Origin: Octopus vulgaris
Taxonomy: Eukaryota
Direction of reading: 5' to 3'
Length of the DNA stretch: 64,000 nt
Assembly: GCA_951406725.2 (NCBI GenBank)
Contig: OX597815.1
Location: forward strand, 107,756,001 to 107,820,000
A model generated the notes under the pieces. It was not told the origin of the DNA, ran no database searches, and saw only the letters and a list, made by a program, of their open reading frames with translations. Position 1 is the stretch's first letter. Each line of letters opens with the position of its first letter. Below are positions 1 to 64,000 of this stretch, piece by piece. The position numbers and the translations under genes are program-made.

Positions 1-614
1 GGCACCTGCACTGATAGGGTCACCAAGTAACCTTCAAGACAAAAGTCTTTGAAGAGGGGCGGGGGCATTGGAGAAGGTGATCTGGTGTCAGATGATGAAA
101 GGTTATAGTGAGACAGAGAGACAGAAAGAGGTGTCTTGCTGTAGAGGAGGTACAAGGTTACCTGTCTGGAGAAAGAGAAAGAGAGAGAGAGAGAGAAAGA
201 GAGTGAGAGAAAGAGAGAGAAAGAGGGAGAGAGAACAGGAATGAAGACAAGAACAAGCACGCTGCTGCAATGGAAATACATGGTTACCCATCCTGGGGGA
301 TGTGCAGGAGGAGAGAGAAAGTGAGAGACAGCAGGATAGAGATAATGGCGAAGTGCTGGGCATACTCACAAGGAATGGGGATCAGAGTATAAATGGGATG
401 GTTAAGTAAAGGCAGAGAGTGATATAGATAGTGAAAAGTGCCAGAGCTTAGCCTTGAGGTTCGAATGTCATAATTTAAAAGGCAGGATATTGGAGAGTGT
501 GGAAGGGAAATGAATGGTGAAAACCTGGGTATATATAGTGTGGGTGGAGGTTACTGGATAGCAATAATACAGAGAAACAGGGCCATGAGGACAGGATTGG
601 GGAGTAAGAGGTAG

Positions 615-897
615 GTGTAGTGCATGAAGGAGGAAATGTGAGGAAGAGAAGAGATGTAGAGATGTAGATTGGTTTGTTGGGGTAGGGTGTGCAAAACGTT
701 TTCTTGTTACATGTGGGTAGAGCACACAAGTTAGGGACTAGCAGATAGCAATGAGTCAGGGCCAAGAGGGCAGAATTGGGGAGTGGAAGGAAAGCATAGT
801 GCATGAAGTGGAAATTTGAGGAAGAGATATAGAGATGTAGAGATGTAGTTTAGTTTGTTGTGGTAGGGCGTGTGAGAAGTTTTCTTGTTATGTGTGA
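615..897. repeat. Diverged direct duplication (~100-bp unit, ~179-bp spacing) in purine-rich repeat DNA
   Basis: tagtgcatgaag..ggaaat.tgaggaagaga..agagatgtagagatgtag..t.gtttgttg.ggtaggg.gtg....ttttcttgtta occurs at ~618 and ~797. Confidence 0.7.
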
Positions 898-929
898 GTG
901 GGACACAGCACTTCTAGAACTCTTCGCTG

Positions 930-1176
930 ACACAGGTGGATTTTCTCAAGAACCTCATATCACCAGATATTTTGGTCCATTGTCATTTCTTCTGTGAGAT
1001 CCAACATCCTGAGATTGGTCCGTACCACTTCATCCCATGTCTTCCTGGGTTTCCTTCTTCAACGGATAGCATCCACTTTCAGTGATCGACACTTCTTTAT
1101 GCAGCTGTTCTCATTCATATGCATCACATGTCCAAACCAACATAGTCTTCTCTTTTGCATGCTACATTTGATTCCT

Positions 1177-1178
<2 letters not shown>
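930..1178 (-). mobile_element. RTE-clade LINE, ORF2 C-terminal fragment
   Basis: Minus-strand translation GIKCSMQKRRLCWFGHVMHMNENSCIKKC...RRKPRKTWDEVV matches the RTE motif RLxWxGHVxRM...GRPRKTW. Confidence 0.85.
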
Positions 1179-1238
<60 letters not shown>

Positions 1239-1534
1239 TTAGGTGTGTTACGAGCATTTATGGGACACGTATTCCAAAGTAAAGGATGAAATAGAACTCA
1301 ACCTTTTCTCATATTCATATATATATATATATATAAGAGTGAGTTTGGAGGGATATATACTCTGGGTGGATACCATATTAGCTCTCAGTTAAATTCCAGT
1401 TAACAACTAGCCACAATGATCAGTATCTAATGCCTGTGTCCACATTTAGCTGTTAGTCACTGTGTGAATTCTTCCGATGGATAATTCTGTGTACTCTTTG
1501 TTGGATGGTAAAAATTGCCTGGACTATATACTAA

Positions 1535-1725
1535 TATTCTTTTCTCCTCTAGGCACATGGCCCGAAATTTTGGGGGAGGGAGCCAGTAAATTAGCTCGAC
1601 CTCAGTATGCAACTGGTACTTAATTTATCGACCCTGAAAGGATGAAAGCAAAGTCAATCTTGTTGGAATTTAAACTCAAAACTTAAAGACAGATGAAATA
1701 CTGTTAAGCATTTCACCCAGTGTGC
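1535..1725 (-). mobile_element. SINE family B copy
   Basis: Reverse complement carries GAGTTTAAATTCC (B box-like) and GACTTTGCTTTCATCCTTTCAGGGTCGATAAATTAAGTACCAG, a core repeated more than 10 times in the window. Confidence 0.8.

Positions 1726-1727
<2 letters not shown>

Positions 1728-1817
<90 letters not shown>
1728..1817. repeat. (TA)n microsatellite, representative of dozens of (TA)n/(CA)n/(TATC)n/(TATG)n/(GAT)n/(TAA)n tracts
   Basis: Seen directly; these tracts produce the YIYI, CVCV and LSIY pseudo-ORFs. Confidence 0.98.
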
Positions 1818-1819
<2 letters not shown>

Positions 1820-1820
<1 letters not shown>

Positions 1821-2401
1821 GGCATTATTACACATAAATGCCTCACGCTAGGAGGTACTTTGAAAGTCATTACTACCAAAAATAAACGAATCGTACCAAA
1901 TGCAGCTCTCGAAGCAAGACATTTAAAAACAGAATTTAGTTCCAGATCACCTGTGATTTCGCAATTAACGTATTATCTACATCTCTTGTTCATCAGTGAA
2001 ACGAATTCGAAACATATCAAGAATGAACAAAACCAACATACCCGGCGGAACCCAGCAGACAACCGTCGCCTCCATCGTAGCACATGGAAATGTTCATTCG
2101 TCATATATTTATGTAAATGGCGGGCGAACATTTCCATGTGCTATGATGGAGGCGACGGTTGTCTGTTTGGTTCTGCCGGGTATGTTGGTTTCGTTCCTTC
2201 TTGATATGTTTTGAATTCGTTTCACTGATGAACAAGAGACGTAGATAATACGTTAATTGCGAAATCACAGGTGATCTGGAACTAAATTCTGTTTTTAAAT
2301 GTCTTGCTTCGAGAGCTGCATTCGGTACAATTCGTTTATTTTTGGTAGTAATGACTTTGAAAGTCCCTCCTAGCGTGTGGCATTTATGTGTAATAATGCC
2401 C
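1820..2401. mobile_element. Foldback/MITE-like palindromic element with ~276-bp inverted arms
   Basis: 1820-2095 is the reverse complement of 2126-2401 with about 13 mismatches counted by eye; ~30-nt spacer; TA-rich flanks. Confidence 0.85.
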
Positions 2402-2560
2402 TTTATATAATATAAATAAATATTTTCAAGTGAAAAAATTTTCAGATTTTTCTCTTATGAGGTTTTTCACGCTAACTACCTGATAATTTCTTGTTAAGAT
2501 TTCTTATTAAGATTTTATCCTTAATTGTTATATATATATATATATATATATGCATACATA

Positions 2561-2724
2561 TGCTGGGCTTCTTTCAGTTTCTGTCTACCAAATCCATTCA
2601 CAAGGCTTTGGTCGTCCTGTGGCTATAGTAGAAGACACTTGCCCAAAGTGTCATGCAGTGGGACTGAACCTGGAACCATGTGGTTGGGAAGCAAGCATCT
2701 TACCACACAGCTTCTCCTGCGCCT
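2561..2724 (-). mobile_element. tRNA-derived SINE family A, 5' part
   Basis: Reverse complement GGCGCAGGAGAAGCTGTGTGGTAAG...GGTTCAGTCCCACTGCATGACACTTTGGGCAAGTGTCTTCTACTATAGCC matches the full copy at 27706. Confidence 0.85.
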
Positions 2725-4764
2725 ACTATTCATGTTTGTGTATGTGTGTATGTGCATGTACACATGTGTGCGTGTGTGCATATATGTGTGCACACACGTG
2801 TGTGTGTGTGTGTACATGAACATGTGTATGTGTGTGTTCACAAATATGAGTGTTTGCATGCACGTGTGTGTGTATGTACATACATATCATTGAAGTTGTT
2901 CATAATTGTAATCTAAATAATATATCCTTGGCTGATATTGCTAGAGGCCATTCTGTTGCCATAGCAACTGAATCTAGTGTGAAAATCTTTGGACATTTAC
3001 TCGGTATTTTTTTAACCTTTGCTGGGAGAGGAAGTGGACAAATATTTAATGCATATTGTGCAACAGTTGTGCAGTGATGCAGTAATGGAAATGGCTTTAA
3101 TACTTTAATGATGAACATTTTGAACATTTACTTTCTTTTAGGCCACAGAACATTAGAAAGTTGCAGAACAAATAGTTGATGTGATAAAGAAAAAAGCTAT
3201 ACAGCCACACACATCTGTATGCACACATACACACGCACGAGCACACACATATACATACACAGACACACACACACACACACACACATACACAAACACAGTA
3301 TGACTTCTTTATTTTTTTGGAGATTAAGAAGGCCAGTCAAACAAGAAAGTACTCACTGCATTAAATTGGAGAGTATAGCCTGCTTCATGTATACACAGTG
3401 CATTTAGCATTGTACACATAACCTCGTCGTCGTTGTCATCGTCGTCGTCATCATCATTATCATCACTTGTATAGCAAGACTAAAGATCCCTCTCAGCCTT
3501 ATGTTGGCACTGTCATTTGCCAAATGCTTTATAGAGCATGCTATGCATGTTTCATCTTGTCACCAACACCACAGAGTCTACATCGCCTCTGGCAAGACTA
3601 AACAATCCTCTCTTCTCTACATTTTATCTATTCATTAATTACTCATTTTACAGAGTGAACTGCATACATTTTACCATTGTAGCAACACTAGGTAGGTTCT
3701 CTTCTCTTTGGCAATAATAAAAACAATTCTTCATTACGCAATATTGTCTCTGTTCATTTTTTCACCAGCACCACAGGATTGTTCTATCATTTAGAATTAG
3801 AGAATGATGGTAGAGAACTGGAGCAAGTGGGCGATAGGGGAAAGATTAATACAAATAGAGCTAAAGTGCAAAGAATAAGAGGAGAAGGTAAAAGAAGATA
3901 AAGAGTGATAGAGCGCTATATGACCATTGTTGGTAGGGAGATTGAATATAAACAGCATGGGCTGTGTGATGGTGGAAGAGTAGTAGCAGAGAGGTAAGAT
4001 GATAAAAGGGAGCATACCAAATGTGAGGGACTGTGTGCTGAATGGCAATAACGATAAATGATGGTGAGAAAGTAGGAATGATGAATATAAAATATGAATG
4101 ATAGGAAATTTGGAGTATAGATGTGATGATGGTATGGGATGGGGAAATTGAATGTAAACAGATCTGACCGAATGCCATCTTACAATATAGAGATATCATA
4201 ATGGGAAGTAGATGGAGTGATAGTAGGAAGGGGTTCTATCTAGTACAGTGTTACCCACATACAATCAGTCTTCATACTTTGTCCCCTGTTATCTTTTTCA
4301 CTTTGTCTGTGTCACTCTCTGCATACACACATGTATATATGAGTTTATGTGTGTCACCTCACCACCAGCCAAATTTCTTCCCTGTCATGAACTATACCTA
4401 CCTTCTTCACCACCAAGCTCTTTAAAACTACCCAACCATATCATCTCTCCCTCTTGTCCTCTCCCTCTCAACTGTATTATCATTACTATCCTGACACTCA
4501 GGATAGTAATGATAAGTAAAAAAAAAACGTACATAGTTTTTTTTTACTTATTATATAATATATTGATCATTCATTTTTATACTTTTTGAGATCTAGTTAT
4601 AAGTTATATGTTTTATAAAAATATAAATTATTTGTTATTTATGTTTTGGTTTATGTCTGTCACTGTTTGAGTTGCATAATAGTGGTTTTATCTCTAATTT
4701 ATATTTTTTTAATATATATATATATATATATATACGTGTGTGTGTCTGTGTGTTTGTGCAGAAA

Positions 4765-4925
4765 TGGCTATGACTGTGTGGTTAAGAAGTTAGCTTCCCA
4801 ACCATATGGTTTCAGGTTCAGTCCCACTCTATGGTATGAGCAATTGTCTTTTACTGTGGCTCTGAACCCACCAAAGTCTTGTCAGTGGAGTTGGTGGATG
4901 GAAACTAAAAGAAATCTATTGTATG
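4765..4925 (+). mobile_element. SINE family A, degenerate 5' part
   Basis: GACTGTGTGGTTAAG...GGTTCAGTCCCACT...GGAAACTAAAAGAA. Confidence 0.7.
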
Positions 4926-5465
4926 TATGTATGTTCTCCTTTTAATTTAACATAAATTTTGACTGACCTCCTATTTAATAGCAAGGTTGTAAAGAAAAGC
5001 AGTTTTGTTAGGGAGTGGAGAAGAGACACAAAAGACAGACAAAAAGTATACCATCATCATCATCATCATCACCAATGTCCATTGTTAATGTTATTTGAGG
5101 ACAAGATACAATATGCAAGAAATTAAGTTTTAATGTATACTGAGAGATACAAGAAAGTATCTTTGGTTAAGCCTGAGTGACAGGGATACCGAAAGTCCTT
5201 TTATGACTGAAATAAGTGAATATGAACAACATAAGACAACAAGGATATATGTCCACAATATTGGATCCTTGTCTTTGAGCAAGTAAAAAGATTGAAGGGA
5301 GGTAAAATAAAGATTGCTTCCTGAGTAAACAAGAGAAAGAATGAGAGGAATCCAAAGCAGAAATGAGGATAGTGGGAAAAGAAATGGACTGAATTGTAGA
5401 GAAAGAGGTGATAGGGTAGAAAAGAAAAAGAAAGAAATGGAAAAAAGAGAGAGAAGAGTATAGAA

Positions 5466-5501
<36 letters not shown>

Positions 5502-6214
5502 TACAAGTTCACAGAAGATCTAAGAATATAACAGTAAGAAAAAGAGACTGTGAGCATCAATATTTAAATTTAGAGAAGATATAAATGATGCTGTGATATT
5601 TGTGCATTTTGTCAAATCACTTGTAAGTGTATGTGTCCCCAGCTAGCAACGAAATCTGTGGACATGATTTTAATTTTACCAAGAAAATGCCTAGCATTAG
5701 TATGATCATCACACACTTATATACAAATAGCAAGAAATGACTCAAATACAGTATATTTATTTAACAAGAAATTCCTTTTAAAAGTTGTTCCATTACAACA
5801 GAAACATATAGACTATTTAAGATATTCACTTCCCAACTTTTAAAAATGTATTTTGGTATGACACAGAGATTGCAGGTAACTACGTTGATTGATTTGATCA
5901 AATTTTGTGAAGTATGTGAAAGCTTTGGGAATGAAATCTATGGCAATGGGTATGATTTGTCATGAAAAGGTTCTGCTCTAATACAATCATCATAGATTTA
6001 TTTACAACTTAGTTTGAAATGGCTAGAACATAAAACATGTATTCAGCAAGAAATTTCTTTTAAAATCAATTTCCTCGAGAAAGACAAGGACACAGGATTA
6101 AGAAGTTCAGTTTGCAATCATCTGGTTGTGTGTTTGACTCAGGAGGGTAACATTTCTGCAATTTAATTGGCGTTGATGTGTGAGGACCCATAGAATAAAA
6201 AATAATGTGAACAG

Positions 6215-6836
6215 GTGAGGGTTAGTGATAGGAAGAGTATCTGGTTGCAGGAAATCTGCTCCAATGATAGTACCATTCTACCTGCACACTTATATGAAGT
6301 GAGATGTGGGGTATTACAAAGAAGGGGAAGAACATCAATTAGCTATGACACAAAGGGCTATGGAAATACCCCTGCTAGTAATATCATTATGAGAGCATAC
6401 CTGAAATGCAATAAATTGAGAATGAAGCAGAGTGAATGTGATCGCAGGATACTGAAAGCACACGTTCCATTGTGCTGGAGATGCTGTAAAGATCACAGGT
6501 AATAGGTGAGTGATACCTTAGAGATTGAAAAACACCCCTTAGATGATGGGAGGATGGTTTAATTAAATGATTTGGGCCAAGATGGAAAAGAATAGTGTGA
6601 TCAATAAAAAATTGGAAGTGCATTGTGACCAGTAATGGTAGTCTGGTTGATACAGTGATACAGTGATATATATATAATATATGGCATCATGAAAAAGCAT
6701 TCATGCAGGTTCATGTAAAAGCACCTGTGCACTGCCATGTAAAAGCATCCAACACATTCTGTAAAGTGGTTGGCATTAAGAAGGGCCTCCAGCATGGACA
6801 TCGGATGTTAAATGATGATGATGATGATGATGATGA

Positions 6837-6870
<34 letters not shown>

Positions 6871-7255
6871 TTCAGAAGATTGGTTTGAAACTGAAACAAC
6901 GGAAGAAAGTCACCAAGGGGATAGGCATGGCAGCTACAATCAGCTTAAAGTGATTGTGTCTGGCAAGAAACTGCAGATGAAATCCTTGCTGCTTCATTTG
7001 GACAAAGTGTTCAGAATTAGTTGGCTCAATTTGCAAAATCAGTTTGTATGAATGACAAAGTACAGCAGTGTTGAGAGAAAAACTGTGTATACGATGAACC
7101 AGATATAATGTACAAAAGGGAAGATTGCATTAGTTTGGCCATTTGATGCATAAGGATGATGATAGATGTAGAAAGAAATGCTCATCACTTATTGTAGATG
7201 GAACCTGTATATGTGGAATGAAATGGTGAAAGCTGAACTCAGGATGTTGTATCAC
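6215..7255 (+). mobile_element. Decayed RTE LINE fragments with an embedded RTE 3' tail and (GAT)n
   Basis: Remnants resembling RLxWFGH...KKCSSLIVDGTC near 7125-7215; GTGGTTGGCATTAAGAAGGGC...GATGTTAAATGATGAT tail at 6765-6840. Confidence 0.55.
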
Positions 7256-7324
7256 TTCCTTACTCATAATTACTAATTTCCCCCAAAACCCCACCTATGT
7301 TCATCATTTACTACATTCATACTA

Positions 7325-7500
7325 CTATGGAGTGGTTGGTTGTAGAAAGGGCATCCAGCTGTAAAAACAGTGCCAAAACAGACACAGGTGTATGGCGTAG
7401 GCTCCTGCTTGGTCAGCTCCTGTCAGACCATCCAACCTATGTCAGCATGGAAGGAGGACATTAAATGATGTCGGTGGTGATGATGATGATGATGATGATC
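7325..7500 (+). mobile_element. RTE-type 3' tail repeat ending in (GAT)n
   Basis: GAGTGGTTGG...AAGGGCATCCAGCTGTAAAAAC...TCCAACCTATGTCAGCATGGAA...ATTAAATGATG. Confidence 0.8.
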
Positions 7501-8689
7501 TCCTATATCTGGTCATCCCCAACCTATGTTTGTAGCCTTCGCTCACTCTTCCCTTTCACTCTTGTAACCTTGCCTACCTCTATTGGTTCTCCTGTTTCTA
7601 TGCTCTCTTCTATTCACCTTCTTGGACAAGTTACCATAAGGGCTGTTCTGGCACCTCATCATCACCATATTTACCTCTCTTAGTGGCACCACTCCCATCA
7701 TCCCCAACCATCCATATAAAATGCAAAGTAGCTGTGAATCTTTCCCACAACAAACTTGTACCTATCATCATACAAACCTGTACCTTTCAGCATCTCACCT
7801 AAACAAACATTCTACGTCTTATTCTTCCACTCAGGTGAGGACACTCATTAGTCTTGTGAGTTTCAAGGCAAATTCCTTAGTGTTGGTACCACAAAAAAGC
7901 ACTCCTGTGACGGACCAGTGTCCCACCCAGGTGGGGAATATATGTACCATAGAAACTTGAAAACTGGCCCTACAAATCTTTTTGACTGACTTGGAAACGA
8001 ACTTGAAACTTGAAGACACAAAAAAGCACCCAGTAAACTCTACAAAGTGGTTGGCATTTGAAGGGCATACAGTCATTGAAATCCTGTTAAAACTAAGACA
8101 CTGGAGCATGATATAGTCTTTCAAATTGTTGGATCTTGATTAACTATCAAACCCATACCAATATGGAAAGCAAAATAATGATGAAATGTCAATTCTTCAA
8201 AATTCTTTGCAAGATATATAACAAAGTAACAAACATACTCAACAGTTTACAAGTTCTCCTTTTAATTTATTGTATATTTATTTTCTGTATTAGCATGACT
8301 GGGATAATTTGTTTCATTTAACCAGGGGCATACATTATGGATGTGCTAAGTGTTAGCCACCTGCTAAAGACGATAAATTTTCTTTATGATAATTTTTCTC
8401 ATCAAGTGTCATTATCTAATCTGGTCATAAATATTTTCAAATGAAATATTACACAAGGACATGCAGGCCAGGCTAGAGTCCTATTATGAGCAGAAATACT
8501 CTTAAGTATGTATGCTTATACTGATGTTATGGTAGTAGATTTAGTCCAACAGGACACCTTGTGACAACAACCCCTACATACCAATGGTTTAAATTAAAAT
8601 ATTTGTGTATATTTTACAATTGCATTTCCTGCCAGTTGGTAACATCTCAGATGTGAAAAGCTAATGGATCCTATTTGCCAGCCTGTTAG

Positions 8690-8965
8690 TCTCATGCAGT
8701 CATAGTTTACATTCCTTGATAAAAGGAAGTGGTGGGCTTGATTCTCAGACCAGGTTGTTTTGATATGTTTGAGAGCAAAACATTTCATTTTGCATGACTC
8801 CACTTCACTCAGCTGAAAATGTGTACCAGTGGCTTCTGAGAAGTTAACCCTACGAAAAACTGGTGTTCCATTCAGGGGCAGATGTATTGTACTTGCAGTT
8901 ACTTATACATAATGGAAAATGGGGCAAACTGCAGTCTTAATGAGCCAGTAGGCCCATGACAGATC
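8690..8965 (+). mobile_element. Old tRNA-SINE remnant
   Basis: B box-like GGCTTGATTCTCAGACC followed by AACCCTACG...CCATTCAGGGG...CTTAATGAGCCAG; related to 25391-25592. Confidence 0.45.
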
Positions 8966-9069
8966 TAAGACCAAAGAGTTAGAAGAGCTAATACAATAGT
9001 TATTGTAGTGTCTGAAATCTTGACAGTTGTTATTAACATGAGAACATCTGCATAATATGTTGGGTTTAA

Positions 9070-9271
9070 CCCTTTAGTATTTAAGCAGGCCCAAATATTC
9101 TACCTGTTTTATATTCAAACTGGCCAGTTCCGACCTCTCACATCTACCCTACTGTATCATTCTGACAATAAACAATAACATATTTGACTTCTCAAAGCTA
9201 CAAGATGATTAATTCAAAACAAGTGAATAAATGTGCATTACATTTGACAGAGTAATTTGAATGCTAAAGGG
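9070..9271. mobile_element. piggyBac-type MITE
   Basis: TTAA|CCCTTTAGTATT ... AATGCTAAAGGG|TTAA: TIRs with CCC/GGG ends and a TTAA TSD. Confidence 0.85.
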
Positions 9272-9754
9272 TTAAAGAATGGCTTGCGCAATGTTAGCTG
9301 TGTTAAAGAACATCAAATGTTCATGTATTCAATGTTAGTAAGAGAATTAGATTAAAAGTTTGTATGTCACAATTTCAGTAATGCAACATTATGTGTGACT
9401 TATATATAATGATATTAGAAAATTTAACGGTTTAATAATTACTGTCATAGTTATAAATTATTTATGGAAATAACTTCTGTCTGGTTAACTTTAGTATGGC
9501 AGAACACTGAAAATGACCAAATTAATTGACAATTTTTCTGTTTATTTCTCTACCCATGAATGATTGCCACCCAAATTTTATTTGCTACTTATGGGGTGAG
9601 TAGAGGGTGGATCAGCCAGGTCAAAGTTCAGCTTCAGTGACCAAATCTAGTGATGGAAGAAATAACAATGTTCCATAAATTATGAAGATTATTTTACAAG
9701 AGTAGCTTGATTACAGATTTTATTATTTTCTGATTTAGTCTTATCCTAAAGTGT

Positions 9755-10330
9755 GTGGCTTCAAATTTTGGCACAATGCCAGCCTTTTTGGGTGAGGAGT
9801 TAAGTTGATTACATCACCCTCAGTGTTCAACAGGTATTTATTTTATCAACCCTGAAAGAATGAAAAGCAATGTTGACTTTGGTGGAATTTGAACTCAGAA
9901 TGTAAAGATAGGTGAAATGCCCAGCATGCTAACAATTCAGCCAGCTCACCACCTTGGAAAAAGGTAAGGTAGTTCTAATACTAACATATCTTTGCCCCAG
10001 AATTGAAGCAAGAAATTTTGGAAACTAACTACAGCGACTAGGCCTCTAAGAAAAAAAAAATAATGATTCCTATTCAAGTCACTAGATCTTTGCCAAACCA
10101 CCACAAGTATAATAATGGTTTCAAAGTTTGGCACAAGAGCAGCAATTTTAGGGGAAGTAGTAAGTCAATTACATTGACCCCCAGTGCACAACTGGTATTT
10201 GTTTTATCAACTCTGAATGAATGAAAGGCAAAATCAACCTTGTGGCAGAATTTGAATTCAGAGCATAAAGATGGATGAAATGCAGCTAAGCACTTTGTCT
10301 AGCATGTTAATGGTTCTGCCAGCTTGTTGT
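9755..10330 (-). mobile_element. Two SINE family B copies (~9755-9952 and ~10115-10330)
   Basis: Both show ttcaaa.tttggcacaa...ggtattt.ttttatcaac.ctgaa.gaatgaaa.gcaa...gaatttgaa.tcaga. Confidence 0.8.
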
Positions 10331-11089
10331 CTTATAGAAAGTATAATCATATATATAATAATAGAAAGGATTTTTATGGCAAGTATGGCTTTATTTTCAA
10401 TGTAAGGATGACAATGGGAATGAGGATGACGATGATGATGATGATGATGATGAGGAGGAGGAGGAGGGAGGATAGTAGTGGTGGAGTGGTGAAAGGGAAA
10501 TAACAATAATGATATAAATATATATTGCCACTTGCATAAAAGGAAGCGGCTGTCTTTCTCTTGTATTATTCTAATTTTTTTGTATTTCTTCGCTCTGTCC
10601 ACACATTCATCCAACAGTTACTTTATACCATTTTCTAGGTCTATAGTATACAGTGCTACTTGTCAGATTTGCCAAAGTAATTGATTAAACTGTTTAGCTT
10701 AGTCCAAATTAACACCTTGCCATGCTTTTCCAATAAGACAGGCCAAGTAATGCTTGTTTGGTGATTGTAGAAGATATGGTATGGCTTTCCTCTAATGAAA
10801 CTTTATTGCCATCTTTGGATATATAAGAGCTGGTAGTCATTTATACAGAAAGTAGGTTAAAATGACATAATAGCTGTGTGGTTAAAAAGTTTACTTTGCA
10901 ACCACATATTTTCAAGTTCATTCCCACCACATGGCTCTATTGGCAGGATTTTGCCACTTTATTCTTGGGCTGACCAATATCTTGTGAATAGAATTAGGGA
11001 ATCTCCCTATTTCTTTTTTTCTACACATCAAAAGCATAAAAGAAGTGTTTTATATATTAATAATTTCCTCTCACAGCTTGTCTTTCTAA

Positions 11090-11500
11090 TATTGGTTTCA
11101 AATTTTGGCATGAGACCAACAGTTTAGTGGGAGGGAGTTAGTTGATTATATTGATCACAGTCCTCAACTGGTAATTATTTTATTGAAGGGACGAAAGGCA
11201 AAGTTGACCATAGTACCGTTTGAACTCAGAACATAGAGATGGACGAAATACTACTAAGCATATTGCCCTGTGTGCTAATGTCTCAGCCAGCTTGTTGCCT
11301 CTCGGGTTCTTAATATTGATTTCAAATTTTGGCACAAGGCTATTGGTTTCAGAGACGGGAGCAAGCTGATTACATCAATTCTAGTGCACAATTGGTACTC
11401 CTTTTATCAACCTCAGTGGCATCTGAACACAAAATATAAAGATGGATGAGATGCCCACTAAGCATTTTGCCCAGTACTCTGACTAGCCAACTCACTGCCT
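11090..11500 (-). mobile_element. Head-to-tail pair of SINE family B copies
   Basis: ttctaatattggtttcaaattttggca at ~11085 and cttaatattgatttcaaattttggca at ~11310, each followed by the family body. Confidence 0.75.
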
Positions 11501-11585
11501 TCTTTGGCTTTTTAAATTTAAAATTTAGTCTTTGTCCTTATGCATGGTGCATTTTGCCTAGTAAACACATACACACATGCATGTG

Positions 11586-11658
<73 letters not shown>

Positions 11659-11729
11659 GTCTATCTATCTATTTATCTCTCTATATGTATATATATATAT
11701 TAGATATATATATATATATATTATATATA

Positions 11730-11905
11730 TTAACGCGAGGACGTGGAACAAATATAGTGTTATTGGATGCTCAGGAAAGGAAAGAAAGAGGATTTAATGT
11801 TTCGAGCGGAGCTCTTCATCAGAAACATAGGAAAAGGAAAGATCTAAGGAAGGGAAAAGACAGGAAAAAAATTGCCAACGATACAGATGCAGTCACATAT
11901 TGAAT
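11730..11905 (-). mobile_element. Penelope-like pLTR remnant with minimal hammerhead core, (TA)n on both sides
   Basis: Minus strand ttt-CTGATGA-a-GAGC-tcc-GCTC-GAAA-cat-TA-aat (11792-11826). Confidence 0.65.
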
Positions 11906-11929
11906 ATATATATATATCATCATTATCCT

Positions 11930-12390
11930 CATCATCATCATCTTCATTGATTAACATCCGTTTTCCATGCTAGCATGTGTTGGATGATTTGACTAAGGTC
12001 TGGTGAGCCAGTAGCTGCACCAGGCTCCAATCTGATCTGGCAATGTTTCTACAGCTGGGTGCCCTTCCTAATGCTAAGCACTCTGAAAGTGTAGTGGGTG
12101 CTTTTTACATGCCACTGGCGTGGGAGCCAGTCAGGCAGGCCTGGCATCGATCACATTTGGATAGTGCTTTTTACGTACCACCGGCACGGGAGCCAGTCAT
12201 GGGGAACTGGCTATAGCTACGATATTGGTGTTACTTGACTCAACAAGTCTTCTCAAGCGTATCATATCATCCAACGCATCAGGGGTATTCTTAACTGAGC
12301 CTGACATACATGGCTGTGATCTCACTTTTGTTGCTGGGTCTTCTCAATCATAACACATCTCCAAAGGTCTCAGTCTCCCGTCATTGCCTC
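11930..12390 (-). mobile_element. RTE-type 3' region with (GAT)n tail
   Basis: catcatc..ttaacatccgttttccatgctagcatg...gcccttcctaatgc...gtgctttttac repeats. Confidence 0.85.
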
Positions 12391-12583
12391 TCTCTCTATA
12401 CATACGCACACACATATATATATATGCATACACACACATAATTAATATAGATAACCGTGTGCAATGTTTTACCAGAAAGGAAAACTATAATTTTCACTAA
12501 ATATCCTTAGGATGTTAGAACACCTACATTGCTAGAAATAAGAGTTGAAAAGCTCTAATGCTGTAATTAAAACACATAATTAA

Positions 12584-12634
12584 CCCTACTGATGAGGCTA
12601 CAGAATTAACTGAAACTGACCGATCAGTACAGGG
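12584..12634 (+). ncRNA. Type I hammerhead ribozyme motif, copy 1
   Basis: CCCTA-CTGATGA-GGCTA cagaat TAACT-GAAA-CTGA ccga TCAG-TA|CAGGG; intact core, predicted cleavage after GUA at 12629; one mismatch each in stems I and II. Confidence 0.75.
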
Positions 12635-12932
12635 AATTCTTGACTGGTGCTTCAAATGATTACAGTCCCTGTCAGTACATATGTATACAATTATATGCTT
12701 TAACCACAGCATTAGAACTTTCTAGCACTTATTTCTAGCAATGCAGGTGTTCTAATACCCTAGTCATATTTAGTGACAATTATAATAGTTTCCCTTTTTG
12801 GTAAAACATTGCACATCACTATCAATATTAATTTTTTTGTAGACACAGCGATTTGTTAAATCATCCAGATTTTTATGGTGAATACTTATGTACTGACAAA
12901 GAAGTTAGTCAAGAATCAGCAGAGTCGAATGG

Positions 12933-12986
12933 TTCCTACTGATGGGGCTATGGAATTAGTCAAAACTCACTAATCAGTATAGGGAA
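12933..12986 (+). ncRNA. Type I hammerhead ribozyme motif, copy 2 (core-mutated)
   Basis: TTCCTA-CTGATGG-GGCTA tggaat TAGTC-AAAA-CTCA ctaa TCAG-TA|TAGGGAA; stems I and II intact, two core substitutions. Confidence 0.6.
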
Positions 12987-13134
12987 TTCTTGACTGGTGC
13001 TTTCGGACAATTACAGTCCTTGTCAGTACATATGTCTACGATTATGTGCTTTAACTACTGCATTAGAGCTTTTTAGCTCTTATTTCTAGCAATATAGGTG
13101 TTCTAAAACCCTAGTTATATTTATATATATATAT

Positions 13135-13290
13135 CATCATCATCATCATCATCGTTTAACTTCCGTTTTCCATGCTAGCATGGGTTGGATGGTTCGACCG
13201 GGGTCTGGGAAGCCAGGAGGCTGCACCAGGCCCCAGTCTGACCTAGCAGTGTTTCTACTGCTGGATGCCCTTCCAATTACCAACCACTCT
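13135..13290 (-). mobile_element. RTE-type 3' tail repeat
   Basis: (CAT)n-cgtttaacttccgttttccatgctagcatgggttgga...ctggatgcccttcc. Confidence 0.85.
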
Positions 13291-13299
13291 ATGAGCACC

Positions 13300-14115
13300 A
13301 AGGAAGAAATGATCCAATTGTGGGGACCTGCAAGACTGTGACAGCTAGGAATTTAAGGAATATTGGCTGGAAGTTACGAGGGAAACCTGGACAAACAAGC
13401 AAAGCCATTTTCACTGCCTCCAGACTTCCTCATGTACCAAAATACACCAGAAATCACATCCTTGGGACCATGGCTTCTGTGCAACAACCCCTGAAGCTGC
13501 CTCCTCAGGGAGGTTTGAGGCTTCAATGGGCCCAAAAGTACATGACATTAAACTTGAGTTGTGTTCTGTTCACTGATGAAACCAGGGGGACCCTTGATGA
13601 ACCTGATGGTTGGGAAAATGGTTAGGTCTATTTTGGAGATGAGTGTTGGAGGAGTCATGTTGTGAGGATAGACATGTTGGCCCAGTCAGGACACCCGAAG
13701 AGGTTAAAGTGACCACAGCTGCCTACTACAATCTCCTGAAGGAGGTCTTGGTTCCCTGGCTAGATGACATATTGTTGTCACTTCTAAGAAATCTCGTCTT
13801 CATGCATGACAACACTCCCTCCCACTCTGCTAGGATCACCTGAACATTCCTAGAGTCTTATGGCATACAAGGTAAAAGGTTGATTGTGTGACTGCTAGCA
13901 TTTTTGGATCTCAACCCTATTGAAAATCTTTGGTCCATCATTAAACAAGATGTTTGTGCTGATGGACAACAATTTACATCGAAAGATGTCTTATGGGCGA
14001 CCTTGAAAGCTGCAACAGAGGAAGTCCAACCTGCTACTATTAAGTAATGGACAGATTCCATGACTAATAGGGTTTTTGAAGTTATCTGTCAAAATGGCAT
14101 GCATGTGGCTAAATA
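13300..14115 (+). pseudogene. Decayed Tc1-superfamily transposase with DD37E (TRT-type) spacing
   Basis: VLFTDETRGTLDEPDGW ... FMHDNTPSHSARIT*TFLESYGIQGKRLIV*LLAFLDLNPIENLWSIIKQDV; 37 residues between the second D and E; stops and frameshifts. Confidence 0.85.
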
Positions 14116-15296
14116 ATTCATTATGTTAATAAATGTTATAATATTGCAGTGTTATCATGGTTTTCTGTTAAATATATACTCAATGTATGCTTAATATGTA
14201 TCATTACCCTTAATTTTCTTAAAAAAGATATCTAGATGGGCTATTTTCATTCAAAATCTATTAGTGTGGTTTACCCAAAAACTGAAGAATCTGAAATAAA
14301 AAAAAGAACATTACACAAAACAAGGAAAACATAACAATAGTGTCGCTATAGTGTGCAAACCAGCTGGGAAAACTTTTATCAAAATTGATTCACAGAAAAC
14401 CAAGAAATCCTAAATTTCACAAGCTATTAGAGTGGTTCTAGGTATGTATATACAATCTGCTTTTCCACAGTTTCCATCTGCCAAAATCACTCACAAGGCA
14501 TTAGTCAAACCAGGGCTATAAAAGAGGACACTTGACTAAAATGTCATGCAGAGGGCCTGAAGGCAAACCAGAAGGTTGCAAAGAGCACCTTGACTTGTAA
14601 ACAAAAATTATTTACAGAAAAATGTTTATCTTTGTACCTTTATGTTTATTTATTTGAGACACAAATTAGGAAGTAAATGAAAAAGAATTGGTTGTTTTTC
14701 CCCTTTCTTTTTATAGTGCTGTAGTGGAGTCCTGTTGCTACTGCAACAATCTCCTTACAATGTGTGAAATCTAAATTGTGTATAAACCTTGAAAGGATGG
14801 TAAAGAACTAGACAAATGTGTAAAAGATAGAGATTTCATTGACTAAAGAGATAAGTAGCTTCTTTCACACCTGTGTGTGATCTAATGGGGTTATTCATCT
14901 GGTGAAAATTCAGCACTTGGAATTGGTGTAAATAACAATATATCAGGTAAAATCAACATTTTGGAATAATGTTTTGAACTTTGTGCACAACAGTCTGTCA
15001 GTCCCTAAATTATCATAAATGGTGTTTTAGCTAATAGCTCAACACTACACACACACACACACACACAAACATATACAATCATAGGAAGCTTTGTCTCTCA
15101 TGTCAACTTATGAAGATAGTGCTTTTGTGGCTAATGAGTTATTTTGACTCATATTTCTAGCAATGCTGATACCACTTTGTACCCTCTGTCACTTTAGTGA
15201 TGTCTGTAAATTGCCTTTAGATTTTAAATTGCTAATAAGCTACCAGCATTATACATACATACATACTTACATACTTACATACACACACACACACGC

Positions 15297-15339
<43 letters not shown>

Positions 15340-15726
15340 TATATATACAGGGGTTGAACAAAAGAATGGAAACACCTAGCATTCTTATTCTAGTGGTAAC
15401 ACTCTCTGAGCATCCACACCCACTACTAACTTGGTCACCCAGCTGGAAATTTTGGTTATATCCTTTAAGTATTATTTCGTGATGTGCAAACTGAAACCAT
15501 GAGTTTACTGTCAGATACTGTTTACTTTTTATTGTACTTTATTGATTTAAAGTAAGTTTTTTTTATAGTATATATTTTCTATATGGTGTGAATAGCATCA
15601 TTCTTTATTGAGTTGCTTAATAGTGGTTTTTCTCTAAATTATATACATATATTATATATAGTGAAATTTGATTTAAAATTGTTAAATTTAATTTTTCCCT
15701 GTAAGTTTTGGAATTATATTCCCTAC

Positions 15727-15769
<43 letters not shown>

Positions 15770-15899
15770 GATATATCTTCACTTCTTTGTGCCACATGGG
15801 CTCAACTCCCCACCTCTCTTCATCTGACTCCCCTCCTCTCCTCTATTCATCTGACACCTACTTCCTCTCTTCACTCCTACCCATCTTCTCTTTTCATTA

Positions 15900-16055
15900 A
15901 TTGGCAGAATTATCAAAATGTCCGACAAATGACTTGCAGTCTTGATCTAATGCTTTGTGTTCTGAGTTCAAAATTCTGCTGAGGTCAACTTTGCCTTTCA
16001 TCCTTTTGGGGGTCGATAAATTAAGTACCAGTTGTGTACTGGGGCCGATGTAACT
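15900..16055 (+). mobile_element. SINE family B copy
   Basis: TTCTGAGTTCAAAATTCTGCTGAGGTCAACTTTGCCTTTCATCCTTTTGGGGGTCGATAAATTAAGTACCAG. Confidence 0.85.
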
Positions 16056-18494
16056 TAAATTGCTGGAAAGGATTATTATTACTATTATTTAGTAGTAGTA
16101 GTAGTAGTAGTAGTTTAGGAATAGCAGCATCAGTGGCAGTAGTAGTAGAATGAGGGGTGTGGATGGCAGAAATTCTTGACCTTCATATAAAATACTTAGC
16201 AGAAGATTGATAAATTTCTGCACTTCACTTCACTTGAAATGCAACCAATGACAGTTTAGGATCTAATTGAAAAAAAAAAAAAAAAAAGAATATCAGTGAA
16301 GTATTTGGTTGGTTTGATCAAGTAGACCCTTTCTATCTAATACAGATGTCCTAAGCAAAAATAAGAAAAACAGCATCGATGTTATTTTAGGGTAATGAAT
16401 ACCAGAAATAATAAAGCGCTATGCCAAACCTTGCTGCATTCGGTTACATCCTTCCATACTCTGAATTGAAATTGCATCAAAATTGTTGTTTATTTTCATT
16501 TTTTCCAGGTTCAGAAAAATAAGCACCAGGGATTGATATATATATACTTTGGCTATGGGTTGTGCCCACAAGCAAATTATATGGCCTTGCAATGTATAAT
16601 AGCAATTTTTACTTCCTTTTTTTTATGGTACCAGAGAAGAGAGATATAGAAAGCTCCTATATAGTTTGTAGCATTATATTATGACAGATTCTAAATTGCC
16701 GTTGGTTGAGAGGAGTTTGGTAGCCAATGTGAAAAATGAGAAATTTATTGATTATTTTTCTGAATGGGTTAGAAGATTTTAGAGCATAAAGAAATAAGAC
16801 AGTTATTGGGGAAAGGTCGAAACTATATTTATTTTTTGCACAGTATGTTTGGTGTACAGAGAATTCCCAGCCAAGCGAAAAGGTTTGAAAACTCACTATA
16901 CTACATCAATAAAAGTGAATGGAAGTTTCTAGAGAGACTAAATTTTTAAATGTATTTGTCATATCTAATGTGAGGTACTATACATACACACACACATATA
17001 TACATATGTATATATCGTCAATGATCATCATTTTAATGTGCACTTTTCCAAGTTTGCCTTGCTCAGATGGAAATTGTTGAAGCAGATATTTTTACTGTTG
17101 GATGCCCTTCCCATTACCAGCTTTCACTTGTTTCCAGGCAAGGTAATATTTTTCCATGATTGACATGATTTTTACTGAAGATTGGAAATGAACAACTCTA
17201 TTTCTATGATGTTTCTATGATGACGACACTCATTTACAGCATCAAAGCAAGGATACACATGGGCACACACACACACGCACGTGCACACACAAACACACAT
17301 AATGTGGTAGAAGATCACATGAAGATCTTCCTCTACCATGTTTGAGAGGTAAATTTCAGATAGCTTTGATTGTTTGGGATTGTTACTAGACATGTTAACT
17401 CGGCTTTAACTTACATATTGTGACATAACATTAAAGAACAGACTGGGAACTTACAAAAATTTCTGAACCTAATCACATCATCATCCTCTGCCAAACAAAA
17501 CATATCCAAAACAGATATCAATTGGAGCCATGTTCATTCTATGAAAACAAGAGAATTTTTGAATTCCAGTCAGAAGTGACATGGTTACAGCATAGCTCCG
17601 TCTTTCTATCTCAACTTTTGAAAATCAGAGAAATCTGTGAAATCAGATGAGTTTTTAAAAATTAAAAAAGAAATCTTTAAAAATAAAAAATAATCTAAAT
17701 GAATTCCAACTTCTTTTTTCTGTATAACATATATGTATATGTGTGTGTGTGTGCGTGTGATATTTTAAGCTTTATAATATATGCAGATGTTTTGGTAAAT
17801 CAGCTGACAAGATTACACAATGGTTTGGTGAAATGACATAATCTTATTGATTCACCTCTTCAGTGTTTTTGGCAAGAAATACAAAGTACAATATTAGCTT
17901 TACTGAATACATATCCTTACCAAGCAAATTATTTACCATGCAAATGGAGTGACAGAATACAGGATAACAGGGGCAGTAGGATGGAGTAGATAATAGAGAG
18001 AAAGACTGATATGAAGAGGGTGGTGGAGGTCATGCCCTCTCTTACATATTTAGGCAAATGCAGATAGACACTCAAACATATAACTGTACACAACTATACA
18101 TAACAGAGACTAACCCCAATACTAACACTGATGACAATAATAATAGCAAGAATACCAACTACAGTATGAAGAGCTATTGTCATATCTCAGAGGTAAAGGA
18201 TGTCATTGGTAATTTCCCTTGACAAGTTTATAATTTCAGCTTCAGACAACCTACTCTCAGGCAGACTGCTGGAATAGGTGCCCAGGAAAAATTTCTGTGG
18301 TTGTAGTGAGCAACGTGTAATGTACTGCACAGCCCTTCACCATTTCACTCACACATGTCCATCAAGCTGATTAAAGCCATGTGAGTAGATTTGGTAGAAG
18401 ATTTTTTAACCAACTGTCAAGGTGCCATGCAGTGCCAACTTGGTCAGGAAGTGAACTTCTTAAACACACAGCCTTTACCTTTATATACATATAT

Positions 18495-18850
18495 CGTCAT
18501 CATCATCATCATTTAACGTCCGTTGTCCATGCTGGCATGGGTTGGATGGTTTGACTGAGCTGACACATTGGAAGGCTGTACCAGGCTCCAATCTGATATG
18601 GTATGGTTTTCTATGGCTGAATGCCCTTCTTAACGCCAACCACTCTGAGAGTGTAATGGCTGATTTTACATCCCACTGGCAATGGTACTATTTGCTTGAC
18701 ACCAGTGTCCACTATGAGTGTGATTTTGCTCAACTTTATGGGTCTTCTCAAGCACAACATAATGCAAAAGGTCTTGGTCATTGCCTCCGTAAGGCCCAAC
18801 ACTCAAAAGGATCTCAGCTACTTTGCCCCCATGAGGCTCAATGCTCGAAA
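18495..18850 (-). mobile_element. RTE 3' end (ORF terminus, UTR and (GAT)n tail)
   Basis: Same family as 46900-47365, in reverse. Confidence 0.8.
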
Positions 18851-19114
18851 AGAACTCATGCACGCACACATGCACACACTTATATATACATATATATAAA
18901 ATCAAAATTAGTAACAGGATTTCAAGTAGTAATGCAGTATGACCGTTTCAAGTGGTTCCATTTAATTGAACAATGCAATCATATTCAGTTATAATAAAAA
19001 CAATTCTACATTAATCTGCTAGGTTACTCTACACTTTTACAACTTTTTAGAGTGCAAATTTATTATTCTCAAACAAAATTCTTGTTTAAGAATAATATAT
19101 ATATATATATATAT

Positions 19115-19344
19115 ATAAATAAATTAGAGAAAAAACCACTATTATACAATTCAAACAATGATAGACATAAACCAAATCATAAAGATGAAATAAAATATAT
19201 CATAAAATGAAATATATTATCATTGTTTGAATTGCATAATAGTGGGTTTTTTCTCTAATTTATATATATTATATATTGTGAAATTTGATTTAATACTAAA
19301 TTGAATTTTTCCCTGTAAGTTTGGAGTTATACTCCCTAATATTA

Positions 19345-19345
<1 letters not shown>
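19115..19345. repeat. AT-rich repeat with ~45-bp inverted arms; family also at ~4660-4705 and ~15605-15730
   Basis: aaattagagaaaaaaccactattatacaattcaaacaatgata / tatcattgtttgaattgcataatagtgggttttttctctaattt. Confidence 0.7.
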
Positions 19346-19390
<45 letters not shown>

Positions 19391-19391
19391 T

Positions 19392-19618
19392 GATCGCCAT
19401 GTTGAGTCGCTAGCTTCTGCACGCATTTTTTTTCTCTCCTTGTTTCTCTCCTTGTTTCTCTCCATGTTTCTTTTCTGTGTATGTTTCTGTTGAAGAGTGT
19501 AGGCTCAAAACGTAAAAGACTTGTTTTATTTATATTCCTGAGCGCCATACTAATACAATTGTTTGTTTGTATTCCACCTGCCTTCGTCTTTTGTTTATTT
19601 TCATAAAGCTTCCCGTTA
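19392..19618 (+). mobile_element. Penelope-like pLTR remnant with degenerate hammerhead, (TA)n-flanked
   Basis: ttt-CTGTTGA-a-GAGT-gtag-GCTC-AAAA-cgtaa at 19484-19520; homologous to 36376-36560 and 11730-11905. Confidence 0.55.
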
Positions 19619-19813
19619 TATATATATGTACTTATGTGTACACACACATTGCTATTTTTTAACTTTTCCGTGAAGACGGATTCTGTCTGAACCATTTGAT
19701 TTTCCACTCTTCCACAGCAAATTCTCTGTACTCTCTTTTATCGATTTTACTTTGTAATATAAGTCTTGTCTTGCCAACACAGACTGACATCAACCTCTTT
19801 GGAGTTTGTTTGA

Positions 19814-19856
<43 letters not shown>

Positions 19857-20439
19857 CATTATTGAAATATTCCCATTTCTTGATGTCAATGGATATACTT
19901 CTCCTCCCCTTCCTCTTTTATGCCATCATCATCATCAACCTTTTATATCTGCTTTTCATATTTCTTGAGAGGGTTAATTTCTTTGACATGTCTCCAGAGA
20001 GATGAAGCTATGAAGCAGGCTTTAAGCTCATCTGCTGGCATAGGTTTAGAGGACCACATGTCACTCATACATGACTACAATACCCAATCTTGCCTGGAAC
20101 CATATGAATTTACTATATTTTGTATAAATTGCTTAAAATAGACGCTGACAATTTTCATTTTATCTGAGAATATTGATTCACAAGAATCGTCTCATGCAAG
20201 CAATTCAGAAGACAGTTCAAGTCAAGTCTCATCAAAATGATCCAAAATAATAAATGATGAAATATAAAGCTTCAAATCTCATTGTTTTCCTTATTTTTTT
20301 GGAAAAACATGTTCTTTCAAAAACTACTGAATAATGCACAGATATTTTGAATGAACTGTTTTTGTAATCACTGTTTTTCCAATGTCTGTTACAGTGCTTA
20401 GGGGCATACAATTTTTAGTTTTTCTGTGAAGTTAAAATA

Positions 20440-21330
20440 AACAGATTTCTGCTGTTTACAATTATGGAAAGAAACAGCATACAGTTAACCATGAGTAAAA
20501 CAATGTGATTCCTTACTGATTCCAAAGTCTCTAAGACCATGTTCTCGGGCTTTGTTTGGTGTTCACTGCAAATGAAAAGTATACTGGAAACCGAAGCCAT
20601 TTAACTTGAAGGGCATATCTGTTGGGATTGAAGGAAGTCCATTGTAAATTGATGTGTTCTGAGGGCCATATAGATTTGTAAGAATAATAACTGAGGCTTC
20701 TTTCTTTGCCATTAGCTGATATGGTGAAATAGAGTCAATTTAATATCTTTAAGGGGTAGTTCACCAATTTAGAGAGGGATGCTACAAAGTCCAATGACTT
20801 AAACAAAACAGACTCTTCAGGAAGATCCACATACTTAAAGTTCATCTCATTTACTGTTCCATTCATTGGAGCTTGTACAGTTCTTTCTTGAATCTATTTA
20901 TGATCTTTGAGGTAGAGATGGATATTTGGACACACTTTTACTACCAACTCATTTACATCTTGAGATTCCTTCCTGTGCTGAGATGGAATTCATATTAATT
21001 TATCATTGTCAGCTAGGACTTGACCACTGATTATGGAATAGGGGCCGAAACCGGATGTGGCTCCTCCTGATGATGTCTTGAGCTAAATGGATCCTATAAA
21101 GAAGCTGTTGTAGTAGCAGACCACGAAACACGGTTGTAATTTCTAGTAATAAATTGACAAATTTGTCAGCTATTCTTTTCCTTTTGAAGGGGAATGCTCA
21201 TGTTCAGTGAGAAGGTAAATTTCTCAACGTGTCTGCAAATAGATAAAGGTACGGGGTGCTCATTAAGTTCATTTGCGGTATGTCCTTCAAAGTCACAGGC
21301 ATAATTTATTGGCATTCCCCTGCAGGCAGC
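20440..21330 (-). pseudogene. Decayed Helitron RepHel (PIF1-like helicase) C-terminal fragment
   Basis: Frameshifted minus-strand pieces LPSIPTDMPFK / KWLRFPV / FAVNT / NKA / HCFTHG*LYA match the Helitron motif IPxIPTDLPFxFKRLQFPV..FAMTINKxQG..CFSHGQLYVA; the 5' extent is uncertain. Confidence 0.65.
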
Positions 21331-22039
21331 AGCATTTAGTATGACTACTCACACACACGCACTCTCTCCCCCTCTCTCTCTTTCTCTCTCTCTCTCTCCA
21401 ACAAACTTGTAGCTGCCACTAAGGACTTCTTCCTTTACTCCTTCTAGCACTGTCATTTCCATTTTTTTCTCCTTCATTCACTCTATTGCTCCAACTGCTC
21501 TGTTCCCTTCTCATCACACTCTCACATCTGCCTCTCTCACACTTTGGCTCATCTTCCACCATTGCCCCCCTTCTACCAATTCAGTTGGTTCTGTTGCCCT
21601 AAACAAACACAGACAATGTAGAGTAATAAGGATTCTTTTGTTCTGCAGGGTTCAAGTCAACTTCAATAGTGCTGGCGCCATCCAAGATCTGAGGCACTCA
21701 ATACACTGTATAAAGTGGTTGACAAAGGAACAGAGATATTGCAGTCTTGTCTAGTTGAGGATATGACACAACCTTTGATACATTATAAAATGTAGCTAGA
21801 ACACTCTGTTAAGTGATTGGTTAGGAATGGCAAGAGGCTGAGGCAATCATGCTGAAGCAGAATTTAAGAGTTAGACTTGGTTCAACAGCTTGTCTTAAAG
21901 GGCAATAATTCTGAAAGGGAATTAATTCAGACATGGTGACCCATCCAGCTCATGCAAGCATGGAACCATAAATGATGATTATGGTGATGATGAAGGTGTT
22001 GATAATGTACATACACTCAGTATATATGTGTATATAATT

Positions 22040-22320
22040 TTATATATTCATTTTGCAAGATTCTTGATGTGAATACGTGCATTGAAACAGATATTGTTGT
22101 ATTTAGGGATGGACAAGTTGCCAGTTTAGCCAATAAAAACACATGCACTATATATTTGGTGTTCACTTGCTTCAGCTTTATTTTATATTAAATTGTATTT
22201 CGGCCAGAGTTCTTTCATCACACTTCTGTGACTTCATCAGTAGTCCTTTGCTTTTTCTTTCTTTTTTGTGTGTCTCTCCTTACTAATGATTTGCCATTTT
22301 GTATTCCATTTTGAATACAA
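22040..22320 (-). mobile_element. Penelope-like pLTR remnant with hammerhead-like core
   Basis: Minus strand ggacta-CTGATGA-a-GTCAC agaagt GTGAT-GAAA-gaac-TC-tggcc (22202-22246). Confidence 0.55.
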
Positions 22321-22324
22321 AATG

Positions 22325-22420
22325 GCAGATCATTATATATATAGCAGATTATTATATATATAGCAGATCATTATATATATAGCAGATTATTATATATATA
22401 GCAGATCATTATATATATAT
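22325..22420. repeat. Minisatellite, ~19-bp unit gcagat(c)attatatatata, 5 copies
   Basis: Seen directly. Confidence 0.9.
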
Positions 22421-22425
22421 ATATA

Positions 22426-22651
22426 CAGGGTTGGCCAACAGTCACCTGACAGTAAATTAAAACTATTTAATACCAAGATTTGCTTAACAACTGAATGAAT
22501 TTAATTAAAGCATCTAAACATGAAACATCATGAAAATTGTTCAAACTGAAGTCCTTCTTGAGTGACACATTTTTCCATTTGAGTCAATACAGAATTACAG
22601 ATAGTATTTACTGAATTTTGATTTACTGTCAGGTGACATTTGGCCAACCAC

Positions 22652-22654
<3 letters not shown>
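22426..22654. mobile_element. Tc1/mariner-type MITE
   Basis: TA|CAGGGTTGGCCAACAGTCACCTGACAGTAAAT ... ATTTACTGTCAGGTGACATTTGGCCAACCACCTG|TA. Confidence 0.9.
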
Positions 22655-22688
<34 letters not shown>

Positions 22689-23086
22689 AAGAATTCACAA
22701 AAAACAGAGGACAAAGTATGTGTAGGTGTGTGGATGTAGGGCTGGGAAGTGGTCAGTGCTAGTGTGTGTGTGATGGTGTGATGTGTTGTGTCGTATGGCG
22801 GTGTAGTGGTGTGTGGTGTGGTGTGATGGTGTTGGGAGGTGGGGGAGGCAAGAGTGGGGAAAGCAAGGGTGTGGGTGTGGGTTAGGCTGAGGGTGGGGTA
22901 GAGATGGGGTATGTGAGAGTGGGTTTAAGGGATGGGGTGGGGCTGGATGGGAAGGATGGGGAAGGTGGGGTTGGAATGTGTAGGGGTGGAGTGTTGTTGA
23001 CTGTTTATTACTCCCCATTTCAAGCTTTCAACGACAAGATAGGAAACCTTCATAAGACAGCAGAATATGTGTATATATACACATAT

Positions 23087-23227
23087 ATGACAGGCTTCTT
23101 TCAGTTTCCATCTCATAAGGCTTTGCCTGGTCTGAGACTATAATAGAAGACATTTGCCCAAGGTGGCTTGCAGTGAAATTGAACCTGGAACCATGTGATT
23201 GGGAACAACACAACTACATCTGTGCCT
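23087..23227 (-). mobile_element. SINE family A, partial
   Basis: gacaggcttctttcagtttcc...agaagacatttgcccaagg...gaacctggaaccatgtg. Confidence 0.75.
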
Positions 23228-24411
23228 ATATATACATACATACATACATGCACAGGATGAGAAAATGATGGAGAAAAAGAGAGAGAGGAGGAGAAAGAGA
23301 AAGAGAAAGTAATAGACAGATATAGCTAAATAAACTCAAACAACATCAGAATTGTAAACACATATATGTATTCCTGTGTTGAGGTGTTTGACAAAAGCAG
23401 GGAAATATTTGGTAATAGTATGAAGGTATTTGTTAATTCAGAATATTGTGTTCAACTTGTATCTGTCACAGCGTGTTTTTTTTCTTCTCTTGTATTGGTT
23501 ATATATAGTAGATCAGCAGCAGAAGTGATCTTTGACTCAAGTACAGATCTATATTCCATCAATGACTTGTGTCGTTTCTGTCTGCACAGCAGTCTGTCAT
23601 ATGATAAAAGGAATCAGTTGAAAGACAGTTCAATACTTTCACTTCAAGCAAAGGACATTGAGTGAAGTTGTAAGGTGAGTATTTAAAGAGCGAATACTAC
23701 TGTATCAGCAGAAATAATAATAATAATAATAATAATAATAAGAACAATAACAACAATAACCATTATAGTGATGATGATGACGACGACAATGTTGACAATG
23801 ATGATGATGGTTGATAGTGCAATGATAATATAAGGTTGATGCTACTATCAGTGGTTGTGATGCTGGTGGTTATCATGATCAGAAGAATTCTACTGTTATT
23901 TTTATTGTTGTTATTGGTGGTGGTCAAAGGTGGTAATGATGACAATATAATATATGATGACAATATAATAATAATAAATGATGACAATATAATAATAACA
24001 CTGACATTGTCAGTGGTTTTGATGTCGGCAGTTATTACAGCAAGGAGGATTCTACTGTTGCTGCTGTTGTTGTTGTTCTTGGTGGTGGTGGTGGTGATGG
24101 TGGTAGTGATTATGGCAGTAATGTTGATAATGCAAATCTAGTGATGAAGATGATGATGAGGATTTAGCTTTTGATTTTGCTGATAGCAGCTATCATGGTG
24201 AAAAAAATTCTTCTGATATTGGTGGTGTTGTGGTTTATATTTCTAGGTCATTCTTGATTGAGCAAAATGACATCAAAGACATTCTAGCCATGACTATCAA
24301 ATCTTCTTGCAGACATATTGGGTGCAAGCATAGCTCTGTGGTTTAAGAAATAAACTTGTTTAATACCGTTACATGTCATGTTGGGCAAGTATCTCCTAAC
24401 ATAGCTTAAGG

Positions 24412-24711
24412 CAGTGCTTCTCAAACTATCTGATGTGACATACTGGCAGTTTTTTTTCCAATGTACTAGGGACCGGTAATATTTCTCAGTAATATTAATT
24501 TATACTGGAAACAATATATATAATGAATATAATAAAAGTTGACAGTTTTTTTTATCTTATATTTATTTTGTAAACAAATAATACAATATTACATAAGCAT
24601 TTTATAAGCATTTTATAATGTTTCTTTCTTTCCGGGAAACTTGCTGTGTACTGGCAGTTGATGGCTCGTGGACCAGTGCTGGTCTGTGGATCACCAGTTT
24701 GAGTAGCATTG
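24412..24711. mobile_element. hAT (Charlie/Buster-type) MITE inserted into a SINE A copy
   Basis: TIRs CAGTGCTTCTCAAACT / AGTTTGAGTAGCATTG; 8-bp TSD gcttaagg / gcttaggg; SINE A halves at ~24322-24411 and ~24720-24770. Confidence 0.85.
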
Positions 24712-25390
24712 GCTTAGGGTGAACCAAGCTTTGTCAAAGAAATTTGTTAGAAATAATGTTGAAGCCCATTAGAAGGATCATTCCTGTTCTCAGGTGGTAG
24801 AACCTAATCCCCTGACTAGTTTAACACTACCATCATTACTGAGGTTTAGAAGTCCTGCAAAAGGTCGTAAATGCTGTCGATTCTCTCCTGGCTAAATAAT
24901 AGCACATACATATATACGAAACACTGTAGCTACTCCTACATAATTCTGACATCAATCTCTGTCACTGTACACCTCTCGTTATCACCCTCATTCCCACTCT
25001 CCTACCTACCAATCATCTCCCTATTTTCTAATCTATTTACTGGTTTATTATGATGCTACTCTCCATTCTCTACTTCCACTTATTGCATCCACTTTCCTGA
25101 GCGACTTCTATCTCTCTTACCTCCCTCACCATATAAATATTTACCATTGGCCACACACCTGCACCTCTGTTTCATTCACTACATTCAACTCTACACCCAT
25201 CTCTAACCATCAGTCACTCTCCTCTCACACTCTAATGAACTTATTCACCCACTTTTCCCAATTCATTGTATGCATTCTTTCTTGTATACACTTACTTGTA
25301 TCTTGAAAGTATGCCATGACACCTTGTCAGCACCATAATTATCTTCCTTCCATCCATTCTCACTCTCATGGAATGCACACTAGCTATAGT

Positions 25391-25592
25391 GAAGGCACAT
25401 GACCTAATGGTTAGAGCAGTGGACTCGCTGTAGGGGGATCGCGAGTTTGAATCTCAGACTGGGCGATGTGTGTGTTTATGAGTGAAACACCTAAGCTCCA
25501 CGTGGCTCCCGTCCAGGTGGAGAACCTATATGCCAAGGAAACTAGGAAACTGGCCCTTATGAGTCAGGCATGGCTCGAGAAGGAACAGACAA
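25391..25592 (+). mobile_element. tRNA-derived SINE, internally deleted
   Basis: A box TGACCTAATGG, B box-like GAGTTTGAATCTC, tail GGAAACTGGCCCTTATGAGTCAGGCATGGCTCGAGAAGGAAC. Confidence 0.7.
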
Positions 25593-26005
25593 CACTAACT
25601 ATATATCTCTTCTTCAGCAAGATACCTGACCCTGTCACTCTATCACACATTAGCCTCTCAACATCAGGCATAAATCCGCCATTTTTCTATTACAATCCCA
25701 ACCTGAACCCCAACCCCACTCAGTTGAGGAGATTTTTTTCTTTGCCTTGTAAAAGACTTGGCAAACTCACTAGTGCCTTTATCTCGAAAAAATCTGCCCA
25801 TTATATTCTGTAGAGTGGTTGGCATTACAAAGGACATCCAGCAATAAAAACTGTGTTAAAACAGACAATGGAACTTGATGCAGTCCTCAAGCTCTTTCAG
25901 TACTGTCAAACAGTCAAACCCATACTTATATGGTAGACAAAGATTAAATGATGTTGATAATGATATATTTATGCATGCATGCATTTTTTTTTGTTTTTAA
26001 AAACT

Positions 26006-26328
26006 AGCACCCTATCAGTTATGACAACAAACAGATCCAGTTAATCTGATAGATGGAACAGCCTGCTCATGAAATTAATGTGGAAGTGGCTGAGTATTTC
26101 ACAGACATACATGCACTTAATGTAGTTCTCAGGGAGATTCAACATGACACAGAATGTTACAAGGCTGGCCCTTCAAAATGCAGGTACTACTCATTTTTAC
26201 CAGCTGGGTGGACTGGAGCAACATGAAATAAAGTGTCTTGCTCAAAGTCACAATGCACCACTGGAAATTGAACTCATGACCTTATGATTGTAAGCCGAAT
26301 ACCCAAACCACTTAGCCATGTGCCTTCA
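26006..26328 (-). mobile_element. tRNA-derived SINE family D
   Basis: Reverse complement TGGCTAAGTGG...GAGTTCAATTTCC; body shared with 51278-51455. Confidence 0.8.
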
Positions 26329-26329
26329 T

Positions 26330-26427
<98 letters not shown>

Positions 26428-26494
26428 TGAGAGAGATAGAAAGGCATGTGTGTGTGTAATGCCATTATTGATGATGATGATATATGTATACATG

Positions 26495-26685
26495 TCATCA
26501 TCATCATCCTTTAACGTCTGCTTTCCATGCTGGTATGGGTTGGCTGGTTTAGCCAGAGATGGCAGGCCAGAGAGCTGCACCAGATCCCTGTCTGATTTGG
26601 CTTGGTTTTTACAGCTGGATGCTCTTCCAAATGTCAACCACTTTACAGTGTGTTCTGGGTGTTTTTAACATGGCACCAGCACATA
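26495..26685 (-). mobile_element. RTE-type 3' tail repeat
   Basis: (CAT)n-ctttaacgtctgctttccatgctggtatgggttgg... Confidence 0.8.
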
Positions 26686-26799
26686 CACACATATATGACT
26701 ATATTCTTTGGTGTATTTCCTCGTTCTATTTTAAATGCTAGTAAAGTATCATCTGAAAAGAAACTAACAGCATAGAGGGCTTTTTCATTGGCGCTTTGT

Positions 26800-27250
26800 A
26801 AATTGTGTTGTTGTTGTTGTTGATGATGATGATGATGAAGAGGAGGAGGGTGATGGTGATGATGATGAAGATAATGATAGTATAATGGTAATGATAAAGC
26901 AGAGGAAGATAACAATTTGTGGTGATGACAGTTATATAGATGCTGTTGATGATTATATAGTACTGATGGTTAGGGTGATGGTGATGATGATGATAATAAT
27001 AATGATGATGATGATGATAGTGATGACAGTAATGGTGAAGGTGTTCATCATTATGTTGAGAATGACACCAATGGTGATGGCAATGGCGATGATGATGAAG
27101 ATGCTGTTGCTGCTGAAGGTGATGATTATGATAATGATCATCATGTTAAGAATGAAATCAATGGTGATGGTAGTAATGATGATGAGAATGATGATGATGA
27201 TGTCGATGCTGCTGCTGCTGCTGATAATGATGATGATGATGATGATAACG
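26800..27250. repeat. Degenerate (GAT/GGT)n low-complexity tract
   Basis: Cryptic trinucleotide repeat with an internal ~81-bp duplication (catcattatgttgagaatga / catcatgttaagaatga). Confidence 0.85.
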
Positions 27251-27705
27251 TTTATTTTCCTCTCAAACAACTGAGATAACAAAATATTAGTAACCTTGTT
27301 ATAGGAAATTTTCTCGTATATCTTTTTCATCTATTCCCATAATCGAGTAATGGTCTTTGTCCTCCTCCTGCTCCTCCTCACCTCCTCCTGCTCCTCCTCC
27401 CATCCTCCTGCTCCTCTTCCCCCTCCTCCTCTTTATGTTGAGAAGTGAAAATCTCTTTCTTTGCTGCTACCCTGAATTAGATAAAGATATTCCATAAGAA
27501 AGAACTCTAGCCTTCATGATTTAGTTCATCATCCCCACCCCCACAATCTTCATTCAAACATGAGGTGCTTGTACACATGAAACGTTGTCATCCGTTGGAA
27601 TGTTCAGTGTAAAACTATTGATTCTGAAGTTCCTTAGCTAGAAAAACAAAAACTTCCATATAGCTCAAATATATTGAGTCCTTGAGTAAGTTACATACCT
27701 AGAGA

Positions 27706-28118
27706 GGCATAGGAGTGGCTGTGTGTTAAGTAGCTTGCTCACGAACCACATGGCTCTGGGTTCAGTCCTTCTGCATGGAACCTTGGGCAAGTGTCTTGTA
27801 CTATAGCCTCGGGCCGACCAAAGCCTTGTGACTGGATTTGGTAGACGGAAACTGAAAGAAGCCCGTCATATGTATATATATATGTGTGTGTGTGTGTGTG
27901 CATACGTTTGTGTGTCTGTGTTTGTCTCCCCAACAGCGCTTGACAACTGATGCTGATGTGTTTACATCTCCCTAACTTAGCAGTTCGGCAAAAGAGACCG
28001 AGAGAATAAGTACTAGGCTTACAAAGAATAACTTCTGGGGTTGATTTGCTCGACTAAATGCAGTGCTCCAGCATGGCCACAGTCAAATGACTGAAACAAG
28101 TAAAAGAGTAAAAGAGAG
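27706..28118 (+). mobile_element. Full-length tRNA-derived SINE family A (~410 bp)
   Basis: A box TGGCTGTGTGT, B box GGTTCAGTCC, internal (TA)/(TG) tract, tail CAGCATGGCCACAGTCAAATGACTGAAACAAG(TAAAAGAG)2. Confidence 0.92.
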
Positions 28119-28149
28119 ACTTACATGATAAAACAAACAAATGCTCACC

Positions 28150-28420
28150 TGTTTCCCAATGGATTAGTTAACAGGGCTTGTGAGTGTTCATCTGTAAAAA
28201 TGGTTTCTTCAATATTATTATGCTAAAAAAAATACTGGCGTCTCCAAGTCTTTTCCAAGCAATAAGACTGCGTATGGAGACCTTTTACTGGTCCCTTTTC
28301 TGTCTTTTTATGTACATGCACCTTTTTTGGACTTCATTTGTGTCTTTACTTGACTTATTACTTGCTTTCTGTCCCCTCTTTTGCCTTTTTTCTGGCGAGT
28401 TGTACTGCACTTAAGCAATA
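28150..28420 (-). mobile_element. Possible R4/Dong-like LINE remnant
   Basis: Minus-strand KGLHTQ...NIEETIFTDEHSQALLTN resembles the R4 motif KxLHGQ...ETExxIxAAQDQALxTN; heavily decayed. Confidence 0.4.
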
Positions 28421-28447
28421 TATACAATAAACTTCTTACTGTTGCTG

Positions 28448-29774
28448 TTGTTAGCATGCCAGGTAAGATGTTTACCTTCTGAGTTAAAATTTTGCCAGCG
28501 TCCACTTTGCCTTCCATCCTTTTGAGGTTGATAAAATATGTGTCAGTTGAACACTGGGATTGCTATAATTGACTTAGCTCATCGCCCAAACCTGCTGGCC
28601 TTGAGCCAAAATTTGAAACCCATTATCATTATTATTATTATTATTACTACTACCCTGCATGCATAAGCCAAAGGAGGGCATTGTAATCACTCGTCTGTCT
28701 GTGTAATCACTGTTTGTCTGTGTGTTTGCAAAATTACTGGAAAACCGGTGAACAGATTTTCACCAAATTTGGCAGAAATATTCATTGGGTGAGTGGTTCG
28801 AAATGATAAAAATTTGTTTTGATTATCTTCAAACATACATAAATACATACATTGATATGAAACTCTGTGAGTGTGTGTGTGTGTGTGCATGTGTACAGTG
28901 ATGGATTTAAAGGTTTATTTATGAGTTTATTTCTTAATTTCACCGAAGTATAAATACCTATAATGGTGACAAAAACTTTTTTTTTAAATCGATCTTACAA
29001 ATTTTCCAATAAGCAAGTGATCATATTATTTATATCCTACAATGAACGACAGTATGTTTGATTCACCTGCCATCATTGAAAGACATTGAAATCATTTAAA
29101 TTTTATGCAATACTTTCTATAAGTATTTCATTTTGTTCACTTTCTTTTTCATTTGAATTGACCCTCATCATCATGTGTATAGATCATGGTGTACCTATGT
29201 GCAGAGACACCTGTGGGTACATACATACATACATACATACATACATACATACATACATACATACATAGGTATGTAACTGTGTGTGTGTGTTAGTACCGTG
29301 ATGGATTCAAGTGTTTCGCTTATTTAAGCATTGATTTCTTAATTTCACTGGAGTATAAATACTTATAATGGTGATACATAAAAGAAAAATATTATTCTGA
29401 GTTCAAATTCCACCAAGGTTGACTTTGCCTTTCATTATTTTGGGCTTGATAAAATAAGTAGCAGTTGGGTACTGGGGTTAATGTTATTGACTTACTTCCG
29501 CCCCAGAAATTGTCAGCTTTGTGCCTATAATAGAAAGGATTCTTATTATTATTATCATTATCATTATTCTGAATTCAAATGCAGTTGAGGGTGACTTTGC
29601 CTTTCGTCCATTCTAAAAATAAGTACCACTCAAATACTGGGCTGATGTAATCAACTCCCTTGAAACTGCTGGCCTTGTTCCCTTCACCTTCTAGTCTCTC
29701 TTTATCTCTCTAGCTGATATTGCTGTCCACTTAACTATCTACCCATCTATTCCTTTCTCTTTCTCTCTCTTTCT

Positions 29775-29820
<46 letters not shown>

Positions 29821-30490
29821 GTGACACTAGGGTACAAATATATGAAGTCTAATATACTCATCATGACTACCTGTCTAAGTGTACACCAGACACATGCATC
29901 ACAACCATATGTGTGTGTCATGGTGATCATATATCAAGATAAACAGCTCCTGACCTTGTATACTGATGAACAAAACACCCATGTTTCCAGAAGTGAATTA
30001 TTCAAACCCCAAAGAATTCCTTTCCACACATAGCTATGCTGCTCCTGACTATTTCTACTCACGATCAGAGATGCACATATTGTCAGCCACTAAGGGGCAT
30101 GCTTAACTGGTCAAAGTCAAGCATCTAACAAGTAAATCAGTGAATATTTGTTGTAGCCCATCTTTTAGACCAAGACAAAACATGTGCATAATAACGCTTC
30201 CAAGCAGTTAAGATCAACAGCCATGAGATCCACTACCTGGTGCTGTATCATCATCATCTTCATCATCATCATCATTAAAATGGTGATCTGGTAGAATCCT
30301 TAGCTCATCAAACAAATTGCTTAGTAGCATTCCTTCTAGCTCTCAACATTCTGAGTTCAAATTCTGCCAGAGTCAATTTTGCTTTCATCCTTTTGGAGGG
30401 TAATAAGATAAGTAGCACTCAAGTACTGGGGCCAATCTAATTGATGAATCCCTTCCCACTTAGACAGCTGGCTTTGTGCCAAAATTAGCA
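28448..30490 (+). mobile_element. Four plus-strand SINE B copies (~28448-28622, 29395-29545, 29565-29680, 30280-30490)
   Basis: Each has TTCTGA.TT.AAAT...TTTGC.TT..TC...AAGTA/ATG..CA core. Confidence 0.75.
28645..28830 (+). mobile_element. Helentron-associated (HINE/DINE-1-like) element 5' part
   Basis: tactaccctgc...gccaaaggagggcattgtaatcactcgtctgtctgt...aaaattactggaaaaccggtgaacagattttcaccaaatttgg fits the recalled HINE layout (GTCT repeat followed by CGGATTTTCACCAAATTTG). Confidence 0.55.
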
Positions 30491-32429
30491 AGTAAGATAA
30501 AATGTTTAGTGATCACCCTTCCATCCTATACAATTTCTACAGTTGTCACCTACTCTCCCCTCTTCTTTACCTTTCCTACATATCGACCCCCCCACAATTA
30601 TTCACTGTCTCTAACAATCTCTCACTCTCCTACATACTCTTGCAACCTCTCCCCACCTACACTTCCTGTTATCCTGCCCCACCTCACTTCTACTCGTGAG
30701 AGTACACCCTGACACCTCATCACTGTTATTTTTATCTCATTTCTTTCTGGGGGTCCATCCTAACCACTCCAACTCTCTTCTATACAATGAGTGGCTTTGT
30801 AGCTTTTCCTATGCTGCAAGAAACCTGTTCAGTTCTTACCCCTTCTTACACTTTAACCCCCACTTCCTTTGGCATACAACTGCCTCCCTTCTTTACTGTA
30901 GCCTCACTCACTCAAAGTGGAGTTTCTTGATGGCTGCAGGGTAACCTGAAAACTGCTATAGAAAATGCACCCAGTACATACCGTAAAGACCATCCTGAAG
31001 TAGATAATGGAGTGTGATGCAGTTCTTGGACCCATCAGATCCTGTCAAACTATCCAATCTATGCTAGCATGAAATACAGACATTAATACATGACAATAAT
31101 GTTGATGATGACAACAATAACGACGATGATGATGATATATATATGAATTTAAATCATTGATTTGGGGGATATATAAATATATTGGAACAGGAACCTTGCA
31201 GATATTTAAAATAATAGAGTATCCAGAATTTTGAACAGACTATAGAAATGTGCAAGATGAAATTGAAAGTTCAGGTTGTTTCAATAATTTAAACTATACA
31301 CCTTTCTTGTCAAAATTTCTGATCTGGTACCATCAAAAGAAATTCTTATCAATCATTATTATCAACATAATCACTATCTTGTTCTCTCTCCCACTAGCTT
31401 CCTCCTTCTGCTCACCTCCACAACCACCTACACTACCATTGCTGCTGCTGCCACCACCATCACCACTAGTAATGATAGCTGAATACCATAGATGTCAAAG
31501 CATCAGAATCCATTCTCAGTACAAAACTTCCAAATCTATTGAATGCTTCTTGTTCCAAGTCAACTAACTCTCTCAAAATGCTGTCCATTATATCTTAAAA
31601 CTAAAAAAGCAATATAAATAAATAAATAGGAACTGTATAAAATAAAAGAACAAAAACTGAAAAAGAATTGAAACTGGAAGATGAATGTGAAGAATATTAA
31701 AACAAAATTCAAAAATATAAAATAAAATGAGTAATATATGAATAAAAGATGAAAATATGAAAGAGGTACAGCACATTATTTGAGGACATTTCAGTTATAT
31801 TTTACTTCTTTTAACATCTCTCACATCCCAAAAGGTCATTTTAACATTTTCTGCTCTGATTTCTTTTGATATGATTTAATACTTCCTTTTCTTTTTTCTT
31901 TATTTCTTTTATCTTTACTTCTTGTCTTTGTCTTCATCTCTTTCTTCATTTCCTTCTTACACTTTATTCCATTCATTCAATAATTTTTCCTATACTGTCT
32001 TATATACACATATGCACATCTATGTGTGAGCATGGAGTATGTGTGTGTATGTGAAAGTGTACATGCACGTACACACACCCACACAAAATATATAATGACA
32101 AATATCAAAGGATGGAGTTGGCAAATCATTTTAATACTTCATTTACAATTGTTTCATCATTTCTCAATATGATCAATCTTGTATAATTCTGCAATCATTC
32201 CAGTAACTATTGATTAAATTTCATGTGCTATGTATGGTTTCTGCCATGACACAAGGTGAACATGACTTCCTTGAATCCTGTAAAAATTTATATGCTAATT
32301 GAACCAGAAACATAAATATGTATACTCCAACTTGGATGCGTCTACACGAACACATTTATATAGTAGAAACAAATGAATGTGAGAAACTAAACAAGTTATG
32401 ATTGGGCTACTCAAACATCCTCTATGAGT

Positions 32430-32572
32430 ATGTCAATTTGCTACAGATGAAGATGTGCAGGAAGTGGTGCATAAATGGCTGTGCAGCCAACTGAAAACCT
32501 TCTTTAATGGAATAAACAAACTTATAGACTCCTGGAAAGAGTGTACCAAAAAGCAAGGAGACTATGTCGATA
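32430..32572 (+). pseudogene. mariner transposase C-terminal fragment
   Basis: VQEVVHKWLCSQLKTFFNGINKLIDSWKECTKKQGDYVD matches the mariner terminus WL..Q...F..GI.KL..RW.KC....GDYVE. Confidence 0.8.
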
Positions 32573-32587
32573 ATAACAATAATAATG

Positions 32588-32653
<66 letters not shown>

Positions 32654-33325
32654 CATTGTGTACAGTGCTCAGGTGCACTACAACTCATCTAAAGTGTATG
32701 TATAATCAGGTGTAGTTTCGGAGGATTTCGGAAAGCATGAGGGCCTTATAGGATGCAGTGTCATGGCAGTCAACAACTGACGCAGGCAGTTTGTTCCATG
32801 CTTCAGCAACTCTGAGCGTGAAAAAATGTTTCCGAAAGTCATGGGAGCTGTGTTGTTTTCTGACTTTGTAGGCATGTCCACGTGTGTTGGACACATGGAG
32901 ATCAAAAAGGTGTTCAGTGTTGTTGTTGGTGAGGTGGTTGATAACTTTGTGGGTGTTTACCAAGTCCATCGCCAGACGCCGGAGCTTCAGTGAATCCATG
33001 CCCAGGGAAACAAGGCACTCAGAGTATGGTAGGTGTCTGATGGAGGGTATGCATTTGGTTGCACGCCTCTGAACAGATTCCAGGAGGTCAATGTTCTGAG
33101 CAAGATAGGGGTTCCAAACTGATGATGCGAATTCCAAGTGTGGTCGTACCTTAGCTGTATACAGTTTTAAATAGATGGCTGGAGAGCGGCTAACAAAAGT
33201 CTTGCTGAGTGATGCCAAGACACCCTTGGCCTTCTTGACAATTTTAGAGATATGCTTTGTCCAACGCAAATCACTGCTGACAGTGATGCCTAGGTCACGC
33301 TCGCAAGAGGATTTCTTGATATCAG
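32571..33325 (-). mobile_element. 5'-truncated CR1-group LINE (RT C-terminus, 3' UTR and probable (ATT)n tail)
   Basis: ORF 32706-33269, extendable upstream: ERDLGITVSSDLRWTKHI...VRPHLEFASSVWNPY...LESVQRRATK...TRGH...FFTLRVAEAWNKLP. Confidence 0.92.
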
Positions 33326-33436
33326 TGATATAAGTGATGTAATTATTCAGCTCTGCATTTGTTTTAATAAATTACAGAAACAAGGGTGTGTATAAGTTTT
33401 TACTTATCCTCCCATATATATATATATATATGTATG

Positions 33437-33473
<37 letters not shown>

Positions 33474-33522
33474 GTATGTATGTATATGTATATCTATATA
33501 TATATGTATGTATGTATGTATG

Positions 33523-33555
<33 letters not shown>

Positions 33556-33559
33556 ATAT

Positions 33560-33800
33560 CATCATCATCATCATCATCGTTTAGCGTCCGTTTTCCATGC
33601 TAGCATGGGTTGGACGGTTCTACTGGGGTCTGTGAAGCCAGAAGGCTTCATCAGGCCCAGTCAAATCTGGCAGTGTTTCTACGGCTGGATGCCCTTCCTA
33701 ATGCCAACCACTCCGTGAGTGTAGTGGGTGCTTTTTACGTGCCACCCGCACAGGTGCCAGACAGCTGGCAAATGGCCACGAACGGATGGTGCTTTTTATG
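33560..33800 (-). mobile_element. Young RTE-type 3' tail repeat
   Basis: CpG-rich, near-identical to 35880-36017 and similar to 63052-63340. Confidence 0.88.
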
Positions 33801-33922
33801 TGATATATATATATATATGTATGTATGTATATATATATATGTATGTATGTATGTATATATATATATATATGTATGTATGCATGTATGTATATATGTATAT
33901 GTATATATATATTGTATGTATG

Positions 33923-33975
<53 letters not shown>

Positions 33976-33980
33976 GAATG

Positions 33981-34015
<35 letters not shown>

Positions 34016-34092
34016 ATGTATATATATATATGTGTGTATGTATATGTATGTATATGTATATATATATACATATACAATCAAAGCAATTTAAA

Positions 34093-34285
34093 TCTGGAAA
34101 TTTAAATCTACACTACGGATTAATTCACCTTTTCTGTGAAGCTAATAAGTTTTTAGAAACCTGTGATAAATCTGTGCATCATCCTCCTCATATCTCTGGA
34201 AATTTAAATCTACACTACGGATTAATTCACCTTCTCTGTGAAGCTAATAAACTTTTAAGAACCTGTGATAAGACTATGCATCATC
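34093..34285. repeat. Tandem duplication, period 102 bp
   Basis: tctggaaatttaaatctacactacggattaattcacctt.tctgtgaagctaataa at 34093 and 34195. Confidence 0.92.
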
Positions 34286-34537
34286 ATTAAGGAACTTTGG
34301 AAATCTGTTTGCAACCTAAATCTGCCTTTAATGAAATTATCTCCAATACTTCATGAGTATAGCCTCACCCACTAAGATGTTTGGAGAACTCATATGTATT
34401 TTAGCTGATGAGTACGGGACACTTTTATCTGCTGTAATTTTTGCAACTTGTAATAAAGCCTGTCTTTGTATGAAACAATTGTACTAAAATCTAATCCATT
34501 CTTGTTGCTTCTTTCTCGTATATACATATACATATAT

Positions 34538-35705
34538 GGAGTGTGGTTGCATGACATCCTGAAAGATAGGAGTCAGGCAGTAGTGGTTAATGGAGCCACC
34601 TCTATGAACACACAAATAGTGAGTGGTGTTCCACAGGGCACTGTCTTGGGACCACTGCTTTTTATAGTGGCCCTCTCAGATATGCCCTCAAATGGCCGGA
34701 TAGCCACTCTGGCCAGCTATGCAGACAATACGAAAGTCTCACAGAAAATACAGGACCCCAGCAATGTTGCACACCTGCAGCAGGAGTTGGGCTCAATCTA
34801 CAGATGGGCTGAGGATAATAATATGCAGTTTAATGCTGAAAAATTCCAGGCTCTGCACTACCAGCATCCAAAACTGAATATTAAACTTACAGGATACACC
34901 GGTCCACAGCGAATTTCAATCCCAGAGCCTAAGTCTGTGAGGGACCTGGGTATCGACATGAGTGATGATACCTCTTTCCAAGTGCACATTACCAGGATGG
35001 CAACAAAGTGCAGACGACTGGCTGGGTGGATCCTAAGAACATTCAGAACCAGAGATAAGGAAACCATGATGGTCCTCTGGCGGACATTTGTCCTCAGTCG
35101 CCTGGATTACTGCTCACAGCTATGGTCACCCACCAGTGTAAAATTAACAGCGGACCTTGAAGCAATCCAGAGAAGATTCACAAAGAAGATCGTCTCTTTG
35201 CAACAGCTCAGCTACTGGGAAAGGTTGAAACAGCTAAGACTCTACTCCCTGGAGAGAAGACGGGAGAGGTATGCAGTGATATATGTCTGGAAGATCCTGG
35301 AAGGAATTGTGCCAAATTTTGGCATTGTAAGCTACACCAATGCTAGAACGGGACGACACTGCATAGTGCCAAAGATCCCAGCAATGCCATCACGCTTCAG
35401 GACCAGCTTCTGCAACAGCCTGGGTTTCAAGGGCCCACAGCTTTTTAATATTCTCCCAAAGAGTCTGAGGAACTTGCACAAAGTAGATGTAGCAGTTTTT
35501 AAATCAAAGCTGGACATCTTCCTGTCAAGAGTCCCAGATGAACCTACCTCACGGCAAGAGGTGCAAATGAGAATAGCTGTATCAAACTCCATTCTTCACC
35601 AAGTGCCACATATTAGACGAGGTTCGTCGTAATAACAGTGTAGCACAAAACAGTGGTGCATCAGCATGGCCGCAGCTCTGAGCTGAAACTAGAAAAAAAA
35701 AAAAA
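34538..35705 (+). mobile_element. 5'-truncated CR1-group LINE with open RT C-terminal half and poly(A) tail
   Basis: Uninterrupted frame to 35632 with SGVPQGTVLGPLLF, YADN (catalytic YADD mutated), RDLGI, SRLDYCSQLWSP, SLERRRERY; A-run at 35693-35705. Confidence 0.95.
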
Positions 35706-35777
35706 TATATGTATGTATATGTATATATATATATATATGTATGTATATGTATATATATATATATATGTATGTATATG

Positions 35778-35808
<31 letters not shown>

Positions 35809-35879
35809 GTATGCATATATATATACACATATATATATATATGTATATATATATACATACATATATATATATATATATA

Positions 35880-36017
35880 TATCATCATCATCATCATCAT
35901 CGTTTAGCGTCCGTTTTCCATGCTAGCATGGGTTGGACGGTTCTACTGGGGTCTGTGAAGCCAGAAGGATTCATCAGGCCCAGTCAAATCTGGCAGTGTT
36001 TCTATGGCTGGATGCCC
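35880..36017 (-). mobile_element. Young RTE-type 3' tail, truncated
   Basis: About 2 mismatches versus 33560-33694. Confidence 0.88.
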
Positions 36018-36248
36018 TATATAGGAACAATTCAAATAAACAATTAATTTCATAAAAACAAATAATAAAATTACCAGACAACAAGACAAGATGCACAAGG
36101 AATGTATTAACTTAACGTTTGGAAAGGAAAAAGGGAAAAGTCCAAAGAAGGAAAAGAAATTTCCAACAGTACATGTGTGATTACATTGCTGAAGTTACCA
36201 GGAGTAGAAAGATATATGTATATATGTATACATACACTCACATATCTA

Positions 36249-36560
<312 letters not shown>

Positions 36561-36781
36561 GGTGACTGCCGGACAGAAGGGTCACACAGGAGGATGAAGA
36601 AGTAGGGGAGATAACAAAGTAAAGATGATCCCCAAAACGAAGGTGCATGTGTGTGTAAGAGAGTACATATGTGCGTGTGAAAGAGGACTGGCAGTCTTGA
36701 CGTGCACATGTGTGTATGTGTAGGTGTGAAAATGTTGGGATGGGAATTGATATATATATAAGAGCAAAATCAAACACACAT

Positions 36782-37045
36782 ACAGAGGGTGTGCATGTTG
36801 TTAGTTTGTAGGTCGGCTCTAGTTTTTAGGCATAAGAGAATATATTCTCTATGTGCCTGGTGTAAAAGACATCTGAAAGTAAGTCACAGTCAAGCAAGAT
36901 GTAATGTGAAAGGACTTGATGTGAGTTGTCTCACTTGACTAACTTACTTTCAGGTATTTTTTACACCAGGTACATAGAGAATATATTCTCTTAATCCTAA
37001 AAACCACTGTTGACCCACGAACTAACAGCACACACACACCCTGTG
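36782..37045. repeat. Imperfect inverted repeat with ~115-bp arms
   Basis: tttttaggcataagagaatatattctctatgtgcctggtgtaaaagacatctgaaagtaagt / acttactttcaggtattttttacaccaggtacatagagaatatattctcttaatcctaaaaa. Confidence 0.85.
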
Positions 37046-37169
37046 TTCGATTTAGTTTAGTAGAAGATACTTGGCCAAGGTGACATGCAGTGAAACGGAA
37101 CCCAGAATCATGTAAGCAAGCTACATACCACACAGCCACTCCTGCACTTATACCTAGTGTGAATTTAGA

Positions 37170-38325
37170 AATAGACACAGAGCTCATCAAAGAAAAGCTG
37201 TATTTGAAAATAAATTGACTTAGATGATCTTGAGAATCCTTTTTCACACATATTTAATGAATTCACTGTTAGCATCAATGACTACATGAATACAGGCTCA
37301 AAAGCATTAACATGAGTAAATCAGATCAATTTTGGACAACATAGTGCTGGATATAGTGACTTGAGAGATTGTATGGTGTTATGAGGGTGTTGACCCTCAG
37401 TCTAGTTGATTGGGGTCTGGTGATCTAGGAGGCCATGTTTCTGGGTGAACATGGTCATAGAGCCTGGCACACATCTGCCCTTGAGTTGTCCTAGCCTCAT
37501 GAGACAGTGAAGAATCTTGTTGGAAGATGTATGGTCTTCCATTATGTACTCTGTTTATGCAGGTCCACACAACTTTTTCCAACACCTCTGTGTAGACAGC
37601 ATCATTGACACTTAAGCCCTATGGAAAAATGGAAGAGATATGACTTTCCTCATTGCTGATGACTCTCAGAATCGTCACAGTTGTAAGGAAATTAGTATGC
37701 ATGACTATTGGAAACATGTTTAGGTCTCTGCATAATCATCTGTTGTTCTTACCTTTTGGTCTTGATCAAAGTTTTTCTCATTGGACAAAAACCATAGCAT
37801 TCTAGTCTCTTCGTGTTTTAACTTGTTTAACAAGTGTTTTGCATTGATTGAACAATTCTCTCATCACAGCTGACATAAATTGACCCTTCTGCGTCACATA
37901 TGATTTGTACCAGACATCCACATGCACAACTCTTCTAATGGTGCATTGTGAAACCTTGAGGTCCTTTGCAATGGTTCTGATTGTTTTACCATGGTTTTAT
38001 CAATAATTTCTAGGACATTTTGTAGAAAGTTATGTGTTCTGATAGTATTAGGATCCACTGTATGTGTTTGGAATTTAGCTGCTAATCTTAGATCTCCACC
38101 AGCAGTTTCTAGCTCCTTTCAAATTTTGACAATGAAGAATTGGATAGATTTCAGGAAGCCAGCTTTCTCTATATTACTATTCTTTGCTTTCAAGGCAACA
38201 GTTACAGCTTGCCTTTTCATTTGCTGAGTCAATCTGATACCTGACATCTGAAAAGTAAGGTATAAAAATAAGGTTATAAGAAAGAGCTTTTGAATGTTAG
38301 AGCTCAAAAAACTGATGCATCCAGG
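37170..38325 (-). pseudogene. Decayed maT-type (DD37D) transposon
   Basis: YIFQQDSSLSHEARTTQGQMCARLYDHVHPETWPPRSPDPNQLD has 37 residues between D and D; N-terminal MKRQAVTVALKA and FSNEKNFDQDQK pieces. Confidence 0.85.
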
Positions 38326-38506
38326 ATATGTATCTGTGTGTGTGTGTGTGCGTGTGTGTGTGTGTGTGTATTTGTGTGTATACACACACACACACATATA
38401 ATTAAAATGAGGGTGAAAAATTGGCTATTAATTTGATTAACATCAATTTAAAACCAGTAGTCTAGAATATTAAAAACTGAAGGTTCAGTAAATTGTATTA
38501 CATACA

Positions 38507-38554
<48 letters not shown>

Positions 38555-38719
38555 ATAATCCTACTTATGTAGCACCAAATTCTAGCTGTGGCACCACCTC
38601 CTAATCCAATACCATTACAGATTGCACTTCAGGTTCTCCCCCACTAACAATGAACCGATGGATCTCAACCTCACTAGCAGTAAATTCCAACCACAGAGCA
38701 GGTAGGAAAACTTGAAATT

Positions 38720-39111
38720 ATTGAGCTTTTCAACTATACCATATTGGAAGCGCCTGTCTAAGTAAAAATATTGTCTACAAGTGCCTTGTTATAGCACCAT
38801 GCTACCACCAAGCAAGGGTATATATTGGCGGCACTGTACATTTCAAGCTCTGCTACCATGCACACATGAACTCTTTCTCCAATCCAAATTCTGAATTATC
38901 AACCTCCTTAGCAACTTATATACACAATTTTAAATCTCAAAATATTATATGCACCCTATCCTGGTCCATAGTAAGTGAGGCTCATCCACACAAGGCAAAC
39001 ATTGGCAAGTGTAAGTTATATCTAAAAGAATCATTAACCATTCTTTGCCTTCATAACTCTTCATTACTTCATAGATTCTCTGATGTAATTTATTCTTGTA
39101 AACACAAGTAA
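38720..39111 (+). pseudogene. Penelope GIY-YIG endonuclease domain
   Basis: GSACLSKNIVYKCLVIAPCYHQARVYIGGTVHFKLCYHAHMNSFSNP...STSLATYIHNFK...WSIVSEA...CKLYLKESLTIL...CKHK. Confidence 0.85.
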
Positions 39112-39257
39112 ATACTACCTCCTCTTATTCTTTCTCATACCCACATTTCCAAATTCTTCTAATCCACTACTTCCTACTTTCCTCTTAGCCTACCCACCCT
39201 CCCTACCTTCAAAAAGTACTTAACACTGCCCCACTATTTTGAAAACTAACCAATCTA

Positions 39258-39486
39258 TACATTATTTACATTTGACGGATATTTGTCCTCATTTTATTTA
39301 TTGTTAACACAACGTTTCAGCTGATATGCCCTCCAGCCTTCATCAGGTATCTTGGGGAAATTTCGAACCTGGATTCTCATTCCTAAGGTATTTTTTGATG
39401 TTGTTATTATTATTCAGGTCACTGCCTGGAATAGAACTTGGAATCTTGGGGTTAGCAGCCCACTCTCTTAACCACTATGCCATATC
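39258..39486 (-). mobile_element. tRNA-headed SINE with a hammerhead-like core in its 3' part
   Basis: Minus strand: A box TGGCATAGTGG, B box GTTCTATTCC, then gatac-CTGATGA-a-GGCTG gagggcatat CAGCT-GAAA-cg-TT-gtgtt (39306-39351). Confidence 0.75.
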
Positions 39487-39990
39487 TCTACCCCTCCCTA
39501 TTCACATACCTATATTCAATTTCATACACCTCTCCAAACCAAAATACCTGCCTCCAATACCAACCCAATTCCTTTGCCCCACTAACAACTACTATTTTGA
39601 CCACCTAGTCACCCCCACTCTCTCCACCTCTATCTTCTCTCATATCTCTCTACATACCTTACTAATCTCCCTCAGCCACTCAATTCCCTCAAATAATTGC
39701 CATTCCCATTGTCACTATCTCAACCTTTAACTCTATAGCCTTCATACAAACAAAGAGGTTACCATTCACATACTACCTAAACCACCCTTCCCTCTTCACC
39801 CACACTTCGACCTCAACTACTATGACCCTCTACTAGTCTCATTAAAAATCCCTAACACTGAAATTTATTTTCTCCTTCCATTACTCTCTATCTAAATATC
39901 TCCCAGCTTCTCCTTCTAATACACTTAGTTCTCCACAAAATCATTCCATATTTAACCACCTTTTTGTCAACAACTCAAGTGTAAAACTTC

Positions 39991-40085
39991 TTCCCTGAAG
40001 ATGGAGACTGGTATTATCCAATGATGAAGTCAATTTACAATCGTTATTTTGGACCACCAAGCCTCCAGAAACAGCTGTTAGACTC
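39991..40085 (+). ncRNA. Hammerhead-like motif in the Penelope pLTR
   Basis: CTGAAGA-TGGAG...TCCAA...TTGGA...CTCCA-GAAA-CAGCTG-TT; palindromic stem III; stem I poorly paired. Confidence 0.55.
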
Positions 40086-40424
40086 ATAAAACTTTTATTC
40101 AACCCCTTTAATTCCTGATATCATTTCTATTCTGTGTAAGTCGGACTTTTTTATATGTAAACATATGTACATGTTTTTGTATTTGATGTATTTAATATTT
40201 TTTGTATATCGACTTACTAAACTTGCTTATCCTTAGATTTACTTCTCTACCTCCTCAAGTTTAAACCTTTTGAATGCTATGAAGTGTATTCTATATGGGG
40301 AATATCTGTCTCTTATATACTATATATACTATATATGTATGTGTGTGTGCATGGATGTGTGTGTGCGTGCATGTGTGTGTGTGTGTCTGTATATATATAT
40401 ATATGTATATATGTATATATACAT

Positions 40425-40956
40425 ATCATTATCATCGTATAATGTCCGCTTTCCATGCTGGCATGGGTTGGACGATTTGAATGAGGACTGGCGAACCAGA
40501 TGGCTGCACCAGTCTCCAATCTAATCTAGTAGAGATTCTACAGCTGGATGCCCTTCCTAATGCCAACCACTCCGAGAGTGTAGTGAGTGCTTTTATGTGC
40601 CACCGTGTGGGAGCCAGTCAGGTGCTACTGGCAATGACCTCACTCAAATATTTTTTCACGTGCCAGTAAGGCGACTCTGGGAATGATCATGCTAGAGTGA
40701 TTTGTTTTTATGTGCCACTGGCATGGAAGCCAGTCAGCTGCTCTGGCAACGATCATGCTTGGATGGTGCTCTTAGTGATCCACTAGCACGGATACCAGTC
40801 ATTGAATTTGATTTCAGTTTCACTTGCCTCAATAGGTCTTTGCAAGCAGAGTTTAGTGTCCAATGAAAAAAAGGTATGCATAAGTGGGCTGGTTACATCC
40901 CTGGCATAGGCCATGGGTTATGGTCTCACTTGTCTTGCCGGGTCTTCTCAAGCACA

Positions 40957-40960
<4 letters not shown>
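40425..40960 (-). mobile_element. RTE 3' UTR with internal GGCAC..AAAAAGCAC repeats
   Basis: Same family as 59020-59472. Confidence 0.85.
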
Positions 40961-41007
<47 letters not shown>

Positions 41008-41100
41008 CATATATATATACATATGTATATGAATATACATATATATATATGTATATACATATGTATATATATATGTATACATATGTATATACGTACATAT

Positions 41101-41157
<57 letters not shown>

Positions 41158-41502
41158 TACATATATATGTATATATAACAAGTAAATGGATCTCTGTTGG
41201 ATGAAAAATATTCCAGATATTCTGTCAACTGAACTACCTATACATTGAATTATAGCATAAATAGCTAAGGATTGCACACAAGCACATTCATTGTTGATGT
41301 AATCCTCAAGCATGAGATAGAAGCTTTTTGAATTGCAGGCGCAATCCACCCAACATGCTTTCACATTTTCTATTAATCAAAATTCCTTCATGAGTTTAAC
41401 TGAGGCTGTAATAATAGACATTTATCCAAGACGTTACACTGTAAGGTCAAACTTGAAAGCATATGACTGTGAAGCAAACTTCTTACCCACTGGCCTAAGC
41501 TT

Positions 41503-41541
<39 letters not shown>

Positions 41542-41782
41542 TATATTAATAAATATAAGGGTAGTAAAAAATTCTAGAAAAAATTTTCCGCTACCAGCGG
41601 TCTAGTGAGAAAGAAAAAGTAGTCAAAGACTATATATTATACATTTAACAATATAAGGAATGGCCATATAGGACATTCGACTCACTAGAAAGAGCAGCCA
41701 AAACTTATACCGCTAAATAGTTGTAATTCTGAAATAGAAAGAGAAAAGAGAGTATATATATATATAAATATATATATATATA

Positions 41783-42203
41783 CTCTCTTTTCTCTCTTAC
41801 TCTCTTTTACTTGTTTCAGTCATTTGACTGCGGCCATGCTGGAGCACCACCTTCTAGTTGAGTAAATCGATCCCAGGACTTATTCTTTGTAAGCCTAGTA
41901 CTTATTCTATCAGTCTGTTTTGTTGAACTGCTAAGTTACGGGGACGTAAACACAATAGCATCGGTTGTCAAGCAATGGTGGGGGCACAAACACAGACACA
42001 CAAACATATACACACATACATATATATATATACATATATACGACGGGCTTCTTCCAGTTTCTGTCTACCAAATCCACTCACAAGGCTTTGGTCGGCCTGA
42101 GGCTATAGTAGAAGACACTTGTCCAAGATGCCACGCAGTGGGAATGAACCCGGAACCATGTGGTTGGTAAGCAAGCTACTTACCACACAGCCACTCCTGC
42201 ACC
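41783..42203 (-). mobile_element. Full-length SINE family A
   Basis: Reverse-complement homolog of 27706-28118, CpG-rich. Confidence 0.92.
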
Positions 42204-42235
<32 letters not shown>

Positions 42236-42254
42236 CATTTACATATATATATAT

Positions 42255-42466
42255 GAGTGGGTGCTGAAAAGTTTGTGGCTTTAAGGGTATTGCAAAAGGC
42301 CTGGCTGGAGGCCCAAATTCTGAGTTCTCTACAGGGCTTAGAAAAACTCAAGGACCACAGTAGTAAGTGCGTGAATCTGAGAGGAGAATATGTTGAATAA
42401 AATCATAATTAACTGATCTTCCTCTATTTTCTTATGCCCAAAGCCAGGAACTTTTCAACACCTAGT
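42255..42466 (+). mobile_element. mariner-derived MITE
   Basis: TIRs ggtgctgaaaagtttgtggcttt / aaagccaggaacttttcaacacc; internal KCVNLRGEYVE* remnant. Confidence 0.8.
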
Positions 42467-43736
42467 GTGTTTATCCTTCCTGTAAATTCAAAATCTGCAG
42501 CCATTAATCCGGACATGTTTTTTTCTCTCCATTTTTTCCCTCTCTCCAAATGTTTTCTCTCCTTATTCTTGTCTGTAGAAAAAGCATTGGCTTCAAATGT
42601 CAAAGAATTCTTCCATTTTTCCTGAGCATGAAGCTAATTCACCCTGTTTGTTGTTCCCTCACCCATCTCTGTCATTTGTTTTTTTGTATAATTTTGAACT
42701 ATATGTGTGTATGTGTATATGAATATATCTATACATAGATACACATGTTTATGTGTGTGCATCTGCGCATTTGTTTGTTGTGTGTGTGTGTTCATATGTA
42801 AGTATATATGTGTATGAGTGCATCAAAATATGTTTGCACAAAATTCACTTGTTATTTTGGAAATATAATGATCAATAATCAATAATATATAATACACAGC
42901 TTGAAAAGTTATGGGAAATATGTTTGAAAACCTATATCTAGTCTTTATACATATTGGACAATTGAAGAATAAAAGGCTGCTTCTATTCTATGTTCATTTG
43001 TGTTAGAAGGTGACATTTATATTCTCTCTGTTATTTAAACAGTCTATAATAGAAATTTTAAAAAATAATTTGTCAACACAAAATCACTTTGAATTAAAAT
43101 TTGTTCGTCAAAATATTTTTCTCTTTCCTTTGTTTATTTGTTTTGTTGTTTGAGAAAAAGAAAAGAAAATTAATTTAATGAGATATAAGCATCTCTTTTA
43201 GATAATATCTTTACCATTTTTTTCTTTTTAGATGATATTCCTACTTGCACTGAACAAACCAAAACGAAACTATACACATAATAATAATGATGTTCATTGC
43301 ATTGACATGCCACACAAAGATTCTGTTGCCTGACTAATAAAAACTATAAGTTAATTAGCCATAATAAAATATCAGCTAACTCTAAATGATCAACATAAAT
43401 GATAATCTAAATGTCGTTGCTTACAAATATTTAGACAAGATATTAACTCATTCTCTGTACTTGGTTCTTTCTGGATGTGTATTTACAAAATGAAGAAGAA
43501 AAAAAAAGACAAGTAAAACAGTAAAATACAATGAAACATGTTTTACTTCAATGCTGGTTTTCTACAGTAACATATAGTGACAAACTGATTTTGGAGCATT
43601 TAATTTATTTTAATGTTTATGTATTTTAGTATTAAAATGCTGCTGAGTGATAAAAACTGACTCAACATGCCTCATATGATTTCAAGATTAATATCATGTA
43701 CACCATGTATATGCTATTAATAACTTGTACACGTTA

Positions 43737-44089
43737 GGCACAGGCATGACTGTAAAGGAGTTTGCTTTCCAACCACATGGTCCTGGGTTTGGTCCTACCG
43801 CATGGCACTTTGGCAAGCCTTGTGAGTGGATTTGGTTGATGGAAGCTGAAAGAAGCCTGTCGTATGTGTGTGTGTGTATTGTGTTGTCCTCTATCACAAT
43901 TTGGTTTGGTGTTGGTTTGTTTACATCCTCATAACTTAGTGGTTTGGTAAAACAGACCAATGGAATACATACCAGGCTTTAAAAAGAAAAAGTACTGTGG
44001 TCAACTTGTTCAATTAAAATTCCTCAAGGCGGTGCCCCAGTATGGCTGCAGTCTAATGGCTGATACAAGCAAAAGAAAGAAGATAAAAA
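43737..44089 (+). mobile_element. SINE family A, older copy
   Basis: Homologous to 27706-28118 including the GGCGGTGCCCCAGTATGGCTGCAGTC tail. Confidence 0.85.
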
Positions 44090-44999
44090 GCCAGTCCTTT
44101 TTGTAAATAACATTATTACTATTAAATAAAAAGCCTTTGTGCTGTGCTGGAAATGTGCATGGTTAAACTTGGTAATCATTGTTAATCATAAATAAAAAGT
44201 TCTGATTTTGGACAATTTCACGACATACCTACATAATAGTGTAACAGACAGGTTGGGAAAATCTGATGTAAAAGTGGTCAGATGGGCAGGTAAAGTAGCA
44301 GACAATCAGCTGAGAGTTTGATTGTTCATATCCTATCCTCAGCAGTGTATTTTTTTCAGTACCCAGGAACACTTAACTCTCAAATGGCACAACTCACAGA
44401 ATCATACATATGTACTAATGGGTTAGAAAAAGATGTTGCTCTAAGTATCACCAGCTTCTGTTGTTCTGCTTAACTCCAGGTCACTACTGATTTAGCAGAA
44501 TTAAGATAATTTCAGTTATAATCATCCTGTCTTTTTCGAGATCTGTAGGATCCTAAGATATTTAATGCACTCTTGCCTTACTCAAGGTAGTTATGTGTGA
44601 TTTGATGTGAATGTGGCTACTTTTGCTGTAAGGTCAAATGACCATATAGAAGCTCTTTCATTGGCTCATGATTCAATAGTTCTAGAAAAAAACATTCCCA
44701 AGTTTGTTTATTTTGCAATATAGAGATCAGTTCCTTGTGTAGGCCTGGAAAACACCATGGGAAATCACTCCAATGTAATCTTTTAATTTACATGAGGACC
44801 AGTTCTCCAAAGGTGCTTCCTAATCAACAAGGCTACAAGACACTCTGGAATTTGAACTCAGAATGCAAGCAGCCATAATCAAACCTTACTTGGCACTTTC
44901 AGCAATGTTCTACTGATCTTGTTAAACCAATCTTTTTAGAAACATATAATAATTGTGTATGACCATACAACTCCTTTCGCAGGATATTATATAATTTCT

Positions 45000-45262
45000 T
45001 TAATTAAAAAGACTTGTCAGTCTGTTTCATGGCCCCAGCAGACAGACTGAAGAAGGTGTTGCCCCAGAGGATGACAAGGGAGACATGTTGACACAACCAC
45101 TCCAAATCATGGGGCTTGCACTTGCAGATAACTATCTCTGTCTTGATAGCAGTGAGTAGGAATGTAGTCCAGGGACCAAGACTGCCAGAGATCTCCACTG
45201 CCACAGGCTCGATCACAAACCTGTCAGAGAGCACCTGATACTTTGGCCATTTGCCCTCTTCT
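45000..45262 (-). mobile_element. CRE-like non-LTR retrotransposon, restriction-like endonuclease C-terminus
   Basis: KYQVLSDRFVIEPVAVEISGSLGPWTTFLL...WLCQHVSLVILWGN resembles the motif KY..L...F.PxAVETxGxxGP....L.QRxSxxIQRGN. Confidence 0.7.
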
Positions 45263-45318
45263 GCAAACTGTATATGTGTACTATATTTTTTCTATATATT
45301 TCTGTTGTATATATTTGA

Positions 45319-45402
45319 TCTATATTTGTTCTGTATGTCTTCTATATTTGTTCTGTATGTCTTCTATATTTGTTCTGTATGTCTTCTATATTTGTTCTGT
45401 AT
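45319..45402. repeat. 22-bp minisatellite tctatatttgttctgtatgtct, ~3.8 copies
   Basis: Seen directly. Confidence 0.9.
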
Positions 45403-45992
45403 ATTTCTGACAAAATATATAGAGTATACATATTAAAATAGTAATCTACTAAGACATCTCTTTAGTAAGACTACGTAAGGTAATGCAAACGGATGTACCA
45501 ATTGTGACGGAAACACAGGTTCTAGATTGCATTTTTGGACCTTAAATCTTGCTTAAGTTCCAATTAACTTTTGTTATCATATTTCTTTTGAAAAACATTA
45601 TGTTTCAAATATTTTTCAAATAATGAAGAATTTAACAAAACACCTTTCTCAAATACTAAGTTGTTGCTTAGGGCATAAAGTGACATGAAATTTTCATGGG
45701 AAGTTTTATTGCTGATCACTTTAAAATGGAAACCCTGTATTATAGAGCCAGGGTGGTGCTAAGCAGATTGGCATCAAAAACGTTAAACAGTATACGCAAA
45801 TATAAAATGAATTCTATCAACTTTGCTTTGTAGTTAGTTAAAATAATTAAATTAGCTAACTCAGTGGAAAAAATTAGTGAACAGTTTTGAGATAGCAAAA
45901 ATTTCTAGTGTCCTTTGTACTTATTTTTTCCTTTTCTGAACGTCAAGAGAAGTCTAATAAAATTACTCTAGAACTTTTTCAGCCTCATCATG

Positions 45993-46023
<31 letters not shown>

Positions 46024-46100
46024 TGTATGTATGTATGTATGTATGTATGTATGTATGCATGCAAGTATGAATGTATGCATGTATGTTGTTTGTGTGCGTG

Positions 46101-46132
<32 letters not shown>

Positions 46133-46429
46133 TATGCATAAATATATATACATATATTACATATATATATATAGATACATATAAAAATACATAATATATA
46201 TGTGTATATACATATGTGTGTGTGTGCATATGTGTATTACATGTGTGTGTCTCTGTCTGTGTATATATGTATGCATGTGAGTGTACATGTGTGTTTGTGC
46301 ATGTATATATATGTGTGTGCAATATCCCAGGACTAACAAGGCCTTGGCCTTGTTATCTTATTTTATTTAACACACACACACACACACACACACATAGACA
46401 CATAAGAGGTGTCGCAATATTGGAGGGAG

Positions 46430-47365
46430 GTTAACAGGGAATACAGCTTTTGTGTGTGACAGATGTACAGGTCCAGTAAACACTAGAGATGCACAGAAAG
46501 TAGACTCCATCAAATGTCAAGGGGGACACCTAGAAGTGGTTGATGGCTTCCGTTATCTAGGTGATCAAGTCAGCAGTGGAGGTGGATGTTCCAAGTGTGT
46601 AGCTGCTTGAATAAGAATAGGCTGGGCAAAGTTTAGAGAGCTTTTACCTTTGTTGGTAACTAAGGGCCTTTCCCTTAGAGTGAAAGACAGATTGTATAAT
46701 GCCTGTGTGCAAACAGCCATGCTACATGGCAGTGAATCAAAGGCTGTTACTGCTGAGGACATGCATAGAAATGAAGCTAGTATGCTTCGCTGGATGTGCA
46801 ATGTCAGTGTGCATGTACAACAGAGTATAAGCATCTTGAGAGAAAAGTTGGGCATAAGAGGCATCAGATGTGGTATGCCAGAGAGATGACTGTGCTGGTA
46901 TGGTCATGTGATGCATATGGACGGGGACAGCAGCATTAAAAAGTGCTGATCTCTAACTATGAAGAAGAACTTGTGCAAGAGGTTGACCCAGTAAAACATG
47001 GAACGAGGTGGTGAAGCATGGTCTTAGAATGTTGGGCCTCACAGAAGCGATGATAAGTAATCAAGACCTTTGGTGATATGCTGTGCTTGAGAAGATTCAT
47101 CAAGCCAAGTGAAATCATAGTCGTGACTGATGCTGGTGTCATGTAACTGGCACCCATGCTGGTGGCACATAAAAGCACCCATGCCATTGACATGGAAAAA
47201 GCATCTATTACATTCTTGGAGCAGTTGGTGTTAAGAAGGGCATTCAGCAGTAGAAACCATGCCAAACCAGTCTGGAACCTGGTGCAGCTATCTGACTTAC
47301 TAGTTCCAGTCAAACCATTTAACCTATGCCAGAATGAAAAGCAGACACTAAATGATAATGATAAT
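46430..47365 (+). mobile_element. RTE LINE 3' ~900 bp (ORF2 end, UTR and tail)
   Basis: LEVVDGFRYLGDQ...IRIGWAKFRELLPLL...LYNACVQTAMLHGSE...EASMLRWM...LCWYGHVMHM, then the UTR shared with the many (GAT)n-tailed copies. Confidence 0.92.
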
Positions 47366-47378
47366 GATAAATATATAT

Positions 47379-47771
47379 GAGGGAATGCTGGAAAGTTCCT
47401 TGATTTGGGTTAAAGAAAATACAGGAGGATCAGTTAATTATTATTTTATTCAAAATAGCACATAAAAATCACTCAGTACACTCTGTAAAGTGGTTGGCAT
47501 TAGGAAGGGCATCCAACTGTACAAACCATGTCACAACAGACAATTGGAGTCCGGACAGCTCTCTCGTTGGCCAGCTCCCGTCCAGCAGTCCAACTCATGC
47601 CACCATGGAAAATGGATGTTAATTATGATGATGAGGATACTCTCCTCTCAAATCCATACACTTATTGCAGCAGTCCTTCAGTTTTCCTCAGCCCTGATAA
47701 AGAACTCAGAAGGCTGGGCCTCCAGCCAGGCCTTTTGCCTTAAAGCCAAGAAATTTTCAGCACACCTTTGT
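47379..47771 (-). mobile_element. mariner-derived MITE interrupted by an RTE tail (~47455-47635)
   Basis: The two halves match 42255-42466 in reverse; another fragment lies at ~48295-48371. Confidence 0.75.
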
Positions 47772-47794
47772 ATGTATATTTATATATACATATT

Positions 47795-47954
47795 CTTTTA
47801 TTCCTTCATTTGTTTCAGCCATTTGACTTATTCTTTGTAAACTTGGTACTTATTCTATTGGACTCTTTTGCCGAACAGCTCAGTTATGGGAATGTAAAAA
47901 CACTGACATTTGGTACTCAAGCAATGGTGGTAGACAAACACAGACACAAAGGCA

Positions 47955-48000
<46 letters not shown>

Positions 48001-48174
48001 AACATGTATAAGACAGGCTTCTTTCAGTTTCGGTCTACCAAATCCACTCACAAGTCTTTGGTTGGCCCCAGACCATAGTAGAAGACATTTACCCAAGGTG
48101 CCACACAGTGGGACTGAACCCAGAACCATGTGGTTGGGAAGCAAGCTTCTTACCACACAGCCACACCTGTGCCC
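47795..48174 (-). mobile_element. SINE family A
   Basis: Homolog of 41783-42203 with a 3' internal deletion. Confidence 0.88.
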
Positions 48175-48369
48175 CTATATATATATTATATATTACATAC
48201 ATATACAAACATGAATATATATACATATACATACATACATACATATATACGTACATTTACATATACGTATATATATATGTATATATATACACATACCTTG
48301 GAAGTTTGGGCTGCCAATCAGGCCTTTCACAATGCCCTTAAAGCCAAAAATTTTTCATCAGCACCCCCT

Positions 48370-48402
<33 letters not shown>

Positions 48403-49144
48403 GTGTGTGTGTGTGTGTATGTGTGTGTGTATTATATATGTATGAGTATGTATGTATATGTGTGTGTTTAACTTACATTTATGTGTCTTCAATAGAATCC
48501 CTTTGGTATAAGTGGTGACATTGCTGTCATTTCAACTTTGAAAATCTGGAATAAAATATGCCTTACCCCAAAAATATATAAGAAAGCAACTGGAAGGGCA
48601 TCCAGCTGTAAAAACAATGGCTCAGTAATATATTTGTCTAACTCTCACTAGGATGGGAAAATGAACATAAAAACAAAATAATACTGAAATCACATTACCC
48701 GGTTACATTGTATTTAGAAACATTATTCACAGCTAAACATAAAACACTGAATCAATAAAAAGAACTAATTTTCACTTATACATAAAATATATTGAAATGG
48801 GTATCCAAAATTGTTAAGAACGACCATTTTAACCAGACATGAATTGTTAAATATCTCTTAGCAACTACCCTATTCTTGAAGTCCTCTTGTAGCTTATGAG
48901 CCATAAATCATATGACACTTTCTAGGATCGATTCAAAACTTACAAAGCGTGAGTTATATTGTGAACATCTACCACTGAATCATTAATATATCTTTTTAAC
49001 TGATATTGTTGTTCTTGTTCTAAAGGAACCTTTACTCAGCAGATGTGTGGCGTAAGGCACTCTAACCAGAAACCTCTTTTTTCCAAGTTAGAGATTTTAT
49101 GTATGTATGTATGTATGTCTGTCTGTCTGTCTGTCTGTCTGTCT

Positions 49145-49300
49145 TCCTTTCTATTGGACTTTACTCTGTTTCTGAAGGAGAGCAATGCTCAAAACGTTAA
49201 ACCATCTTTCTTTCCTTCCCTGAGTGTCTGCTAATACTTTACATGTACCACGTCCTCTCATTCTTGTTTTTTGTGTTTGTTCTTCTTTTTTTGGGATTTA
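49145..49300 (+). mobile_element. Penelope-like pLTR remnant with degenerate hammerhead
   Basis: ttt-CTGAAGG-a-GAGC aat GCTC-AAAA-cgt-TA-aac (49168-49203); homolog of 11730-11905. Confidence 0.55.
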
Positions 49301-49301
49301 C

Positions 49302-49341
<40 letters not shown>

Positions 49342-49359
49342 CATATATATATACATATA

Positions 49360-50100
49360 TAGGTCTAATAGAGCAAAATATGAACAAGCGGTTGTAAAGT
49401 ATCAAATCAATTTATAGCATATTTATATAACATATTACACTAGCTTTGGCTGTATATACACTAATATTGGTATGAATTTATATAACATACTGAGGAGGAA
49501 ACAAAGATGTATGAGCATATATAATAATATAGAAGAAAACCAGCAAAAATTCAGAAGCTGGATGTTCAAAGTGATTTGGTATAGACAGGTATACTCCAGG
49601 ATCAGACAGGAAAATGTTTGAGAAGTCCTTAGTGACGATTTGGCCTAGATGAGTGAGTTAAATCTATGGGATCACTAAAGAAAAACTCACTAGTAATGGA
49701 TAGAAAAGGAGCAGATAGTACCTTACAGTTGTTTCCAGCAGTATGGAATATGGTATGCAACCAATCTCATCATTAGAAGAAGAAGGCATATAGCAGCTGG
49801 GGAAATGGAGAATGCTTATATAGGGAGGTAAATAGATCTATGGTCTAATTGGAAGAGGAAGATATAGTGATGACATGTACTAGGTGGTTAGTGAGGATAA
49901 ATATACAGAGACAGATATCTGTTGGATTGAGGGGTGTTTACTAGAAGGGAATGAAAAAGGAGAGGAGTAGGGTGAGAATGGAGGGAGAATGGAGGGAGAA
50001 TGTTGGGTGGGGAAGATGATAAAGAGATGATAAGGAGTAGTGACAGTGAATGCAAATGATAGAAGCTTCAGTTTGATGGTATAGAAGGTAATGGGGATTA
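49360..50100 (-). mobile_element. Probable Penelope-like 3' end
   Basis: Purine-rich on the plus strand (mirror of the C/T-rich UTR at 39110-39960); minus strand tctt-CTAATGA...GAAA-CAACTG-TA-agg at 49721-49780. Confidence 0.4.
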
Positions 50101-50760
50101 TGTTTTAAGATTTGATAGATTTTTTTATTATAGAGATTACTGGGAGCCCTAATGAAGCCTTCTTCTATTAATGATTGATCAAGTGATACTGTATGAATGA
50201 TAGCATCCCAAACAGTATTACCCAGTCAATCATCATCACAATCCACATCCTCATCATTTAATGTCTGTTTTCCATGCTGGCTTGGGTTAGACGATTTGAC
50301 AGCAGCTGACCAGCTGAAGGTCTGTAGCATGGTTTCTATGGCTGGATGTTCTTCCAAGCACCAACCACTTTAGAGAGTATAATGGGTGCTTTTATGCAGC
50401 ACTGGTATAGGTGTTTTTTTTATGTTGCACTAGCACTTACAAGCCTGCAAGATTAAGGATGCTCAACTGGAGAGGGTCACAAGGGACAAGGCTGTGTATA
50501 AGAGCAACTATGCTTTTACTTAGCATGACATGTCTTTTCAAGTACAGCAAACTGCCAGGTGTCTCGGTCCCCTGTCAACCCCTCTGAGTCCCAATCATTA
50601 ATATAATATCTATTAACTTTGATCAAGCTTTATTTTAAAAGGATTAAAATGATATGAATGCATTTACTTGACCTGCTAACAAGAGCAGCCAAATCATCTT
50701 TAAGTCATGCACTAATGTCTTAAAACAAAAAGGTAAGTCACATTAGATAACGTCTTAGAT

Positions 50761-51187
50761 CAGTGATTCTCAACCATTTTTTAACTAGGGACCCCTTTGA
50801 TTCCTTTTTTTACTCTCCTTGACCTCCATAGCCATTCAATGTTTATAAAAGAAAATCCTACTGCATCTTCATTATTGAATATTATTAGAAATTGTCAGTT
50901 AGCATGTTCAGCTGCTAACATTCTGAGTTCAAATTCTGCTGAGGTCGACTTTGCTTTTCATCTTTTTGAAGTCAATAAAATAAATTCTAGTTGATTACTG
51001 TGGTCGATGTAATCAACCTGCACCCTTCCATGAAACTGTTTGTCTTGTGCCAAAATTTGAAATCAATATTATTAAGAATTGTATAAAAAATTGTTATAAT
51101 ATTCTGTGTAGTTTAGAAGTATAATCAATTTACTACACATAAATGTTCACAACAAAATCTTATATGAACCACAGTTGAGAACCACTG
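50761..51187. mobile_element. hAT (Charlie/Buster-type) MITE containing a SINE B insertion (~50895-51070)
   Basis: TIRs CAGTGATTCTCAAC / GTTGAGAACCACTG; 8-bp TSD tcttagat / ccttagat. Confidence 0.88.
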
Positions 51188-51277
51188 CCTTAGATAATCA
51201 GTCCTAGATACACAATATATAGTATGAAAGTAGGTTGATCATGGCTGGAACAATGTTGATCACATGTCTGTTTATCG

Positions 51278-51656
51278 TGGCACTCTGTTGGTTATGATGA
51301 CGAAGGTTTCAGTTGATCTGTTCAATGGAACAGCCTGTTTGCGAAATTAACATGCAAGTGGCTGAGCACTACACAGACACATGTACCCTTAATGTAGTCC
51401 TCAGAGAGATTCAACGTGACAGAGTGTGACAAAGCTGGCCCTTTGAAATACAGGTACAGCAGAAACAGGAAGAAAGAGTGAAAGAAAGTTGTGGTGAAAG
51501 AGTACAGCAGGGTTTGCCACCACACCCTGCTGGAGCCTCGTGGGGCTTTAGGTGTTTTTGCTCAATAAACACTCACAATACCTGGTCTGGGAATCGAAAC
51601 CACAATCCTATGACCACGAGTCCACTGCCCTTAACCACTGGGTCATTGCACCTCCA
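51278..51656 (-). mobile_element. tRNA-derived SINE family D variant
   Basis: Reverse complement TGACCCAGTGGTTAAGG...GGTTTCGATTCCC; 3' body shared with 26006-26190. Confidence 0.8.
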
Positions 51657-52354
51657 CACATGTCTGTTTAACAAGGGTTTGACTGAATGCAACAACAGTG
51701 TTGTAGTAATTCAATTTGTACTTACATACCTTTACAGAAAAAAAAAACGAAGAAGAAGAAATGTAGAACACCTGCAAAATACATGATTAAAGAAAAAACA
51801 AACTACAAATCAGTGTCTCTTGATATTATCTAATTACTTTGGTCACAAAATTATGTTTTTGATAATTGAAGAAAAAAAGTGTTATTGCTTTCTTTGTACT
51901 GTTATTCTCCTATTTCCAGTTTTGTTTATTCAACTCCGACTTTGTTTCTTCATTTCAATATTTTCTGTTGAGATTAGAATCACACAAAGGAAATAACAAA
52001 AGATCGTAACAAGTGATGGAACGTTGGGCTGGAGAAGACCCCACCCATTGAAAAGACAGCATGAAAAATGTATGCAATGATAGTGAGGATGATTTGTGTG
52101 TAAAATTATTATCATTATATATATATATTTTTTTTGTAATTCGTTTTTATTGTATTTTAATGCAGTTAAATAATACAATCTATTTTGCAGGCCTGATTGC
52201 TTCCAACAAAAGAAAGCACACATGTCAAGTTCCTGGGACACACCAGGATTTCTTTTGTCTTTCAAATTAAAGCTGCGATTTTGAGATAAAGGAGTGTATG
52301 TATGTATGTATGTATGTATGTATGTATGTATGTATGTATGTATGTATGTATGTA

Positions 52355-52403
<49 letters not shown>

Positions 52404-52849
52404 ATATATATATCTACACATATATACATCCATCTATCTATCTATCTATATAATAATAATAATAATAATAATAATGCTAATAATAATAATAATAATGCTA
52501 ATAATAATAATAATAATAATAATAATCATAATAATAATAATAAATTGATGAATGAAGTGGAGGATGGTGTTGGCATTAGTCTTTATTTAGTATGATGATC
52601 GTTTCAACCCCTCCTGTGGCTGTCCTTTATGGGTGGGATGTTGTGCATCCAATTGTGTTGCATTGATTAGTGCAATCTGGGCCACATCGGGTACATGCAT
52701 AAATAGAGTGGTGCCCCACTAAATATATTTAGTTCTTGCAGTCATGTTGGTGTTTGCCCACTGGTCTGTGAGACCAATATTTATGCATGTATATAAATAT
52801 ATATTTGCATACATGTGTGTTTATATACATGTGTGTTTATATACTTTTT

Positions 52850-53252
52850 TTTATTCTTTTACTTGTTACAGTCATTTGACTGTGGCCATGCTGGAGCACT
52901 GCCTTAAAGGGTCTTAGTTGAAGAAATTGACCCTAGAACTTATTCTTTGTAAGCCTAGGGACTTATTCTATTGGTCTGTTTTGCTGATCTGCTAATGTTA
53001 GAGGGATGTAAACACACCAACATCAGTTGTCATGCAAAGGGTGGGGGGAGATAAACACAGACACACACACATAGATATAAACATATATACATGTATATAA
53101 GACAGGTTTCTTTCAGTTTCCATCAAATAAATCCACTCACAAGGCTTTGGTCAGCCTGAGGCTGTAGTAAAAGACACTCGACCAAGTTGCCATTCAGTGA
53201 AACTGAACTCAGAACCATGTGATTGAGAAGCAAGCTTCTTACCACACAGCCA
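52850..53252 (-). mobile_element. SINE family A
   Basis: Homolog of 41783-42203. Confidence 0.88.
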
Positions 53253-53335
53253 ATCACACAGACACATACACACATCTACATATAAATATAGGTGAACAGA
53301 ATATAAATAAAAAAACAAAGATGTACAGGTGTTAA

Positions 53336-53422
53336 TTCATTAGGGCTGTTTCAAGCAGTTCTGTTTAATTGATTAATGAAAACATGACATCAATTTGAAA
53401 GAAACTGTTCTCACCAGATGAA
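53336..53422 (-). ncRNA. Hammerhead-like motif with long stem II
   Basis: Minus strand TTCAT-CTGGTGA-GAACAGTT...AACTGCTT-GAAA-cagccc-TA|ATGAA; perfect 5-bp stem I, one core substitution. Confidence 0.55.
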
Positions 53423-53817
53423 GACATAGACTTCAGACATAAAGGATAAACCATTTTTTAAACAAATATACATCAATAATAGAGACCAAAATATTTACAT
53501 TGCTTCTTTTGTTATAACTGTGGCAGAATGAGTTTAGAAAATAATGCATACCTTGTTAAGCCTACTATAATTTAGAGCAGAGGGAATAGTGGGGATCAAC
53601 ATAAAAAGAGCTGTGACGTAGTTACTTATATTTAGAAGACTTTATGTAGTATGTAATCTTCAATCATTTAAAATGGAATCCATCGGGAGTTGTCAACTGT
53701 ATTCTAGTTAATGGTGATAAATCAATTAATGTCAGACATTCTATTAGACTCCCAATATACTGGAACCATTTATCTAGCTTTATCTACATAAAAAGGGTAA
53801 TTCAACTGAATCTTAAT

Positions 53818-53856
<39 letters not shown>

Positions 53857-54530
53857 CTCCACTGAGTTAATTCTCTCAGCTCAATTTTGTTGGAATTATA
53901 CCCTTTATTTTTGTTTTAGGTATGCTGGAGTCAATATAAGAGAACAGCTGTACTATTAACAACCAATATAGGAAACACGTGTTCACACTGTCCTCCTGTC
54001 TCTTGCGTAAAGACGTCTGTTTTCCCCATAATGACTTGTTAATTACAAAGAATTCTTAACTCTTGAGATTATCAGCCTTTCTCATTTCTTGCTGCAGTTG
54101 CCTTCCATGTCTTGTTTTTCTGTCATCTCAATAAATCAATAATTTGCCTTCTATGGTATTTGATATATCTATATTCATTCTTGTTATCCACGTTCATGTC
54201 ACTGGCATTCAAATAATTTTTTTAACCCATTATTCTATCTGTCTGTCTGTGTCTGTAAGCCTGTCTGTCAGCCTGTCTGTTTGTCTGTCTGTCTATGTAT
54301 GTATGTATGTATGTATCTATTTATCTAATTGCTTTTCTTAATATTGACAACAGAGGGGAAATACACTGAAGTGAAGAGGTCTAATAAAACAGAAACATGC
54401 TCATTAAAGCTGGCTTTAAAATAATGAATTCACTCCTGTCTGCATTGCTTATATTGTTCAAAAAATTTGATGAACTAATTGGAATCATCTTTCTTGATTT
54501 TTGTTTTTTTATCTTTTAAAATACATCTAG

Positions 54531-54577
<47 letters not shown>

Positions 54578-54604
54578 GAGACAGATAGATAAATAGATAG
54601 ATAC

Positions 54605-54737
<133 letters not shown>

Positions 54738-54829
54738 TGAACAAATTGCTTGCATGGTCTCAGTTGCTTGAAGGCTTTCAATTCTATTTTACAAATGTTT
54801 TACTCAATCATATGACAGCAAAATTAAGT

Positions 54830-55075
54830 CTAAGGGGAACCATATGTGAAAGAGGAATTTATGCTGATATGGACATGTGATGCATATGGAAGATGACAGT
54901 TGAGTACAGATGTGCCAAGGGAGGAACCTTTGAAAGAGGAAGTTTGAGGAAAACATGGGAAGATGTGATGAGACTTGATCTCAGGAAAATGAATGCTATG
55001 AATGAGATGATAAAGGCTTGCAACAAATGATGAAATATTGTGCTAAAAACCTGTCTAAGCTATGTAAGAAAGTAA
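54830..55075 (+). mobile_element. RTE 3' fragment
   Basis: ERNLC*YGHVMHMEDDS...RGSLRKTWEDVMRLDL. Confidence 0.75.
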
Positions 55076-55829
55076 AAATATGTTTAAATTGATGATAATC
55101 TAGTATTACATACAAAAGCCATGTACTTTTATCTGTATATATAAATATATATATATGCATATAAGTATGCATGTGTAGGTAAAATATCTGTATGCATATG
55201 TGTTATGTGTGTGTGTGTGTGCATGCGTGCTTGTGTGTGTGTTTTTGTGAATGTACATGCAACTGTGTGCATTTATGTATGTATGTGTGTTTTCTTATGT
55301 TTTGAAATGCATTGCTTTTCTTCCTTGTGTGTGTGATTCTGTCTGCCTGTATGTGTGCGTATATATGTATGTGTACACATGTGGGTGTATGCATATGTCT
55401 GTGTTTGTTTGTGTGTGTGTGTGTGTTTGTGTATGTGTGCGTGTGTGTGTGGTAAGGTGGTGTATGAGAATATCTGTGTGAATTTTAAGTGAGCATTTGT
55501 TAATTTGTGTGTATGCATGTGGGTTTAGGAAATTACTGCATGAGTGAAAACCTTGCTAGTGTGTATTGAATAAGAGATCTTTGTCTAATTAGATTCATAG
55601 ATAAATAGGCAATTACTATTGGATAAACAAACTGCGTATAGTTCAGCTGAACATGCTGCTCATTAGCAAGAAAAAAAAATTGTTAGCGAATGTTCAGTCT
55701 TTGAAATTGGAACACATTGTCAGTATACAATTACTGCTGGTTATTGAGGCATGCTGGGAAATTACAAGACAATACACTTATATACAATGGTTGAAATGAT
55801 CTCGGCAGTGGTATGTTGGTGGTGAGTGC

Positions 55830-56380
55830 TCAGGATAGGTGTGATTTTGTGTGTCTGTGATAGTGGTGAATGGTGGTGATTGTGGTGGTGGTGGTGGTGG
55901 GTGATTGTGGTGGTGGGGGTGATTGTGGTGGTAGTCCTGACTGTGAAAGTGGTGGTAGTGATAGTGGTGATGGTGGTGATAGAAGTGGTGGTGATAGTAG
56001 TGGTGGTGGTGATAGTGGTGATGTCAATGGAAGTGTTGGTGGTGGTTGTAGTAGTGATGACAAGAGATGATAATGATGAGTGTAGGAGGCAGTAGTGGTG
56101 ATGTTGGTGGCAGTGTTGCTGTTGGGGTTGTTGTTGTTGTTGATGGTGGTGGTGGTGGTGATGGGAAGTAATGCTGTGATTAGGGGAGATAGCCATGGTG
56201 GAAGTGGGAGAGGTGGGGTGATGGTGGTATACATGATGATGCTGGATGTGACAGTGGTGGTGATAACAGGAGTGGTAGTGGTTGCAGTTGGGTGGTTAAT
56301 AGTTGTAATGGTGAGAATGGTGGTGGTGGTTGGGTGGGTGGGGTTCAGTGATGGTGTTGATGATAATGATGATGGGAAAG
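55830..56380. repeat. Degenerate (GGT/GAT)n low-complexity tract
   Basis: Gives poly-V/T/H/P pseudo-ORFs in several frames on both strands. Confidence 0.88.
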
Positions 56381-56469
56381 GAACATGATATGTTGGACGT
56401 GTAATGTTAAATTGCATAAACAAGAAAAATACAAAAAAGCTGAGAAACAAAGAACAAAAACGAGGAAGA

Positions 56470-56625
56470 ATTTAAATGTATGAGCGATTAGATGTAAATA
56501 GGCAAGACAGGAGACTGTCCCAGTATGAGAAGATGATGCGTGGGGAGGATGACAGCAGTACAAAGAAGTGCAACAATCTGAAAGTGCATAGAACCTGTGG
56601 GAGTGGGAAACCTAAGAAGACTAAC
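56470..56625 (+). mobile_element. RTE 3' fragment
   Basis: RRLSQYEKMMRGEDDSSTKKCNNLKVHRTCGSGKPKKT is a decayed RRLxWYGHVMRM.EDS..KKC..L.V.G...RGRPRKT. Confidence 0.65.
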
Positions 56626-56741
56626 CTCAGGTTGCTAAGCCTCCAAAGATATACACACATACAGATTCACAACACACACACATATATGTAACATATTCAT
56701 ATCTATAAATATGTAATATATATATATATGTATGTATATAA

Positions 56742-56797
<56 letters not shown>

Positions 56798-59019
56798 ATG
56801 TATATATGTATATGTATATACACATATATATATATTTATATAATGTATGTATATATGTATATATGTATGAAGATATGTATACATATATGTATGTATATAT
56901 ATACACATATATATATGTATATATGTATATAAATATTACTTATATATTACACATATATACAAACATATATATGTATATATACATACATATATATACATGT
57001 GTGTGCGTATGTGTATGTATATATTTATATACATATATATACTTTAATAGATATGTATGTAATGATATGATGATATTCATATTGATTCTTTAAACATTCT
57101 GGAAGATTTGAATATGAATATGTTTAATTGTTGTTGTATTTTGCCATGGGAGAACAACTTCTGCTTTCAGATGTGTTGACAACACAATTCATTGATGTAA
57201 AGTGACTTTGAGACATCAGTGTTTCAACCCAATTATATTTCTTCAGTTAAAGTTACCCCCAGGTCACTGAATCTGAATAAAATAGTGGTTTTTGTTTATA
57301 GATTTCAGCAATGAAATTATTTGCTGATGTGCGCTGATATCTACCAACTTGATAATAGATATTATCATGAGCATGTTAAGCTACATAAATCAAAATGGTG
57401 ATGTACATATATGATAATGTGATTAAATAATGCAGAAAATGGTCTTGACAACAATGATGGAGTCATAAGTCTACGAGATCAGTATTGACATTGGGCTAAA
57501 CAAAAATGTGTTCTACTCATAATTTTCCATATTATTTCTGAGCAGTAAGAGCAACATGTTACTTCAACACTAGCATCCAATATACTTCATTATCATCATC
57601 ATTGTTCTAATGTCCACTTTCCATCCATGGGTTGGATGAATTTGATGAAGTAGATTTTCTAAAATGGGATACTCTTCCAGTTGCCAGCCCTGGCCTGCTT
57701 CCCAGTAAGGTAATATTTCTGTGGGGCCAGACATGTTTTGGATAGTGGAGTATAATTGCCAGTGAGAAACATGGTCTTCCTAATGAACAGTCACTATATA
57801 TGAAAGTGTCGGTAGATGGGGGAAAAGAATGGTTCTCTGAATGGTAGATAAAAATTATTAATGCCTACATTAGGAGAAAGAAGGATTGTTCATGGCAGAT
57901 CGATATAATAATCTGCCTATGTATGGAAATAAGAAAAAAATTCTTGAGTCATTAAGAGGAAAAGATGTACACAGGGATTTAGAATTTTATAGGTTCTAGA
58001 TAGTTATTCAAAAAGATTTGAGATAATGCATAAATGAATCTTCCTCCTCCTCCTCGTCATCATCATCATCATCACCACCACCACCACCACCACCGCCGCC
58101 GCCGCCGCCACCACCACCAAAACCACCACCACCACCGTCATCATCATCATCATCATTTAACATCCATCTTCCATGTTAGCATGGGTTGGACAGTTTGACA
58201 GGAGCTGGCAAGCTATAGAATTCCAGTTTCTGCTTTGGCATGCTTTACAGAAAGTACTGGATGCTTTTTATGCAGCACAAACACCAGTGGGATCACCAAA
58301 CGACTTGTGAGATGAAGACCTTTCAGCTAAGAGAAGAAGTTGAAGTGAGGGAAATGGCTTTGTGTGAGGTGAAAGGTTTGAGTGTAACAGGAACATAGAG
58401 ATAGTTGTCTTACTAGAGAGGAGAGACTTGCCTACATCAGTAGGAAAAGAAACGAGAGGAAGGAGAGAAAGGGTTAGATAGATAGATAGATAGAGAGAGA
58501 GAGTGAGAGAAATAGATGATGTTGCAGATGCATTAGGACTTACCTACAGGGAAAAGTGGGGGTGAGTATAAGTGGTAGAGAGGAGATAGAGGGGGATGTC
58601 TCATAACAGTGCAAAGGGGTATGTTTAAAGATGGGAAAGAAGTAGCTGTAGTTGGTGATGAAGAGAGAAATTGAAGTGGCTGGGAGAGGGATATGGTAGA
58701 TATGTGAAGGCATAGAAAGTGTGTGAGGGAGAGTGGAGAGGACTGCAGTAGGTGGGTCCCTCCATTCTTCCTCATGTGTTTATCTGCACATAAATAAATT
58801 AATAATTATCATTAAACGAATCATTAATTATTAAACAATTAAATCAGGAAGAATTCTTTAGATCCTTTAAGTAAAAAAATAAATAAATGATTATTAATGA
58901 ATTAACTCAAGGATAATATTTATTAATTATTAAACAAATAAATCCAAAATAACATTCTGAAAGGGTGGAAAAAATACAGAGAAAATTTGTCTTAATGATT
59001 TCGGCCCTTCAATCATTGG

Positions 59020-59396
59020 GCAATATACTGTGCTTTAGAAGACCTGTTAAGTCAAGTGAAATCGTTGTCATGGTCGATGACAGTCCTGCCCATGCTGGTG
59101 GCACATAAAAAGTACCATTTGAGTGTGGTCAATGTCAGTGCTGCCGGACTAGCTCCTGTGCTGGTAGCATGTAAAAAGCACCATATGAGCATGGTCAACA
59201 CCAGCACTGCCTGACTGGCCCCCATGTCAGTGGCACATAAAAGGCACTCACTTCACTCATAGAGTGGTTGGCATTAAGAAGGGCATTCAGCTGTAGAAAC
59301 CTTGTCAGATAGATTGGAACCTGATGCAGCCTCCTGGCTTGCCAGTTCTCAGTCAAACCCTCCAACCCATGCCAGCATGGAAAGTGGACGTTAAAC

Positions 59397-59472
<76 letters not shown>
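59020..59472 (+). mobile_element. RTE 3' UTR with tandem GGCACATAAAAAGCAC units and a long (GAT)n tail
   Basis: Three ~60-65-bp internal repeats, then GAGTGGTTGGCATT...GGACGTTAAACGATG(ATG)n. Confidence 0.9.
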
Positions 59473-59474
<2 letters not shown>

Positions 59475-59489
59475 TGACAAGAATGAATG

Positions 59490-59875
59490 ATCAGTTTTGA
59501 AGATTGGGCACAAGTGGCAACAAGTAGCTTGGAAAGTGTAGAAAGTCAGAAAAGTGGTATGAACAGAAACCAGAGGCTGTGATAGAAAATGAGAATTGCA
59601 AGATATGGGATTTCCCCATAAATACTGACCATACTACTGAAGCAAGGAGACCGGATATGATCATAGAGGACAAAATAAACAAACAGTGGAAGGTCATAGA
59701 TTTTGCAATTCCTTATTATAGCAGTGTCAATATGAAAGAAATTGAAAAAACTGAGAAATATCAGGATCTAGACAGAGAGCTGAGAAGACTGTAGAAGACC
59801 AAGGCAACAATTATTCCTGTAGTAATTGGCTCACTTTAGTGCAACACCCAGAATGCTATCCATTAGAATGGCCAC
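59490..59875 (+). mobile_element. R4/Dong-like LINE, restriction-like endonuclease domain
   Basis: KWYEQKPEAVIENENCKIWDFPINTDHTTEARRPDMIIEDK...VIDFAIP...KEIEKTEKYQDL...IIPVVIGSL. Confidence 0.88.
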
Positions 59876-59884
59876 CAAGTATTG

Positions 59885-61200
59885 GTGGTTGACTCTATCA
59901 AAGGCTTTAGATTGATTCAAATCTATCTACCCATGTCAGCTTCTTTGCTCACCATCTCTATAATATATTACATGAGGTGGAGGTTGTTGTGGATGGATCT
60001 GCTTGGCATGGCACATGTTTGTGCATCACCAACCAGCTCCCCAGTAACAAGTGCCAACCTCTTTGCTAACATCTTGTCTAAAATTTTGATATCTGTGTTC
60101 AGCAGCACTGTAGACCTAAACATTTCGTTTTGACTTCCTTTGTTTAGGTCTTTTAACAGCAGTACCACCATTCCTCAACTCACAAAACTAGGAATTCTAG
60201 TTGTGTGCTATAAAAGGCTTCCACACAAGTGTGTGGCATATAACCATAAATCTCATAGGGCAGACTATCCAAACCAGATGATTTGCCTCCCCGACCCCCT
60301 CCCATTGTGCTTCTGCTACTTAGGCTTACCAAGTGTCTTTTGCTTCCTTGTTTCTTAGAACATTTGCCTTAGCTCTGACAATGCATCCTTCATGCTTAAC
60401 ATTGAAAAATTGGTCCAGGGCCAATTTGTGATCCTCTAATTAAGCTTTCCCTCTAGCCTATTGCTTTCTATCTCTAATGCTTTACTAAACCTAATTGGTT
60501 CGACCCTAGTTGACCTTTTCATGGTAAACCACCATTTGTTGGTGATGACTGACTCTATCAATACCCACTTAACTAATACAGCGTTCAACTTCCAGTAACT
60601 GGCTCCCTACATATAAAGTCAATCTAAGTTGACCTTGCAGATCACAGATTTGTAGTCAGTGTAGCTGACGACTTAAAAAATTTATCTATTGACCTACAGA
60701 ATACTCTATTTTGATACAACCAAGATGACTTGATGCAGTTCATCCATGTCCACACTGGCACATTTGGGTAATTCAGTTGCAGTTGGTACTTTGTCAGCCA
60801 GTTGAAAACATCTGAGCAGGTTTGCAAGGCTTTTGCACAACCCTCTTCTAACAGGTTTAACATGTGTTCAAGATGGTGCCCCAGTCACCCATTAGCACTA
60901 AAGGTTGAGACATTGCCTCTAAAATCTCCAGATGTCTGAAGAATCTGGTTGTCCTGCCCATGTTGGAGCATAAGCAGCCACCAGTCTGAAGGCACCCTCA
61001 TCACTACTGTTTACATCCAGGACTACCAACATACTTTCTGGGTCAAGTCCTTTCCCCATTCCTAGTTGACATGGAGATAAGTAAATCTCGTATTCACTGA
61101 AAATGGGCATGAAAGCTTGTTGCTTGGAGAATCTGGTTTCACTGATCTTAGTGACTTGAGTTCATTCAGTAGGTTGCTCTGTTTCCAAGGCCACATGCAT
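59885..61200 (-). mobile_element. Decayed L1/Tx1-clade LINE ORF2 (APE endonuclease and RT N-terminus)
   Basis: LVVLDV...FRLVAAYAP; YWKLN; FRSTVLLNTDIKILDKMLAKRL...QTCAMPSRSIHNNLHL; AFDRVNH. Confidence 0.85.
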
Positions 61201-61682
61201 TTATACTGCCTATACTGAGCAAAGACATGTTTGTCATAGAGAAGGAGAATGAAGAGAATCTTGTTTATGACCCCATGAAAATCTGCCACTCCTTTGAGAT
61301 ATTTTGCTTTTAATCTGTTATAAGTTTGTTATATTGTTTTAATACTTTTTATGTGAATATGAGTTATGTGAGGATGCAATGTATTCATTTAGAGCAGCGT
61401 TTCTCAACCAGGGTTCTCTGGTACCATAGGGTTCCACAAAAGATTCCTCAGGGTTGTGCAAGAAAGAGTGAAATAAGATAATGTTAATTTCAAGATCATA
61501 ATATTACTACACATGCACATCTTATTGGTTATTGTAATATTGTAATATAGACATCATTCTACATAACCTATTGCATTATCCAAAAAATATACAACAACCA
61601 TTGGGAATATATTTAGTGATGTCTGTAATTTATGGACACCCTGTATTTTTTCTTTAATTTTACAGAAATACCTAAATAACCC

Positions 61683-62490
61683 AATGTGGAGGTTTTTGAA
61701 GAGGAAACATTCAGTAAATTTGGATGAAGCTAGTGATGAAGAGCCATAGGCTCCTGACCAATTCCACAGCACTAGTATTTCAACAATGGAAAGAAAGAAG
61801 ATCTATCTTCACAATGAAAGTTAATTATCAATGGGCTTCATGTGGACCGGTGATTCAAGTTCTCCCATTCCATTGTGTTGTCTGGGGCAAACAATTTTCA
61901 AATGCAGCAATGGCTCCAGCTCAACAAACTAGACACTTCACAACAAATCACAGTCATATGAAAAATCAGAGTGCAGAGTTTTTTAAAAGGCTGTTGGAAT
62001 CTCAGAAGAAACAGAGTACAGCTTTTATGAGTAAAGTTAGTGTCAGTGAAAAGGCTCTTGAAGCAAGTTATTTGGTAGCAGAAATTATTACACAGAAAAG
62101 GAAAAGTCACACAGTTGGTGAGAACTCAATATTACCAGCCTGTAAAGTTATAGTCAGTAAAATGCTTGAGCAAAATGCACAGCAAGAAATTGAAAATGTT
62201 CCACTTTCAGATAGTACAATAAGTTGATACATTGATGATAGGGTGCATGACATTGAAGAGGTTTGCATGACAAATTGAAAAATAGCAGTTTTCCTATTCA
62301 GGTTGATGAATCAACAGATCTTACCAATAATTGCCATTAGCTTTTATACGATTTGTCAATGAAGGTGAAATTCAAGAAAATTTCCTATGCTGCAAAGAAC
62401 TGCCTGAGACAAGCAAAGGATTAGATGTATTCAACATTTTGTCCTCATAACTGGAAACAAGAGGTCTCTCCTGGATGGACTGTGTTTTCA
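61683..62490 (+). pseudogene. Buster/ZBED5-like hAT transposase N-terminal fragment
   Basis: CVVW..FSNAAMAP...RHFTTNH...ASYLVAEIITQKRKSHTVGENSILPAC...VPLSDSTIS*...IQVDESTD...ENFLCCKEL; stops present. Confidence 0.9.
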
Positions 62491-63051
62491 ACCTCTTGCA
62501 TGTGTGAGCATGCTTTTCTTATTTAACAAGTATCAAGAGCAAAGACAGAAATCATCTCCTTTCTATTGAAAATGAGATCTGTGTGTATTTATCTAAAGTT
62601 TGACCTTGAATTAAATATTTACATAGCAAAAGACAGACACAGGTTTCACATTAGAGAAGCATATTTCACTATATCAAATGGCTTTGAAAGTATTATTTCC
62701 TTGTATAATTCATTGATTCACAATACATTTTTCCTTGATTTATCTTCTGTCTTTTCAACATTGGCAGTAAAAAATAAATAAATAATAAATTGATAATACA
62801 CAATTATCTGTTTTCATTCCGTTTACATTCATGTATCATAGGTATATGATACTGGTTACTTATACTTATTTTTAACATTTAAGTTTAGATTATTTTGTGT
62901 ATGAATGACAACTCCATGATGAGGAATCATAAATGAGCAGTATGAATCTTATCTAGCATTACCAATAAATTTAACAAAGAAGTATTATTTTTTTCTTAAA
63001 CCAGTTATCAGTATATATATATATATATATATACATATGTATATATACATA

Positions 63052-63340
63052 GGCACGTAAAAGCACCATCCGCTTGTGTCCGTTGCCAGCCTCGTAAAAG
63101 CACCATCCATTCGTGTCCGTTTGCCAGCTCTGTCTGGCACCTGTGCAGGTGGCACGTAAAAAGCACCCACTACACTCACAGAGTGGTTGGCGTTAGGAAG
63201 GGCATCCAGCCGTAGAAACACTGCCAAATCTGACTGGGCCTGATGAAGCCTTCCGGCTTCACAGACCCCAGTTAAACCGTCCAACCCATGCTAGCATGGA
63301 AAACGGACGCTAAATGATGATGATGATGATGATGATGATG
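63052..63340 (+). mobile_element. Young RTE-type 3' tail inserted in the hAT element
   Basis: GGCACGTAAAAGCACC repeats ... AAACGGACGCTAAAT(GAT)n. Confidence 0.88.
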
Positions 63341-64000
63341 ATATATGATATTTACCATGGGAACTATGATGAAAAATATGAGAAAGATATATAAATTTTT
63401 TTTTTGTGCAGGAGTTCCTTGAGATATGTAAAAAGTTTGAGAAGCACTGAATTAGAATAATGTCTGTGTATTTTTTAATATATTTTATTAAATTCTTATT
63501 GTTTGCAGTGCATTAGGAGTGCTGTTCATGTCACTGGTCTGGATTACTATGTGTTTTTGTTTGTTGAGGTGTTTGTAACATTGGTGCTATTTTTATTGTT
63601 GGAAATGTTTGTAATTGAATTGGTGTAGGGTGCATGGGTGTGTGATGGTTTGTTGGTTTCTGTGTCACCTGCTCTAATCTCTTTATTTTTAGACTTGTAC
63701 TGCACTTTTCATTTTGTAATTATTTTTCCTTTTTCTTTCACCAGGATCCATTCTGGGGTGGGGGTTTAGGACTAGCTGGGTTTTGCAGTCAGAAACTTCT
63801 GTGGCAATGGGAAGAAGTATGTCTGTACAGTCACACATTTTTTAGCTGGTGGTCTGGTTGTGACTGTGTAAATGATGTTATTGTTTTCTTTGGGTGTAGT
63901 ACTGGTGCTTAATGTTGATGTTATTGAATGAATCTTTCCTGCTGCTCTTTCTGTTGATACTGCTGTTGTTTTGGATGCTGCTGCTTTTTGCACTGATGCT

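Follow-up and report, generated by a model that had tools for sequence, protein, structure and literature searches.

The retrozyme class has already been described, including from a mollusc (mussel), in the available portions of PMC7229834 and of the bioRxiv preprint 10.64898/2026.07.22.740005. Penelope-like elements (PLEs) are presented, in the accessible text of PMC7229834 and PMC7761336, as likely candidates for moving animal retrozymes. According to the part of 10.1101/2021.04.23.441226 that is available, PLE insertions show an inverted, 5'-truncated copy and a bias towards microsatellites. A PLE cuts both strands at AT-rich DNA, and its reverse transcriptase (RT) initiates internally at a stem-loop downstream of the hammerhead ribozyme (HHR), about 90 nt past the HHR cut, with unprocessed RNA as the main substrate and with cleavage dispensable in vitro (PMC11167929). 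A family with many dateable insertion ends permits a sequence test of which enzyme moves retrozymes and of whether a circle is the template. Octopus vulgaris possesses such a family, the value of which lies in its insertion ends rather than in the locus described here. Judged from its sequence features, that locus is on balance best read as a decayed insertion of 1.5 units plus an inverted arm, derived from an old non-LTR retrozyme that would have been copied by the RT and endonuclease of a PLE, probably from an RNA circle. No published description of the family or of cephalopod retrozymes was found in the literature, although Repbase, Dfam or supplementary files could hold one.

The window, meaning the whole 64,000-nt stretch that was analysed (G000:C2:107756001-107820000), belongs to an assembly of 2.8 Gb in 227 contigs that is rich in microsatellites. 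The element at 12440-13122 consists of two arms joined head to head with a gap of 2-3 bases. The direct arm, on the forward strand, comprises a full unit of 350 nt (12584-12933; 88.9% identity to the consensus of a family whose unit is about 349 nt) and a partial unit (12934-13122; 89.9%) that covers q1-189 and ends at a recurrent internal 3' site. An inverted copy of ~140 bp had been noted upstream, and it corresponds to a 5'-truncated arm on the reverse strand (12440-12581; q106-247; 91.5% identity) that terminates at the preferred 3' site of the family. Unit coordinates run from q1, the first C of stem I (window position 12584), to q347, with the predicted cut at q46|47; they follow a 347-nt consensus without a 2-nt insertion found in 22 of 23 informative segments, so that positions above q260 read 2 low. 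The outer ends of both arms enter (TA)n/(TG)n: a (TA)n/(CA)n microsatellite at 12397-12439, the likely target site, adjoins the 3' end of the inverted arm, and (TA)n at 13121-13133 adjoins that of the direct arm. Regarding a target-site duplication, (TA)n is present on both flanks, and a 12-nt AT repeat is the sole sequence that they share. Two copies of a very abundant repeat headed by (CAT)n flank the locus (11929-12380 and 13134-13290), and its contig depth is extremely high in all four runs. Two other organisms, represented by runs X3 and X4, yield contigs 94-95% identical to 12788-13089, which suggests an insertion older than the split of these organisms.

The initial annotation reported two type I HHR motifs at an offset of 350, and both the direct repeat and a structural search confirm them. 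With starts 350 nt apart, 12585-12652 and 12935-13002 are 84% identical, the repeat runs on past the hammerheads at an offset of 351 with 89% identity, and a strict three-stem descriptor has one match in the window, while 150 triplet shuffles average 0.0 matches per 64 kb. The limits of the first motif (HHR1, 12584-12634, forward strand) stand as originally given, whereas those of the second (HHR2, also forward) are corrected from 12933-12986 to 12934-12984. In HHR1, the 5' arm of stem I (12584-12588) is followed by the core CUGAUGA (12589-12595), stem II (12596-12600 with 12607-12611), GAAA (12612-12615), stem III (12616-12619 with 12624-12627) and GUA, after which cleavage is predicted (12629|12630). 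The mutated core of the second copy was recognized correctly: HHR2 reads CUGAUGG, has AAAA instead of GAAA, has one pair of stem III broken, and is predicted to be dead. The first copy, however, is not sound either. HHR1 keeps CUGAUGA, GAAA, GUA and a perfect stem III, but stem II contains one C-A mismatch and one G-U pair, and the stem I pair beside the predicted cut is A-C.

A self-cleaved 350-nt RNA or circle is most improbable as a present product of the locus at 12440-13122, contrary to what had been proposed. Two HHR sites do exist, the core of HHR1 is intact, and the nominal cut-to-cut monomer (12630-12979, forward strand; 350 nt; GC 34%), the two ends of which pair as a long rod, folds with a z-score of -2.6 as a linear molecule and -2.5 as a circle. 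Against these features, HHR2 is without two core nucleotides and one stem III pair, and HHR1, besides the A-C next to its cut, has lost its upstream pairing arm because the insertion begins at q1; its active fold is predicted to lie 14 kcal/mol above the local minimum free energy (MFE). The locus is thus predicted to be an inert relic from which release of the monomer is impossible.

The unit recurs throughout the genome. A DNA search gave 74 matches among the best 40 of 1292 candidates, the size of the pool at first look, and DNA and pattern searches plus one fetch gave 195 loci, which reduce to 126 distinct places and 193 segments in a sample biased to long, well-preserved copies. Segments longer than 150 nt have a mean identity of 84.7% to the consensus (n=135). 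The tandem period is 347-350 nt, the longest copy has 1.7 units, and two HHR sites occur at 6 of the 126 places. The core is kept in 49 of 114 fully covered HHR sites, core plus stems in 20, and two intact HHRs at none of the 126 places, the window locus included. The consensus HHR is itself intact (core CUGANGA, GAAA, NUH; stems I-III; open at stem I). With a GC content of 38% and a longest stop-free frame of 60 aa in the consensus dimer, the family has as little coding capacity as was first supposed, and the description of the locus as a decayed member of a dispersed, non-coding HHR family with Penelope-type marks is borne out by 126 places at about 85% identity to the consensus. The family is old and looks like a dead fossil. 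A young subfamily was considered and rejected: only four sites lie within one mismatch of a 49-nt HHR stretch, four exact matches to a 26-nt stretch were found, and the best segment reaches 93% identity to the consensus. In run X1, which we guess to be RNA, a 183-nt contig with a depth of about 154 matches q5-133, and cover in run X2 is similar. Its differences fit the genomic copy L149, whose only HHR is broken in its core, and the contig is therefore no evidence for a circle.

Rfam Hammerhead_1 (RF00163), suggested as a check, gave no match at the locus or in five of the best-preserved family copies, so the HHR assignment rests on motif, stems and family conservation. Four of those five copies have sub-threshold matches to Hammerhead_3 (21-27 bits; cut-off 48.5); a type III reading of these was discarded, as the 4 nt from that GUC to the core leave no room for stem I. 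Genome-wide, 6 of 73 scored RF00163 matches exceed the cut-off (L143-L148), all of them in other families. L144, L145 and L148 have a long-stem-II form in common, and L144 is an inverted pair. As regards a conserved core and covarying stems, the consensus core is intact, and compensatory changes separate two subfamilies, A and B (55 and 32 loci, with duplicates partly retained), but covariation within subfamily A does not exceed that in shuffles. Of the 13 positions at which the subfamilies differ, six are unpaired, four form two compensatory pairs (stem II U-A/A-U; rod C-G/U-A), one is one-sided and two are pair-breaking. The lack of any excess over shuffles among 28 mostly subfamily-A HHRs is expected from neutral decay. 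In an alignment of 21 hand-picked HHRs, the three ribozyme stems are paired in 92-97% of cells; in this 21-row set the overall covariation score alone beats shuffles (10 of 500), at a level that relatedness alone can give.

Folded as a 349-nt circle, the consensus has a predicted energy of -106.9 kcal/mol, compared with -72.0+-4.8 kcal/mol in 100 shuffles, none of which is as low (z -7.2). It is predicted to be 62% paired, with a long rod (q47-103/q295-347) that prolongs stem I, and these predictions suggest that the ancestral unit was a structured RNA paired end to end. Two helices beyond the ribozyme had been proposed from the locus, of which tatgtactgaca/tgtcagtacata is real and family-wide, whereas agtcaagaat/attcttgact is specific to the locus copy; the consensus counterpart of the agtcaagaat stretch pairs with the nearer q339-343 instead. 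Within the HHR, the 3' strand of stem III has alternative partners, either its own 5' strand or ACUGAU of the core, the latter giving an inactive fold that is favoured by a predicted 3.2 kcal/mol. These alternative folds may act as an on/off switch.

The ends of the copies are informative about insertion. Head-to-head pairs are present at 44 of the 126 places and tail-to-tail pairs at none. A microsatellite lies within 30 nt of 129 of 182 3' ends, compared with 38 of 94 free 5' ends (Fisher p 1e-6) and a background of 20% of windows. A predicted hairpin at q236-262 accounts for 83 of the 182 3' ends, so that the preferred internal 3' end is about 200 nt beyond the cut site; none falls at q41-51, and minor recurrent 3' ends are found at q111, q189 and q201. 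The shorter inverted arms, mostly not the arm selected by the query, seldom end outside q51-262 (3/40; p 8e-6). The 5' starts are scattered round the whole unit, and copy ends are permuted and variable, in contrast to fixed LTRs. L149 has the same layout as the window locus, its inverted arm ending at q249 and its direct arm at q189 in (TA)n. Later deletions between TA-like sites and flanking DNA may instead account for some of the internal 3' ends. A preference of 3' ends for unpaired regions was not upheld (p 0.012 for all ends but 0.56 for distinct positions) and is confounded with AT content. Overall, the insertion marks are of PLE type, matching those reported in PMC11167929 and in the available part of 10.1101/2021.04.23.441226.

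When a GIY-YIG-like remnant in the window (38725-39108) was used as a query, at least 150 PLE-like matches were scored, with open frames of up to 806 aa. These partner proteins are taken to be PLE proteins on the basis of motifs; Pfam returned no family for any of the four that were submitted. The remnant belongs to a 5'-truncated PLE-like element on the forward strand (38560-40330), with a GIY-YIG-type frame at 38725-39108 and a 3' UTR of about 1.2 kb in which an HHR-like motif with a long stem II lies near 39995-40080. An abundant repeat bearing its own HHR-like motif (39295-39346, reverse strand) interrupts this element. Near-intact PLE-like elements are present at L095 (G000:C5:50455000-50460500) and L096-L101, as closely similar and apparently young copies. 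The frames of L095-L101 reach 806 aa, and their pseudo-LTR (pLTR) motif differs from the unit; their domain order, presumably RT then GIY-YIG, is likewise judged from motifs.

As to whether copies of the unit adjoin a Penelope ORF, 49 of the 50 PLE loci examined lack any resemblance to it, and the exception is one chimera, L091/L115. There, a piece of subfamily B (q~336-57) that ends in (TG)n stands head to head with a GIY-YIG-type PLE fragment, which is 5'-truncated and on the opposite strand, the joint lying within a couple of bases. Such an arrangement would be expected if a single PLE enzyme had twin-primed two different RNAs, although this is a single instance among the 50 PLE loci. The chimera partner in L091 and the remnant at 38560-40330 are of the same PLE family. 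PLE fragments are also near, although unjoined to, four other copies (L042, L134, L166 and L202).

These searches bear on the alternative that the unit is the pLTR of a coding Penelope element absent among the matches scored. Its insertion marks are all PLE-type, and the 126 places and 50 PLE loci were examined among thousands of candidates; because the best 40 candidates were scored per search, a coding parent of low copy number, or a young subfamily, could escape. Against this reading, the 94 free 5' ends have no unit-specific flank in common, only unrelated repeats, nor does any of them have a same-orientation RT/GIY-YIG ORF contiguous with the unit. Protein matches occur in 2 of the 94 5' flanks, of which one is that of L115, the chimera on the opposite strand. 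In 34 contiguous segments the q250|251 junction is constant, with the preceding unit rather than an ORF beyond it, and the ATG inside the consensus core meets a stop after 5 codons. Together with the 49 PLE loci that are dissimilar to the unit, this makes a pLTR origin of that kind improbable. The family is not an autonomous PLE, and no coding parent was found among the matches scored.

Which RNA served as the template is a separate matter, on which the lengths of the copies (22 of the 193 segments, internally split, being excluded from the length analysis) and their 5' stops bear. The cut site is crossed by 127 of the 193 segments, and two cut sites by six. An efficient HHR combined with read-through of the cut site would need a re-ligated circle, as modelled in the available text of PMC7229834 and PMC7761336; but crossing is no proof of a circle, since the PLE RT of PMC11167929 uses uncleaved RNA. 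It is possible, although less likely, that the family is a gutted, non-autonomous PLE derivative with an HHR inherited from a pLTR, copied without any circle from uncleaved tandem read-through RNA. The internal initiation, preference for unprocessed RNA and dispensable cleavage reported in PMC11167929 are all compatible with that origin, as is the preferred 3' end of the family some 200 nt past the cut. More than one unit is present in 46 segments, yet the longest are 583-587 nt, none reaches two units, and the termination rate increases with segment length. The inactive HHR fold, being the predicted MFE, would also favour uncleaved RNA.

Other features argue against copying from uncleaved RNA. 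Stem III of the HHR is complete (4 bp plus A-U, with a tetraloop) and stem I is extended, so that the ribozyme resembles the self-sufficient type of invertebrate retrozymes rather than the minimal or palindromic PLE type, as these are described in the available portions of PMC4209133 and PMC7761336. In 14 PLE 3' UTRs, the HHR-like motif, where one can be seen, is of another kind than that of the unit and has a long stem II. The six segments that span two cut sites and the structure of the entire 349 nt, with its ends paired, point in the same direction. At L166 1474-1806 (G000:C1:69353720-69353933), a symmetric head-to-head insertion has both arms beginning exactly at q47, the predicted cleavage site, suggesting that cleavage happened. 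Among 76 segments chosen without regard to upstream sequence, 5' stops at q45-56 account for 11 of 73 at risk, about 2-fold over background but not significantly so (p 0.05, or 0.09 with the L166 arms counted once). This excess and the L166 arms together are an indirect hint of self-cleavage. Copies of exactly one unit show no significant excess (9 of 86, compared with 5.8 expected; p 0.09) and were not counted as evidence for a circle.

If the locus derives from a retrozyme copied from a circle, as we favour, its history may have begun with a master copy with two intact HHRs that was transcribed and cut at both GUA sites. The monomer would then have been ligated into a circle and protected by the inactive fold, with its predicted advantage of 3.2 kcal/mol. 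A (TA)n/(TG)n target would have been cut on both strands by a PLE endonuclease, and each of the two ends would have served as primer for reverse transcription that began inside the RNA, in most cases at the hairpin near q236-262. The two resulting 5'-truncated cDNAs, one of them running more than one turn, would have been joined head to head, and the family would afterwards have died and decayed. Tentatively, the insertion ends may further be read as fossil traces of reverse transcription by Penelope enzymes on a circle that was made by the ribozyme and protected by an on/off fold; such a record would comprise permuted copies of more than one unit through the cut site, twin-primed arms, rare run-off exactly at that site and a chimera of PLE and retrozyme. 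If true, the life cycle proposed for retrozymes and PLEs would have direct evidence in genomic sequence, the chimera would name the partner lineage, and the life cycle would become testable in a purified-PLE assay.

The window contains several further elements. A second, unrelated head-to-head inverted pair lies between (TA)n tracts at 1815-2405, and each of its arms has a complete-looking type I hammerhead with an AUC triplet and a long stem II (1945-1996 on the reverse strand; from 2225 on the forward strand). This pair is likely to represent another PLE-type HHR family. About 600 bases upstream of the locus, a short element ending in (TA)n has a minimal hammerhead-like motif at 11791-11822 on the reverse strand. 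Long open frames at 34457-35632 (forward strand, 391 aa) and 32706-33371 (reverse strand, 221 aa) look to us like C-terminal remnants of LINE reverse transcriptases.

Compared with known systems, the family has the sequence-level features of a metazoan non-LTR retrozyme, namely a type I HHR, a tandem HHR unit within 150-450 bp, a GC content below 50%, and a non-coding, self-paired sequence. The retrozymes of PMC7229834 (Cervera & de la Pena 2020), such as the ~350-390-bp repeat of mussel, are described in the available part of that paper as having likewise a type I HHR with a stable helix III and a low-GC, non-coding, self-paired unit of about 350 nt, and as co-existing with PLEs. Their arrays reach 62-mers, whereas the octopus copies are dispersed, have at most 1.7 units and show head-to-head inversions; moreover, the octopus family looks dead, two intact HHRs being present at none of its places. 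With EN+ PLEs and pLTR HHRs, as far as these are covered in the accessible portions of 10.1101/2021.04.23.441226, PMC11167929 and PMC4209133, the family shares partial tandems, an inverted 5'-truncated arm, microsatellite or AT-rich targets and internal RT initiation downstream of the HHR. It differs from EN+ PLEs in that it lacks an RT/GIY-YIG ORF, keeps to a fixed period of 349 nt, carries a complete HHR instead of a minimal one, and has 3' ends spread over about 200 nt in place of a 30-40-nt tail. The retrozymes of 10.64898/2026.07.22.740005 (Li, Clavereau & Pollet) have the same dispersal as monomers and dimers, and a PLE origin and mobilisation are proposed for them; in the sense in which the available text of that preprint uses 'active', none of the 126 octopus places is so, the window locus included. 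That text includes no mollusc in its sampling and builds its case on co-occurrence and pLTR homology, whereas the octopus family, for which no pLTR homologue was found, is linked to PLEs by its insertion geometry and one chimera.
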